Assembly (NCBI GenBank): GCA_963785725.1
Contig: CAWAWS010000016.1
Span: 128,001-192,000 of the forward strand
Direction: 5' to 3'
Source of the DNA: an uncultured delta proteobacterium
Lineage (GTDB): Bacteria > Myxococcota_A > Polyangia > Palsa-1104
DNA: 64,000 bases
Part shown: positions 1-64,000 of the stretch, piece by piece
How the letters are laid out: each line of letters starts with the position of its first letter
Numbering within the stretch: position 1 is the first letter of the stretch
The notes under the pieces: model-generated
Database searches by the model: none
What the model was told of the DNA's origin: nothing
Seen by the model: only the letters and a program-made list of their open reading frames with translations
Translations under genes and position numbers: made by a program

Positions 1-3000
1 CAGGCGGGGCCGATCACGCTCGTCGATCCGATCGATCCGGCGCTCAAGCTGACGTCGGTCAAGCTCAACGGGCAAGTCGTGACGAGCTGCGGGTCGGCCC
101 CGATGCCGCTCGGCGTCTTCACGGTCGGCTGCGGCGCGGATGGGCGCACGGTGACGCTGTCGGTGCCGGCGGGGCAGACGCTGACGACGCGCGAGACGCT
201 GGAGCTGGTGGCGACGGTGCGGCCGACGGCGACGCCGCAAGTCCTCAACGTCGCGACGCTGACCGACGCGGCCAACAACGCGCAGACGGCGTCGGCGACG
301 CTGGCGGTGACGAACGCGTCGACGAGCGGCGCGTCGGTGACGGTGACGGCGGCGAAGCTGCAAGCGGAGAAGGACGACCTCGTGCCCTTCGTCGTGCAGC
401 TCGGGGTGCCGCTGGGCGCGCCGACGCTGACGGCGCCGGTGCTCGACGTCAAGCTGTCGGCCGGCCTCCGGCTGACCGACGTGCACGTGACCGGCGCCGA
501 CGGCGTGAGCCGCGCGGTCAAGCCGACGACCTCGGGCGCGCTCGTCATGGTGCCCGTCGGCGCGCTGGCGGCCGGCGCGACGGCGAGCGTCACCGTGCGC
601 ACGCGCGTCAGCGGGCAGGCCAACACCAACGGCAACAAAGAGACCTTGACGGCGACGCTCGAAGAGAACGGGCAGAGCTTGGCCTCGGCGTCGGGCGGCG
701 TGCGCATCCTCGCCGACGGCGACTTCGACTTGGGCACGCTGCTCGGCGAGGTCTATCGCGACGACAACGGCAACGGCCAGCGCGACCGCGGCGAGCCCGG
801 CATCGGCGCCGCCACCATCGTCATGGACGACGGCCTGCAAGCGGTCACCGACAACGACGGCCGCTATCACTTGGCCGGCATTTTACCGGGCGATCGCGCC
901 ATCAAAGTCGCCGAGTACACGCTGCCGCCGGGCTCCAAGCTGACCACGGACGTGACGCGCATCGTGCCGGTGACGGCGGGCTCGCTGACGAAGGTGGACT
1001 TCGGCGTGCGCGTGCCCGAGCCCGAGCCGCCGGCGCCGCGGCCGCAGCTGTCGATGGTGCTGCCCGAGCTCAAGCCCGCCGACGCCGGGCGGCTCGGCTA
1101 TCGGCTGACCGGCGTGACCTTGCCGGGCGCGCGCGTTCACGTCGGGACGCGCGCCGGCCACGTCGACAAATTGGGCGTCTGGGGCGCCGACGTCGAGCTC
1201 AGCCACGGCCGCAACCGCTTCGCCATCGTCACCGAATTGCCCGACGGCCGCGTCATCATCGCCGCGCGCGAGGTCTTCTGGGTCGAGCGCGCCGAAGGCG
1301 GCAGCCTCATCGTGCCGCGCGACGAAGAGCCGCGCATGACGCTGCGCTTCCCCGCCGGCGCCTTGGCCGAGCCCAGCTTCCTGCTCGAAGGCACCGTCAC
1401 GTCGCAGCTGCGCGCGCTCACCGTCGCCGGCCAAGCGCTCGCGCCCGACGACAAAGGCCACTTCGCGATCAAATTACGCGTGCCCGAATCGGGCGCCGGC
1501 ATCGCCATCGACGCGCAGTTCTCCGACGGCCTCGGCTGCCGCTTCGAGCACGGTCTGGCCGCCAACGGCGACTTCGTCCTGCTCGTCGGCCTCGCCGAAG
1601 GCAAGCTCGGCTACGTGCAGAAGACCGCGGCCGGCGGCAACTCGTCCGGCTTCTTCGCGCAAGGCCGCGTCAAGCTCTACGCCAAAGGCCGCATCCTCGG
1701 CCGCTGGCTGCTCGAAGGCGCCGTCAACATCGACTCGACGCAGATCGACTCCTGGCGCGATATCTTCCGCGGCAACCCGCAGACGCTGTTCCGCAACCTC
1801 GATCCCGATCGCTTCTACACCGTCTACGGCGACGCGTCGCAGACGAATCAGTCGGCGCAGACCAACGCGCGGCTCTTCGTACGCATCCAGATCGATCGCT
1901 CGGAGCTGCTCTTCGGCAACCTGCAGACCGGCTTGACCGGCGTCGAGATGGGGCGCTATCAGCGCTCGGCGACGGGCGGACGGCTCGAGCTCGTGCGCGC
2001 GGCGACCGAGCCCAACGCGCCGCCCAACACGCAGGTCATCCTCTTCGGCGCCTGGCTGCAGACGTCGCGGGCGCACGACGAGCTGCGCGGCACCGGCGGC
2101 TCGCTCTATTACCTGTCGCATCGCAACATCGTCGAAGGCTCGGAGGAGGTGCGCATCGAGCTGCGCGATCAGATCTCGGCGCGCCCCGAGTCGAACACGG
2201 CGCAGCACGCCACCGTCGACTACGAGGTCGACTACCTCGCCGGCCGCGTCATCATGCGCGATCCGCTGTCGTCGATCGCGCCGTCGCCGACGCTGGTCCG
2301 CTCGAGCAACATCGACGGCGACGCCGCCTATCTCGTCGTCGACTACGAATACTTGGTCGACGGCGACGCCGACGACGGCACGCTCGGCGCCCGCGCGACG
2401 CAGCGGCTCGGCCCGGTGCGCCTGGGCGGCACCGTGGTCAACGAGTTCCGCTCCGGCGGCGACTACACGCTGCTCGGCGGCGACGTGCAGGTCGACCTCA
2501 AGAAATACGGCGTCATCATCGCCGAATACGCGCACTCGTACGGCGCGCTGACGTCGTTCTCCAGCTCCAACGACGGCGGCCTCACCTACGCCGACTCGCT
2601 CGGCCCATCGCAGGCGACGGCCACTCAGCGGCAAGGCAACGCTTACAAAGTCGAGGCCGATCTGCACCTCGGCGCCGTCACCTTGCGCCCCTACTTCCGC
2701 GGCATCGACCAGGGTTACAGCGACACGGCGCACGCGCAGGAGTCGAGCTTCATGCAGTGGGGCATCGAGGCCGCGGCCAAGGCCTGGGGCTTCAACCTGC
2801 GCTTCCACTACGACGAGCGGCACTACCAGCAGGCGCTCGTCTACGACGCCAACGGCAACCCGCTGACGACGGTCATGGACACGCACCGCGACATCGGCGG
2901 CGAGATCGGGCGCAGCTTCGGTCGCGTCGACGTCAAGCTGGGCGCGCGCAACGAGGTCGAAGAGGATCCCGATCCGGCGCGCGCCGGCCATCGCACGACC

Positions 3001-4368
3001 ATCGCCGCGCGCGTCGAAGTGCACATCGTGCCCAAGCTGTCGGTGTACGTCCTCGGGCAATACGCGGTGCAAAAAGGCGGCGGCGATCCGACGACGAGCA
3101 TCGTGGCGCAGGACAACTCGCTCGGCGCCGTCGGCGCCACCGTGCAGCTGCCGTTTGCCACGAAGGGCACGGGCGAGGTGTCGTACGGCGCGCAAGGCGT
3201 GGGCGGCCTCTTGTCGCTGCGCACCGATGTCGGTCCCGGCCGCGTCTTGTACGGCACGACGACGCTGTCGCAAGATCGCGACGATCGCGTCTCGGCCTCG
3301 GTCGCCGCCGGCGGTCGCGAGCGCATCGCCGACGCCAAAGGCAACGCGCGCGCGACGTTGTACGCCGAGGATCAATTCCGCGAGGGGCCGCTCGTCGGCG
3401 CCGGCGGCGTCGACGGCGGACGCTCGCACATGCAGACGGCAGGCCTCGACATTCCGTTCGGCAAGCGCTTCGTCATCGGCGCCACGTTCGAGCGCGGCGA
3501 GGTGACGCCGAGCGGCAGCCCGCTGGCGCCGGCGCCGGCCGTGCCGTTCGCCGGCAGCTTGACGCTGGCCGTGCCGCAGCCGCTGCAGCGCACCGCCGGC
3601 AGCATCTACGGCAGCTATGGCGGCGACACCTTCCGCGCGCAGATGAAGGCCGAGCTGCGCCAGGACTCGGTGACGCAAGAGGCCTCGCTGCTCGACGGAA
3701 CGCCGCAGAAGACGGTGAGCGAATGGCAGTGGCTCGTGCAAGGCATGTTGACCTGGCAGGCGACGCACGACCTGACCTTCCGCGGCAAGCTGCTCTTGTC
3801 GCAGTCGCTGGGCACGACGACGACCACGCCGCTGGCGCGCTCGAGCGAGGCGAACCTGGGCTTCTCGTGGCGCCCGTCGTGGACCGATCGGCTCGTGCTC
3901 CTCGGCCGCTACGCCTACTTGGACGAAGGGTTGCCGGCGACGCAAGCGACGAACGGCCCTGTCGATCCGCTGACCGGCGCCGCGCTCGGCTTCCGCGAGC
4001 GCGCGCACGTCGTCTCGCTCGCCGGCGACGGCCGCTTCGTGTGGAAGCTGTCGCTCGGCGAAAAAGTGGCGGCCAAGTTGCGCGAAGAGACCCAAGGCGA
4101 CGGCCTACAGAGCGGCTGGATGGTCTTGTGGATCAACCGCCTGACCATGCACGTCACGCGCGCCTGGGACGCGCTCGCCGAATATCGCCTGCTCTACGGC
4201 CCGGGACCGGCGTTGAGCCACGGCGTCGCCGTCGAGATCAACCGCATCATCGTCGGCCACCTGCGCATCGGCATCGGCTGGAACTTCTCGAGCGTCGGTG
4301 ATGACGAGCTCACCGTCGGGAGATCGAGCGAAAAAGGCTTCTTCGTGCGCGCGCAGGGCTTCTATTGA
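1..4368 (+). CDS. Large surface/outer-membrane protein (5'-truncated): DUF11-like Ig repeats, SdrD-B-like domain, C-terminal beta-strand-rich region
   Basis: Frame is open from base 1; GEVYRDDNGNGQRDRGEPG motif; amphipathic strands ending in aromatic GFY. Confidence 0.7.
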   Translation, partial: QAGPITLVDPIDPALKLTSVKLNGQVVTSCGSAPMPLGVFTVGCGADGRTVTLSVPAGQTLTTRETLELVATVRPTATPQVLNVATLTDAANNAQTASATLAVTNASTSGASVTVTAAKLQAEKDDLVPFVVQLGVPLGAPTLTAPVLDVKLSAGLRLTDVHVTGADGVSRAVKPTTSGALVMVPVGALAAGATASVTVRTRVSGQANTNGNKETLTATLEENGQSLASASGGVRILADGDFDLGTLLGEVYRDDNGNGQRDRGEPGIGAATIVMDDGLQAVTDNDGRYHLAGILPGDRAIKVAEYTLPPGSKLTTDVTRIVPVTAGSLTKVDFGVRVPEPEPPAPRPQLSMVLPELKPADAGRLGYRLTGVTLPGARVHVGTRAGHVDKLGVWGADVELSHGRNRFAIVTELPDGRVIIAAREVFWVERAEGGSLIVPRDEEPRMTLRFPAGALAEPSFLLEGTVTSQLRALTVAGQALAPDDKGHFAIKLRVPESGAGIAIDAQFSDGLGCRFEHGLAANGDFVLLVGLAEGKLGYVQKTAAGGNSSGFFAQGRVKLYAKGRILGRWLLEGAVNIDSTQIDSWRDIFRGNPQTLFRNLDPDRFYTVYGDASQTNQSAQTNARLFVRIQIDRSELLFGNLQTGLTGVEMGRYQRSATGGRLELVRAATEPNAPPNTQVILFGAWLQTSRAHDELRGTGGSLYYLSHRNIVEGSEEVRIELRDQISARPESNTAQHATVDYEVDYLAGRVIMRDPLSSIAPSPTLVRSSNIDGDAAYLVVDYEYLVDGDADDGTLGARATQRLGPVRLGGTVVNEFRSGGDYTLLGGDVQVDLKKYGVIIAEYAHSYGALTSFSSSNDGGLTYADSLGPSQATATQRQGNAYKVEADLHLGAVTLRPYFRGIDQGYSDTAHAQESSFMQWGIEAAAKAWGFNLRFHYDERHYQQALVYDANGNPLTTVMDTHRDIGGEIGRSFGRVDVKLGARNEVEEDPDPARAGHRTTIAARVEVHIVPKLSVYVLGQYAVQKGGGDPTTSIVAQDNSLGAVGATVQLPFATKGTGEVSYGAQGVGGLLSLRTDVGPGRVLYGTTTLSQDRDDRVSASVAAGGRERIADAKGNARATLYAEDQFREGPLVGAGGVDGGRSHMQTAGLDIPFGKRFVIGATFERGEVTPSGSPLAPAPAVPFAGSLTLAVPQPLQRTAGSIYGSYGGDTFRAQMKAELRQDSVTQEASLLDGTPQKTVSEWQWLVQGMLTWQATHDLTFRGKLLLSQSLGTTTTTPLARSSEANLGFSWRPSWTDRLVLLGRYAYLDEGLPATQATNGPVDPLTGAALGFRERAHVVSLAGDGRFVWKLSLGEKVAAKLREETQGDGLQSGWMVLWINRLTMHVTRAWDALAEYRLLYGPGPALSHGVAVEINRIIVGHLRIGIGWNFSSVGDDELTVGRSSEKGFFVRAQGFY

Positions 4369-4381
4369 TATGTTCCGCACC

Positions 4382-5092
4382 ATGGCTGACGACGACTGGA
4401 AGGTCCTGCCGCACGAGCCCATCGAAAAGCTGAGCGAGAACCTCTGGCGTGTCGTCGGCAGCATCGAGCGCATGCCACTGAAGCGCGTGATGACCGTCGT
4501 CCGCCTCGGCGACGGGCGGCTCGTCATTCACAGCGCCGTGGCGCTGGACGAGCCGTCGATGCGCGAGCTCGAAGCGTGGGGAACGCCGGCGTTTCTCATC
4601 GTGCCCAATCGCTGGCATCGCCTCGACGCGCCGCGCTTCAAGCGGCGTTATCCGGCGCTCAAGGTGTTGACGCCGCCGCGCGGGCGCAAGCTCGTGGCCG
4701 CGGTCGTGCCCGTCGACGCCACGCACGACGACTTCGGCGGCGACCTGCACGTGCAGCTCGAGCCGCTGGCCGGCGTCGCCGAGGGCGAGCAGATCCTGCG
4801 CGTCCGTTCGCGCGACGGCGTCACGCTCGTGCTCAACGACTGCGTCTTCAACATGGCCAAGCCATCGGGCTTCGTCAGCCGCACGATCTTGACGCTGATG
4901 GGCTCGGCGCCCGGCCCGCGCGTGTCGCGGCTGTTCAAGGCGGCGGTCGTCAAAGATCGCGACGCCTTCCGCGCCGATCTCGAGCGGCTGGCGGCGACGC
5001 CGAACCTCGTGCGCGTCATCGTCGCGCACGACCGCTTGTCGACGGGCGCCGCAGCCGCCGCGACGTTGCGTCAAGCCGCTACTTACGTTTGA
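4382..5092 (+). CDS. DUF4336-like / metallo-beta-lactamase-fold protein
   Basis: RVMTVVRLGDGRLVIHS, IVPNRWHRLD and IVAHD motifs; alternative ATG at 4370. Confidence 0.7.
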   Translation: MADDDWKVLPHEPIEKLSENLWRVVGSIERMPLKRVMTVVRLGDGRLVIHSAVALDEPSMRELEAWGTPAFLIVPNRWHRLDAPRFKRRYPALKVLTPPRGRKLVAAVVPVDATHDDFGGDLHVQLEPLAGVAEGEQILRVRSRDGVTLVLNDCVFNMAKPSGFVSRTILTLMGSAPGPRVSRLFKAAVVKDRDAFRADLERLAATPNLVRVIVAHDRLSTGAAAAATLRQAATYV

Positions 5093-5110
5093 TCTTCGTC
5101 GCTGTCTCGG

Positions 5111-5515
5111 TCAATTCTTGATCGGGCGATCGCCGACGAAGAGCGGCTCGGCGTCCGACAGCGTGCGGCTGTTGGGGTGCGTCTTCTCGTCGTCCTCGTC
5201 TTCGAACGTGCGCACGCGCTTGTGGCCGAGCCGCGCTCGATACTCCTCGTACACGCGGCGCGCGAACGCCAGCGTCGCCGCCGGATCGCCGAGCACCGCC
5301 AGCACCTGCGCCTCGCCGTGTTGGCTCGCGAGATCGTAGTCGGTGGCCTCGACGGTGGCGGCGTCGATCTGGCCTGCGAGCAGCCACGCCTGGACCTCGT
5401 CGACCGTCGCTGAATGGCGCTGCGCCAGGTCGTGGATGTTGGAGAACCGAGCCGATCCCTCGCTGTCGAGGCCGAGGTGATATTCGAGGAAGAGCGTGAA
5501 GTCGTCGGGCCGCAC
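5111..5515 (-). CDS. Hypothetical protein (134 aa)
   Basis: Protein-like composition; 9 nt downstream of pfkA on the same strand. Confidence 0.6.
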   Translation of the reverse strand: MRPDDFTLFLEYHLGLDSEGSARFSNIHDLAQRHSATVDEVQAWLLAGQIDAATVEATDYDLASQHGEAQVLAVLGDPAATLAFARRVYEEYRARLGHKRVRTFEDEDDEKTHPNSRTLSDAEPLFVGDRPIKN

Positions 5516-5524
5516 GCGGTGATA

Positions 5525-6634
5525 TTACCCGAGGATCGTCCGCGATGGCTGATAGCGTTCGAGGTTGTAGTGACGCGCGACGTCGACCAAGTTGAGCGCC
5601 TTGGTCGCTTCGCTCAAATTCACCAACGAGATCGTGCACGCAGGCGCGATTCCCTTGGCCGACACCATCTTGCCCCAGGCGCCTTCGATGCACGCGTCGA
5701 CCGCCGCCGAGCCGAACAGGTGGCCCATGATGCGGTCAATCGGCGAAGGCACGCCGCCGCGCTGCGGATGGCCGAGCGCCACCGCGCGCGAATCCCACTT
5801 CGTCTGCTGCCGGATCTGCTCGGCCAGCCACGCGCCGATGCCGCCGAGCCGCATGTGGCCGAAGGCGTCCACCTTCTGCTCCAGCGTCACCTCTTGTCCG
5901 CCCGACGGCAGCGCGCCTTCGGCGACGACGACGACGGCATAACGCGGCAGGCGCCGATCGTTCTTGCCCTTCTGCAGCCGCTCGTCGAGCAGCTTCAAGA
6001 CCTTGTCGACCGAGAACGGCGCCTCGGGAATGAGCGTGATGAACGCGCCGCCCGCCAAGCCCGACCACAGCGCCAGATGGCCGGCGTGGCGTCCCATGAC
6101 CTCGACGACCTGCACCCAATGATGCGAGCCCGCCGGCGTCCGCGAGCGCTCGATGATGTCGGCGCACGTGCGCAAGGACGTGTCGAAGCCGAGCGAATAG
6201 TCGGTGCCGCCGAGATCCTTGTCGATCGTCTTCGGGATGCCGACGACGTGCGCGCCCTTGGCCGCGAGCTTGGCGGCGACGCCGAGCGTGTCCTCGCCGC
6301 CGATGGGGACGAGCGCGTCGAGCTTGAGCTTGGCGATGTTACGAATGACCTGATCGCTGACGTCGGTCTTCTCGCCGTTGACGACGTGGTTGAATGGGTT
6401 CGTGCGCGAGCTACCGAGACGCGTGCCACCTTCGAGGTCCCAATAGCGCACCGTCTCGATGTCGAGCGGCCAGGTCTCGTCGCAGAAGCCGTCGAGCAAG
6501 CCCTTCCAGCCGTCGTAGATGCCGACCGTCTCGATGCCGAGCTCCTGCGCCTTCCACGTCAGCGCGCGGATGGCCGGATTGAGACCGGGAGCGTCGCCGC
6601 CGCCGGTGAGAACGCCGATGCGCTTTAAGGCCAT
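5525..6634 (-). CDS. pfkA: 6-phosphofructokinase
   Basis: IGVLTGGGDAPGLN, GGEDT, PKTIDKD, EVMGRHAG, LGHPQRGG motifs. Confidence 0.95.
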   Translation of the reverse strand: MALKRIGVLTGGGDAPGLNPAIRALTWKAQELGIETVGIYDGWKGLLDGFCDETWPLDIETVRYWDLEGGTRLGSSRTNPFNHVVNGEKTDVSDQVIRNIAKLKLDALVPIGGEDTLGVAAKLAAKGAHVVGIPKTIDKDLGGTDYSLGFDTSLRTCADIIERSRTPAGSHHWVQVVEVMGRHAGHLALWSGLAGGAFITLIPEAPFSVDKVLKLLDERLQKGKNDRRLPRYAVVVVAEGALPSGGQEVTLEQKVDAFGHMRLGGIGAWLAEQIRQQTKWDSRAVALGHPQRGGVPSPIDRIMGHLFGSAAVDACIEGAWGKMVSAKGIAPACTISLVNLSEATKALNLVDVARHYNLERYQPSRTILG

Positions 6635-6777
6635 TGCAGCTGCCTCCTCGATTGCCGAATTGTAGGTTGGGATTTCTTCAAAACCGTAACTCTGAACTGA
6701 GTTACGTGCAATCACTTTCGCGGACGAACGGGCGAATCATACCGCTTTGTTGCATTGTTATTAGCATGCGGCGCGTG

Positions 6778-6804
6778 GGAACAGGCCAGCCGATCCTTCC
6801 GTCT
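6778..6804 (+). promoter_or_regulatory. ECF-type promoter (GGAAC-N17-CGTC), probably autoregulatory
   Basis: GGAAC at 6778-6782 and CGTCT at 6800-6804, just upstream of the AAGGAG RBS of the ECF gene. Confidence 0.65.
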
Positions 6805-6828
6805 CAATCGGAGAAGGAGATCTTGCGT

Positions 6829-7428
6829 ATGCCCGTTCCGCAGCCGAGACCGTCGCCGCTGCCGCCGCTCGAGGTGGCCGCGTTGGTCGAGCGCGCGCGG
6901 GAAGGCGACGTGAGCGCCTTCGAGCGGCTGATCGTGCAGTATCAGCACAAGGTCTATACGTTCGCGTTCGCGTTCACGGGCTCGCCCGATCTGGCGCAGG
7001 ACTTGGCGCAGGAAGCGCTCGTCAAGGTCTACAAGTCGCTGTCGAGCTTTCGCTTCCAGTCGGCGTTCTCGACGTGGCTGTATTCGATCGTCAAGAACAC
7101 CTACCTCGATGCCGTCAAGTCGCGCGCCGGGCGCGAGCGCGCGCTCGAGGAGCCGCTGACGGATCGCGACGTCGAGCAGCTGTCGGAGGCGCTGACGGCC
7201 GAAGAGCGGCTGTTGCAAAAAGAGGCGCGGCGGGCGCTGTTCCGCGCGCTCCGGCAAGTGCCGCTCGTGTTCCGCACCGTCGTGGCGATGGCCGACGTAC
7301 AGGGCATGGCGTACGAAGAGATCGCGGTGGCGCTCGGGCTGCCGCTCGGTACGGTGAAGTCGCGGTTGAAGCGTGGGCGCGATGCGCTGCGCGGTGTGTT
7401 GTCTTCGTTGCAACGGGAGAGCTCATGA
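6829..7428 (+). CDS. ECF RNA polymerase sigma factor
   Basis: DLAQEALVKVY, FSTWLYSIVKN, YEEIA..GTVKSRLKRGR; RBS AAGGAG. Confidence 0.93.
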   Translation: MPVPQPRPSPLPPLEVAALVERAREGDVSAFERLIVQYQHKVYTFAFAFTGSPDLAQDLAQEALVKVYKSLSSFRFQSAFSTWLYSIVKNTYLDAVKSRAGRERALEEPLTDRDVEQLSEALTAEERLLQKEARRALFRALRQVPLVFRTVVAMADVQGMAYEEIAVALGLPLGTVKSRLKRGRDALRGVLSSLQRESS

Positions 7429-8105
7429 GCTGCGCCGACGTTCGCGCGCGTTTGGACGAGGTCGCCGCCGGCGAGCTCGACGGTCCCGAGGCCGACGAGC
7501 TGCGGGCGCACGCCGATCGCTGCGTCGGGTGCGGCGCCGAGCTGGCCGCGCTCGAGCGCAACTTCGAGCTCTGCCAGCGCGCCGGCACCGAGCCGCTGCC
7601 GGAGGGGTTCGCCCTGTCGCTGCGACAGGCGCTCGTCGCCGCCGGACCGCCGACGCCGACGCTGCTCGATCGTTGGCGGCAAAAGGTGGCGGCGCGGCCG
7701 CTCGGCTTCGCGCTCGCGGTCGCGGTGCTGGCGGCCGTCGTCGCGACCGGCGCGACGCTGACGGTCACGCACCATCGGTCGCAGAGCGCGGTCGCGCCGG
7801 TGCTGGCGGCGAGCTATCGCGTGCCGTCGTCGAAGGTGGCGCTCGTCAAGGTCGACTTCGTGGCCGCGCAGGCGATCGAAGACGTGGCCTTCGAGATTAC
7901 GCTGCCCGATGGCCTGCGCTTCGTGTCGGGTGGTGCGCTGTTGGCCGAGCGTAGCTTCCGCTTCCAAGGCAAGCTGGCGCCGGGATCGAATCCGATTCCG
8001 ATCGCCGTCAAAGGGCCGCGCGCCGGGCGCTACAAGCTCATCGCGCACGCCATCGGCAGTGAGCTCGACGTGACGCAAGAAGTGTTGCTGGAGGTGACGA
8101 CATGA
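7425..8105 (+). CDS. Zinc-binding anti-sigma factor (zf-HC2), one TM helix, C-terminal beta domain
   Basis: HADRCVGC (Hx3Cx2C); ATGA overlap with the sigma gene; hydrophobic segment. Confidence 0.85.
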   Translation: MSCADVRARLDEVAAGELDGPEADELRAHADRCVGCGAELAALERNFELCQRAGTEPLPEGFALSLRQALVAAGPPTPTLLDRWRQKVAARPLGFALAVAVLAAVVATGATLTVTHHRSQSAVAPVLAASYRVPSSKVALVKVDFVAAQAIEDVAFEITLPDGLRFVSGGALLAERSFRFQGKLAPGSNPIPIAVKGPRAGRYKLIAHAIGSELDVTQEVLLEVTT

Positions 8106-8446
8106 GCCGCGCTAGCCTCATTTGCGCGCTCGCGCTGACAGGCGGAGTCGCCTGGGCCGACGACGCGCGCGTACGCACGACCACGACCGTCGAAGTGCTC
8201 GACGACAAGGCGCAGATCGACGACGTCATTTCGCGCCTGCGCGCCGTACCGCCGGCGCCGGACGCGACGAAAGCCGCGCCGGTGGCGACGTTGAAGCTGG
8301 AGCGCCCGCCGGCGCCGACGACCGCCGCCGAGAGCCGCCGCGCCACCGGGCCCGACGCCAAGACGCAGCCCGCCGGCACGCGCCGCTCGAGCCGCGAGCG
8401 CAACGGCAACCCCGATCACACCGAACGCCCGCGTCCCAAATCGTAA
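8102..8446 (+). CDS. Small secreted hypothetical protein
   Basis: Signal peptide ending AWA; ATGA overlap with previous gene. Confidence 0.6.
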   Translation: MSRASLICALALTGGVAWADDARVRTTTTVEVLDDKAQIDDVISRLRAVPPAPDATKAAPVATLKLERPPAPTTAAESRRATGPDAKTQPAGTRRSSRERNGNPDHTERPRPKS

Positions 8447-8536
8447 GCTCGCCGCCGGCCTCGCTTCATCGATCGCATTTGCGCCGAACTATTCGCCTGC
8501 GCGCTGAATGTTTGCGGCTGACGACCGTCTGGTACG

Positions 8537-10549
8537 ATGGTCCGCTTGTCGCTGCCCGCGGTCATAGTGGCGCTCGTCGCAGGCGCCTTCGACCCGGCGC
8601 CGACGTTCGGCGCGGCCGCCGAGCTGAACGCCGTCGGCAGCGCGCCGGCGCCGGCGCTGGCCGAGGCCGCGCGCAAGGCGCTCGGCGAGCACGACTTGCC
8701 GCGCGCGGCGCTGCTGGCGGCGCTGGCGTCGGCCAAAGCGCCCGAAGACGCCGGCGCCGCGCTCATGCTCGGCTTGGCCCGCTTTCGCGACGGCATGGCT
8801 GACGCGGCCGTGGCGCCCTTCGAACGCGCGGTGACGCTGGCGCCCACGTCGGCGGCGGCGCGCTTCGACCTCGGCGCCGCGCAGTACGAGAGCGGCCGCT
8901 TCGCCGCGGCGGAGACGACCTGGCTCGGCGCGGCGACGCTGGACGCCAAGATCGCGCCACTGGCGACGCTCGACGCCGGCCTGGCCGCGCTCGACGGCGG
9001 CGCCGCGCCGCGCGCGCTGCGCTGGTTCGCCGCGGCCGAGTCGCTGGCGCGCGCCGCCGGACAGGTGCCGGTCGCGCAGCGCGCGCTGTCGCTGTCGGCG
9101 CGCGCCGCCGCCGTCACGCGCGCCGCGCACGCCGGCAACGTGCCGACGCCGCTGCGTCAGCAGGTGCACGCCGCGCGGGAAGCGCTCGTCGCCCACCACT
9201 ACGACGAAGCCATCGCCCGTTATCGCGCCGCCGCCGACGCCGCCGAGCTCGCCGACGCCGCGCCCGCCGATCGCGCCGAGATCGACTACGGCCTCGGTCA
9301 GGCGCTCTATCGGCAGGGCGCGCTCACCGCCGCCGCGCGCGCGCTCGACTCGGCGTTGGCGCGCTCGCCCGACGACGCCGAGTTCCACTTCCTGCTCGGC
9401 CTCGTTCACTTCGACGCCGGCGCCGACCGCGACGCGCAGCGCTCGCTCGTGCGCGCGCTCGAGCTGACGCTACCCACCGCCGAGGCGCAGCGCGCGCGCG
9501 AGATCTTGCGCTCGTTGCGCGAGGCGCACCGCTCGGAGACGCGCCGCCTCTTCATCGACGTCGACGTCAGCGCCGGCTACGACAGCAACGTGCCGCAGTC
9601 GGGCATCGTCATCACCGCCGCACGCTCGGCGACGCTGCCGACGGGCGCCGCCTTCTTGTCGACGGATCTCGAGGTCTTCTGGCGCCCCATCGGCACGACC
9701 GAGCGCGGCCTCACGATCGACTATCGCTTCGGCCAGCTCGGCTATCTCTCGCCGGCGAGCGCGCTCGATCCCTACTCGCTGCAGGAGCACGACTTGACCG
9801 TCGCCGGCGCCTGGACGCCGACGCCACGCTTGACGCTCGCCGCCGGCGTCGACGGCTACGTGCTCTTCGCCGGCGTGCAGACGTTCACGCCCTTTCAGGC
9901 CGGCGCCAGCCTCGGGCCGCGCATCGAGATTCGCGAGACGCACGGCTTCGAGACGCGCCTGCGCTATCAACACGTGTTCAAGACGGCGCTCGATCAGCCC
10001 TACAAATATCTCGGCGGACAGCGCGACGAGGCGGGAGTGACGCAGGCCTGGCGCGATCAGCGCGATCGGCTGTCGCTCGGCTACGTCTTCGCGCGCGAGG
10101 CCATCGGCACGCAGATCGTGACGCTCGGGCAGCTGAGCTTCCCGGACGCGCCCGCCGGCAGCTTCGATCCGGCGGCGATCTACTACATCCCCTACTCCTA
10201 CCTCGGCCACGAGCTGTCGCTCACCGAGTCGCGCGATCTGCCGTGGGGATTTCACGGCGCGCTGACGCTGCGCTACGAGCATCGCGACTATCAGGGCCAG
10301 AGCTACATCGGCCCACCCGCCGGTCAAAGCGGGCCGTTCTTCGACTATCGCACCCGGCGCGACAATCGCTTCTCGGCCGACTTGGCGCTGCGCTATCCCA
10401 TCGCCGCCGGCTTCGACGTCGAGGCGGCGTATACATTCATCGTCAATCGTTCCACCATCGACAATGACGAGCCCACCTCGACGCTCGACTACGACGACAA
10501 GAACTACCTGAAGAGCGTCGTGCAGCTGACCTTCGGATTTACGTACTGA
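8537..10549 (+). CDS. TPR protein with C-terminal outer-membrane beta-barrel
   Basis: TPR-like helices, then AGYDSNV and alternating beta strands ending FGFTY. Confidence 0.75.
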   Translation: MVRLSLPAVIVALVAGAFDPAPTFGAAAELNAVGSAPAPALAEAARKALGEHDLPRAALLAALASAKAPEDAGAALMLGLARFRDGMADAAVAPFERAVTLAPTSAAARFDLGAAQYESGRFAAAETTWLGAATLDAKIAPLATLDAGLAALDGGAAPRALRWFAAAESLARAAGQVPVAQRALSLSARAAAVTRAAHAGNVPTPLRQQVHAAREALVAHHYDEAIARYRAAADAAELADAAPADRAEIDYGLGQALYRQGALTAAARALDSALARSPDDAEFHFLLGLVHFDAGADRDAQRSLVRALELTLPTAEAQRAREILRSLREAHRSETRRLFIDVDVSAGYDSNVPQSGIVITAARSATLPTGAAFLSTDLEVFWRPIGTTERGLTIDYRFGQLGYLSPASALDPYSLQEHDLTVAGAWTPTPRLTLAAGVDGYVLFAGVQTFTPFQAGASLGPRIEIRETHGFETRLRYQHVFKTALDQPYKYLGGQRDEAGVTQAWRDQRDRLSLGYVFAREAIGTQIVTLGQLSFPDAPAGSFDPAAIYYIPYSYLGHELSLTESRDLPWGFHGALTLRYEHRDYQGQSYIGPPAGQSGPFFDYRTRRDNRFSADLALRYPIAAGFDVEAAYTFIVNRSTIDNDEPTSTLDYDDKNYLKSVVQLTFGFTY

Positions 10550-10595
10550 ACGAGTCGTTTAACGTTCCACCGACTAGACGGGTCCAAGGAGACAC

Positions 10596-11051
10596 ATGAT
10601 GACCAAAGCATGGTTAGGATCGTTCGTAGGCGCGCTCTTGCTGGTGGCCGGCTGTGCCCATCAGCCGCATGGCGAAGCGAGCATCGAAGGTTGGGCGGAC
10701 CACTATCCGCCGGCGTCGCAGCAGCTCGGTCAGTGGGTCCAAGCGCATCCGCCGGCCGCGTCGGTGTTCTTCGAGTGGGACGCGCAGCATCCCGAGCGCG
10801 CGCACGAGTTCGTGACCTGGACGCTCTATCACCCCGATCAGCCAATCGAAGGCTTCGTGGCCACGCACCCCAATTGGGGGCAGTTCGACGACATCGTGCT
10901 GCACCATCGCGCCGCCGCCGACACGTTCATGGCCTGGTGCCGGCGCCATCCGAAGGCGGCCGAGGCGCTCATGAGCCATCCGGGCGGGCTGAGCTGGGCC
11001 GGCCATCACCTCTACGCGAGCTCGTGGCACATGGAGTCGCCCGGTCGCTAA
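10596..11051 (+). CDS. Lipoprotein with W-x3-H-P repeats
   Basis: Lipobox VAGC; RBS AAGGAG; His/Trp rich. Confidence 0.75.
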   Translation: MMTKAWLGSFVGALLLVAGCAHQPHGEASIEGWADHYPPASQQLGQWVQAHPPAASVFFEWDAQHPERAHEFVTWTLYHPDQPIEGFVATHPNWGQFDDIVLHHRAAADTFMAWCRRHPKAAEALMSHPGGLSWAGHHLYASSWHMESPGR

Positions 11052-11055
11052 ACGC

Positions 11056-12903
11056 ATGACGACGTCCCGGCGCATATCGCGAATCGCTTACGTTTTCGCT
11101 TTTGCGATATCGAGTTTCGCGATATGCGCCGCGGCCGCCGACCGGGCCGCGCCGGCCCAACCGCAACCGCCGGCCGCCCCAGCAGCGACGGCGCCGCCGC
11201 TGACGGCGCGCGACCTCGACCGCATGCTGGCGCTCGAGTGGCGCCGGCACGGACTGACCGCCGGTCGCGCCGCCGATGACGCCGAATTCCTGCGCCGCCT
11301 GTCGATCGATCTCACCGGCACCATCCCCGACGCCGACGCCGTGCGCGCGTTCCTCGCCGATCGACGGCCCGACAAGCGCGCCCGCGCCGTCGACATCCTG
11401 CTCGACTCGCCGGCCTACGCGCTGCATTGGGCGACCTATTGGGATCGGCTGCTCATGGGGCGCACGGCGCACGGCAACGTCGTCGATCGCGTGGCTTTCG
11501 GGCGCTGGCTGTACGATCAATTCGCCGACAATCGCCCCTTCGATCAGCTCGTCTTCGAATTGGTGAGCGCGACCGGGCAGAACACGCTCGGCGGAGTGAA
11601 AAGGAGCGCGCTCGGGCCGCTGCAAGCGCCGGAGCCCGATCCCGACGGCAAGGTGCATCCGGCGGTCAACTGGCTCTTGCGCTATCAGCAGAACCCGACC
11701 GATCTGACGGGCAAGCTGTCGAAGCTGTTCCTCGGCGTGCAGATTCAATGCGCGCAGTGCCACAACCACCCGTCGGAGAAGTGGAAGCAGGACGACTTTC
11801 GCAGCTTGGCGGCCTGCTTCGCGCGCACGGGCATGGCGCCGCTCGAGCCGAAAGCGGGCGGCCTCGTGCGCAAGGTCGAGCTGCGCGATCAGCCGGGACC
11901 GAGCTTCGGCGGCGGCAAGATGGCGGCGGCCGATCTGCGGCTCATCGCGCTGGCGCCGCCGCGCGCGCTCGACGGCACCGACTTTACGGCGAGCGAGAAT
12001 CGGCGGCGCGCGCTGGCGAGCTGGATCGTCAAGCCCGACAATCCGTGGTTCGCGCGCGCCATCGTCAACCGCTATTGGGGTCACTTGGTCGGCCGCGGCA
12101 TCGTCGATCCGATCGACGACTTCCGGCACGGCAATCCGCCGGCGGCCCCGGCGCTGCTCGACGCGCTGGCGCGCGACTTCGTCGCCAACAAGTACGACCT
12201 GCGCCGGCTCATTCGGCTCATCTGCGCGACGCGGGCGTACCAGCTGGCGGTGGTGCCCGGCCGGCCGGGCGAATGGGACGAGCGGCTGTTCACGCACCAT
12301 CGCTTGCGGCCGCTGACGGGCGAGGAGCTCTACAACGCGCTGGCGGCGGCGACGAACCTCGAGAACGCGCTGCAGAAAGCCGGACTGCCGAACGTCGACC
12401 AGCTGAAGACGCAGATTCAGAATGCGTTCGACTTTCTCTTCAGCACCGACGAAGAGGCGCCGCCGCCGGCCGAGTTTGCCGGCTCGATTCAGCAGGCGCT
12501 CCTGTTCTTGAACGGCAAGCTCGTCAATCGCGCGTCGGCGGCGGTGCCGGGCATGACGCTCGCCGGCATCCTCGATTTCCCCGCCGATGACGCGCTCAAG
12601 ATCGAGGCGCTCTACTTGCGCACGCTGTCGCGCCTGCCGACGGCCGCCGAGTCGAAGCGCTGGCTCGCCTACGTGCAGGCGCCGCGCGAGATCGTGGGGG
12701 AAACCAAAGAGCAGAAGCGCGCGCTGGCCCAGCTGACGCGCGGGGAAAAAGGCGGCGCCAAAGGGAGCAAGATGAATCCGCTGGGCGCGCTCGACCGGGC
12801 GGCGCGCCGGCTCGATCCGGCCGAGCCGACCGCCAAGCAGCAGGCCTACGAAGATCTGTTTTGGGCGCTCTTGAACTCGAGCGAATTCATATTTCAGCAT
12901 TAG
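11056..12903 (+). CDS. DUF1549/DUF1553 domain protein with CxxCH motif
   Basis: EFLRRLSIDLTGTIP, FLGVQIQCAQCHNHP, NPWFARAIVNRYWGHLVGRGIVDPIDD, WALLNSSEF. Confidence 0.9.
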   Translation: MTTSRRISRIAYVFAFAISSFAICAAAADRAAPAQPQPPAAPAATAPPLTARDLDRMLALEWRRHGLTAGRAADDAEFLRRLSIDLTGTIPDADAVRAFLADRRPDKRARAVDILLDSPAYALHWATYWDRLLMGRTAHGNVVDRVAFGRWLYDQFADNRPFDQLVFELVSATGQNTLGGVKRSALGPLQAPEPDPDGKVHPAVNWLLRYQQNPTDLTGKLSKLFLGVQIQCAQCHNHPSEKWKQDDFRSLAACFARTGMAPLEPKAGGLVRKVELRDQPGPSFGGGKMAAADLRLIALAPPRALDGTDFTASENRRRALASWIVKPDNPWFARAIVNRYWGHLVGRGIVDPIDDFRHGNPPAAPALLDALARDFVANKYDLRRLIRLICATRAYQLAVVPGRPGEWDERLFTHHRLRPLTGEELYNALAAATNLENALQKAGLPNVDQLKTQIQNAFDFLFSTDEEAPPPAEFAGSIQQALLFLNGKLVNRASAAVPGMTLAGILDFPADDALKIEALYLRTLSRLPTAAESKRWLAYVQAPREIVGETKEQKRALAQLTRGEKGGAKGSKMNPLGALDRAARRLDPAEPTAKQQAYEDLFWALLNSSEFIFQH

Positions 12904-12912
12904 GCGGCGAAG

Positions 12913-14163
12913 ATGAAGCGGCGCGATTTCATGGTCGGGATGTCGGGGTTCGCGGGGCTGGCGGCGACGCACGCGCTCTTTCGCAGTCGCCCCGCCGCTG
13001 CGGCCGTCAATCGCCCGGCGCCGCGCGCCAAGGCCTGCATCCTCTTGTGGCTCAACGGCGGGCCGAGCCACCTCGACACGTGGGATCCCAAGCCGGGCAC
13101 GGCGGTCGGCGGCAAGTTCAAGGCGATCGCGACGAAGACGCCGGGGCTGTCGGTGAGCGAGCACTTGCCGCAGGTGGCGGCGATGAGCGATCGCCTCGCG
13201 GTCTTGCGCGGCATGACGTCGAAGGAAGGCAACCACGATCGCGCGCAGCACTTGGTGCACACCGGGTTCACGCCCAATCCGACGGTCGATTATCCGTCGC
13301 TGGGCGGCTGGGTGGCGCATGAGCTGGGCGATCCCAACGCCGAGCTGCCGCTGTTCGTCAGCATCAACGGGCCCAGCTTGTCGGCGGGATTCTTGGGCGT
13401 GCAGTACAACCCGTTCATCATCCAAAACGTCAAGCAGCCGCTGCAGAACACCGATTATCCGCCGGGCGTCGACATGGTGCGGTTCATCAAGCGCAAACAG
13501 GCGCTGGAGTCGCTCGAAGACGATTTTCTGGCGCGCACCGGCGACGTCAAAGTCAAAGGGCGACGCGCCGTGTATGCGCGCGCGATTCGCATGATGTACG
13601 CGCCCAGGCTAAAGGCGTTCGACATCGCCGACGAGTCGGAGCCGACGCTGCGCGCCTACGGCGACAGCGACTTCGGGCGCGGCTGCGTGATGGCGCGGCG
13701 GCTGGTCGAGAGCGGCGTGCGCTTCGTCGAGGTCGTGCTCGACGGCTGGGACACGCACAAAGACAACTTCGGGCGCACCGAGAAGCTGATGGGCGCGCTC
13801 GATCCGGCGCTGGCGACGTTGCTGGCGGAGCTCGAGGCGCGCAAGCTGCTCGATTCGACGCTGGTCATGTGCATGGGCGAGTTCGGCCGCTCGCCCAAGA
13901 TCAACGAGAACGACGGGCGTGACCATCATCCGGCGGCGTGGAGCGCGGTCATGGCCGGCGGCGGCGTGCGCGGCGGCACCGTCGTCGGCGCGACGAGCGA
14001 AGACGGCGACAAGGTCGTCGCGCGCCCCATCGCCGTCGCCGAGCTGATGGCGACGGCGACGACGCTGCTCGGCATGGATCCCGACAAAGAGGTCATGACG
14101 CCGCTCGGTCGGCCGATCGCGCTCACCGACAACGGCAAGCCGATCGCGGAAATCCTCGCGTAG
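12913..14163 (+). CDS. DUF1501 domain protein with Tat signal
   Basis: KRRDFM twin-arginine motif; LWLNGGPSHLDTWDPKP, GWDTH, GEFGRSP, GRDHH. Confidence 0.92.
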   Translation: MKRRDFMVGMSGFAGLAATHALFRSRPAAAAVNRPAPRAKACILLWLNGGPSHLDTWDPKPGTAVGGKFKAIATKTPGLSVSEHLPQVAAMSDRLAVLRGMTSKEGNHDRAQHLVHTGFTPNPTVDYPSLGGWVAHELGDPNAELPLFVSINGPSLSAGFLGVQYNPFIIQNVKQPLQNTDYPPGVDMVRFIKRKQALESLEDDFLARTGDVKVKGRRAVYARAIRMMYAPRLKAFDIADESEPTLRAYGDSDFGRGCVMARRLVESGVRFVEVVLDGWDTHKDNFGRTEKLMGALDPALATLLAELEARKLLDSTLVMCMGEFGRSPKINENDGRDHHPAAWSAVMAGGGVRGGTVVGATSEDGDKVVARPIAVAELMATATTLLGMDPDKEVMTPLGRPIALTDNGKPIAEILA

Positions 14164-14170
14164 CCGGCTG

Positions 14171-14550
14171 TCAATCGCGCGGCGCGCCGAGCCACGTCGT
14201 GAGCGCGGCTTCGGAGGCGGCGCGGTCGACGTGGCCGTGGTCGACGGCCAGGCGACGTAGCCGTCGGGACGCACGAGCAGCGCCGCCAGCGTGTCGTGAC
14301 GCCAGGCGCGCAGCGGCCGAGGGCGTCGTCGCAATGCATGAGCTCGTCGAAGAGCGCGCGCATCGCCGCCACATTGGCGTGCGGCACCATGAGCGCCGAC
14401 TGCGCCTGCGTATGTAAGAGCACGCGCGCGCCGACCGGATGGCGCTCGGCGTGATAGCTGTCGAGCAAGCCCGGCGGCGCCCAGCCGTGCACCGTCGCCG
14501 CCAGCTTCCGCGCGAGGTTGCTGGCGTCGCCGAGGCCGGTGCTGATGTTG
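14171..14550 (-). pseudogene. Remnant of an FAD-dependent aromatic-ring monooxygenase
   Basis: STGLGDASNLARKLA..LLDSYHAERHPVG, then ALLVRPDGYVAW in another frame; N-terminus and middle missing. Confidence 0.8.
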
Positions 14551-14598
14551 CAGCGGGGGTTCGGCGGAGTCGGCGAATAACGGCGAAACGGGCTTCGT

Positions 14599-15681
14599 TC
14601 AGCGCGAAATATATCCGGTTTTGACGAGATATTCGGCGATCAACATCGCGCCCTTGGCGGCGCCCATGCGCGTATTGTGCGACACCAGCATGTACTTCAC
14701 GCCGCCGAGCACCGCGTCCTGGCGCACGCGGCCGACGGTCGTCGTCATGCCGCTCTCGTTGTCGCGATCGAGCCGCGGCTGCGGGCGATAGGGATCGTCC
14801 GACACCGTGATCAGCTGCCGCGGCGTCGACGGCAGATCGAGCGCCACGAAGTCGGCGCCGAACGCGCGCATCGCCGCCTTGACCTCGTCGACGCTGGCCT
14901 CTCGCTTCAACCCGACGAAGACCGACTCGGTGTGACCCTCGAGGACGTTGACGCGCGTGCACGTGCACGAGACCTTGACGTCGGCGTCGCTGATGCCCTC
15001 GCCCACGAAACGACCGAGGATCTTCTTGGTCTCCTTTTCGACCTTCTCTTCTTCCTTGGCGATGTAGGGGATGACGTTGTCGATGACGTCGAGCGCCAGC
15101 ACGCCCGGCGAGCGACCGGCGCCCGACACCGCCTGCATCGACGTCATCACCACTTTTTCGAGCCCGAAGGCGTCGGCGAGCGGCTTGAGCGTGATGGCCA
15201 GGCCCGTGGTCGTGCAGTTCGGCCCCGGCGTCACGAAGCCCTTCCAGTTGCGCCGCTTGCGCTGCACGTCGATGAGCTTGGCGTGGTCGAGGTTCACCGC
15301 CGGCAAGAACACCGGCACGTCCGGCTCGTAGCGAAAGGCGCTGGCCGTGGAGACGACCGGCACCTTCTCGGCGAAGCGCGGCTCGAGCAGCTTGGCGGCG
15401 TCGCTCTCGACGGCCGTGAAGACGAGGTCGATGCCGTCGGCCGTCATCGCCGCCGCGTCTTCGACCGGCATGGCCGCGAAGTCGGGATCGAGCGGCGCCG
15501 ATGCGTACCAGCTGACTTTGCCGCTCGGGTCGCGGATGGCGTCGCCGTATTTCTTGCCCGCCGAACGCTCCGAAGCGCCCAGGCGCACGACCTCGAACCA
15601 AGGGTGCTTCGGCAGCGACGCCAGAAACTGCTGACCGGCAACGCCCGTCGCACCCAGCACAGCCACGCGGATCCGCGACAT
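14599..15681 (-). CDS. asd: Aspartate-semialdehyde dehydrogenase
   Basis: VLGATGVAGQ, PNCTT, QAVSGAG, EGHTE, HNTRMGAA. Confidence 0.95.
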   Translation of the reverse strand: MSRIRVAVLGATGVAGQQFLASLPKHPWFEVVRLGASERSAGKKYGDAIRDPSGKVSWYASAPLDPDFAAMPVEDAAAMTADGIDLVFTAVESDAAKLLEPRFAEKVPVVSTASAFRYEPDVPVFLPAVNLDHAKLIDVQRKRRNWKGFVTPGPNCTTTGLAITLKPLADAFGLEKVVMTSMQAVSGAGRSPGVLALDVIDNVIPYIAKEEEKVEKETKKILGRFVGEGISDADVKVSCTCTRVNVLEGHTESVFVGLKREASVDEVKAAMRAFGADFVALDLPSTPRQLITVSDDPYRPQPRLDRDNESGMTTTVGRVRQDAVLGGVKYMLVSHNTRMGAAKGAMLIAEYLVKTGYISR

Positions 15682-15698
15682 CGAGTCTCCTTCCTTCG

Positions 15699-17396
15699 TT
15701 GAGGCGCGCGACTGTAGCCGAAACGAGCGCGCCCGCCAAACGCGTGCTAGGCCTTATCCGCTTGCGCAGACGAGGAGCTACCCACGCCCAATCGAGCCGA
15801 CTTCAGCTTGGGCTTCGCCGCTGGTTCGGACTGACCGAGTTTCGCCCCGGTCAAGAAGAGGTCGTGTGCGCGGTCCTCGACGGCGAGCGCATCCTCGGCA
15901 TCATGCCCACGGGCGCCGGCAAGTCGCTCTGCTACCAGCTGCCGGCGATGTTGGCGGGCGGCCTCACGCTGGTCGTGTCGCCGCTCATCTCGCTCATGCA
16001 CGATCAGCTGGAGAAGCTGAAAGAGCTGGGCATTCACGCGGTGCGGCTCGACTCGACGATGAGCCACAAAGCGGCGCAGAAGGTCATGGACGAGCTCGGC
16101 GACACCTCGAAGCCGGCGCTCTTGTATCTGACGCCGGAGCGCGTCGTCGACCGCACGTTTCGCGCCGAGCTCAAGCGCCTGCGGCCGGCGGGCGCCGACC
16201 TCTTCGTCGTCGACGAAGCGCACTGTATTTCGCAGTGGGGCCATGACTTTCGGCCGGCCTACCTCGGGCTCGGCGACGCGGCCAAAGACTTGGGCGCGCG
16301 CTCGCTGCTGGCGCTGACGGCGACGGCGCCGCCGCAAGTGCGCGCCGACATCCTCGAGCGGCTCGACATGGCGCAGGCGCGCGTCGTCTCCGTCGGCACG
16401 GTGCGGCCGAACCTGCACTTCGCGGTCGTGCGCGCGCGCTCGGAGGTCGACAAGCGGCGCAAGCTGGCCGAGCTCGTCGGCAAGCTGCCCGGCCCCGGCA
16501 TCGTCTACGTCGCGACGGTCAAGGCCGCCGACGAGTTGGGCGCCTTCTTGCGCGACGCCGGCTTCGACTGCGGCGTCTATCACGGCCGTCTGCCCGCCGC
16601 CGAGCGCAGCCGCGTGCAGGACGCGTTCATGAACGGCAAGCCCAGCGCCAAAGGCGCGCCGCCGCGGCTCATGGTGGCGACGAACGCGTTCGGCCTCGGC
16701 GTCGACAAGACCGACCTGCGTCTCGTCGTGCACTACCACTTTCCCGGCTCGCTCGAGGCCTATTATCAGGAGGCGGGACGCGCCGGCCGCGACGGCAAGT
16801 CGGCGCATTGCGTGCTCTTGTACGCGACGCAGGACAAGCGCATCCAGTCGTTCTTCTTGGGCGGCCGCTATCCCGACGCCGACGCCGTGCGCGCGCTCGT
16901 GCGTACGCTCGCCGGCGGCCGCCACACGCTCGAGGACATCGCCAACGGCGCCAACTTGGGACAGCGAAAAACCCAGGTCATGCTCGCGCACTTATGTGAC
17001 GCCGGCCTGCTCGAAGCCGACGCCAAGGGCTACCAGCTCACCGGCGGCGCGCCCTCCGACGGCGACATCGACAACCTCGTGCACGGCTACGTGCAGCGAC
17101 GCGCCGAAGATCGCCGGCGCCTCGAGGCCGTCGTGCGCTACTGCGAGTCGACGATGTGTCGCGCGCGCATCTTGGCGACCTACTTCGGCGAAGCCGCGCC
17201 GCCGGCGTGCGGCGGCTGCGATCGCTGCCGTCGCGCGTCGAACGCGCGCCCGCTCGTGCGTCACCCCGAGTTCGGCGAAGGCGAGGTCGTCGAGCGCCGC
17301 GGCGACGTCTTGACCGTGTTCTTCCCGCAGCACGGCGACAAGACGCTGCGCGCCGACTTCGTCGAAGCGGTCGCGCGCGCGCCGGAGATCGTTTAG
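15699..17396 (+). CDS. recQ: RecQ-family ATP-dependent DNA helicase (start uncertain)
   Basis: MPTGAGKSLCYQLP, DEAHCISQWGHDFRP, YYQEAGRAGRDG, Zn-binding cysteines. Confidence 0.92.
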   Translation: MRRATVAETSAPAKRVLGLIRLRRRGATHAQSSRLQLGLRRWFGLTEFRPGQEEVVCAVLDGERILGIMPTGAGKSLCYQLPAMLAGGLTLVVSPLISLMHDQLEKLKELGIHAVRLDSTMSHKAAQKVMDELGDTSKPALLYLTPERVVDRTFRAELKRLRPAGADLFVVDEAHCISQWGHDFRPAYLGLGDAAKDLGARSLLALTATAPPQVRADILERLDMAQARVVSVGTVRPNLHFAVVRARSEVDKRRKLAELVGKLPGPGIVYVATVKAADELGAFLRDAGFDCGVYHGRLPAAERSRVQDAFMNGKPSAKGAPPRLMVATNAFGLGVDKTDLRLVVHYHFPGSLEAYYQEAGRAGRDGKSAHCVLLYATQDKRIQSFFLGGRYPDADAVRALVRTLAGGRHTLEDIANGANLGQRKTQVMLAHLCDAGLLEADAKGYQLTGGAPSDGDIDNLVHGYVQRRAEDRRRLEAVVRYCESTMCRARILATYFGEAAPPACGGCDRCRRASNARPLVRHPEFGEGEVVERRGDVLTVFFPQHGDKTLRADFVEAVARAPEIV

Positions 17397-17405
17397 TCTC
17401 CCGGC

Positions 17406-18575
17406 ATGAACGCCGACGTTCTGACGCGCGCGCTGGGTTGGATCGATCAGCAGCAACACCCGATGGAGCAGCTGATCGCGGAGTTGGTGAACATCTCGTC
17501 GCACACGCCCGATCGCGACGGCAACACGCGCGTCGCCACCCACTTCGCCGACGCCGCCCGCGCGCTGACCAAGGGCGGGCTCGACGGCGGCGTCGTCCGG
17601 TCGCCGAGCGGCAAATACGGCGACCACGTCGTCTTCGCCAACGGCGGCGGCAACGCGGTCCTGCTCGTCGGCCACCACGACACCGTCTTCCCGCGAGCGG
17701 CGTTCGACGGCTTCCGCGAAGACGGCACGCTCCTGCGCGGCCCGGGCGTGCTCGACATGAAAGGCGGCCTCGTCGTCGTCGCCTACGCGCTCGGCGCGCT
17801 GGCCCACGCCGGCGTCCTCGATCGCGTCCCCGTGCGCCTCGTCAGCATCTCCGACGAAGAGATCGGCTCGCCCGAAGGCCGCTCGTTGATCTTGGAAGCG
17901 TGCAAGAGCTCGGCGGCCGCGCTCGTCTTCGAGTCCGGCCGCGCCGCCGACCAGATCGTCACGCGACGCAAAGGATTGGGCGGTTTGACCGTCGTCGCCC
18001 ACGGCAAGGCCGGCCACGCCGGCAACGCGCACGCCGACAGCGTCAACGCCATTTGGGCGCTGAGCCGCTTCGTCGACCGCGCGCAGCAGCTGACCAGCTA
18101 CGACCGCGGCGTCACCGTCAACGTCGGCAAGATCTCGGGCGGCATCGGCAAGAACACCGTGCCCGACCGCGCCGAGGCGCTCGTCGACTTCCGCTATGTG
18201 ACGGCGCCCGACGGCGAAGCGCTGCTCGCCGGCCTGCGCGAGGCCGCGCGCGACGCGGCCGCCGGTGTCGCCGGCGCACGCCTCGATCTCGACGGCGGCA
18301 TCACGCGCGCGCCGCTCGAGCGCACCGACGCCTCGGGCGCGCTGCTCGCCGAATACGCCGCCTGCGCGCACGCCGCGGGGCTCGGCACGGCCGAGGCGCC
18401 GCTCATCGGCGGCGGCAGCGACGCCAACACCGTCGCGCAGGCGGGAATCCCGGCGATCGACGGGCTCGGACCGCGCGGCAAGGGCTTCCACACCGTCGAC
18501 GAATTCATCGAGCGCGACACGCTGTTGCCGAAGACGGCCGCGCTCGTGCGCTTCCTCGTCGGCCGACTACACTGA
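17406..18575 (+). CDS. M20 family metallopeptidase (glutamate carboxypeptidase-like)
   Basis: GHHDTV, GPGVLDMKGG, DEEIGS, GGSDAN, GFHTVDE. Confidence 0.9.
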   Translation: MNADVLTRALGWIDQQQHPMEQLIAELVNISSHTPDRDGNTRVATHFADAARALTKGGLDGGVVRSPSGKYGDHVVFANGGGNAVLLVGHHDTVFPRAAFDGFREDGTLLRGPGVLDMKGGLVVVAYALGALAHAGVLDRVPVRLVSISDEEIGSPEGRSLILEACKSSAAALVFESGRAADQIVTRRKGLGGLTVVAHGKAGHAGNAHADSVNAIWALSRFVDRAQQLTSYDRGVTVNVGKISGGIGKNTVPDRAEALVDFRYVTAPDGEALLAGLREAARDAAAGVAGARLDLDGGITRAPLERTDASGALLAEYAACAHAAGLGTAEAPLIGGGSDANTVAQAGIPAIDGLGPRGKGFHTVDEFIERDTLLPKTAALVRFLVGRLH

Positions 18576-18619
18576 AGCAACTACTTTAGTATTCGATACT
18601 GAAGTAGCTGCTTCAGTGT
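18569..18619. terminator. Long AT-rich hairpin between convergent genes
   Basis: ACACTGAAGCAACTACTTTAGTAT-TCG-ATACTGAAGTAGCTGCTTCAGTGT; 24-bp arms with 2 non-Watson-Crick positions. Confidence 0.65.
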
Positions 18620-18623
18620 TGGA

Positions 18624-19547
18624 TCAGCTGCAGCTGACGATGCCGTTGCTGCTGCCGCACGTCGTCAGGCCGATGCTGCTGCAGGTCGTCGACATCCACT
18701 GGCCGCTGACGCAGATCTGCAGCGTCGAGCGATCGGGCGTGCAGACGTCGGACGTGCCGTCGCACTGGCTACCCGGCGCCACGCAGGGCGAGCCCTCGGT
18801 CGTGAGCGTCGGGTCGCACACGTCGTTGAACGCGCCGCAGTCGATCGGCAGCTGGCGGCCGCCGTAGCAGACGAAGCCGGACGCGATGCTGTCGCCGCTC
18901 GAGCAGCCGTTCGCAGTGCAGGCGCCGCCGAGCGGTGGCGTGCAGCCGAGGGTCGCGTCGCACACGCCGTTGGGGATGGCAACGCCGCAGTCGGCCTTGG
19001 ATTCGAGGCTGGTGTCGCTGTCGCAGTTGACGAAGACGTTGCCATCGCAGCGGCTGGCCGCCGTCGGATCGCAGCTCTTGCCGTCGCTGCAGGTGGCCGA
19101 GCTGTTGGCTTCGACGCAATGCATGCCGAACTTCGTGCAGTCGTTCTGCTCGAGGCCGTTGCCGTTGATGCAGCCGATGAGCGTGTCGCCGTCGCAGGAG
19201 TATTCGTTGTGCGCGGCGCAGTAGTCGCTGGCGTGCTGCTGCGTGAAGCAGGCGATGACGCTCGCGCAGTCGTTGGACGCGGTCGCGCAGCCGAGGAGGC
19301 GCGTCAGATCAGCCGCCGAGGCGCCGAGGATGCCGGCGCCGCTGGCGATGCCGACCTCGACCTGCGCGGCACACGACGAGCCGGACGGAAACTGCGGCAC
19401 GCCGACGCACGACATGGCCATGGCGCAGGCCTTGTTGATGGCGACGCGGTCGAGGGTGGGCGTGAGGGTCGGTTTACCGCCGTCGTTGCCGCCACAGCCG
19501 GCGAGGGCAACGGTGGCGATGACGCAATAAGCGAACGTAGTCTTCAT
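18624..19547 (-). CDS. Cysteine-rich lipoprotein
   Basis: MKTTFAYC..LAGC lipobox; repeated CDG-x-C modules. Confidence 0.8.
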   Translation of the reverse strand: MKTTFAYCVIATVALAGCGGNDGGKPTLTPTLDRVAINKACAMAMSCVGVPQFPSGSSCAAQVEVGIASGAGILGASAADLTRLLGCATASNDCASVIACFTQQHASDYCAAHNEYSCDGDTLIGCINGNGLEQNDCTKFGMHCVEANSSATCSDGKSCDPTAASRCDGNVFVNCDSDTSLESKADCGVAIPNGVCDATLGCTPPLGGACTANGCSSGDSIASGFVCYGGRQLPIDCGAFNDVCDPTLTTEGSPCVAPGSQCDGTSDVCTPDRSTLQICVSGQWMSTTCSSIGLTTCGSSNGIVSCS

Positions 19548-19678
19548 GCGCGACCCGAAAAGCAAGCAGCGGGCCAGGCGTAACCTCGCGTGACGCTGGG
19601 ATCGCGCAGGCGGCGTTGTTGGCGAGCGAGCTACAACAGCGGCGAGCGCGTCAGAGCCGTCGGGAAATGTTTGCGGGG

Positions 19679-20617
19679 CTAGGCGGCGGTCGTCGTGCGC
19701 GTCGACTTGGCGCGGGCGCCGAGCGCGGCCTTGGTGTACTTCGACGGCATCTCGTGCCCGACGACGGCCGCGAGGCGCGACGAGCAAGCCACGAGCGCGT
19801 CCAGGTCGACGCCGGTGTCGATGCCCATGCCGTGCAGCATGTACACGACGTCCTCGGTCGCCAAGTTGCCGCTGGCGCCGGGCGCGTACGGACAGCCGCC
19901 GAGCCCGCCCACCGCCGAATCGACCGTCGTCACGCCGAGCCCGACGGCGACGAGCACGTTGGCCAGCGCCGTGCCGCGCGTGTCGTGAAAGTGGACGGCG
20001 ATTTCGTCGACGGGCGCGACCTCGAAGACGCGCCCGAGCACGTCGCGCACTTGCAGCGGCGTGGCCACGCCGATCGTGTCGCCGAGCGAGATCTGATAGA
20101 CGCCGCGCTTGCGCAGCTCGGCCACGAGCGCCACCACCTTGTCGGGATCGACGCGCCCTTCGTACGGGCAGCCGTACACCGTCGAGACATAGGCGCGCAC
20201 GCGCACGCCCGCCTCTTTGGCCGGCGCGATGACGTCCTCGAACGCCTGCAAGGTCTCGGCGATGGTCTTGTTGACGTTCTTCTTGTTGTGCGTCTCCGAA
20301 GCCGACAAGAACACCGCCACTTCGCGCATGCCGGCCGCCAGCGCCTTGTCGAGCCCGGTCTTGTTGGGCACGAGGCACGAATAGACGACGCCCTCTTTGC
20401 GCGTGACGCCGCGCGCGACCTCGGTGGCGTCGGCCAGCTGCGGGATCCACTTGGGATTGACGAAGCTCGTGATCTCGATGCTGGTCAGGCCGCTGGCGGT
20501 CAGGCCGTCGATCATGGCGATCTTGTCGGCCGTCGAGATCGGGCGCGCCTCGTTCTGCAGGCCGTCGCGCGGGCCGACCTCGAAGAGCGTCACATGGCTG
20601 GGAAAGCGGTCCAACAT
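19679..20617 (-). CDS. Hydroxymethylglutaryl-CoA lyase
   Basis: EVGPRDGLQNE, HFHDTRG, GGLGGCPYAPGASGNLATED. Confidence 0.95.
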   Translation of the reverse strand: MLDRFPSHVTLFEVGPRDGLQNEARPISTADKIAMIDGLTASGLTSIEITSFVNPKWIPQLADATEVARGVTRKEGVVYSCLVPNKTGLDKALAAGMREVAVFLSASETHNKKNVNKTIAETLQAFEDVIAPAKEAGVRVRAYVSTVYGCPYEGRVDPDKVVALVAELRKRGVYQISLGDTIGVATPLQVRDVLGRVFEVAPVDEIAVHFHDTRGTALANVLVAVGLGVTTVDSAVGGLGGCPYAPGASGNLATEDVVYMLHGMGIDTGVDLDALVACSSRLAAVVGHEMPSKYTKAALGARAKSTRTTTAA

Positions 20618-20633
20618 GGCGATCTATGACGAT

Positions 20634-21341
20634 CTAAGTCTTCTCGAACAGCTTTGCCAGCAAACCATCGTCGATGTCGTTCAAGGTGTCGACCACGGCA
20701 TCGGCGGCCTCCTGCGGCTGGCGCGCGAAGTTGCCGGCGCGAATGCCGACGACGCGCATGCCGGCGGCGCGCGCGGCGGCGATTCCGGCCGCCGAATCCT
20801 CGAGCACGAGGCAGTCGGCAGGCGCGACGTCGAGGCGCGTGGCGGCCAGTAAATAGCCGTCGGGAAAGGGTTTGCCGCGCGCCGTGTCCTCGGCGCCGAT
20901 GAACCACGGGAAGCACTCGAGGAGGCCGAGCGCGCGCAGGACGGCGTCGATCTCGGGCCGGCTCGAGCCGGAGACGACGGCCGAGGCAAAGCGCGCCGTC
21001 AGCCGCCGCACCGTCTCGACCGCGCCCGGCAGCACGTCGAGCCCCTCGTCTTCCACGATCTGGACGCGCTCGACCGCCGCCAGGTGCATCAGCTCCTCGT
21101 AGCCGAGCGTCACGCCGCCGTTGGTGACGAGGTGGTGGTAAATCTCATGCCAGCCGTGGCCGATGACGAAGCCGCGCTCCTCGTCGCTCAGCGGCCGGCC
21201 CGCGCGCGCGCACACCCGCGCCACCGCCTCGGCGTTCTGCCGCTCGGTGTCGGCCAAGGTGCCGTCGAGATCGAAGAAGACGGCGCGCAAGCCGCCTCGG
21301 CCCTCGCCACCGCCTGGCGGCACGACGAAGGCCGAGCTCAC
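20634..21341 (-). CDS. HAD-family phosphatase
   Basis: FDLDGTLADT, GKPFPDGY, LEDSAAG; GTG start overlapping the upstream stop. Confidence 0.9.
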   Translation of the reverse strand: MSSAFVVPPGGGEGRGGLRAVFFDLDGTLADTERQNAEAVARVCARAGRPLSDEERGFVIGHGWHEIYHHLVTNGGVTLGYEELMHLAAVERVQIVEDEGLDVLPGAVETVRRLTARFASAVVSGSSRPEIDAVLRALGLLECFPWFIGAEDTARGKPFPDGYLLAATRLDVAPADCLVLEDSAAGIAAARAAGMRVVGIRAGNFARQPQEAADAVVDTLNDIDDGLLAKLFEKT

Positions 21342-21772
21342 GGCGTGCAGTCGCCCGTGCGGTTCGACTGAATGTGCTGCACGATCTTCATGGGCCCGCG
21401 GCGCGGATCGTTCATGGTGAGTGTCATCGTGCCCGTGTAGCTCTCGCCGGCGAAGGTGAGCTCGCCGGTGCCGGTCTGCGTGCCGCCGTGCTTGTGGCAG
21501 GTCACGGTGTAGGTCACGTGGTTGCCGTCCAGCTTGACGCTCGCCGCTTCGCAGTCGTCCTGCTGCTTCTTGAGCAGCTTCTGCGGGTCGGAGGCTTCGT
21601 CGGCCGTGACGCAGCGATCGATCTCCATCGGCGGCGGCGTGAACGGCGCGCCCGTGATCTCGGTCTGGACGCGCGTGTGCCAGGTGCCGGCGCGCACGCG
21701 GCTCTTGCCGTCCGCGTGCAGCGAGGTCGCCGTCGCTGCGACGAGCGCGCCCATCATCAACGTCCGCTTCAT
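21338..21772 (-). CDS. DUF3617-like secreted protein
   Basis: Signal peptide; GTW motif, four Cys, RTGDC end. Confidence 0.75.
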   Translation of the reverse strand: MKRTLMMGALVAATATSLHADGKSRVRAGTWHTRVQTEITGAPFTPPPMEIDRCVTADEASDPQKLLKKQQDDCEAASVKLDGNHVTYTVTCHKHGGTQTGTGELTFAGESYTGTMTLTMNDPRRGPMKIVQHIQSNRTGDCTP

Positions 21773-21783
21773 GCTCTCCCCCG

Positions 21784-22791
21784 TTATCGATTGCTCGCCG
21801 TCGCCGACGAGAACATCGCCCGCACGATGTCGTTGATGCGGTGCTGGGCGTTGACACAAAAGATGAGCCGCTCGCGCGCCGGCGTGCGTTCACCGGCGGC
21901 CAACGTCCGCTGCATGAGCCGCAATTGGCCCACCCACTCGTTCCACTGTCCGAGCTGCGTCAAGGCCGCGTGGTTGACCTTCACGTCGACGTAGATCGCC
22001 ACCTGCAGCCAAAACAGCGACTCGAACAGCGACAACACGTTGTGCGCGTCGGTCAGGTCGACGGCGTGGGTGGCGCTCATGCTGATGGCGGCGTGCAGCG
22101 CGTCGCGCGCGGCTTCGATGTGGCCCGAGCGCGCCATGAGGCCGAGCGCTTGGCGCGCGCCGGCGAGCATGCTCGTCAGCGCCAACTGCGTCGCGCGATC
22201 GAGCCCCGAGCCGGCGCGACCGGCGCGCAGCACGAAGCGCAGATCGATCTCGTTGGGCTTGGGCGCGTTGGCGTCGGCGGCGTCGGTCAGCACGCGCGCG
22301 TCCTTGTCGACGAGAATGCGCGCGATCTCGATCTCCTCGCGGACGTTGGGCCCGAGCGGCGTCACGTCGATCGTGCAGCCCTCGAGCATGCGCCGATGAC
22401 CGCGCACCGCCAGGTTGTTCTTGTAGGAGATGAAGTCGGTGCCCTCTTCGAGATAGCGCGCCACGACGTAGACCGTCTGCGGCAGCTTCAAGCCCTCGAG
22501 CCGCACGTGCTTGATCTGCGTCTCCCACAGGACGAGCTCGCGGCCTTCGCCGTCGATGGCGCAGCCGGGCTGCACTTCGATCGACAGGTCGCCGCGGCCG
22601 CTGACCAGTAGCTCGCCCGCGTAGCCGGTGACGACGCCGGGGCCGTGGCAGTGCTGGTTGTGCCAGCGCAGCTTGTCGCGGCGATAGGCCTCGTTGTCGG
22701 CCCAGTCGGTGAAATAGGTGACCAGGCCCTTGAAGAAGTTGAGGCGCTTGAAGCCCTGCTGCGGCGCTGGCTCGGGCGCGTCGGGGGGCAT
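21784..22791 (-). CDS. Hypothetical protein; N-terminus resembles proteins of contractile-injection/phage-tail loci
   Basis: KRLNFFKG..YRRDKLRWHN..HGPGVVTG..VQPGCAIDGEGREL pattern. Confidence 0.6.
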   Translation of the reverse strand: MPPDAPEPAPQQGFKRLNFFKGLVTYFTDWADNEAYRRDKLRWHNQHCHGPGVVTGYAGELLVSGRGDLSIEVQPGCAIDGEGRELVLWETQIKHVRLEGLKLPQTVYVVARYLEEGTDFISYKNNLAVRGHRRMLEGCTIDVTPLGPNVREEIEIARILVDKDARVLTDAADANAPKPNEIDLRFVLRAGRAGSGLDRATQLALTSMLAGARQALGLMARSGHIEAARDALHAAISMSATHAVDLTDAHNVLSLFESLFWLQVAIYVDVKVNHAALTQLGQWNEWVGQLRLMQRTLAAGERTPARERLIFCVNAQHRINDIVRAMFSSATASNR

Positions 22792-22915
22792 GCACCGATG
22801 TTACATCGGCGGCGACGGCGAATCGAGCGCAAGGTTTTGCGCGGTTGCGAGGCGGCGTGAAAACAGGAATGCGCAGCGACGGCAGAAATGGTATCGATGG
22901 CGGTCGGCGGCGGGA

Positions 22916-22999
22916 GCCCGGGTGGCGAAATCGGTAAACGCAGGGGACTTAAAATCCCCAGGTCGCAAGGCCGTACGGGTTCGAGTCCCGTCCCGGGCA
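22916..22999 (+). tRNA. tRNA-Leu(UAA), CCA not encoded
   Basis: Acceptor stem GCCCGGG/CCCGGGC, anticodon loop with TAA, long variable arm, GGTTCGAGTCC T-arm. Confidence 0.95.
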
Positions 23000-23086
23000 C
23001 AGTCTTACTGCAAGCTAACTTCAGAAGAGCCAACGCTCAAGGCCGCGAGCAGCGGCCCGCCGGCGCAGCACGGCAAGTAGCCCGCC

Positions 23087-23377
23087 ATGACCGATTCCGC
23101 AAGCGATCGCAGCGTCGAAGAGCTCGTGCAGCATTGGTTTCGTCCGTGCCGGGCGAGGCGAACAAGGCACGCGCCGAGGCGGCGGTGCGCGATTGCCGTC
23201 GCGCACGACTGCGACATGCCGACGGCGACCTGGCCGCCGCAAGCGGTGCGCGGCAAGCGTTTTCGCGAGCTGCGGAGCCCGTTCGCGCCCATCCTGGACG
23301 TCTGGAAGCTCGGCTACCTGCTCGAAGCCGACGACGAATCGGCCACGCTGTTCGCGCCCATCGCCACCGTCGTGTAA
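23087..23377 (+). CDS. Hypothetical protein or gene fragment
   Basis: C-terminal half protein-like (PFAPILDVWKLGYLLE); N-terminal half is not. Confidence 0.35.
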   Translation: MTDSASDRSVEELVQHWFRPCRARRTRHAPRRRCAIAVAHDCDMPTATWPPQAVRGKRFRELRSPFAPILDVWKLGYLLEADDESATLFAPIATVV

Positions 23378-23380
23378 GCG

Positions 23381-24160
23381 TCAGCCGATGAGGCGCGCGA
23401 TGAGCGCCTCGGTCACGGTCGTGGCCTGCGCGTGCAGCCCGGCGCGTTCCATCTCCCCAACCGCTCCCAGCCGCCCGCGCGCTCGGTCGCGACCTCGTCG
23501 AGCACCTCGCTCACCACGAGGTCGAGCAGCTCGGCCCGGCGCTTGCGGTCGCTCTTGCCGATGCGCCCGATCTTGGAGCGCGCCGCCGGCAGCCGCGGCT
23601 CGTTGATACGCGCGAGCACGGCTTGGGTGAGCTCCGCCAGCGTGCCGTCGCCGCTCGGCGCCGGTCGCGGCGACCACTTCCGCGCGCCGTGGAAGCGCTC
23701 GTCCTCGGCGAACTCGGCCAGCTTGCGCTTGAGCCGCGGCGGCACCGGCTCCCCGTCGACGACGACGGCGCGCAGCGCTTGATGACGATGCCCTCGGCGC
23801 GATTGTCGGGCAGGCGCGGCAGCCCCAGCTGCGCCGGAACGCGCGTCTGAAAGCCGAGCACGTAGCTCTGCGCCTCGTTCATCTTGCCGACACGTAGCGG
23901 CTCGAGGTAGGGCACGTGCGTTTCGGCGAGCAGCGGCTGCGCGATCTCCCACTCGAGCAGCACGGCCTCGTCGCTGCGCATCACGGCCACGTCGAAGGCG
24001 CGCCATTCGATGCCGGGCGCGTACCACACGCCCGTTTGCACCGGCTCGACGCCGTCGACGGCAGCCACGTCGGGATGCGGATAGCCACCGCCGAAGATCT
24101 CGCCGTACACGATGACGTGCGTGGCGTCGCTGTACGCTTCGAGCTCGACGGCGACGACGG
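23381..24160 (-). pseudogene. Rnl2-family RNA ligase, 5'-truncated and frameshifted
   Basis: VYGEIFGGGYPH, VQTGVWY, AFDVAV, AEGIVIK, then LKRK..F.E in another frame; motif I not found. Confidence 0.75.
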
Positions 24161-24356
24161 GTCGACCGCCGCGCAGCTTCCAGCGGCCTGCGGCGTGCGG
24201 CGTGCGAACCGGCGCCGGCGCGCCGCGACCGTCGAGCACCAGCGCCTGACCACCCACGGAGTGAGCGGCGGCACCCTCCCTCTCGCTCTACAATATTTTC
24301 GCAGCTGATTTAGCTATCGAGATTACGAATTTTTGTGTTAAAATAACTCATCCGCG

Positions 24357-27682
<3,326 letters not shown>

Positions 27683-27836
27683 GCGTCGCCGCGCGGTCGT
27701 CGGCGGCGTCGTACGACGACGCGCGCTGCTGCCGCGCATCAATACGGAGCGGAGCTTCCGCGCGTATGCGAAATGAGCTTCGTTCGGTAGGCCGCAGGCT
27801 ACATCGACGCGGTCGCTTCGGCGGCCTCGAATCGGC

Positions 27837-30083
27837 TCACTGCTGCTTGCGCAGGATGGTGCCGCCGCGGCCGATCGCCCATAGATCGTTGGGCGTCGCG
27901 CCCCACACTTTGGACAGCGCATCGACGCCGGCCGCCTCCGTCGACCACAGGCTGCCGTTCCAGTGCAGCACGGCCGGGGTGCCGTAGGCCGAGCCGACGG
28001 CGTAGAAGTCATTGTCGGCGAAGCCGAACAGCCCGTACAAGAGGAGGTCGTCAGGCGTGGGCGACGCGGTCCAGGTGCCGTTGTAGTAGCTGTAGATGTA
28101 GTCGCTGCCGACGGCGAAGGTGGTCCAGCCGAAGGAGAACGTGTCCTCGACCTCGAGGTCGTTCGCCAGGCTGGCTACGTTCCATACCGTACCGCTGCCG
28201 GGATAGCTCGCGAACAGCGAGGCCGTATCGTACAGGACGGCATCACCGTCGCCGACGGCCAGGACCGCCCCGTTCTCGCCCATGCTGCGCACGCCGTTCA
28301 GGTTCAGGCGCGCGAACGGCGAAGCGAACGTGTAGCCGCCCGACCAGGCGGAGCCGTCCCAATGGAGGATGGGCGCCTCGGCGCTGGTCGCGCCGCCGGT
28401 CTGGCTGAGCGAGCCGACGGCCCAGACGTCGTTGCCGCGGCTGCCCCACACGGCGTTGAGGTCGTAGGCGGGGCTGGCGTTGACCGGCTGCCAACCGGTG
28501 GCGGCGGAGCTCCAGTGCAGGATCGTGCCGCCGAGGCCGACGGCCCAGACGTCGTTGGCGCCGCTACCCCACACGGCGGTGAGCGCGTTGGTCGTCCCGC
28601 TCGGCACCGGCGACCAGAGCATCCCGTCGTAGTGGAGGGTGGTGCCGTTGGCGCCGACGATCCAGATGTCGTTGATCGCGCTGCCCCAGATCCCGGCCAG
28701 GTCGGTGAAGAGTCCGTTGGTGGGCGAGCTGAAGCTGCTGCCGTCGTAGTGGATGAGGGTGCCGCTGTCGCCGGCGATCCAGACGTCGTTGGCTCCGCCC
28801 GACCAGCCGCCCGAGAGAAACGCGGTGGTGCCGGTCGAGTAGCTCGCCTGCCAGGCGCTGCCGTCCCAGTGGACCACCGTGCCGTCCGAGCCGCAGGCCC
28901 AGACGTCGTTGGCGCCGCTGCCCCACACGGCCTGCAGGAACTGCGCGGTCACGCCGGGATAGGCGGTGAACGCGCCGCCGCTCCAGTGCAGGATGGTGCC
29001 GCCGGGGCCGACGAGCCAAGCGTCGCCGGGCGCTACGGCGTAGACGGACGCCGGACCGGGGCCGTGCGACGCCGGCGGCTGCGTCGCCGCGGGCGTAAAG
29101 CCGGTGCCGTCCGAGTGCCACAGCTGGCTGCCGACAACCCACACGTCGTCGGGGCCGGTGCCGCTGATGCCGGTGAAAGCCTCGTCGCTGCCGCCGACGT
29201 TGCTCATCGTCCAGCTGGTGCCGTCCCAGTGGCCGATGACGTTCGTCGTGCCGGCGATGGCGTAGACGTCGTTGCCGGCCGAGCCCCAGAAGCTGACGAA
29301 CGTGTCCTGCACCGGGGATTCGTCGACGAGCAGCTGCCAGCTCTTGCCGTCGAAGTGCGCCAATACGCCCTGACCGCCGATCCAGACATCGTCCGGCGCC
29401 ACGCCCCACACCGACCACAGGTCTTCTTGGGTCACGCCCGGATAGCTGCGCCAGACGCTGCCGTTCCAGTTGAGGATGGTGCCGGCGCTGCCGACCGCCC
29501 AGATGTTGTCGGGGCCGAAGCCGAAGGTCTGCACGAGGCCGTTGCCTTGTGGCAACGGGTTGACCCAGCACCAGTGGTCGGCGCTGCAGATGCCGGGCGG
29601 CGGCGCCGGCGCGAGGTCGGCCGGCGCGACGGGAGCGAGGTCGACCGCGTCGGGCGGAGCGCTGACGTCGAGCGGAGCGCTGACGTCGGCCGGCGGCGCC
29701 GCCAGGTCGTCGACGACCGTCAGGATCGGCATCTCGACGCTGTCGCAGCTCTCGCCGGCGACGTAGGACTTGCTGCCGGCGCCGATCTCGAGGCTGTCGA
29801 CGCGCGCCACGATCTGCAGGGAGACCGTCTTGCGGTGCGGGTAGCCTTCGGCGAACGCCACTTCGATGGTGCCCCAGCTGGCGCCGGGATCGCGCGCCAG
29901 CGAGCGAGTGAGGGCGGCGGCGCCGGCGACCGAGACGATGACGTCGACGCGGTTGGCGACGGTGGTGGCACCGGCAAAGTCGAGCGCGACCAGCACGGTG
30001 CCGGGCGCGCACGGACGCTGCAGGCAGCCGGCGCCACCCATGACGAGCGTCAGCCCGAAGATGGCCAGGAGCGCGCGTCGCAT
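27837..30083 (-). CDS. Secreted/lipoprotein with tandem WGS-x-x-NDVWxVG beta-propeller-like repeats
   Basis: Many repeats of VWGSGANDVWAVG..GTILHWDG..W; TGATG coupling with the upstream gene. Confidence 0.85.
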   Translation of the reverse strand: MRRALLAIFGLTLVMGGAGCLQRPCAPGTVLVALDFAGATTVANRVDVIVSVAGAAALTRSLARDPGASWGTIEVAFAEGYPHRKTVSLQIVARVDSLEIGAGSKSYVAGESCDSVEMPILTVVDDLAAPPADVSAPLDVSAPPDAVDLAPVAPADLAPAPPPGICSADHWCWVNPLPQGNGLVQTFGFGPDNIWAVGSAGTILNWNGSVWRSYPGVTQEDLWSVWGVAPDDVWIGGQGVLAHFDGKSWQLLVDESPVQDTFVSFWGSAGNDVYAIAGTTNVIGHWDGTSWTMSNVGGSDEAFTGISGTGPDDVWVVGSQLWHSDGTGFTPAATQPPASHGPGPASVYAVAPGDAWLVGPGGTILHWSGGAFTAYPGVTAQFLQAVWGSGANDVWACGSDGTVVHWDGSAWQASYSTGTTAFLSGGWSGGANDVWIAGDSGTLIHYDGSSFSSPTNGLFTDLAGIWGSAINDIWIVGANGTTLHYDGMLWSPVPSGTTNALTAVWGSGANDVWAVGLGGTILHWSSAATGWQPVNASPAYDLNAVWGSRGNDVWAVGSLSQTGGATSAEAPILHWDGSAWSGGYTFASPFARLNLNGVRSMGENGAVLAVGDGDAVLYDTASLFASYPGSGTVWNVASLANDLEVEDTFSFGWTTFAVGSDYIYSYYNGTWTASPTPDDLLLYGLFGFADNDFYAVGSAYGTPAVLHWNGSLWSTEAAGVDALSKVWGATPNDLWAIGRGGTILRKQQ

Positions 30084-30808
30084 CAGAGGGTCACCTTGCC
30101 GATGGTCGGCGCGGGCGCGTGTGGTTGCAGTCCGAGGCCCAAGCCGAGACCGAGACCGACGCCGAGCACGACCGTGCCGCTCAGCGTCCACACCCACCAC
30201 GTCTTGTGCGGCGGCGTGCTGGCTCGCGGCGGCGAGGCTTCCGGCAGCGGCCGCCATGGCAGCGCCTGCTGCGGCGGCGTGCTCGGGCGCGGCACAGCTG
30301 GCGGTGGGATCGCGGGCGCCGGCGCGATCGTGCCCGGCTCCGACGGGACTTCGCGCGGCTCGGGCGTCGGCGACGGCAGGCTGCCGATGCTGGCGCTGGC
30401 CTGCAGCGACCTCCGTTCGACCGTCGTCTCGGCTTCGGCCGCAGCCGGCTCGGCGACGGCGGCACCGAGCCCGCTGAGCTGCTGCCGCGCGTCGTCGGCG
30501 ATCTCGCCTTCGCGTACCGCCGCCAGATAACGGCGGTAATGGGCCACCGCCTGCTGGTTGTCGTGCTTGAGCCGGTAGGCCTGCGCGATGTCGTAATGAA
30601 TCCGTTCGTTGGGATACAAGCGATAGGCTTCGTTGAACTCCGCCAGCGCTTCGTCGTAGGCACCTTTTCGGATCAGGCGCGCGCCGTTGCGAAAGTGCGT
30701 GCGCGCCTCGGCGCGTGCCCGCTCGTCGGGCTCGTCGGCGGTGGCCGCGCTCGAGCAGAGCAAGAGCGCAACCACGGCCATCGACTGGAGTCGCAGGTTC
30801 TTTGGCAT
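30083..30808 (-). CDS. Myxobacterial-type TPR protein with C-terminal TM helix
   Basis: Signal peptide; ALAEFNEAY..YDIAQAYR..HYRRYL; WWVW-TM; start uncertain. Confidence 0.8.
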   Translation of the reverse strand: MPKNLRLQSMAVVALLLCSSAATADEPDERARAEARTHFRNGARLIRKGAYDEALAEFNEAYRLYPNERIHYDIAQAYRLKHDNQQAVAHYRRYLAAVREGEIADDARQQLSGLGAAVAEPAAAEAETTVERRSLQASASIGSLPSPTPEPREVPSEPGTIAPAPAIPPPAVPRPSTPPQQALPWRPLPEASPPRASTPPHKTWWVWTLSGTVVLGVGLGLGLGLGLQPHAPAPTIGKVTL

Positions 30809-30907
30809 CGTTCGTCCTAGCGCCCGGTAGTCGTCGAATAGCACGAAGCGCGCCCTCAGATGTGGATGGCGCCGATCTCTTCGGTGGTATTCTCACGCCG
30901 GTTACAC

Positions 30908-32398
30908 ATGGGCTGCCCTACCGTCGGTGAGTGGGACCACTTCGGCGCCGGTGTCGATCCGCAGCGCGCCGAGGAGCTGGCCCGTCACCTCGATACCTGC
31001 GCGTCGTGCCGCGCGCTGGCGCCGTCGCGCGCGCTCGACGAGCAGACCCAGCCGCACGACGCCACGCCGGCGCTGACGCGCGGGCTGTCGGTGGGACGCT
31101 ACGTGGTGCTCGAGCGCATCGGCGAAGGCGGCATGGGCGTGGTCTACGCGGCGCACGATCCCGAGCTCGATCGCAAGGTGGCGCTCAAAGTGCTGCGCGT
31201 CGATCCTTCGCGCGACGAGATCGCGGTGCGCGCGCGGCTGCAGCGCGAGGCGCAGGCGCTGGCGCGACTGTCGCATCCCAACGTCATCTCCGTCCACGAC
31301 GTCGGCGCCAGCCCGCACGGCGTCTTCCTGGCGATGGAGCTCGTCGACGGGCAGACGCTGGGGCAGTGGCTGCGCGACGAGCACGACTGGCGCGCGGTGC
31401 TCGACGTGTTCCTGCGCGCGGGACAGGGCGTCGCCGCCGCTCACCACGCCGGCCTGGTGCATCGCGACTTCAAGCCCGACAACGTGCTCGTGGGCCGCGA
31501 CGGCCGCGTGCACGTGACCGACTTCGGGTTGGCGCGCATGGCCGGGCCGGCCGAGCTGTCCGACGATCAGTCGCACGACAGCCCGCTGCGCCTGTCGCTC
31601 ACGCGCACCGGCATGCTGCTCGGCACGCCGGCCTATATGGCGCCCGAGCAGATGAGCGGCGACGCCATCGACGCGCGCGCCGACATCTTCAGCTTCTGCG
31701 TCTCGCTCTACGAGGCGCTCTACCGACAGCGTCCGTTCGCCGGCGCCAACCTCGAAGAGCTGCGCCGATCGATGGCGCTCAACCAGGTGCGCATGCCGGC
31801 GGCGGGCGAGATCCCCGAGGAGATCTTGCGCGCGCTCTTGCGCGGGCTGCGGGCGGCGCCGGCGCAGCGCTACGGCGCCATCGACGAGCTGCTGGCCGTG
31901 CTGGAAGTGGCGGCGCGGCCGACGCCGCCGCCGGCGCGCCGTGCCGAGCGCGCCACGGCCGTTTGGCTGCTGGTGGCGCTCGGCGTCATCGTTGGATTGG
32001 TCGAGCTCGCGCGCGCGCCCCACCCGACGAGCACGTCGCCGCCGGCGCCGTCCGCGCCGAGCCCGGCGCCGCCCGCGCCGTCGATCACGTTGACGATCGA
32101 GAGCCAGCCGCCGGGCGCCGCGGTCTATCGGTTCTCCGACGGCGTCGAGCTGGGCACGACGCCGTTCGTGCAGCGGCTCGCGCCGCTCGCGGGCGTGCTC
32201 CGCCTCGTGCTCAAGCTCCCCGGCTACGCCGACGAGCAGCTGGAGCTGCCGACCGACCGCGACGGCGCCCGCAGTGTCGCGCTGACGAAGCTGCCGCCGC
32301 GGCGCGCGGAGATGCGACCGGCGCGACCGCGGCCGCGCGCGCCGCGGGCGCAGCCGAGCGAGCCGGCCATCAAGCTCGACGATCCGTTCGAGAACTGA
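30908..32398 (+). CDS. Ser/Thr protein kinase with N-terminal Hx3Cx2C motif and C-terminal PEGA-like domain
   Basis: HLDTCASC; GEGGMGVVY, HRDFKPDN, DFGLA, APE; ESQPPGA..LGTTP. Confidence 0.92.
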   Translation: MGCPTVGEWDHFGAGVDPQRAEELARHLDTCASCRALAPSRALDEQTQPHDATPALTRGLSVGRYVVLERIGEGGMGVVYAAHDPELDRKVALKVLRVDPSRDEIAVRARLQREAQALARLSHPNVISVHDVGASPHGVFLAMELVDGQTLGQWLRDEHDWRAVLDVFLRAGQGVAAAHHAGLVHRDFKPDNVLVGRDGRVHVTDFGLARMAGPAELSDDQSHDSPLRLSLTRTGMLLGTPAYMAPEQMSGDAIDARADIFSFCVSLYEALYRQRPFAGANLEELRRSMALNQVRMPAAGEIPEEILRALLRGLRAAPAQRYGAIDELLAVLEVAARPTPPPARRAERATAVWLLVALGVIVGLVELARAPHPTSTSPPAPSAPSPAPPAPSITLTIESQPPGAAVYRFSDGVELGTTPFVQRLAPLAGVLRLVLKLPGYADEQLELPTDRDGARSVALTKLPPRRAEMRPARPRPRAPRAQPSEPAIKLDDPFEN

Positions 32399-32528
32399 GC
32401 CGCACGCCGAGATCGGACGCCGGCTCGGCGTCTCTCGCGCGCGAACGAATTCCTGCGACGACCGCCGCTACGCCGGCACCAGCAAGCGACAGATACTGCG
32501 CGGCGGCGGCGCGTCGAAGCCCCAACCG

Positions 32529-32876
32529 GTGCTGCAGCGCCGCAGTCGCAAAGGGCTGCACGATCTCTTGGTCGCGGTCGTCGAGTCGAATGGCGCGCCG
32601 CCGCATGCGCGTGGCTTCGCGCTGGCCGTCATCTGCTCCGCGACGCCGTGGACGCGCCTTGCGTGGCTGCTCGGGCTCATGCGCTCCGCGAATCCCGAGG
32701 TCGTCGCGCTGGCGCGGCGGCGGATTCGCCCGCGCACCTCGGTCGAGCCGCTGCCGGCGGAGCGAGCCGTGATCGAAGACGCCCTGGCCCACGCGCCGCT
32801 GACCGCCGAAGAGCATGCCCGCATAGCTCGACTTCTGGGCGCGCTAGAAACGACCGCGGCGCTTTCGAGCGACTGA
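32529..32876 (+). pseudogene. Probable C-terminal fragment of a helical-repeat protein
   Basis: Amphipathic helical sequence without a convincing start. Confidence 0.3.
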
Positions 32877-33395
32877 CTTTCGCGGCGTCCATATAAGCAC
32901 TGGCGCGCGCCGATTGACGCGACTGCCGCTAACGAACGGCCGCGCGCAATAGCCTTTCCAGCTTCTTCAGGTCGATGTCGGCGAGCCGCTCCGAGTGCCC
33001 GCCGCGCCAAAGCCCGCGCCCTTCGGCCGCCGACTCTGGTCCGTTTGGACACCATGGGACGCTTGACGAACCATTGTTCGAGCCGGCTACGTCGAGCTCT
33101 GGCGTCATCATGAACGCGTGGGGATCGCTTCAAGTCGTCGGTCGAACTCCTCGACGTCGCGATGAACGCGCCGCTATCTAAGAAGCCGCCTAGCCTTTTC
33201 AAGCGAGCCCTTTAGCGTCGTCCCGACGCTAAACCTTCCGGGCTAGGGTATCGACACTCGGCCTCTGCGACAATATGTCGCATGTCTCGGATCTCAATAT
33301 TCTGAAATACTACGACCTGTCATTGCGTGTCGACACCTGGACCGTCACCACCTCGAACCCAGGTGACAGTATCAGGTCAGTCGGAGGGAGACTTG

Positions 33396-34760
33396 ATGCG
33401 GCAGCGAACCGACTATCCCGGCGAACTGGCGAAGCTGCTAAAGCGGCATCTCCGAAGCGCTGCGCTCCCTGACGCTGATGTATTAACGCAGATTCTCGAA
33501 GTTGCATATTTTGCCAGCATGAAGACAGAGGAATCAAAGGCAATTGCATGTTCGCTTTCCTTCGCAGATCCCGAGCGACCGGATCACGATCCTCCGCGAA
33601 AAGTTCGTCATCATAGATGGAGATTCTTCCCAGTTGGCGAGCGATTGCCTTTTAGTGTGCGGAACCTGGTTAAACTCGCACCCGTCGCGCAGTCGGCAGC
33701 CCTTTCAATCGCGATCTTCGCCGACTCGAAGCAGCCGCCGTATATTTGGGGACTTGTGGACCAGGAGATTCATCATCGGCGGTCACGAGTTTTCGAGGCA
33801 GATGGAACCTTTGGTCGGCCTGGTCTGTTCCAAATTGATATTCAAGGGATCGGCCATATTGAGGCCTATTGTGACCTTGAATTTGTCGGTGCTTTGCGAA
33901 CGAACCGGCTCTCTACGCAAAGACTAGACGCATTGCGCACCGGGCCGCTATTCAACTCCCTGTTCGACCGAGCACTTGAAGGTGTGTTCTTTCCAGTAGC
34001 AAAGGAACTGGGCTACCGAAAGCAAGAACTGCTGCCCAGCGGAGATGAGGTCAACGACTTGTTAGTTGAGTCAATCGACTCATGGCTTGGATTGATCTGC
34101 CGAGTGCTGCATCGCATTCAGCGATATCGCCATGGTGGCGCGTTGTTGATAACCCCCGATGCGCGTTCAAGAGAACTTAAGATCAAGCATCGAATAAGAT
34201 ATGATCGACTAACAGACCTTCTCGTGACACGACTCGCTGCTAATAAACGCGCGCGGCGCTTCGGTGACGCTATCGGCGCAGCACTGGAGGACGGAGGTTC
34301 GCCAACCGGATCCCAGTATTACGGCGAACGAGTTGAAGACGGCGAATCGGAGGACGCCGAAACGGCAATCATGGGAGCTGTTGCCTTCGTGGCCGCGCTA
34401 TCACAAATCGACGGACTAGTGCTACTCGGCCCGGGACTTCGGCTACGAGGTTTTGGTGTGGAGATAAGGACGAAGGCGGAACCAGCAGCCATCTTCGCCG
34501 CAGGAGATACGGGCGCGAGCGTCAGAAATCTTCGACGTATAGGTTCGGAGCATTTTGGCACGCGACATCGTTCTATGTTCCGATACTGTGCAGCGAATGA
34601 CGGTGCGGTTGGATTCGTAGTCTCGCAGGATGGCGATATCCGCGCGATCACCAATGTTCGCGGCAAAGTCGTGATGTGGGAAGATCTAAATCTCTACAAT
34701 TACGAGAACGAAGTGTTTGGGAAAGAGGCAATCAGAAATGCCCGCCGACGTAAGCGCTAG
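33396..34760 (+). CDS. Diadenylate-cyclase-like (DisA_N fold) protein with N-terminal putative sensor domain (DACNV-like)
   Basis: FASMKTEE, HGGALLI, IDGLVLL, FGTRHRS, VVSQDG; RBS GGAGGGAG; visibly AT-richer than flanks. Confidence 0.75.
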   Translation: MRQRTDYPGELAKLLKRHLRSAALPDADVLTQILEVAYFASMKTEESKAIACSLSFADPERPDHDPPRKVRHHRWRFFPVGERLPFSVRNLVKLAPVAQSAALSIAIFADSKQPPYIWGLVDQEIHHRRSRVFEADGTFGRPGLFQIDIQGIGHIEAYCDLEFVGALRTNRLSTQRLDALRTGPLFNSLFDRALEGVFFPVAKELGYRKQELLPSGDEVNDLLVESIDSWLGLICRVLHRIQRYRHGGALLITPDARSRELKIKHRIRYDRLTDLLVTRLAANKRARRFGDAIGAALEDGGSPTGSQYYGERVEDGESEDAETAIMGAVAFVAALSQIDGLVLLGPGLRLRGFGVEIRTKAEPAAIFAAGDTGASVRNLRRIGSEHFGTRHRSMFRYCAANDGAVGFVVSQDGDIRAITNVRGKVVMWEDLNLYNYENEVFGKEAIRNARRRKR

Positions 34761-35118
34761 CCAATGCGGTTAGCTTCAACCCGAATGTGGCTCCGCAAGC
34801 GAGCGCAGCTCGGTCGACTAATAGTAAACTGGGTGTAACGGCTGAGATCTATGGCATCGCCCTCGACAACGCAGCCGGTAGCTGGCTACGGAGGCGGCTA
34901 CTTCGACAGGCTCAAGACATTCATCGCCGAGCTGGCGGCGGCCGGCCCGGGGCTGCTCATCTGACTCAATTAACGCCAGGCGCAGGTCGTAGCGGCGTGG
35001 ACGCGCGTTGGCCTCCGCGAGCCGCCTCCGGCGTCCGCGGAGGATTCACGATTGCGCCGGATCACGGCAGACGGCGTTGCGCGATGCATCGCAGCTGCAG
35101 GTATGCGTAGATCGCCTC

Positions 35119-37819
35119 ATGCGCAGGTTCGAGCTGAGCGACGGCACGTCGAACAAGTTCTGGGAGGTCGACGTCGAAGGTGAGGCGCTGACCACACGCT
35201 GGGGTCGCATCGGCACCGCCGGTCAAACCAAGAGCAAGCGCTTCGCCGGCGCCGACAAAGCCAAGGCCGAGCACGATGCGTTGGTGCGCGAGAAGCTGGG
35301 CAAGGGCTACAGCGAGTGTGCGGCAGCGACGGCGCCGCCGGGCACCTCGACGGCAGCGTCGGCGTCGCTCGCAATCGTCGTCGCCGCTGGTAACGCGCCG
35401 GCCGCCGCCACGCCGCTCGCGACGGCCACCGCGACCCAAAGCGCGGCACCCGAGGCTGTATCGGCGCCGCCGGCCACGCCCGCTGCGGCAGAGGCGATTG
35501 CGGCGCCGTCGCTCGTGCCCACGCCGACGCCAATGCCGGCGCCGGCTCCGCCGGTCGCGGCCGTCGACGCCGGCGCGGCGACGGCCCGCCGCGGTGGCGA
35601 CGGCCGATCAGCTGCCGCCGCTCTTGGTGACGCCGCCCTGGCTCGAGACCAAGCCGCGAACGGAGCGCAAGCCGCTGACGATCGCGACGCAGCCGCTGCC
35701 CAATGCCATGGTCTGGCAGCCGGGACAGAAGGAGTCGTGGGCCAAGGCGCATTCGTGGTCCAACTACCTCGCGAACAATCCCGAGGCCGATCACCAACAG
35801 GAGGCGTTGCGCCGGCTGGGCCTCGACGCCGCCCAGCTCGACCCCCAGCGTTCGCCCGAGCAGCTGCGCGCGCTCCTCGTCGAGTCGACCGCGCGCACGC
35901 ACTTCAGTGGCACGTTCTTGACGCGGCTGCCGTCGGACGTGGGGCTGGCGGCGTGGGAAGTGGCGCCCGTGCACGGCCTCCTGCACGGCTACGAGCGGCC
36001 GGAGCGCTTCTTGGCCCAATACGAGCTGCTGGCGCTGCCGGGCCTGGTGCGCTTGGTGACGAGGACGCCGACGGAGACGATCGAGCTCTGCATGCCGTTC
36101 GCCGCGGCGGCGCTGGCGCTGCCGATGGCGCAAGCGCTCGCGAACGTGAAGAAGGCGCGGGCCAGCGCGCTCGGCTGGCTCGTCGCGCATCCCGAGCACG
36201 CTGCCGCCGGCCTCATCCCCTACGCCGTCGCCGACGCCTCGCCGGCCAGCGACGCCGCCGGCGCCGCGCTGCGCCTCTTGGCCGCCAACGGCCACGACGC
36301 GGCCATCGCCCGCGCCGCCGCGCGTTACAACGCCGGCGTCGAGCGCGCCGTGAGCGCCGTGCTCGCCTTCGATCCGCTGCAGCTCGTGCCGGCCAAGCTG
36401 CCCAAGCTGCCGCCGTTCGCGCGTCCGAGCGCGCTGGGCGCGCCGCTCTTGCGCGGCCGGAGCGCCGCCCTGCCCTCGTCCGCCGTCGAGCATTTACTGA
36501 CGGTGCTCTCCTTCTCGCGGCTCGACGCGCCTTACGCCGGCCTGGCCGTGGTGCGGCAGCTGTGCGACCCCGACTCGCTGGCGCAGCTCGCCTGGGATCT
36601 CTTCTCGGCTTGGCTTTTGGCGGGCGCGCCGGCCAAGGAAGTGTGGGCCTTCCACGCGCTCGGCCATTTCGGCGACGACGCCGCCGCGCGCCGGCTGGCC
36701 GCGATGGTGCGCGAATGGCCGGGCGAAGCGGCGCACGCGCGCGCCGTCGTCGGTCTCGACGTGCTGGCCGCCATCGGCACCGACGTGGCGCTGATGCACC
36801 TCAACGGCATCGCGCAGAAGGTCAAGTTCAAGGGCCTGCAGGAGCGGGCGCGCGACCGCATCGGCGCCGTGGCCGCGGCGCGCGGCCTGACCACCGACGA
36901 GCTGGCCGATCGATTGGTGCCCGATCTCGGCCTCGACGAGCGCGGCGCGCTGGTGCTCGACTTCGGGCCGCGCAGCTTCACCGTCGGCTTCGACGAGCTG
37001 CTGCGGCCGTTCGTGCGCGACCCGTCGGGCAAGCTGTTGCCCGATTTGCCCAAGCCCGGCAAGCGCGACGACGCCGAGCGGGCGTCGGCGGCGCAAGCGG
37101 TCTGGAAAGCGCTCAAGAAGGACGTCAAGACGCTGGCCGGTCAGCAGCTCTTGCGCCTCGAGCTCGGCATGTGCGCGCGCCGTCGCTGGACGGCCGAGGT
37201 GTTCCGCCTCTTCTTGGTCGAGCATCCGCTGCTGCAGCACGTCGTGCGGCGCGTCTTGTGGGGCGTGTATGCCGAGGACGGCGCGCTGGCCGGCACCTTT
37301 CGCGTCAGCGAGGACGGCAGCTACGCCGACGCCGGCGACGCGGCGTTCACGCTGCCCGACAGCGCCGTCGTCGGCGTCGTGCACGCGCTCGATCTCGACG
37401 CGGCGGTCGCGGCGCGCTGGGGCCAGCTCTTCGCCGACTACGAGATCCGGCAGCCGTTCACGCAGCTCGGCCGCGAGACGTACACGATCGAAGCCGGCGA
37501 GCGCGACACGCGCAAGCTCGGGCGCATCGCCGGCCTCGAGGTGGCGACCGGCAAGCTGCTCGGGCTCGAGGAGCGCGGCTGGCGGCGCGGCTCGGCGCAG
37601 GACTCCGGCTGCATCTGGTGGATCGAGAAGCAGCTTCCCGGCGGCCACAGCGCGCACTTGACGATGGATCCCGGCTTCGCCGTGGACGCCATCGCCGAAC
37701 ATCCGGAGCAGATCTTGGGCGAGGTCACCATCGAAGAGGCCGGCGTCATGCCGTTCGGCCAGCTCGACCGGATCGTGTTCAGCGAGCTGGTGCGCGATCT
37801 CGAAGCGCTGCGTCGCTAA
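35119..37819 (+). CDS. WGR-domain + DUF4132 (MolR-like) protein, frameshift ~35588
   Basis: KFWEV..RWGRIGTAGQ..KLGKGY; ELADRLVPDLGLD, HPLLQH, ADYEIRQPFTQLGRE. Confidence 0.88.
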
Positions 37820-37880
37820 AGAGGAAGATCCGCCCGCGCAGACGCGACGCCGCCGGCCGAGCGACGCCAGTGGGCGCGCC

Positions 37881-38798
37881 TTACGTGAACAGATCGGTGC
37901 GCGCCGCGACGTAAGCTTTCATGGCGTCGACGAACGCGCGCACCTTCGGCGCCGTCGTGCGCGCGCTCGGCGTGACAACCGAGAACGGGCCCGACGCCGG
38001 TCGAAAGCCGGCTGGCTCGAGGATCGTGATGCCCGGATGCGCGAGGGCCGCGGCGCGCGGGATGATGGAGAGCCCCAGACCGGCGGCGACGAGCTGCGTC
38101 GCCAGCGATTTCGTCGGCACGAGGGCGCGCGGCGCCGCCGGCGTCACCGCCACGGTCGCGCCGCCCTTCGCCGCGACGAAGTGCCAGGTTTGGCGGCGCG
38201 ATCGCCCGCACATGACGATCGCGTGCGCCGCATCGGCGAGGTCGCGCGGGTGGCGCAGCGGCGGAGCTCGCTCCAGATAGCGGGCCGCGCCGGCGAGCAC
38301 CGGCGAGATGCGCCCCAGCCGCACGACGCCGTGCGTGCTGCCGGCGCGGATGGCGCCGACGTGCAGCGCGGCGTCGAAGCCGTCGGCGACGCCGTCGAGC
38401 GGGCCGTCCGTGGCCACGACCTCCACGCGCAGCTCCGGATAGCGCGCGAGCATGTCCGCGAGCACCGTGTGCAGCATGTCGTTGGCCGGCGTCGGAACCG
38501 ACAGGCGCAGGATTCCGCGCGGCGTCTGCCGATGATCGGCGACCACGCGCTCGGCCTCCTCGAGCTCGCTGCGCACGCGACGGCCGCGCACGGCCAGCAG
38601 CTCGCCGACCTCGGTCGCGCGCAGGCGACGCGTCGTGCGCTCGAGCGCGCGCACGCCGAGGCGCCGCTCGAGCGCGGCCACCCGGCGCGACAGCGTCGAC
38701 GGCGGCACGTCGAGCTCGGCGGCGGCGCGCGCGAAGGAGCCGCCGTCGATCACGCGGGCGAGCACCACCAGATCGGGTTCGTCGAGGCGTTCTCCCAT
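37881..38798 (-). CDS. LysR-family transcriptional regulator
   Basis: GSFARAAAELDVPPSTLSRRVAALERRLGVRALERTTR; PKVRAFVD. Confidence 0.93.
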   Translation of the reverse strand: MGERLDEPDLVVLARVIDGGSFARAAAELDVPPSTLSRRVAALERRLGVRALERTTRRLRATEVGELLAVRGRRVRSELEEAERVVADHRQTPRGILRLSVPTPANDMLHTVLADMLARYPELRVEVVATDGPLDGVADGFDAALHVGAIRAGSTHGVVRLGRISPVLAGAARYLERAPPLRHPRDLADAAHAIVMCGRSRRQTWHFVAAKGGATVAVTPAAPRALVPTKSLATQLVAAGLGLSIIPRAAALAHPGITILEPAGFRPASGPFSVVTPSARTTAPKVRAFVDAMKAYVAARTDLFT

Positions 38799-38871
38799 TC
38801 GTGCAGTATCGCACGGCTCAAGTGACGATGCGTGCGTTGCGGCGCGACCGGCTGGGGTCCAAGCTGAGCGC

Positions 38872-39735
38872 ATGACCCAGAACATCCTCATCACCGGCAC
38901 CAGCACCGGCTTCGGCAACCTGAGCGCGCTGGCGCTCGCGCGCCGCGGCCACCGCGTGTTCGCGACGATGCGCGATCCCGACGGCAAGAATCGCGAGCGC
39001 GCCGCCGCCCTGCGCGCCGCCAAGAACGTCGAAGTCCTCGCGCTCGACGTCACCAGCGAAGCGTCGGTCGACGCCGCCGTGGCCGCCGCGCTGCGCTCGG
39101 CCGGCCACCTCGACGCCGTCATCAACAACGCCGTCCAGGCCACCGTCGGCCTCAACGAGACGATCACGCCCGCCCAGCTCCTGCGCCTGCTCGACACCAA
39201 CGTCGTCGGCATCCAGCGCGTGAACCGCGCGGTGCTGCCGGCCATGCGCGAGCGGCGCTCCGGCCTCATCGTTCACGTGTCGAGCTCGCTCGGGCGCATC
39301 TTGATGCCGCTGACGGGGCTGTACGCAGCGTCGAAGTTCGCCGTCGAGGCGCTGGCCGAGACCTACCGCTACGACTTGAAGGGCTGCGGCGTCGAGGTCA
39401 CGATCGTGCAGCCGGGCGCCTATCCAACGGAGCTCGGCAGCGGCGATCCGTACGGCGCCGACCAAGCGCGCGCCAAAGGCTACGGTCCGATGGCCGGCGC
39501 GCTCGACGGATTCGTCGCGTGGGCTCAGTCGATGAAGACCGATCCCAACGCGCCCAACCCGCAGCAGGTGGCCGATGCGCTGGTGGCGCTCGTCGAGAGC
39601 CCGGCCGGTCAGCGGCCGGCGCGCGTCGTCGTCGACGCGACGAACGGCCCGGCCGTGCCGCGGCTCAACGAGGCGCACGCCGAGGTGCAGCGCCAGCTCT
39701 TGCAGACGATGGGGATGGGCGCGCTCGCCGACTGA
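38872..39735 (+). CDS. Short-chain dehydrogenase/reductase
   Basis: ITGTSTGFG, INNA, YAASK; divergent from LysR. Confidence 0.93.
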   Translation: MTQNILITGTSTGFGNLSALALARRGHRVFATMRDPDGKNRERAAALRAAKNVEVLALDVTSEASVDAAVAAALRSAGHLDAVINNAVQATVGLNETITPAQLLRLLDTNVVGIQRVNRAVLPAMRERRSGLIVHVSSSLGRILMPLTGLYAASKFAVEALAETYRYDLKGCGVEVTIVQPGAYPTELGSGDPYGADQARAKGYGPMAGALDGFVAWAQSMKTDPNAPNPQQVADALVALVESPAGQRPARVVVDATNGPAVPRLNEAHAEVQRQLLQTMGMGALAD

Positions 39736-39909
39736 CCGACCGCGATGCGCCGGCTCGTCAGCGCTGCCGTGGTAACGTGGCCGCTCGTGCTTACGATCGG
39801 ACCGCGAGCGCTGCGGCGGACAAGAAGTGCCGCGACCGTCACGTCGACTGAGCGAGCGTTTGCCGGCCCGCAGGTCGCGGCGAACGCAGCCGAAGCGCCT
39901 GGTGTTGAC

Positions 39910-40566
39910 GTGGATCCTGGGTTACAGCGCGGCGCACGAGCGGCGCGCGCCGAGGTCGTCACGGGCGCGCTGCGCGGCTCGGCCCTCGTCGAGCGCTTGC
40001 TGGCGGTGCCGTTCGCCGAGCGCGACGCGTGGCTCGATGCGCTGCTCGGGGTCGACGTCCCGCCGCCGGACGTGCCGGATCTGCCGCAAGGCGTCGTGCC
40101 CTATCTGCCGAGCGGCGTCGCCGAGATCCTGGCGATGGTGCAAGAAGCGCCGGTCGGCGCCGACGACGTGCTCGTCGATCTCGGCTCCGGCCTCGGCCGC
40201 GCGTTGATCCTCGCCCACCTGGTCTCGGGCGCGCGCGCCCACGGCATCGAAATCCAGGCGCCGCTCGTCGCCGGAGCGCGCGCGCACTGCGCCGAGCTCG
40301 GCCTCGGCCGGATCACCTTCACGCACGCCAATGCCGCCGAAGTCGCGCTCGACGGCTCGCGCTTCTTCCTCTACGCGCCCTGCAACGGCGCCCTGCTCGT
40401 GCGGCTGCTCGCACGGCTGCGAGAGGTCGCGCAGCGCCGGCCGATCGTCGTCGGCACGGTCGGCTTCGAGCTCCACGACGTCGCCTGGCTTCAGCCGCGC
40501 GCCTCGAGCTGCTGCGCGCTCATGCTCTACGACTCGCGCGCCTCGTCGCCCGACTCCGGCGACTAG
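39910..40566 (+). CDS. Class I SAM-dependent methyltransferase
   Basis: YLPS, VDLGSGLGR, GIE, FFLYAP; start uncertain. Confidence 0.8.
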   Translation: MDPGLQRGARAARAEVVTGALRGSALVERLLAVPFAERDAWLDALLGVDVPPPDVPDLPQGVVPYLPSGVAEILAMVQEAPVGADDVLVDLGSGLGRALILAHLVSGARAHGIEIQAPLVAGARAHCAELGLGRITFTHANAAEVALDGSRFFLYAPCNGALLVRLLARLREVAQRRPIVVGTVGFELHDVAWLQPRASSCCALMLYDSRASSPDSGD

Positions 40567-40576
40567 CGGCGGGCGC

Positions 40577-42970
40577 TCACTCGCCCTGGCCGGCGGCGCG
40601 GCGCGCGCGGATCGGCTCGGGCTCGGTCGCCGCCGCCACGCGCGAGAAGTCGCCGCTGGCCGAGAGCGCGAAGCGCGGCCAATTCTCCGGCGTGTCGAGG
40701 CTGTCTTCGGGCCGTGTGAACTGCGTCTTCAGAAAGTCGACCATGTCGAGCGGCCCCAGGATTCGGCGCAAGATCGGCTCCAGCTTGGCCGCCGTCTGCT
40801 GCTGCCCCGCGGTCGGCGGCGCCCGTCCATCGAGCTCCAGCCACAGCTGCATCAGCCTGAGCTTCTGCGACTGGTTCACGTAGATTTCGTAGCGGAACAG
40901 CGCCAACAAGAAGGCGCCCGATTGCATCGTCAGCTTGGGCAGGTGCTCGTTGGCCAGCGCCGGCGTCGCCACCACCGCGTCGTAGGCGGCGCGCCCTTCG
41001 GCCAAGATGTGGCGCGTCAACAGCCCCAGGTGGTAGTGGGTCTTGGCGTCGAGCGTCGGCTTGACCTTGCCGAACACCGGCCAGATGCCGCGCTCGAGGA
41101 ACAGCGGCTCGAGGCGCGCCAACAAGAGCGCGCCGTAGCGGCCGGCGATGCGCTCGAAATGGTAGAGCCGCTCGCGTCCGTACTTGGCGCGCAGCTCGGT
41201 CACGATCGCGCCGAGGCCGCTCCAATCGTGATCGCGCTTCGACGTGATGCTGGGCAGAAACTCGTTCCAGAAGCAGGCCACTTCGTCGGCGCCGAAGCCG
41301 TCGGCGTCGACTAGCACCAGCTCGTGCACGCTCTCGCCCGCTTGCGCGCGGCGCATCAGCTTGGCGAGCGACGAGCGGCTCAGCCAGACGCGATCGTCGA
41401 GGTGCCACAGCTCGGGCGGCGGCCAGGCGTGCTCGCCGAAGCCGCCTTGGCGCGTCACCGGGCCCGAATGCGGACCCATGAGCGTCTTCTTCCACCAGCG
41501 CCCGCTCGCGCGCAGCTCGGCGATCGTCGTCGGCTCGAGGATGTAGCTGCGCACGCGCGCCGCGATCGGCGGACCAGGCTTTTGCGGAATCGTCTTGGGA
41601 TCGAACGCCAGGCTCGGCATCCAGCCTTCGACCGCGCGGCGCATGAGGTGCCACGAGCCGCCCGCCTGCACGTGACCGTAGGGATCCCACACACCGACGA
41701 GGTTGCGCAGCACCGTCGCGTCGCTCAGGCCGAAGACGTCGTAGATCAACGCTTGATCGAGCCGCGCGTGGTGCGGCGCGCAGAAGCGCGGCCGCGAGCG
41801 CTCGTGCGTCGGCGAGAAGCGATGGCCGAGCGAATGCCACTCTTGTCCGTCCCACGTGACCTCCATGACCGGCGCGACCTTGATCGGCGGCGACGGCTTG
41901 GACGGAAAGACGCCGTACGAGTGCAGCCAGCGGAAGGGATGCAGGACGCGATAGAGCGTGATCGGCGCGGTGAGAAAACGCGGGCGAATGCGCGTCCAGA
42001 CCGGCCAGTTGAGCCAGGTCATCGTGCAGTAGCTGTTGAACGGGAACGACAGGGCGGCGCCGATCATGTGCAAGAGGATGATCGCGTGCAGCCACAGCGG
42101 ACCCGCGGGCGAGAAGAACTGCGCGAACGAGAACGCCTGCGCCGTCTGCGGATCGAGCCAGCTCAGCGACACGATCATCATGACGAGGCTGAAGTAGCCG
42201 AACGTTCCGCAGAGCCAGATGACCAGCATGAGGAGATCGATCGCCAGCGCCCCGACGTAGCTCAGCCGCGGCACGAAGACGGTGAACGGGATCGGGACCT
42301 CGACGATGAACATGAAATAGAGCGCCAGCTTCAGCGTCCACATGGGCAGCTTCTGCATGAACCAGGCGATGACCGACGGCAGCGGCTGATTGATGAGGAA
42401 GGCTTTGAGGTAGCCCGTGTCTTGCCGCGTGCTGCCGAGGAACTTGAACTTGCCGAAGCCGAGGAGCACGCGAAACAAGAGCAGGCGATAGACCCACGCC
42501 AAGGCCGGGTCCGGCGCGACCACCGCCGTCACGTCGGGCATGAGGTGCAAGGGCGGCAGGAACATCGCGAAGAAGCCGGCCTCGAACATCATCGAGTCCC
42601 ACGGGAACATCAGGTACAAGACGCGATCGAGGGTGAGATAGAGCAGGTAGCAGGCGACGAAGGCCACGCGGCTGTAAGGCCCGCCGACGAAGGCCGCGCC
42701 GGCGGCGAAGAGGCCGAGCCAGGCGAACGAGCCGAGCGCGGCGTCGCTGTTGTGGATCCACGACAGCGTCGGGAAATAGAAGAAGCGGCGCCAGCTCGGA
42801 AAGTCACGGCGCATCCAAGCCAGACGATCGCGCATCGGGAGGTAGCCGCGCGTGCCGGCCATGACGAGCACCTGGTTCGTCATCGAGGCGAACGAGATGA
42901 AATAGACGAGCGCCAAGCCGCGCGACAAGAGGCCCCACACGAGCTCGGGCGCGAGCGACGGCTGCGTCAC
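40577..42970 (-). CDS. Lipase maturation factor (LMF) family membrane protein with long C-terminal extension
   Basis: RGLALVYFISFAS, WDSMMFEAGF, LLFRVLLGFG..K, QPLP, SYGVF, PHHARLD. Confidence 0.82.
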   Translation of the reverse strand: MTQPSLAPELVWGLLSRGLALVYFISFASMTNQVLVMAGTRGYLPMRDRLAWMRRDFPSWRRFFYFPTLSWIHNSDAALGSFAWLGLFAAGAAFVGGPYSRVAFVACYLLYLTLDRVLYLMFPWDSMMFEAGFFAMFLPPLHLMPDVTAVVAPDPALAWVYRLLLFRVLLGFGKFKFLGSTRQDTGYLKAFLINQPLPSVIAWFMQKLPMWTLKLALYFMFIVEVPIPFTVFVPRLSYVGALAIDLLMLVIWLCGTFGYFSLVMMIVSLSWLDPQTAQAFSFAQFFSPAGPLWLHAIILLHMIGAALSFPFNSYCTMTWLNWPVWTRIRPRFLTAPITLYRVLHPFRWLHSYGVFPSKPSPPIKVAPVMEVTWDGQEWHSLGHRFSPTHERSRPRFCAPHHARLDQALIYDVFGLSDATVLRNLVGVWDPYGHVQAGGSWHLMRRAVEGWMPSLAFDPKTIPQKPGPPIAARVRSYILEPTTIAELRASGRWWKKTLMGPHSGPVTRQGGFGEHAWPPPELWHLDDRVWLSRSSLAKLMRRAQAGESVHELVLVDADGFGADEVACFWNEFLPSITSKRDHDWSGLGAIVTELRAKYGRERLYHFERIAGRYGALLLARLEPLFLERGIWPVFGKVKPTLDAKTHYHLGLLTRHILAEGRAAYDAVVATPALANEHLPKLTMQSGAFLLALFRYEIYVNQSQKLRLMQLWLELDGRAPPTAGQQQTAAKLEPILRRILGPLDMVDFLKTQFTRPEDSLDTPENWPRFALSASGDFSRVAAATEPEPIRARRAAGQGE

Positions 42971-43559
42971 GAGCGCCGACCGATCGCGCGCTGGCCGTCG
43001 AGCGGCCGGGCGTCGCCTGCGCACGGTCGCGCCGACGGAGGAAACCTATCGGCGCGCGCTGTTGCCGAACACGCCACCGCCCGTAAGGCCATCAGCAATC
43101 GCATCGGTCGATAGCCCTCCCATTTCGGTCGCACGCAATCGCGACGTTCGACCGCGATGCATCCTAGCAACGTCGGTCTCGTTTGGGCCAAACACGAAGG
43201 GACTTTTTGCGCGGTCGCGGGCCGAAAGAGAAAGACGGTAGAGGATGGAGACTATGGCCGTCGCGACGACGCGCGTTTACCGACGCTTTCGACGCCGCCG
43301 TGGCCACCGTCGCGGCGGTGCGTTGACGCGCGCTCCGTGAGCGCGGTCACGCCGCGCGCGACGCCGCTCGAACAGCGCGTGCGCGACTCTTTGTAACGAA
43401 CTGCGTCGAACCGCCTCTTACCCACAGCAAGGCCGGCAGCCATTCGACCGCACCAGCTCGTGTGTCCCCACTGACTGACGATCGAGGGGCGCCGTCCCTT
43501 GCACTTAAGTCACGCCGCGCGGCGGCGCGATTGCCACCTCATTGCTTAGGAGATTCTCG

Positions 43560-44477
43560 ATGCGCATGGAGAGACTGATCTTGGCGGCCGTGTTCTTCGC
43601 CGGCTGCGGCGGCAGCAGCAACAATCAGAAGGACGCGGGCGCGACGCCCACGCCGGACCTGTCGGTTCCCGACCTCGCCACCGGCACCACGGCCCACCCC
43701 GACCTCGGCGGCGGCGGCGGCAGCGACGGCGGCAGCAGCGTCGGCGAAGACGGCGGCGCGCCCGGCGCCGGCGCCATCCACCTGACCACCAGCGCGACGC
43801 TCGGCGCGTACCTCGTCGACGGCGCCGGCCGCACGCTCTACCTCTTCGGCAGCGACGTGCCCGCCGGCGCCGCGACGCCCGCCGTCAGCAACTGCTTGGC
43901 GCAGTGCCTGCCGTACTGGCCCGTCTTCCACGTCGACACCGTCACCGTCTCCGGCAACCTGTCGGCCAGCGACTTCGCCGAGATCCTGCGCAGCGACGGC
44001 GCCAAGCAGACGACCTACAAAGGCTGGCCGCTCTACTACTTCGCCAGCGACACGGCCGCGGGCGACGTCAATGGCCAGGGCGTCGCCGGCACGTGGTTCG
44101 TCGCCACGCAGCCGTTCTACACGACGATGGTCCGCGCCGACGCCACCGCCGCGCACTTCCTCACCGACGGCGGCGGCCGCTCGCTCTACGTCTTCGCCAG
44201 CGACACCGTCGGCACGTCGACGACGGCGCCCGTCAGCGCCTGCCAGACCGGCGGCTGCGCGACGAACTGGCCCGTCTTCACGCTCGGCCCGACGATCGCG
44301 CCCGGCACGCTCGCCGGCACCGACTTCACGACCTTGACCTGGACCGACGGCACGACGAAGCAGGTCGTCTACAAGGGCCACCCGCTCTATTACTTCAAGG
44401 GCGACGCCGCGGCGCCCGGTGCCGTCGCCGGTCGCGCCGTGCCCAACTGGGCGACGCTCGATCCCACCGCGCCCTAA
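43560..44477 (+). CDS. Lipoprotein with secreted Y-x4-D repeats (COG4315-like)
   Basis: FAGC lipobox; GRTLYLFGSD..C..C..WP and QTTYKGWPLYYF, each twice. Confidence 0.88.
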   Translation: MRMERLILAAVFFAGCGGSSNNQKDAGATPTPDLSVPDLATGTTAHPDLGGGGGSDGGSSVGEDGGAPGAGAIHLTTSATLGAYLVDGAGRTLYLFGSDVPAGAATPAVSNCLAQCLPYWPVFHVDTVTVSGNLSASDFAEILRSDGAKQTTYKGWPLYYFASDTAAGDVNGQGVAGTWFVATQPFYTTMVRADATAAHFLTDGGGRSLYVFASDTVGTSTTAPVSACQTGGCATNWPVFTLGPTIAPGTLAGTDFTTLTWTDGTTKQVVYKGHPLYYFKGDAAAPGAVAGRAVPNWATLDPTAP

Positions 44478-44561
44478 GCGCCTACCACCGTTGCGCAGCG
44501 GGTCGATTATGCGCTAATCCTCCCTCGCCGTTCGCAGTCGATCGATAGGGAGTTGCCGTTC

Positions 44562-45344
44562 ATGCGCGTCGTTCAGTCGGTCCAGTCGTTACAACATCCG
44601 CTCGCCGCCGAGATCGTGCAGCTCACGGCACGCGTGGCCGACCATCCGCTGTTCGCGCGCTTGCAGACGCTGCCGCGGGTGCGCTGCTTCATGGAGCATC
44701 ACGTCTGGGCGGTGTGGGACTTCATGGCGCTCTTGAAGTCGCTGCAGGCGGAGCTGGCGCCGACGGTGTCGCCCTGGCGGCCGCGCGACGCCGCCTCGGC
44801 GCGGCTCATCAACGAGATCGTGCTCGGCGAAGAGAGCGACCTCGGCCCCGACGGTGAGCCGGCCAGCCACTTCGAGGTCTACTTGACGGCGATGCAGGCG
44901 GCGGGCGCGGAGACGACGCCGATTCGCCGCTTCCTGTCGCTGCTCGGCCGCGGCATGAACGTCGAGCGCGCGCTCGACGAGGCCGCCGCGCCGCCGGCCG
45001 CCGCCCGCTTCGTGCGCGCGACGCTGCAGCTGACGCAAGAGCCGCTGCCGGCGCGCCTCGCGGCCTTCACGCTCGGCCGCGAAGACATCATTCCGTCGAT
45101 GTTCAGCCAGCTGGTGGCCAAGCTGGAGGCGCCGGGCGGCGATCTGCGCGCGCTCGTGTGGTACCTCGATCGCCACGTCACCGTCGACGGTGACGAGCAC
45201 GGCCCGATGGCCGCGCGCCTGTTTACGCGGCTGTGCCTCGCCGACGACAAGTCGCGCGAGCTGGCGCTGGCCGCCGGTCGCGTCGCGCTCGCCGATCGGC
45301 TGGCGCTGTGGGACGCCGTGCAAGCCGCCGTCGAGCGGCTGTAA
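44562..45344 (+). CDS. DUF3050 heme-oxygenase-like protein
   Basis: FMEHHVWAVWDFMALLKSLQ, INEIVLGEESD, SHFEVY, YLDRH..DGDEHGP. Confidence 0.88.
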   Translation: MRVVQSVQSLQHPLAAEIVQLTARVADHPLFARLQTLPRVRCFMEHHVWAVWDFMALLKSLQAELAPTVSPWRPRDAASARLINEIVLGEESDLGPDGEPASHFEVYLTAMQAAGAETTPIRRFLSLLGRGMNVERALDEAAAPPAAARFVRATLQLTQEPLPARLAAFTLGREDIIPSMFSQLVAKLEAPGGDLRALVWYLDRHVTVDGDEHGPMAARLFTRLCLADDKSRELALAAGRVALADRLALWDAVQAAVERL

Positions 45345-45403
45345 CCACCGCGCCGCGCGATTTCGGCTGGAGTCGCGGCCGCGCTTGCGGGAACATGCGC
45401 GCC

Positions 45404-45814
45404 ATGGCCGTCATCGCCACCACCCTCGTCGACAGCGAAGTCGGCTACGCGCAGCGGATCGAATCGGCCGGGCATCATTTGACGGCCGACGAGGCCACGG
45501 CCGCCGGCGGCAGCGACACCGGACCCGCGCCCTACGGCTTACTGCTGGCGGCGCTGGGCGCGTGCACGTCGATTACGCTGCGCATGTATGCCGCGCACAA
45601 AGGTTGGACGCTCGGCCATATCCACGTCGAGCTGCGACACGTCAAGACGCACGACGGCGGCGAGCACATCGAGCGCGACGTCCGCTTCGGCGCGCCGTTG
45701 ACCGCCGAGCAGCGACAACACATCGCCGACATCGTCGAGAAGACGCCGGTCACCAAGACGATCAAGGCCGGCGCCGCCATTCAGACGCGCCTCGTCGACG
45801 CCGCGACGATCTGA
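45404..45814 (+). CDS. OsmC/YhfA family protein
   Basis: ADE..GGSDTGPAP..LLAALGACTSITLRMYA; TPV where CPV is usual. Confidence 0.88.
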   Translation: MAVIATTLVDSEVGYAQRIESAGHHLTADEATAAGGSDTGPAPYGLLLAALGACTSITLRMYAAHKGWTLGHIHVELRHVKTHDGGEHIERDVRFGAPLTAEQRQHIADIVEKTPVTKTIKAGAAIQTRLVDAATI

Positions 45815-45981
45815 CGCTCGGCGTCGATTCGCCGGTGCGCGCGACAAGCTCGCGTCGCTCATCTCGGTTCGGTCGCGAGTGGCGGCGACGGTCGCGCCGC
45901 CGCGCGCGGGCCATTTCGCCCGTCGCTGCCGCTGTCCGACATTGACCTAGCGGCGCCAAAGAAGCGCGTTAGTATGGCTTG

Positions 45982-48702
<2,721 letters not shown>

Positions 48703-48705
48703 CCG

Positions 48706-50172
48706 CTACGACGACGGCGCCGTCTGATAGGTCAGACACTTGGCGTGCAAGAGTCCGGTGACGGCGCCCTCGATGACGAGGCGATAGGTGTCGTCGAAGC
48801 CGGTGTTGGGATCGGTGCGCGGCGGGCACAGCGGATCGTCGGCGACGTGCCAGCAAGGGGTCGCGCCCGACGAGTCGCAGCGGCCCATCGGCGTCGTGTC
48901 GTCGCCGACGGTGACGTCGCAGCTCGGCGACGCCGGCGACACCAGCGCCAGCGGCAAGCAGCCGCCGGCCGCCTGCAGCGCCATCTCGCTGCCGACGCCT
49001 TGCATGGCCAGCGAGAAATCGGGCGTCTGATCGAGCGCGTCGCCGCAGATCGACCACGACTGATGCACCGACGCGGCGTTGACGACGCTCGCGATGCGCA
49101 CCGCCGGATCGCCGAAGAACGCCGGATCGACGCTGTTCTGACACGCGTGCTGCAGCCGCTCGACGCAGGCCACGTCGAGCGCGCCGCAGGGCACGTACGA
49201 CGGATTGGGCGCGATGCCGAGCCCGGTGCCGCTGGTCACGAGCGCGAGCGTCACCGGCGTCGCCGGCGCATCGATGGCCAAGAGCGCCACCTGGCTCGGG
49301 TCGCTCTTGATGCCGCCGTTGGCCGTCGTCTGAGTAAACATGTTGATATAACGGCTGACATCGTAGGCGAGGCCGACGTTGTTCGGCGCCGCAACGCAGC
49401 TCGTGAGCGGGCCGGCTGCGTCGTTGCCGTAGGGCACGGGCATGCCGCCGCACTCGATGGCGAAGCGCGTCTGGCGAAAGGTGTCGTAGGCGCCGTAGAC
49501 GTTGACGTCGGCGGCCGACTCGTAGAATTTGGCGTCGGGCGGCGCCGAGCCGTCGTCCTCGTTGGTGACGAAGACGACGGCGAGCGCGGCGTCATCGCGG
49601 AGAAAGCCGCTGTTCTCCTGCGTGTTGTGCAGCGCCGCGTAGACCGACTCCAGCTGATGCTCGAAGCCGCAGCCCTCCGCGCCCACCGACGCCATGCAGG
49701 TAAACGTCGTCGACAGGTCTTGGCCCGCCGGCAAGTTGCTCGTCACCGCGCCCGAGGCGTCGACCTGATACGAGATGAAGGGCGTGCCGCTCGGCGGCAG
49801 ACAGCCGGCATCGGCCGCGACGCCGACCGCTTGCAGGAGGCCCTTTTGCCCGCCGGGCGAGGCGTCACAGCCGCCGCCGGCGGTGTCGCCCGCGCCGTAG
49901 TCGGACGTCACGACGCCGATGTGCAAATCGAGCGTGCCGCCTTGGTTCAAGCCCGACAGCGTCTGAATCAGCTGCGGAAAACGCGCGCGCAGCTCGACCT
50001 GCATGGCGTCCATCGACGGCGAGTTGTCGACCATGAACAAGAGGTCGCTCTTGCCTTGCGTCCCCATGCCGACAATCGCATCCGTCTGCGTGATGTTGGC
50101 CGGCAGCCCGACCAATAGTCGCGAAGTACACCCGCTCGCCACCGCCGCGAGCACAACGAGAGACCACCTCAT
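48706..50172 (-). CDS. Myxobacterial vWA-like Cys-rich lipoprotein
   Basis: ASGC lipobox; DLLFMVDNSPSM (DxSxS); GCGFEHQLE; VTNEDD. Confidence 0.82.
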   Translation of the reverse strand: MRWSLVVLAAVASGCTSRLLVGLPANITQTDAIVGMGTQGKSDLLFMVDNSPSMDAMQVELRARFPQLIQTLSGLNQGGTLDLHIGVVTSDYGAGDTAGGGCDASPGGQKGLLQAVGVAADAGCLPPSGTPFISYQVDASGAVTSNLPAGQDLSTTFTCMASVGAEGCGFEHQLESVYAALHNTQENSGFLRDDAALAVVFVTNEDDGSAPPDAKFYESAADVNVYGAYDTFRQTRFAIECGGMPVPYGNDAAGPLTSCVAAPNNVGLAYDVSRYINMFTQTTANGGIKSDPSQVALLAIDAPATPVTLALVTSGTGLGIAPNPSYVPCGALDVACVERLQHACQNSVDPAFFGDPAVRIASVVNAASVHQSWSICGDALDQTPDFSLAMQGVGSEMALQAAGGCLPLALVSPASPSCDVTVGDDTTPMGRCDSSGATPCWHVADDPLCPPRTDPNTGFDDTYRLVIEGAVTGLLHAKCLTYQTAPSS

Positions 50173-50197
50173 GCCGACCTCCTCGGGCGTCCGATCG

Positions 50198-51063
50198 TCA
50201 GGGAGTCGCCGCACGCGAGCCGTCATCGACAGCGGCGCGCACCGACGGCAAGAATAGGCTCAGCGGATAACGGCTCTGAAAGTCCTCGAAGAGCGCGTGC
50301 ACGTCGTCGCCACGCGCCGCCGCAGCTCGCACGCGCAGGGCGTCGCGCTCCTCGGCCAGCAGTCCCGACGGGAACAGCGTGGCGTGGCGGTTGACGGCGG
50401 CCAGCGCGCCGTCGTCGTCACCGGAGGCCAGCGCCGTGCGCGCCTTCTCCAAGAGCGCGCGCTCGTCGGCCAGCGTGCGCGGGTGCGCCGCCTCCGCATT
50501 CGGCTTCGGCAGCGCGTGCAGGTGATTGCCGTGCGTCGACCGCGGCGCCGCCGCGGCGATGCGCGCGGTCACCGGACGCGCCGCCGCCTCGTGCTCGGCG
50601 GCGGCTTCGGCGGCCGCGCGCGCCGCGTCGTTCACGTCGATGGTCATGGGCGTGGCGGGCGCATCGGCCGGGCGCGCTCAATCGGCCGACGCCGCGGGCG
50701 CGACCGCGACCGCTTGCGGCGACAGGCGATGCGCGCGCTCGCTGACGACGGCCGCGTTCGCCCGCGCCGCGCGATGCGCGAAATAGCCGGCCGCGGCCAG
50801 ATCCCGCCGCCCGCCGCCAACACCAGCGCCAGCTTCGCGGTCACCAGTGACTTGCCGCCGAGCGCCGACAGTTTGCCCGTCGTCGACAGCTTGCCCGCCG
50901 CCGGCGCCGCCGTCGACGCCGCGGCGCCAATCGCGACGCCCAGCGTCTGCTCGAGCCGCTGCCGCACGCGACCGCGCGCCAGCTCGTTCGGACCGTCCGC
51001 GGCCCGCTCGGCGTGCAACAGCGCCTCGAGATCGGGCGGCAGCCGGCGCAGCTCGTCGCTCAT
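50198..51063 (-). pseudogene. Putative membrane anti-sigma-like partner with C-terminal TPR-like helix pair, disrupted
   Basis: ATGA overlap with ECF gene; ERALLEKAR..FPSGLLAEER; frameshift ~50800 and in-frame TGA ~50680. Confidence 0.65.
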
Positions 51064-51617
51064 CGCTCGCCCTCCTTGCCGGCCGCGCGCAGCCGCTTGA
51101 CCGCCGCTGCGAAGTCGACGCGCGCCAGCCGCAAGCGCGAATACGCCGTATTCAACCGGAGGCCCAGCGCCAGCGCGATCTCCGGCATGCCCTGCTCGTC
51201 GATGTCGTGCATCACCAACACGGCGCGCCGGTTCTCGTCGAGCTGCTCGAGCGCCGCCAAGACGAGGTTGCGATCTTCGCGCGCGCCCATCTTGTCGTCG
51301 ACGAGCGGCTCCTCGCACGGCGGCGCCACCGGCGGCTCGCCCGGCCATTCGCGGCGATGCTGCGCCCGCCGCCGATAGTCCGAGGCCACACGAAAGGCGA
51401 TGCCCGACAGCCACGGTCGAATCGGCCGGGACGCGTCATAGCGATCGCGGGCGCGATAAAAGGCCACGAAGACGTCGTGGCACAGGTCTTCCAAGTCGCG
51501 ATCCCACACGCCGAAGCGACGCAGCGTATGCCACACGTGCGCCAGCTCCGCCTCGTAGAGGGCGGTGAAGTCGAATTCGGGCAGGTCCGCCCGCTGGCTT
51601 CGGCCGAGCACACTCAT
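51060..51617 (-). CDS. ECF RNA polymerase sigma factor
   Basis: EDLCHDVF, RPWLSGIA, PEIA..NTAYSRLRLAR. Confidence 0.92.
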   Translation of the reverse strand: MSVLGRSQRADLPEFDFTALYEAELAHVWHTLRRFGVWDRDLEDLCHDVFVAFYRARDRYDASRPIRPWLSGIAFRVASDYRRRAQHRREWPGEPPVAPPCEEPLVDDKMGAREDRNLVLAALEQLDENRRAVLVMHDIDEQGMPEIALALGLRLNTAYSRLRLARVDFAAAVKRLRAAGKEGER

Positions 51618-51642
51618 GATAGGGATCGGCCATCGCCATCCG

Positions 51643-52641
51643 TCACGGAAAATGCGCCAAAACCGCCAGGCCCAAAGCGCTGGAAACGGGCGGCGTCCTG
51701 TAAAGCCTGTGGCTTAGATCACCGAGCGAGCCGGCGTACAGCTCCATGCGCGTCACCGGCGCCAAGAGGTCGGCGTGGACGCGAATCGCCATCGGCGCCG
51801 GCAGCGGCACGTCGAAGGCGAGGCGGCCGCCGAACGCCGCGTAAAAGCTGCTGACCGTGCGCGGCGCGTTGTAGCCGCCGCCGTCGCCGCGCTCGGCGCC
51901 GATGGCCGCGATCGCGCAGATCGAGGCCACTTTGTGGCGCACGCAGGGCACGATCATGCCGATGATGAGCGCCGTCTCGACGCGCCCGCCGAACGCCGCG
52001 GGCGCCGCCGAAGGCACGTCGCCGCGCATCTCGACGCCGAGGCTCCAGCGCGCCTTGTTGATGCCGAGGTGGACCGTGAACGCGAAGGCCGGCGCCGGTC
52101 CGGCGTCGAGCGCGGCGGCGATGCCGACGCTGGCGTCGATGCCCACCGGCCAATGGCGGCGCGACCTGCCCACCGTCGGCACTTCGCTGTCGACGGCTTG
52201 CGCCGCGTGGTCCGGCAGCGCGCCCGTCCACGGGTCCGTCTTCTCCATTTTGCGGCCGGTCGCTTGCGCCTGCGCGCGCAGCGGCTCGACGGCCAGGCCG
52301 AGGACGAGCTCGACCGCCGGCGCCAGCTCGCCGCAGTCGTGACCGCGCAGCGCGCGCGCCCCCATCGGCGCGCCTTCGGCGTCGCTGAGCTCGATGCGCG
52401 CCTCGACGCCACCGTCGAGCCGCTCGATCGTCGCCGTCACCGTCAGCGGCCCGTCGCCGAAGGGATCGTAGCCGAGCTGCGCGGTCACCGCCTCGCGCAG
52501 CGTCGGCTCGTCGGGACAGTCGAGCGCGCCTTGGCCGCGCTGATACAGAAGCCGGACGCCTGGCGCCGCCGCCGCCGACTGCGCCGCTCCCAGCATCAGC
52601 GCGAGGACGGCGACAATCGGCGCCGCCCGACACGAACCCAT
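51643..52641 (-). CDS. Secreted myxobacterial-type hypothetical protein
   Basis: Signal peptide; CPDE..LGYDPF; beta-rich C-terminus. Confidence 0.7.
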   Translation of the reverse strand: MGSCRAAPIVAVLALMLGAAQSAAAAPGVRLLYQRGQGALDCPDEPTLREAVTAQLGYDPFGDGPLTVTATIERLDGGVEARIELSDAEGAPMGARALRGHDCGELAPAVELVLGLAVEPLRAQAQATGRKMEKTDPWTGALPDHAAQAVDSEVPTVGRSRRHWPVGIDASVGIAAALDAGPAPAFAFTVHLGINKARWSLGVEMRGDVPSAAPAAFGGRVETALIIGMIVPCVRHKVASICAIAAIGAERGDGGGYNAPRTVSSFYAAFGGRLAFDVPLPAPMAIRVHADLLAPVTRMELYAGSLGDLSHRLYRTPPVSSALGLAVLAHFP

Positions 52642-52702
52642 CTTAGAACGTTTACGCGGTGGGCCGCGCCGCGACAAGTACGGCGCTCACTTTCCGTCGC
52701 CG

Positions 52703-54187
52703 CTATTGCGGATAGTAGCTGCGCACCATCGTGAAAAAGTCACGGGTTCCCGGCCGATCGGGCTCGCCGCCGATCGTCCAATAAGTGATGCCGCCCAACC
52801 CCGCCGTCTGCGCCGCTTGCACCTTCTGCTCGAGCGAAGCCAAGTCGTCGAAGTAGAGGTGACCTTGCGCCGCCGACTGCGCGTTGGGCGCGATGCCCGC
52901 CGCCAGCGTCGTCACGCCGTTCGTAAACGGGCAGACGCTCATGTGCGTCGTCGTCGAGGAATAGACGCCGGCGACGAGGTTGATGCTGTCCATCGACGAG
53001 CCGGACCAGGAGGTGACGCCGCTGTCGGGTCCGGCGAGGCCGTAGTTGGGCATGCCGAGGATGAACTTCTGCTTCACCGTGCCGCCCGAGATCGTGGCGA
53101 TGTACGCGAACACGTTCTGCAGCCAGCCGAGCGGCGCCACCGGCCCCGGATGCGAGCCGAGATAGTGGTAGTCGTAGCCCATCACGTGCAGCTGATCGGC
53201 CGACTGCGCCAGCGCCGTGTAGTCCCAGTGCGAATAGCCCGGCACCGTCTCGGCACCGACGGCGAACGAGAGCGTCTTGCCTTGCGCGTGCAGGAGCGCG
53301 CTCAGCTCGGCCGCGAACTGCGAGAACGCCGCGAGATCGGTCGGCTGCAGATGCTCGTAGTCGAGGTCGATGCCGTCGTAGTGCTTCGACGTCACCAAGG
53401 CCACGATCGCCGCTTCGTGCTGGGCGCGCAGGGTCGCGCTGTTGATGATGGTCGAGGTCCAGGTCGGCTGACTGCCGTCGTCGGCGGTGATCGTCGGGAT
53501 GATGAGCGTGCGCTGGCCGCCGATCGTCGTCGCCGCCAGCACCGCGGGCGCGCCTTCGCCAAAGTTGGTCACGATCGTCGTCGTCGAGCCGAGGTGGTAC
53601 CAAACCGGGTGCACGGCATCGAACTGCGACGCGTGCGCGATGAAGTCGGCGTAATTCGGATCTTGGTCGACGCTGACGTACCCGGTCGGCATGAGCCAGC
53701 CGCAGAAACGGTGGTGATTCGTCGCCGGCGTCGTGGTCGGCGCGCCGCCGTTGGTCGTGAACGTGGCGTCGGACGAATAGACCATGTTGCCGCTGCCGTC
53801 CTGCGAGCGGACGCGATAGTGATACGTCGTCGCGGCGGTCAAACCGGTGATCACGATCGAATGCTGCGTGCTGTTGTCGTTGCTGTAGACGCTCCAGCTG
53901 CCGTAGGCGGTCGTCGCGCCGTACTGCACCTGCGCATCGGCGGCGGCCGAGGTCGTCCAGCTCACCGTCGCGCTCACGTCGTCGGCGCCCGCGGTCGCCG
54001 TCACGCCGGTGATGGTCGTCGCTGCCCCGGACGCGCTCGACGTGATCGGCAGCGCCAAGTCGGGCGCGCTCAGCGTCATCGGCACCGCCAAATCGGGATT
54101 GCCACCGCCGCCGCCGACTGCCGCGGCGTGCTGATTCGCGCTGCAGCCGAGTAAAAGTGTAGCCCAAGCGAGAGAAGTAATTTTCAT
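52703..54187 (-). CDS. GH18 glycoside hydrolase lipoprotein with FN3-like domain
   Basis: LLGC lipobox; GLTAATTYHYRV; YDGIDLDYE catalytic motif; MGYDYH. Confidence 0.9.
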   Translation of the reverse strand: MKITSLAWATLLLGCSANQHAAAVGGGGGNPDLAVPMTLSAPDLALPITSSASGAATTITGVTATAGADDVSATVSWTTSAAADAQVQYGATTAYGSWSVYSNDNSTQHSIVITGLTAATTYHYRVRSQDGSGNMVYSSDATFTTNGGAPTTTPATNHHRFCGWLMPTGYVSVDQDPNYADFIAHASQFDAVHPVWYHLGSTTTIVTNFGEGAPAVLAATTIGGQRTLIIPTITADDGSQPTWTSTIINSATLRAQHEAAIVALVTSKHYDGIDLDYEHLQPTDLAAFSQFAAELSALLHAQGKTLSFAVGAETVPGYSHWDYTALAQSADQLHVMGYDYHYLGSHPGPVAPLGWLQNVFAYIATISGGTVKQKFILGMPNYGLAGPDSGVTSWSGSSMDSINLVAGVYSSTTTHMSVCPFTNGVTTLAAGIAPNAQSAAQGHLYFDDLASLEQKVQAAQTAGLGGITYWTIGGEPDRPGTRDFFTMVRSYYPQ

Positions 54188-54358
54188 CGAGCGCCGACCA
54201 CAGCAATGGCCGGACCAGCGCAAAGCGATGCATTATCAATAACTTGACATTCTTATTCTGTAATATTCCAGCGACAGTTGTAGCCGCCAATATACAGGGT
54301 CTGCTGTAGGGCTTTTGCGCAGGCTGGCGCTGGCACGCCGAGTGAACCGTGTCGCCGC

Positions 54359-55240
54359 ATGGCGAATCCGGACGACCGAACGAGCGCGCCGTTGCCGCAA
54401 AATGGAAGCGCGCGTGCGTCGCTGAGCGACGAGAGTTCCACACGCGATCGCGACACCGTCGCCGATCGCGTCATCGGCTTCTTACGGCGCGACAATCCGC
54501 TGTCGCGGCGTGCGAAAGCGATCGTCAAGCAGCTGATGCGCGCGGAGTTGCCGGTGACGCCGCTGCACCGCGCCCTCGCCGCCGAGCGCTTCTGGCGGCG
54601 CATGCTGGTGCGTCACGTCGTGCGCGCGGCGTATGACCAGCCGATCCTGCGCACGATGTGCAAGTCGGTCGGCCGCGACTTCCTGCTCGATCCAGGCACG
54701 GGGATCCCCGTCATTTATGGGCTCGACGTGCACCTCGGCGACGGCGTTCACCTCTCGGGCCGGGCCACCTACGCGGGCGCCAGCCGCAACGACGGCCGCC
54801 GCCCGCGCCTCGTCGTCGGCGACCAGACCTACTTGGGCCATCGGCTCATCATCAGCTGCGACGACGAAGTGCGCATCGGCAGCCACGTCCACCTCGCCGA
54901 CGACGTCTACATTTGCGGCTACGACGGCCATCCGCGCGATCCGATCGCGCGCCGCAGCCAGCCCGGCCCGGTCGACTACAGCGGCCGGAGCCGCATCGTG
55001 CTCGAGGATGACGTCTGGATCGGTCAGGGCGTCATGATCTTGAAGGGCGTGCGCATCGGCGCCGGCGCCATCGTGGCCGCGCACGCCGTCGTCACCAAGG
55101 ACGTGACCGCGGGCGCCATCGTCGCCGGTAATCCCGCCAAAGCGGTCGGCCGAGTCGACGGCGGCGCGGTCGACGCGCTCGGATCGGTCGCCGCCGAAGC
55201 CGTCACTGCCGCCACGCCGCGCGAACGCTCGCTCGCCTGA
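54359..55240 (+). CDS. Hexapeptide-repeat (left-handed beta-helix) acyltransferase
   Basis: [29 protein letters not shown]. Confidence 0.88.
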
Positions 55241-55261
55241 GCGTTCGCGCCGGCGGCTACA

Positions 55262-55621
55262 TCAATGTCCGAAGACGCGATTGGCGCGCTGCACGTCGTG
55301 CAGCCGCGGATGGCGTCGCGTCGTCAGGATGCGATTGCGCAGCTGCGTCAGTGAATGCAGCACGCGGTCTTTCGTCTTGTCGATGGCCGCGAACAGGGCG
55401 TCGTCGAGCTCGCGCACGTTGATGTCGCGATGTCCCTTGAGCTCGATTTGAACGTGGCAGCCGAGCGGAAAGCCACGATCGGTCTCCGCGAACAGCTGCA
55501 CCTCGATCGCGATGATGGAGAGGCTCGTATGTTTTCGGATCGGTTCGATGAGCTGGTGCTGAACGTAGGCGCGGACGCGGTCACCCAATTCGATATGGCG
55601 GGCGGTGAGGTAGACGTGCAA
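55262..55621 (-). CDS. HPF/RaiA-family ribosome-associated protein
   Basis: TARHIEL..RAYV..LFAAID; AGGAGG RBS before TTG. Confidence 0.75.
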   Translation of the reverse strand: MHVYLTARHIELGDRVRAYVQHQLIEPIRKHTSLSIIAIEVQLFAETDRGFPLGCHVQIELKGHRDINVRELDDALFAAIDKTKDRVLHSLTQLRNRILTTRRHPRLHDVQRANRVFGH

Positions 55622-55671
55622 TGGGCACCTCCTAGCCACGAAGATAGGCCGCCGGCGACGCGCGCCAGGGG

Positions 55672-56532
55672 TTACTTGCGCGGACGCAGGAGCTCGGCCA
55701 GCGACGTGGCGGCGTGACCGGTCAGGCGCGCGACGGCGTCGGTCACCGTCGCCAAGTCGCCGCCGGCGATGGCCGTGTACGTCGAGACCCAGGCGTCGAC
55801 CTGCCACGCCGGGGCGCCGTACGCCGCGCGCGAGGCGTAGGCCTCGGCGAGCGTCTCGTCGACGAAGCGAATGTCGCGGCCGAGCGCCGACGTCAGAATG
55901 GCGGCCACTTCGGCGAGCGTCAGCGACGCGGGGCCGGTGAGATCGTACGTCTTGCCGGCGTGGGCCGAGACGTCGCGCAAGACGGCGGCCGCGGCGTCGA
56001 CGATGTCGGCTTGCGCGACGGCGGCGACGCGACCTTGGCCGGCGGGGCCGCGAATGACGCCGTCGGCGCCGACCAGGGCCGCGAAGAAGTCGGCGTAGAG
56101 GTTGTCGCGCAGGAACGTGAACGCAAGGCCGCTGTCGCGAATGTACTCTTCGGTCGCGCCGTGATCGCGCGCCAACGTGAATGTCGCCGACGCCGACGCG
56201 CCGATGAATGACGTGTAGACGAGATGGCGCACACCGGCCGCCACCGCCGCGTCGACGAACGACCGATGCTGCGCGACGCGATCGGGCGACTCCGGCGCCG
56301 ACACCATGAGCACGACCGGCACGCCGGCGAGCGCCGCGCGCACCGCCGCGCCGTCGCCGTAAGACGCGACGCGCGCCTCGGCCCGCGACAACTTCGGCGC
56401 CCGCGCCAAGTCGCGGACGAGCAGCGTCTGCGCCACGCCGGCGGCCGCGAGCGCTCGCGCGACGCCGCCGCCCAATCGCCCCGTCGCGCCGCACACCCCG
56501 ACGCGCTCGACCGTGGTCGTCTCGACGCTCAT
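55672..56532 (-). CDS. NmrA-like atypical SDR oxidoreductase
   Basis: GATGRLG, AGVRHLVYTS, HGATE, LRDNLY. Confidence 0.88.
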   Translation of the reverse strand: MSVETTTVERVGVCGATGRLGGGVARALAAAGVAQTLLVRDLARAPKLSRAEARVASYGDGAAVRAALAGVPVVLMVSAPESPDRVAQHRSFVDAAVAAGVRHLVYTSFIGASASATFTLARDHGATEEYIRDSGLAFTFLRDNLYADFFAALVGADGVIRGPAGQGRVAAVAQADIVDAAAAVLRDVSAHAGKTYDLTGPASLTLAEVAAILTSALGRDIRFVDETLAEAYASRAAYGAPAWQVDAWVSTYTAIAGGDLATVTDAVARLTGHAATSLAELLRPRK

Positions 56533-56588
56533 TCGATTGTCTCCGTCAGCTGCTGCGAAACCAGGCGGATGCGGCGGAAAAGGCGGGG

Positions 56589-56900
56589 CTACTTCTGTTT
56601 CGCGATGACCTTGTCTTTGATCTTGTCGTAGGTCGCCTGCGGCACGATCTTCTTCGACACCAGCTGCGCCTTGTTCGCGTACGGCCGCCCGGCGATGATC
56701 TTCTTCGAGTAGGCGTCGCCGATGCCCGCCAGCGCCTTCAGCTGATCTTCGGTCGCCGAGTTGAGATCGACGAGATCGGTCGCGGCCGCCGGTGCCGCGG
56801 CCGTCGGCGCCGGTGCCGCCGCCTTCTTGGCCTGCGCCCAAGCGGGCGTCGTAAACAGGAGCGACAGTAGAGCCAACAGTGCGAAACGCGTCGTCTTCAT
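56589..56900 (-). CDS. ComEA-like helix-hairpin-helix protein
   Basis: Signal peptide; [25 protein letters not shown]. Confidence 0.88.
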
Positions 56901-56939
56901 CGAATCCTCCCCAGGGTTGGAATGCGGCTATGACGGACG

Positions 56940-57905
56940 TTACAGCTCGTCGTCGGCGAAAGCGAGCACGTCGCGAATGTTGCGCGCGCCGGTCAAGAGC
57001 ATGACGACGCGATCGACGCCCATGGCGATGCCCGACGACGGCGGCATGTCGGCCAGCGCCGACAGAAACTTCTCGTCGACGGGATATTCGGGCAGGCCGC
57101 GCCGGCGGCGCTCGTCGAGATCGGCGTGCAGCCGGCGGCGCTGCTCGACGACGTCGGTCAATTCGCCGAACGCGTTACACAGCTCGAGGCCGTGCGCGTA
57201 GACCTCGAAGCGCTCGACGACGCGCGGATCGCTCGGCTTTTCCCGCGCCAACGCGCACAGCGGCCGCGGCCAGTCGTAGACGAGCGTCGGCTGCGCCTGC
57301 CCGAGGTGCGGCTCGACCGCGTCGAGAAACATGGTGAAGAAGACGTCGTCCCAGGCGCCGTCGGCGGGCACGCGATGGCCGGCGCGCGCGATCTTCTCGC
57401 GCAAGAGCGGCAGCGGCTCGTCGCCGTCGATGCGCACGCCGGCCCAGCGCGCGGTCGCGTCGCCGACCGAGACGCGCTGCCACGGCCGCGCCAAGCCGGC
57501 GACGCCGAAGTCGTCGGCCAGCGACGAGACCAACGCCTCGATGTCGTCGGCGATGAGCTCCCAGCCGGCGCCGGCGCGATACCACTCGAGCATCGTGAAC
57601 TCGGGGTTGTGCTGCGGCCCCGCTTCGCCGCGCCGAAAGACCTTGCCGAGCGAATAGATCCGCTCGAGGCCGCCGGCCAAGAGGCGCTTCATTTGATACT
57701 CGGGGCTGGTGATCAAATAGCGATGCTCGACGGCAAACGCGTCGAGATGCAGCTCGAGCCCGGGCGACGGAACGAGAATCGGCGCTTCGATTTCGATGAA
57801 GTCGCGCGTGTCGAAGAACGCGCGCATCTTGCGGAGAATCTGCGCCCGCTCGGCCAGCTTGCGGCCGGCGAGGCGCAGCGTTTCGTCATTCGGGCGATCG
57901 ATCAT
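56940..57905 (-). CDS. epmA: EF-P lysine aminoacylase
   Basis: YLITSPEYQMKRLLA, FR..HNPEFTMLEWY, ELCNAFGEL, GIAMGVDR; adjacent to efp. Confidence 0.93.
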   Translation of the reverse strand: MIDRPNDETLRLAGRKLAERAQILRKMRAFFDTRDFIEIEAPILVPSPGLELHLDAFAVEHRYLITSPEYQMKRLLAGGLERIYSLGKVFRRGEAGPQHNPEFTMLEWYRAGAGWELIADDIEALVSSLADDFGVAGLARPWQRVSVGDATARWAGVRIDGDEPLPLLREKIARAGHRVPADGAWDDVFFTMFLDAVEPHLGQAQPTLVYDWPRPLCALAREKPSDPRVVERFEVYAHGLELCNAFGELTDVVEQRRRLHADLDERRRRGLPEYPVDEKFLSALADMPPSSGIAMGVDRVVMLLTGARNIRDVLAFADDEL

Positions 57906-57930
57906 GCGCGATCTCCGAACGACGACGGCG

Positions 57931-58500
57931 TTAGCCTTTGACGCGCTCGCAGTAGTCGCCCGAGCGCGTATCGATGCGGAGGAGGTCGCCTTCGTTGATG
58001 AAGAGCGGCACGTTGATCTGCGCGCCCGTCTCCAGCGTCGCCGGCTTCTGCGCGCCGCCCGAGGTGTCGCCCTTGATGCCCGGCTCCGACGACGTGACGC
58101 GCAGCTCGACGAAGTTCGGCAAGGTCACGCCGATGGCGCGGCCGTTCCAGAACATGACGTGCACGATCATGTTGTCCTTGAGCCACTTCCAATCGTCGCC
58201 GATCAGATCGCCCAAGATGCTGATCTGCTCGTAGCTCTTCTGATCCATGAAGACGAAGTCGCCCGCCTCTTTGTAGAGGAAGCTCATCTCGTTCTCTTCG
58301 ATGTCGGCGAGCTCGATCTTTTCACCCGAGCGCAAGTTGCTCTCGAGGTTGCGGCCGGTCAGCAGGTTCTTCATCTTCGTGCGCGTGAACGCGGCGCCCT
58401 TGCCGGGCTTGATGAACTGCCGATCGATGACGGTGTACGGCTGTCCGTCGATGAGAAGCTTGAGCCCGCTCTTGAGTTCCGTCGCGTCCACTGTCGCCAT
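57931..58500 (-). CDS. efp: Elongation factor P
   Basis: KPGKGAAF, PGIKGDT, KPATLETG..VPLFI..IDTR. Confidence 0.97.
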   Translation of the reverse strand: MATVDATELKSGLKLLIDGQPYTVIDRQFIKPGKGAAFTRTKMKNLLTGRNLESNLRSGEKIELADIEENEMSFLYKEAGDFVFMDQKSYEQISILGDLIGDDWKWLKDNMIVHVMFWNGRAIGVTLPNFVELRVTSSEPGIKGDTSGGAQKPATLETGAQINVPLFINEGDLLRIDTRSGDYCERVKG

Positions 58501-58579
58501 GGTTCGGCAGGGATAGCTCGTCTCATCGTCGCTGTCAATCTCGCTTACCGTGCGCCGGAGTCGTGCTAGATTCCCGCGC

Positions 58580-58885
58580 ATGGCGTACTACTGCTGGAGC
58601 TGCGGGAACGAGCAAATCTTCGACGTCAAAGTCGGCGTCAAGGTCGGTCGCCGCGACTCGTGCCCGCACTGCGCGGCCGATCTGCATGTCTGTAAAAACT
58701 GTCGTCTTTGGGATCCGAGCATCCACAACCAGTGCCGCGAGCCCGAGGCTGCCTTCATCCGCGATCGCCAGGAGTCGAACTTCTGCGCGCACTTCGATTT
58801 CCGCGATGGCGACAGCCCGACCGCCGACAAAGGCGTCGAGAGCGCGAAGGCCAAGCTCAACGACCTCTTCAAGAACCTGAAGTGA
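58580..58885 (+). CDS. Small Cys-rich putative zinc-binding protein
   Basis: CWSC, CPHC, CKNC, QC..NFC. Confidence 0.75.
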   Translation: MAYYCWSCGNEQIFDVKVGVKVGRRDSCPHCAADLHVCKNCRLWDPSIHNQCREPEAAFIRDRQESNFCAHFDFRDGDSPTADKGVESAKAKLNDLFKNLK

Positions 58886-58901
58886 CGCCGCAGGCGACGC
58901 G

Positions 58902-59236
58902 ATGATCGAGCTCGACGACGACTTCGACGCGGCCACGCGCGAGCTGTGCCCGGACGGCAACTGCACCGGCGTGCTCGCCGCCGACGGCGTGTGCAAAGTG
59001 TGCGGCGCCCGCGGCGTCGTGCCGGCGGGCACGCGCGCCGACGCGCCCGACGTGCCGCGCCGGAAGCGCCGCAAACGAAAGAAGCGAGCGCGAACGACGA
59101 CGCCGCCGACTTTTTGGCCACGCGCGGCGACGCGGCGTTCGACGACGAGAACCGCGAGCTGTGCCCCGACGGCAACTGCATCGGCGTGCTCGACGCGGAC
59201 GGCCGCTGCAAAGTCTGCGGACGCACGATTACCTAG
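58902..59236 (+). CDS. Small protein with two RELCPDGNC..CKVCG repeats, frameshift ~59050
   Basis: The same four-Cys module appears in two reading frames. Confidence 0.7.
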
Positions 59237-59259
59237 CTTTCTCGACGGCAAATCGGCTT

Positions 59260-59311
59260 CTTGACAAATTCAGTCAAGTATCAAATAACAAACTTGACTA
59301 ATTCAGTAGAC
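59260..59311 (+). promoter_or_regulatory. Two tandem Rrf2-type operator boxes
   Basis: CTTGACAAATTCAGTCAAG (59260-59278) and CTTGACTAATTCAGTAGAC (59293-59311). Confidence 0.75.
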
Positions 59312-59316
59312 AACCC

Positions 59317-59772
59317 GTGAAGCTGTCGACGAAGACACGATATGGCGTGCGCGCGGTGTTCGACATCGCCTACCACAACGCCGGCCGGCCGACGCAGGCG
59401 CGCGACATCGCGCGCCGGCAGGACGTGCCGTTGCGCTATCTCGAGCAGATCTTTCAGGAGCTGCGGCGCGCCAACCTCGTCGACGCCAAGCGCGGTCCGA
59501 AAGGCGGCTACTTTTTGTCGCGCACGCCGGAGTCGATCACGCTCGGCGACGTCGTCCGCGCCGTGCAAGGGCCGATCGAGCTGCTCGCGTCCGACGACGA
59601 AGCCGGCGACGGCGTGCGCACGTCGAAGCAGGTGCCGGCCGACATCTGGCGTGAGCTGGCGACGAAGATCTCCGGCGTCTTCGACTCGGTGACCATCCGC
59701 GATCTGTGTCAGCGCGGCGAAGCGCTCGGCATTCATCGCGGCGACGGTCAGCCGCACATGTACTTCATTTGA
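59317..59772 (+). CDS. Rrf2-family regulator, CymR-like
   Basis: STKTRYGVRA, YLEQIF..RGPKGGY; no three-Cys cluster motif; ends MYFI. Confidence 0.9.
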   Translation: MKLSTKTRYGVRAVFDIAYHNAGRPTQARDIARRQDVPLRYLEQIFQELRRANLVDAKRGPKGGYFLSRTPESITLGDVVRAVQGPIELLASDDEAGDGVRTSKQVPADIWRELATKISGVFDSVTIRDLCQRGEALGIHRGDGQPHMYFI

Positions 59773-59820
59773 GCGTTCGCTCGATCCTGGCGAACGTTTA
59801 CTCGGACTAGGAGCCCCGCC

Positions 59821-60767
<947 letters not shown>

Positions 60768-60771
<4 letters not shown>

Positions 60772-61454
60772 ACGCGGCCGCTCCACGCGTGCTCGTCGTC
60801 GGCGCGGGCGGGCTCGGCTGCCCTGCCCTCTTGGCGTTGGCGCCGGCGATCGCCGCGCGCGGCGGGCTCCTCGGCGTCATCGACGACGATCGCGTGGAGC
60901 TGTCGAACCTGAATCGCCAGATCCTGCATCGCACCGAAGACGTGGGGCGTGACAAGGCGAAATCGGTAGAGGACGGGCTCTTGCGGCGCCATCCGAGGCT
61001 GCGGGTGGACGCGATCGTGGCCCGCGTCGACGCCGCGAACGCCGACACGATCGTGCGCCGGTGGGACGTCGTCGTCGACGGCAGCGACTCGTTCGCGTCC
61101 AAGTTTCTGCTCAACGACGCCTGCGTGCGCGCCAATGTGCCGCTCGTGCATGGCGGCGTCGTGCGGCTGACAGGGCAGCTCATGTCGATCGTGCGCGGCT
61201 CGGCTTGTTATCGCTGCCTGTTCGAGGCGCCGCCGCCGGCGGGCATGGCGCCGTCGTGCTCGGAGGCCGGCGTCGTCGGCGCGTTCGCCGGCATCGTCGG
61301 CGCGCTGCAGGCCAAAGAGGCGCTCGCCATCGTCGCAGGCGCGCCCGAGCTGGCCGGCACACTGCTCGTCGTCGACGGCCGCAGCGACGAGCGCCGCCGC
61401 GTCCGTATTCGTCCGCGTCCCGGCTGCGAAGCTCATTTGCGAGAGGTCGCCTGA
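60768..61454 (+). CDS. ThiF/MoeB-family adenylyltransferase lacking the N-terminal RYSRQ segment
   Basis: [34 protein letters not shown]. Confidence 0.9.
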
Positions 61455-62681
61455 TGTCGTTCGTGCAAGCGCTGCAGTGCAAAGAGTGCAAGACCCAATA
61501 TCCGAAGCAGGCGCTGCACGTCTGCGAGAACTGCTTCGGTCCGCTCGAGGTCGCTTACGACTACGCGGCCATCGGCAAAGCGCTGACGCGCGAGACGATC
61601 ATGTCGCGGGCGCCGAACCTGTGGCGCTATCGCGAGCTCCTGCCGCTCGACGCGCCGCCGACGGTGGGGTTGAACGCCGGCTACACGCCTTTGGTGCGCG
61701 CCAAGCGGCTCGGCGACGCGCTCGGCCTCAGCGACTTGTGGGTCAAGAACGACGCCGTGTCGCATCCGACGCTGTCGTTCAAAGATCGCGTCGTCTCGGT
61801 GGCGCTGTCGAAGGCCAAGGAGCTCGGCTTCGACACCGTGGCCTGCGCGTCGACGGGCAACCTCGGCAACTCGACGGCGGCGCACGCGGCGCAAGCGGGG
61901 CTGCGCTGCTACGTGCTGATCCCGCACGATCTCGAGGCCGGCAAAGTGCTGGGCACGCAAATCTACGCGCCGCATCTGGTGCGCATCGACGGCACCTACG
62001 ACGACGTCAATCGGCTGTGCTCGGAGATCGCCGATCGGCATCCGTGGGCGTTCGTGAACGTCAACATTCGCCCCTATTACGCCGAGGGCTCGAAGACCTA
62101 CGGCTACGAGATCCAGGAGCAGCTCGGCTGGCGCACGCCGGCGCACGTCGTCGTGCCGATGGCGTCGGGCTCGCTGCTCACGAAGATCGGTCGCGCCATC
62201 GACGAATTCACCAAGCTCGGGCTCGTCGACGCGCGCGGCACGACCAAGCTGCACGGCGCGCAGGCGGCCGGCTGCGGACCCATCGCCGAGGCGGTGCTGG
62301 CGAATCGCGAGGCCATCAAGCCGGTCAAGAAGCCGAACACGATCGCCAAGTCGCTTGGCCATCGGCAATCCGGCCGACGGGCCGTACGCGGCGCACGCGA
62401 TTCTGACGTCGGGCGGCAGCGCGGCCGCGGTCAGCGACGCCGAGATCATCGAGGGCATTCAGCTGTTGGCGGCGACCGAGGGCCTCTTCACCGAGACCGC
62501 CGGCGGCGTGACCGTGGCGACGGCGAAGAAGCTGGCGGCGGCGGGCAAGATCGGACGCGACGAGACGACCGTCATCTGCATCACGGGCAACGGCCTGAAG
62601 ACGCAGGAGCCGCTCGTGGACGCGCTGCCGCTGCCGCTGCCGATCGCGGCCCGGCTCGACGAGTTCGAGAAGATTCTTTAG
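61454..62681 (+). CDS. thrC: Threonine synthase-like PLP enzyme, single frameshift ~62355
   Basis: Read from DNA: CKEC..CENC, LWRYRELLP, SFKDR, CASTGNL, EGSKT; continues AIGNPADG..ITGNGLKT. Confidence 0.85.
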
Positions 62682-62726
62682 TACGTACGATAGCAACGGA
62701 CACAAAAGCTCCATAGGAGACGAACC

Positions 62727-62999
62727 ATGGCCACCGTGCGAATCCCGACGCCGCTGCGCAAGCTGACCGGCGGCAACGAAGAAGTCACCGTCGCGGCGAA
62801 GAGCGTGGGCGAGCTGATCGCCGTGCTCGAGCAGCAGCATCCCGGCATCAAAGAGCGCATCTGCGACGAGACCGGCGCCGTGCGTCGCTTCGTCAACATC
62901 TTCGTCAAGGACGAGGACATTCGCTTTCTGCAGAACCTCGACACGCCGCTCGGCGAGAAGGACGAAGTCTCGATCGTCCCGGCGATCGCCGGCGGCTGA
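62727..62999 (+). CDS. Ubiquitin-like sulfur carrier (MoaD/ThiS/CysO family)
   Basis: VRIPTPLR..RRFVNIFV..EDIRF..PAIAGG C-terminal Gly-Gly. Confidence 0.93.
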   Translation: MATVRIPTPLRKLTGGNEEVTVAAKSVGELIAVLEQQHPGIKERICDETGAVRRFVNIFVKDEDIRFLQNLDTPLGEKDEVSIVPAIAGG

Positions 63000-63358
63000 T
63001 GGCGCGTTTCAGCGACGAGGAAGTGCGCCGTTATAGTCGGCAGATCGTGCTGCCGGAGGTGGGTGGCACGGGCCAAGAGCAGCTGCGCGCGGCGACGATC
63101 GCGGCCACGACCGAGACGGCGGCGCTGTACTTGGCCGCAGCGGGCGTCGGCACGATCCGCGTGCCGTCGCCGGGCTGGGCCGAGGCGGCGCGCGCGCTCA
63201 ATCCGCTCGTGACCGTCCTCGTCGACGAATCGGTGGCGACCGAGGCCGAAGACGTCGAAGTCGGTGCGCTCTCGGCGTGGCGCGCGATCAAAGAGGCGCT
63301 GTCGACGGCGTTCCCCGCGGCAGGCGCAAGCGCTGCGGGCGCGAGGACGGCAACGTGA
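62999..63358 (+). CDS. Short degenerate ThiF/MoeB-like protein
   Basis: RYSRQIVLPEVGGTGQEQL, LYLAAAGVG, ALNP; no GxGxxG, SNLxRQ or CxxC. Confidence 0.8.
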   Translation: MARFSDEEVRRYSRQIVLPEVGGTGQEQLRAATIAATTETAALYLAAAGVGTIRVPSPGWAEAARALNPLVTVLVDESVATEAEDVEVGALSAWRAIKEALSTAFPAAGASAAGARTAT

Positions 63359-64000
63359 GCGACTCCGCAGGCGCGCCGCCGTCGACCGCGCTCGAACGGG
63401 CGCAGCAGAAGGGCTCGATCGTCGATCTCATCGGCGGCACGCCGCTCATTCGCCTGCGCAAGCTCGAGCCGCGCGCCGGCGTCGAGCTCTGGGCCAAGTG
63501 CGAGTTCGCCAACCCGGGCGGCTCGGTCAAAGATCGCGCCGCGCTGCAGATGATCCAGGACGGCATCGCGTCCGGCGCGCTCACCTACGACAAGACGATC
63601 ATCGACTCCACGAGCGGCAACACCGGCGTCGCCTACTCGCTCGTCGGCGCCGCGCTCGGCTATCGCGTGACCTTGGTCATGCCGGCCAACGTCTCGGCGG
63701 CGCGCAAGCAGATCACGGCCGCCTACGGCACCGAGCTCATCTACTCGTCGGAGCTCGAAGGATCGGACGGCGCCATCGTGCTCGTGCGCCAGCTCGTGGC
63801 CGAGCATCCCGAGCGTTACTACTATCCCGATCAGTATTCGAACGAGTCCAATCCGCGCGCGCATTATCTCGGCACCGGGCGCGAGATCTGGGAGCAGACG
63901 AGCGGTCGCGTGACGCATTTCGTGGCCGGCTTGGGCACGACGGGCACGATCATGGGCACCGGCCGGCGGCTCAAGGAGCACGATCGGCGCGTGCAGATCG
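63355..64000 (+). CDS. Second PLP-dependent cysteine synthase (CysM-like), 3'-truncated by the window
   Basis: Read from [44 protein letters not shown] overlap. Confidence 0.9.
   Translation, partial: MSDSAGAPPSTALERAQQKGSIVDLIGGTPLIRLRKLEPRAGVELWAKCEFANPGGSVKDRAALQMIQDGIASGALTYDKTIIDSTSGNTGVAYSLVGAALGYRVTLVMPANVSAARKQITAAYGTELIYSSELEGSDGAIVLVRQLVAEHPERYYYPDQYSNESNPRAHYLGTGREIWEQTSGRVTHFVAGLGTTGTIMGTGRRLKEHDRRVQI

Follow-up and report, generated by a model that had tools for sequence, protein, structure and literature searches.

Can one bacterial adenylation enzyme of the MoeB/ThiF type be divided between two genes, one for the catalytic core and the other for the head? The question is raised by a stretch of 64,000 nucleotides from an uncultured delta proteobacterium ('the window' in what follows), which carries, near its end, a long gene with the MoeB/ThiF fold (60768..61454; Pfam ThiF and profile alignments) and a short gene with a partial match to the MoeB model (62999..63358). 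The first encodes a putative active adenylation subunit, and the second a putative miniature inactive one. The feature is confirmed as real, conserved and under selection. We consider it likely—the probability is roughly 0.78—that the two proteins form a one-site heterodimer in which the short protein lends an arginine to the ATP site of the long.

The genes from 59317 to 64000 form a single operon, all on the (+) strand, that continues past the end of the window. It begins with an Rrf2-family regulator resembling IscR and CymR (59317..59772; Pfam PF02082, E 4e-36; TIGR00738, above cut-off) and cysteine synthase A, CysK (59821..60771; TIGR01139, 423 bits, above cut-off). The long gene comes next, then a threonine-synthase-like (thrC-like) PLP enzyme, identified by family profiles and broken in frame (61454..62681), and a 90-aa sulfur carrier of the ThiS/MoaD/SAMP1 type, ending in AIAGG (62727..62999; PF02597, E 2e-15; 54.8 bits against NF041918, for which the cut-off is 60). 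The short gene follows the carrier and is followed, in turn, by a CysM-like cysteine synthase (63355..64000, extending to 64326 in window numbering), the best family match of which is TIGR01138 (355 bits, cut-off 394). Beyond the window lie, in order, a frameshifted JAB peptidase gene, an ORF, TusA and LarE. The ORF between JAB and TusA (L030:6759-7364, ~200 aa) is common to congeners, and has no match in Pfam or NCBIfam. A carrier, an E1-like enzyme, a cysteine synthase and a JAB peptidase are co-located here, the combination that marks the CysO/CysM/Mec route, with the JAB gene frameshifted in this assembly. Residues past the Gly-Gly are present in 45 of 75 carriers, so trimming would be needed.

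Two congeners help to tell broken genes from intact ones. Compared with these, the thrC-like gene has a 1-base insertion near 62355, and the JAB gene has single-base insertions near 64466 and 64560 (window numbering; L030). Both genes are intact in the congeners, so the insertions are probably assembly errors. The long and short genes, by the same comparison, have no net frame-breaking indel, which upholds an earlier note on this DNA that described them as intact. Both truncated forms recur in relatives, moreover, so they are not assembly errors themselves. The translational coupling reported in that note is present, too, as overlaps of ATGA, TGATG, TGATG and GTGA at the four junctions. The note placed the Gly-Gly carrier between the two genes, correctly, but passed over the frameshifted thrC-like gene that also lies there. 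Upstream of the operon, positions 58902-59264 of the window hold two overlapping frames, each with one copy of a RELCPDGNC..G..C..CG repeat and no Pfam match; the pattern suggests a single zinc-finger gene with two repeats, disrupted by a frameshift. After an EF-P-like gene comes a small ORF rich in Cys (58581-58885; CxxC...CxxC...CxNC); this has no Pfam match either, and is perhaps a zinc ribbon.

The long protein (228 aa) has the catalytic motifs ascribed to it earlier: GAGGLG (aa 12–17), SNLNRQ (46–51), DGSD (104–107), CYRC (147–150) and SCSEAG (163–168). G15, R50, K63 and D107 align with G41, R73, K86 and D130 of MoeB, residues whose roles are described in PMC12355090. By alignment, the zinc site comprises C147, C150, C220 and H223, and the Cys of the crossover loop is C164, only 13 residues beyond CYRC, as in MoeB. 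CYRC, then, is where it was said to be, but the second pair of ligands is C220-x2-H223 rather than CxxC. The final His (CEAH, window 61425-61436) is shared with the congeners; most relatives have Cys. What the protein lacks is the head, since its match to Pfam ThiF begins only at position 22 of the 238 in the model, in agreement with the claim that RYxRQ is missing. An in-frame GTG at 60723, within cysK, would extend the protein by 15 residues only, without RYxRQ, and nothing like RYxRQ is encoded in the 300 nt upstream, whichever frame of that strand is read, in 18 of 18 long genes checked. The ThiF fold and a family profile match place the protein in the ThiF/MoeB/E1-like superfamily, but it scores below every listed NCBIfam equivalog cut-off (MoeB, ThiF, MoeZ and UbaA; 185 against 275 for TIGR02356). 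By Pfam it consists of a ThiF domain only, without rhodanese; a full-length rhodanese-MoeB is encoded on contig C6 of the same genome. Profile searches with the long protein retrieve SAE2 and UBA3. A locus with a long gene 73% identical comes from a Myxococcales bacterium. At three loci the long gene continues in frame into the carrier (L011:4387-5373, +; L014:1734-2735, −; and L056), and ThiF and ThiS domains were confirmed in the first; the carrier inside these fusions retains its own ATG.

The short protein (119 aa: ~103 residues predicted to be folded, and an Ala-rich tail) has the head, instead. RYSRQ (aa 11–15; 63029..63043), GQ, LYLAAAGVG and LNP are all located within it, as the note stated, and R14 (63038-63040) occupies, by profile alignment to PDB 1zud, the position of Arg11 of ThiF, named as the arginine finger in PMC13139853. 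YLAAAG, in helix A (63128..63145), is marked out by its Tyr, which the short and full-length proteins conserve and the long ones have lost. The note saw these head motifs but missed a C-terminal core helix (aa 86–102; 63254..63304) that aligns with the ThiF helix GTLQALEAIKLLSG. Equivalents of the catalytic G41, R73, K86 and D130 are absent. The similarity to MoeB models is confined to their first ~55 positions, and the Pfam match of the protein (E 0.022) is below cut-off, yet it is predicted with confidence to fold, and its profile retrieves SAE1 and NAE1. A protein 88% identical is named from a Polyangia bacterium, which, with the Myxococcales locus, makes a myxobacterial source most likely, and relatives of ~101 aa number in the dozens among metagenome proteins. 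Short genes are easy to miss: protein searches find no Pfam domain in them, and their annotation reads 'hypothetical' or gives the name of an ordinary adenylyltransferase. Their products range from ~85 to >240 aa and average 37% identity. In one family (f11: L047, L048, L055, L057, L058, L061 and L102) short-type proteins of 200–245 aa have a CPH...ECFxC motif, possibly the remnant of a zinc site at an intermediate stage of decay. At L016:3438-4370 (−) a long in-frame insertion of low complexity (runs of Gly/Val and of Asp/Ser/Thr) separates helix A from the last helix, and at L059:3717-4055 (−) and beyond, an unrelated C-terminal region of ~420 aa is joined to the short domain.

How completely the two proteins divide the features of one enzyme becomes clear when 25 full-length, 89 long and 77 short proteins, including the domains of six fusions, are compared. 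There are 110 positions at which conservation among the full-length proteins reaches 84% or more. With retention defined at 60%, 54 of these survive in the long proteins alone, 13 in the short alone, five in both sets and 38 in neither. The finger arginine is found in 77 of 77 short proteins, from 19 families, versus none of the 89 long. The Tyr of YLAAAG behaves similarly (25/25 full-length, 87% of the 77 short and 0/89 long), and the catalytic motifs do the reverse: NLxRQ is present in 88, and CxRC in all, of the 89 long proteins, and neither in any of the 77 short. The latter bears out the claim that the short protein has no ATP-binding or zinc motifs. The window's two proteins do not carry head and core on one chain, as homodimeric MoeB and ThiF do; their motifs show, instead, the division found in canonical E1s, where one adenylation domain is active and the other, which bears the arginine, is inactive. 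The note suggested dN/dS as a check on the short gene, and the result indicates purifying selection: 0.20–0.83 in 13 of 13 pairs, selected for closeness and analyzed by a simple counting method in GC-rich DNA. For the long gene it is 0.14–0.49 in the nine pairs with both genes available.

The other check, co-occurrence, came out in the same way. Searched with the short protein and the long alignment, and with the loci read, 41 genomes of the same order (the source genome and 40 more) contained both genes in 25 cases, neither in 16, and one alone in none. One of the 25 (G002) is rich in frameshifts and was excluded from the alignments. Among the 16, both queries match the same full-length MoeB in 15, and nothing in the last. 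These genomes are kin, and the operon may be wholly missing from the 16, in which case the joint absence would not be particular to these two genes. Five genomes of one genus keep both genes, the long on a different contig from the carrier and short gene. When the search was widened to the class (151 genomes) and the phylum (111), and selected loci were read, the pair or a fusion was found in at least 14 families of the class and at least five families of other classes; both parts occur in 15 of 90 genomes outside the class (13 read, two by coordinates), with one more left unscored.

Long and short domains are also joined naturally, in six fusions that comprise both domain orders, none of them near carrier, cysM or JAB genes. 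For four genomes that carry a fusion, the matches listed include nothing else of the MoeB type. One fusion is predicted to fold as a pseudo-dimer, although it belongs to another class, only four alignment rows cover its short domain, and AlphaFold has seen this architecture before. The placement of the fusions in trees is unstable, which also tempers what they say for a heterodimer. The short domain has a different partner in another family (f37: L130–L132, L134, L136, L138 and L140), where it forms the N-terminus of a JAB-type peptidase in seven of seven loci read.

Family f12 is the exception. A second long-type match is present in 19 of 19 sampled genomes, and the 12 of 12 loci read encode a headless long protein with its catalytic and zinc residues kept. 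Ten have the layout cysK-long-carrier-cysM-JAB, with no space for a short gene, and in the other two the long gene adjoins JAB alone. A profile of 56 short proteins detected no short gene in any of the 19 genomes, which are 89–97% complete; the same profile matched in five of five control genomes, at E 1e-27 to 7e-14. A full-length MoeB is present in all 19. The long proteins of f12 have lost the Ala that follows the Leu of helix A (0/12, versus 79% elsewhere) and the Glu of the last helix (0/12, versus 48%), changes that may be drift because these proteins form one clade. They nest among partnered long proteins, with a FastTree support of 0.96 and, weakly, in IQ-TREE (68). Headless long proteins can therefore be maintained in the absence of a short partner, either as homodimers or together with full-length MoeB. 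This fits with reports that the arginine finger is non-essential in MoeB and ThiF (PMC13139853), and that UBA3 activates NEDD8 without APPBP1, though more slowly (PMC6031683). The note's interpretation is supported in part: co-occurrence, selection, the fusions and the predicted fold of one of them speak for a heterodimer with one active site, but 'obligate', as a general claim, is not supported.

How might such a pair arise and work? An ancestral homodimeric MoeB-type gene would have been duplicated, and the copies would have split the work. The long protein would be the active subunit, binding ATP-Mg, zinc and the carrier, and adenylating the carrier's Gly-Gly end. The short protein would stand in for the second protomer as an inactive subunit of ~100 residues, packing on the long by way of helix A and the last core helix so as to cover the dimer face, and supplying R14 of its RYxRQ to the one ATP site of the dimer. 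Sulfur would then be passed to the adenylated carrier, probably by way of C164 and a donor of persulfide sulfur (TusA, for example, or the rhodanese-MoeB from elsewhere in the genome), and the CysM-like enzyme and JAB peptidase would convert the thiocarboxylate to cysteine, as in the mycobacterial CysO route. We infer the binding of the two proteins, their 1:1 stoichiometry, the action of the arginine in trans, the route of the sulfur and the product; the division of motifs, the co-occurrence, the selection, the fusions and the predicted folds are what we see. Most likely, the short protein stabilizes and speeds the enzyme, without being strictly required in every lineage.

Might the long protein be a headless homodimer instead, like TcdA, and the short one have a separate job in the pathway, such as holding the carrier or recruiting JAB or CysM? 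The loss of the short gene from f12, with long, carrier, cysM and JAB retained in ten loci and long and JAB in two, fits this, as do the seven fusions of short domain to JAB, the five genomes in which the short gene stays beside the carrier with the long elsewhere, and the finger itself, which is dispensable, and absent from TcdA (PMC13139853). Why the short protein should have retained exactly those elements (head, helix A and core helix) that the long has lost or has in common with it is left unexplained, however, as are the six long/short fusions away from the carrier, cysM and JAB genes, and the pseudo-dimer fold; we think this reading unlikely. More doubtful still is the idea that the long protein borrows a head from the full-length rhodanese-MoeB, and that the short one acts as a competitor or regulator in the choice of partner. 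A full-length paralogue is at hand in this genome and in all 19 of f12; it could account for the tolerance of f12 to loss of the short gene, and would supply the rhodanese that the operon lacks. The four fused-gene genomes with no other MoeB-type match among those listed speak against it, and so does the invariance of R14, which is easier to reconcile with help in catalysis than with inhibition.

Could the short gene be what is left of a duplication, decaying and without a function today? We consider this very improbable, and already largely refuted. The wide range in length, the low mean identity and the loss of the gene from one family are what decay might leave behind. A dN/dS below 1 in every pair is not, and nor are an arginine kept throughout 19 families, intact and coupled frames, a confidently predicted fold and dozens of metagenome relatives of similar size. 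The one-site heterodimer, for its part, has to accommodate more than f12: a finger that can be dispensed with (the R59A mutation in Tcd1 costs only 26%; PMC13139853), a rhodanese-MoeB in the same genome with the potential to pair with the long protein or to activate the carrier itself, and distances between long and short proteins that correlate (rho 0.48) no better than those of other operon genes (0.45–0.57).

If the heterodimer is real, a two-gene version in a metabolic operon would show that protein conjugation is not needed for the inactive/active split of the ubiquitin, SUMO and NEDD8 E1s to arise. One phylum contains a split pair, like SAE1-SAE2, an inactive-active fusion, like UBA1 and BilD, and the reverse fusion. 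This range of natural forms (two separate genes, fusions in either order, and loss of the short subunit), together with an inactive subunit of ~100 residues, makes the roles of the inactive domain and the arginine finger directly testable. It would be a bolder step to regard the pair as a living relative of the stage that gave rise to canonical E1s, with asymmetry evolved in sulfur transfer before the Cys domain and E2 were acquired. The pair might then have an ancestor in common with BilD or with the E1s of eukaryotes; we think this improbable, and an origin independent of both more likely.

Bacterial enzymes of the MoeB/ThiF type are described as homodimers, with the single-chain BilD the exception (PMC10557695, PMC12355090); a 2023 preprint on BilD says as much of all known bacterial E1-like proteins (PMC10557695). 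We found no description of one split between an active and an inactive gene in the main text of openly accessible papers, nor any mention in the accessible parts of PMC11354881, PMC5654768 and PMC12250964. MoeB and ThiF of E. coli, and Uba4 (PDB 1jw9, 1zud, 6yub), are homodimeric sulfur-carrier adenylyltransferases with two sites, and a head and a core on each chain; in Uba4, Arg18 of the second subunit acts at the ATP site (PMC7527816). In the window, head and core are on separate genes, and a single site is predicted. BilD (PDB 8tz0, 8tyz) is one chain with a helical Cys domain of ~80 aa, an E2, and a role in protein conjugation and phage defence, in which Arg9 of the inactive domain is lent to the active site (PMC10557695); the pair, by contrast, is two genes in a cysteine operon, without a Cys domain. 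The operon genes scanned include no E2, and the long protein has no separate catalytic-Cys domain in its crossover loop, nor, at its length, space for an extra domain. It is not a canonical E1, therefore, but its motifs suggest that it works like the adenylation core of one. The yeast Tcd1-Tcd2 pair is also a duplicated ThiF-fold heterodimer, with an inactive copy that stabilizes the active one and contributes an arginine finger that is not essential, but it is eukaryotic, acts on tRNA, and has two full-size chains (PMC13139853).

The operon resembles the CysO/CysM/Mec+/MoeZR route of mycobacteria (PMC1779556, operon type 4c), with a carrier, an E1-like enzyme, a CysM-like synthase and a JAB peptidase, the last two of which release cysteine (PMC3227635). 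In that route the E1 is one full-length, rhodanese-fused chain, and the accessible parts of PMC1779556, which describe carrier-E1-JAB-cysteine synthase operons with such E1s, do not mention a heterodimer. In the operon described here the E1 is split and without rhodanese, and TusA, LarE, cysK and the thrC-like gene are additions. In its division of labor the pair resembles SAE1-SAE2 and NAE1-UBA3 instead—two genes, one inactive and one active—but it has neither their Cys half-domains nor their ubiquitin-fold domain, no E2 is seen among the operon genes scanned, and its inactive subunit is only ~100 aa long, compared with 350–530 aa in theirs.
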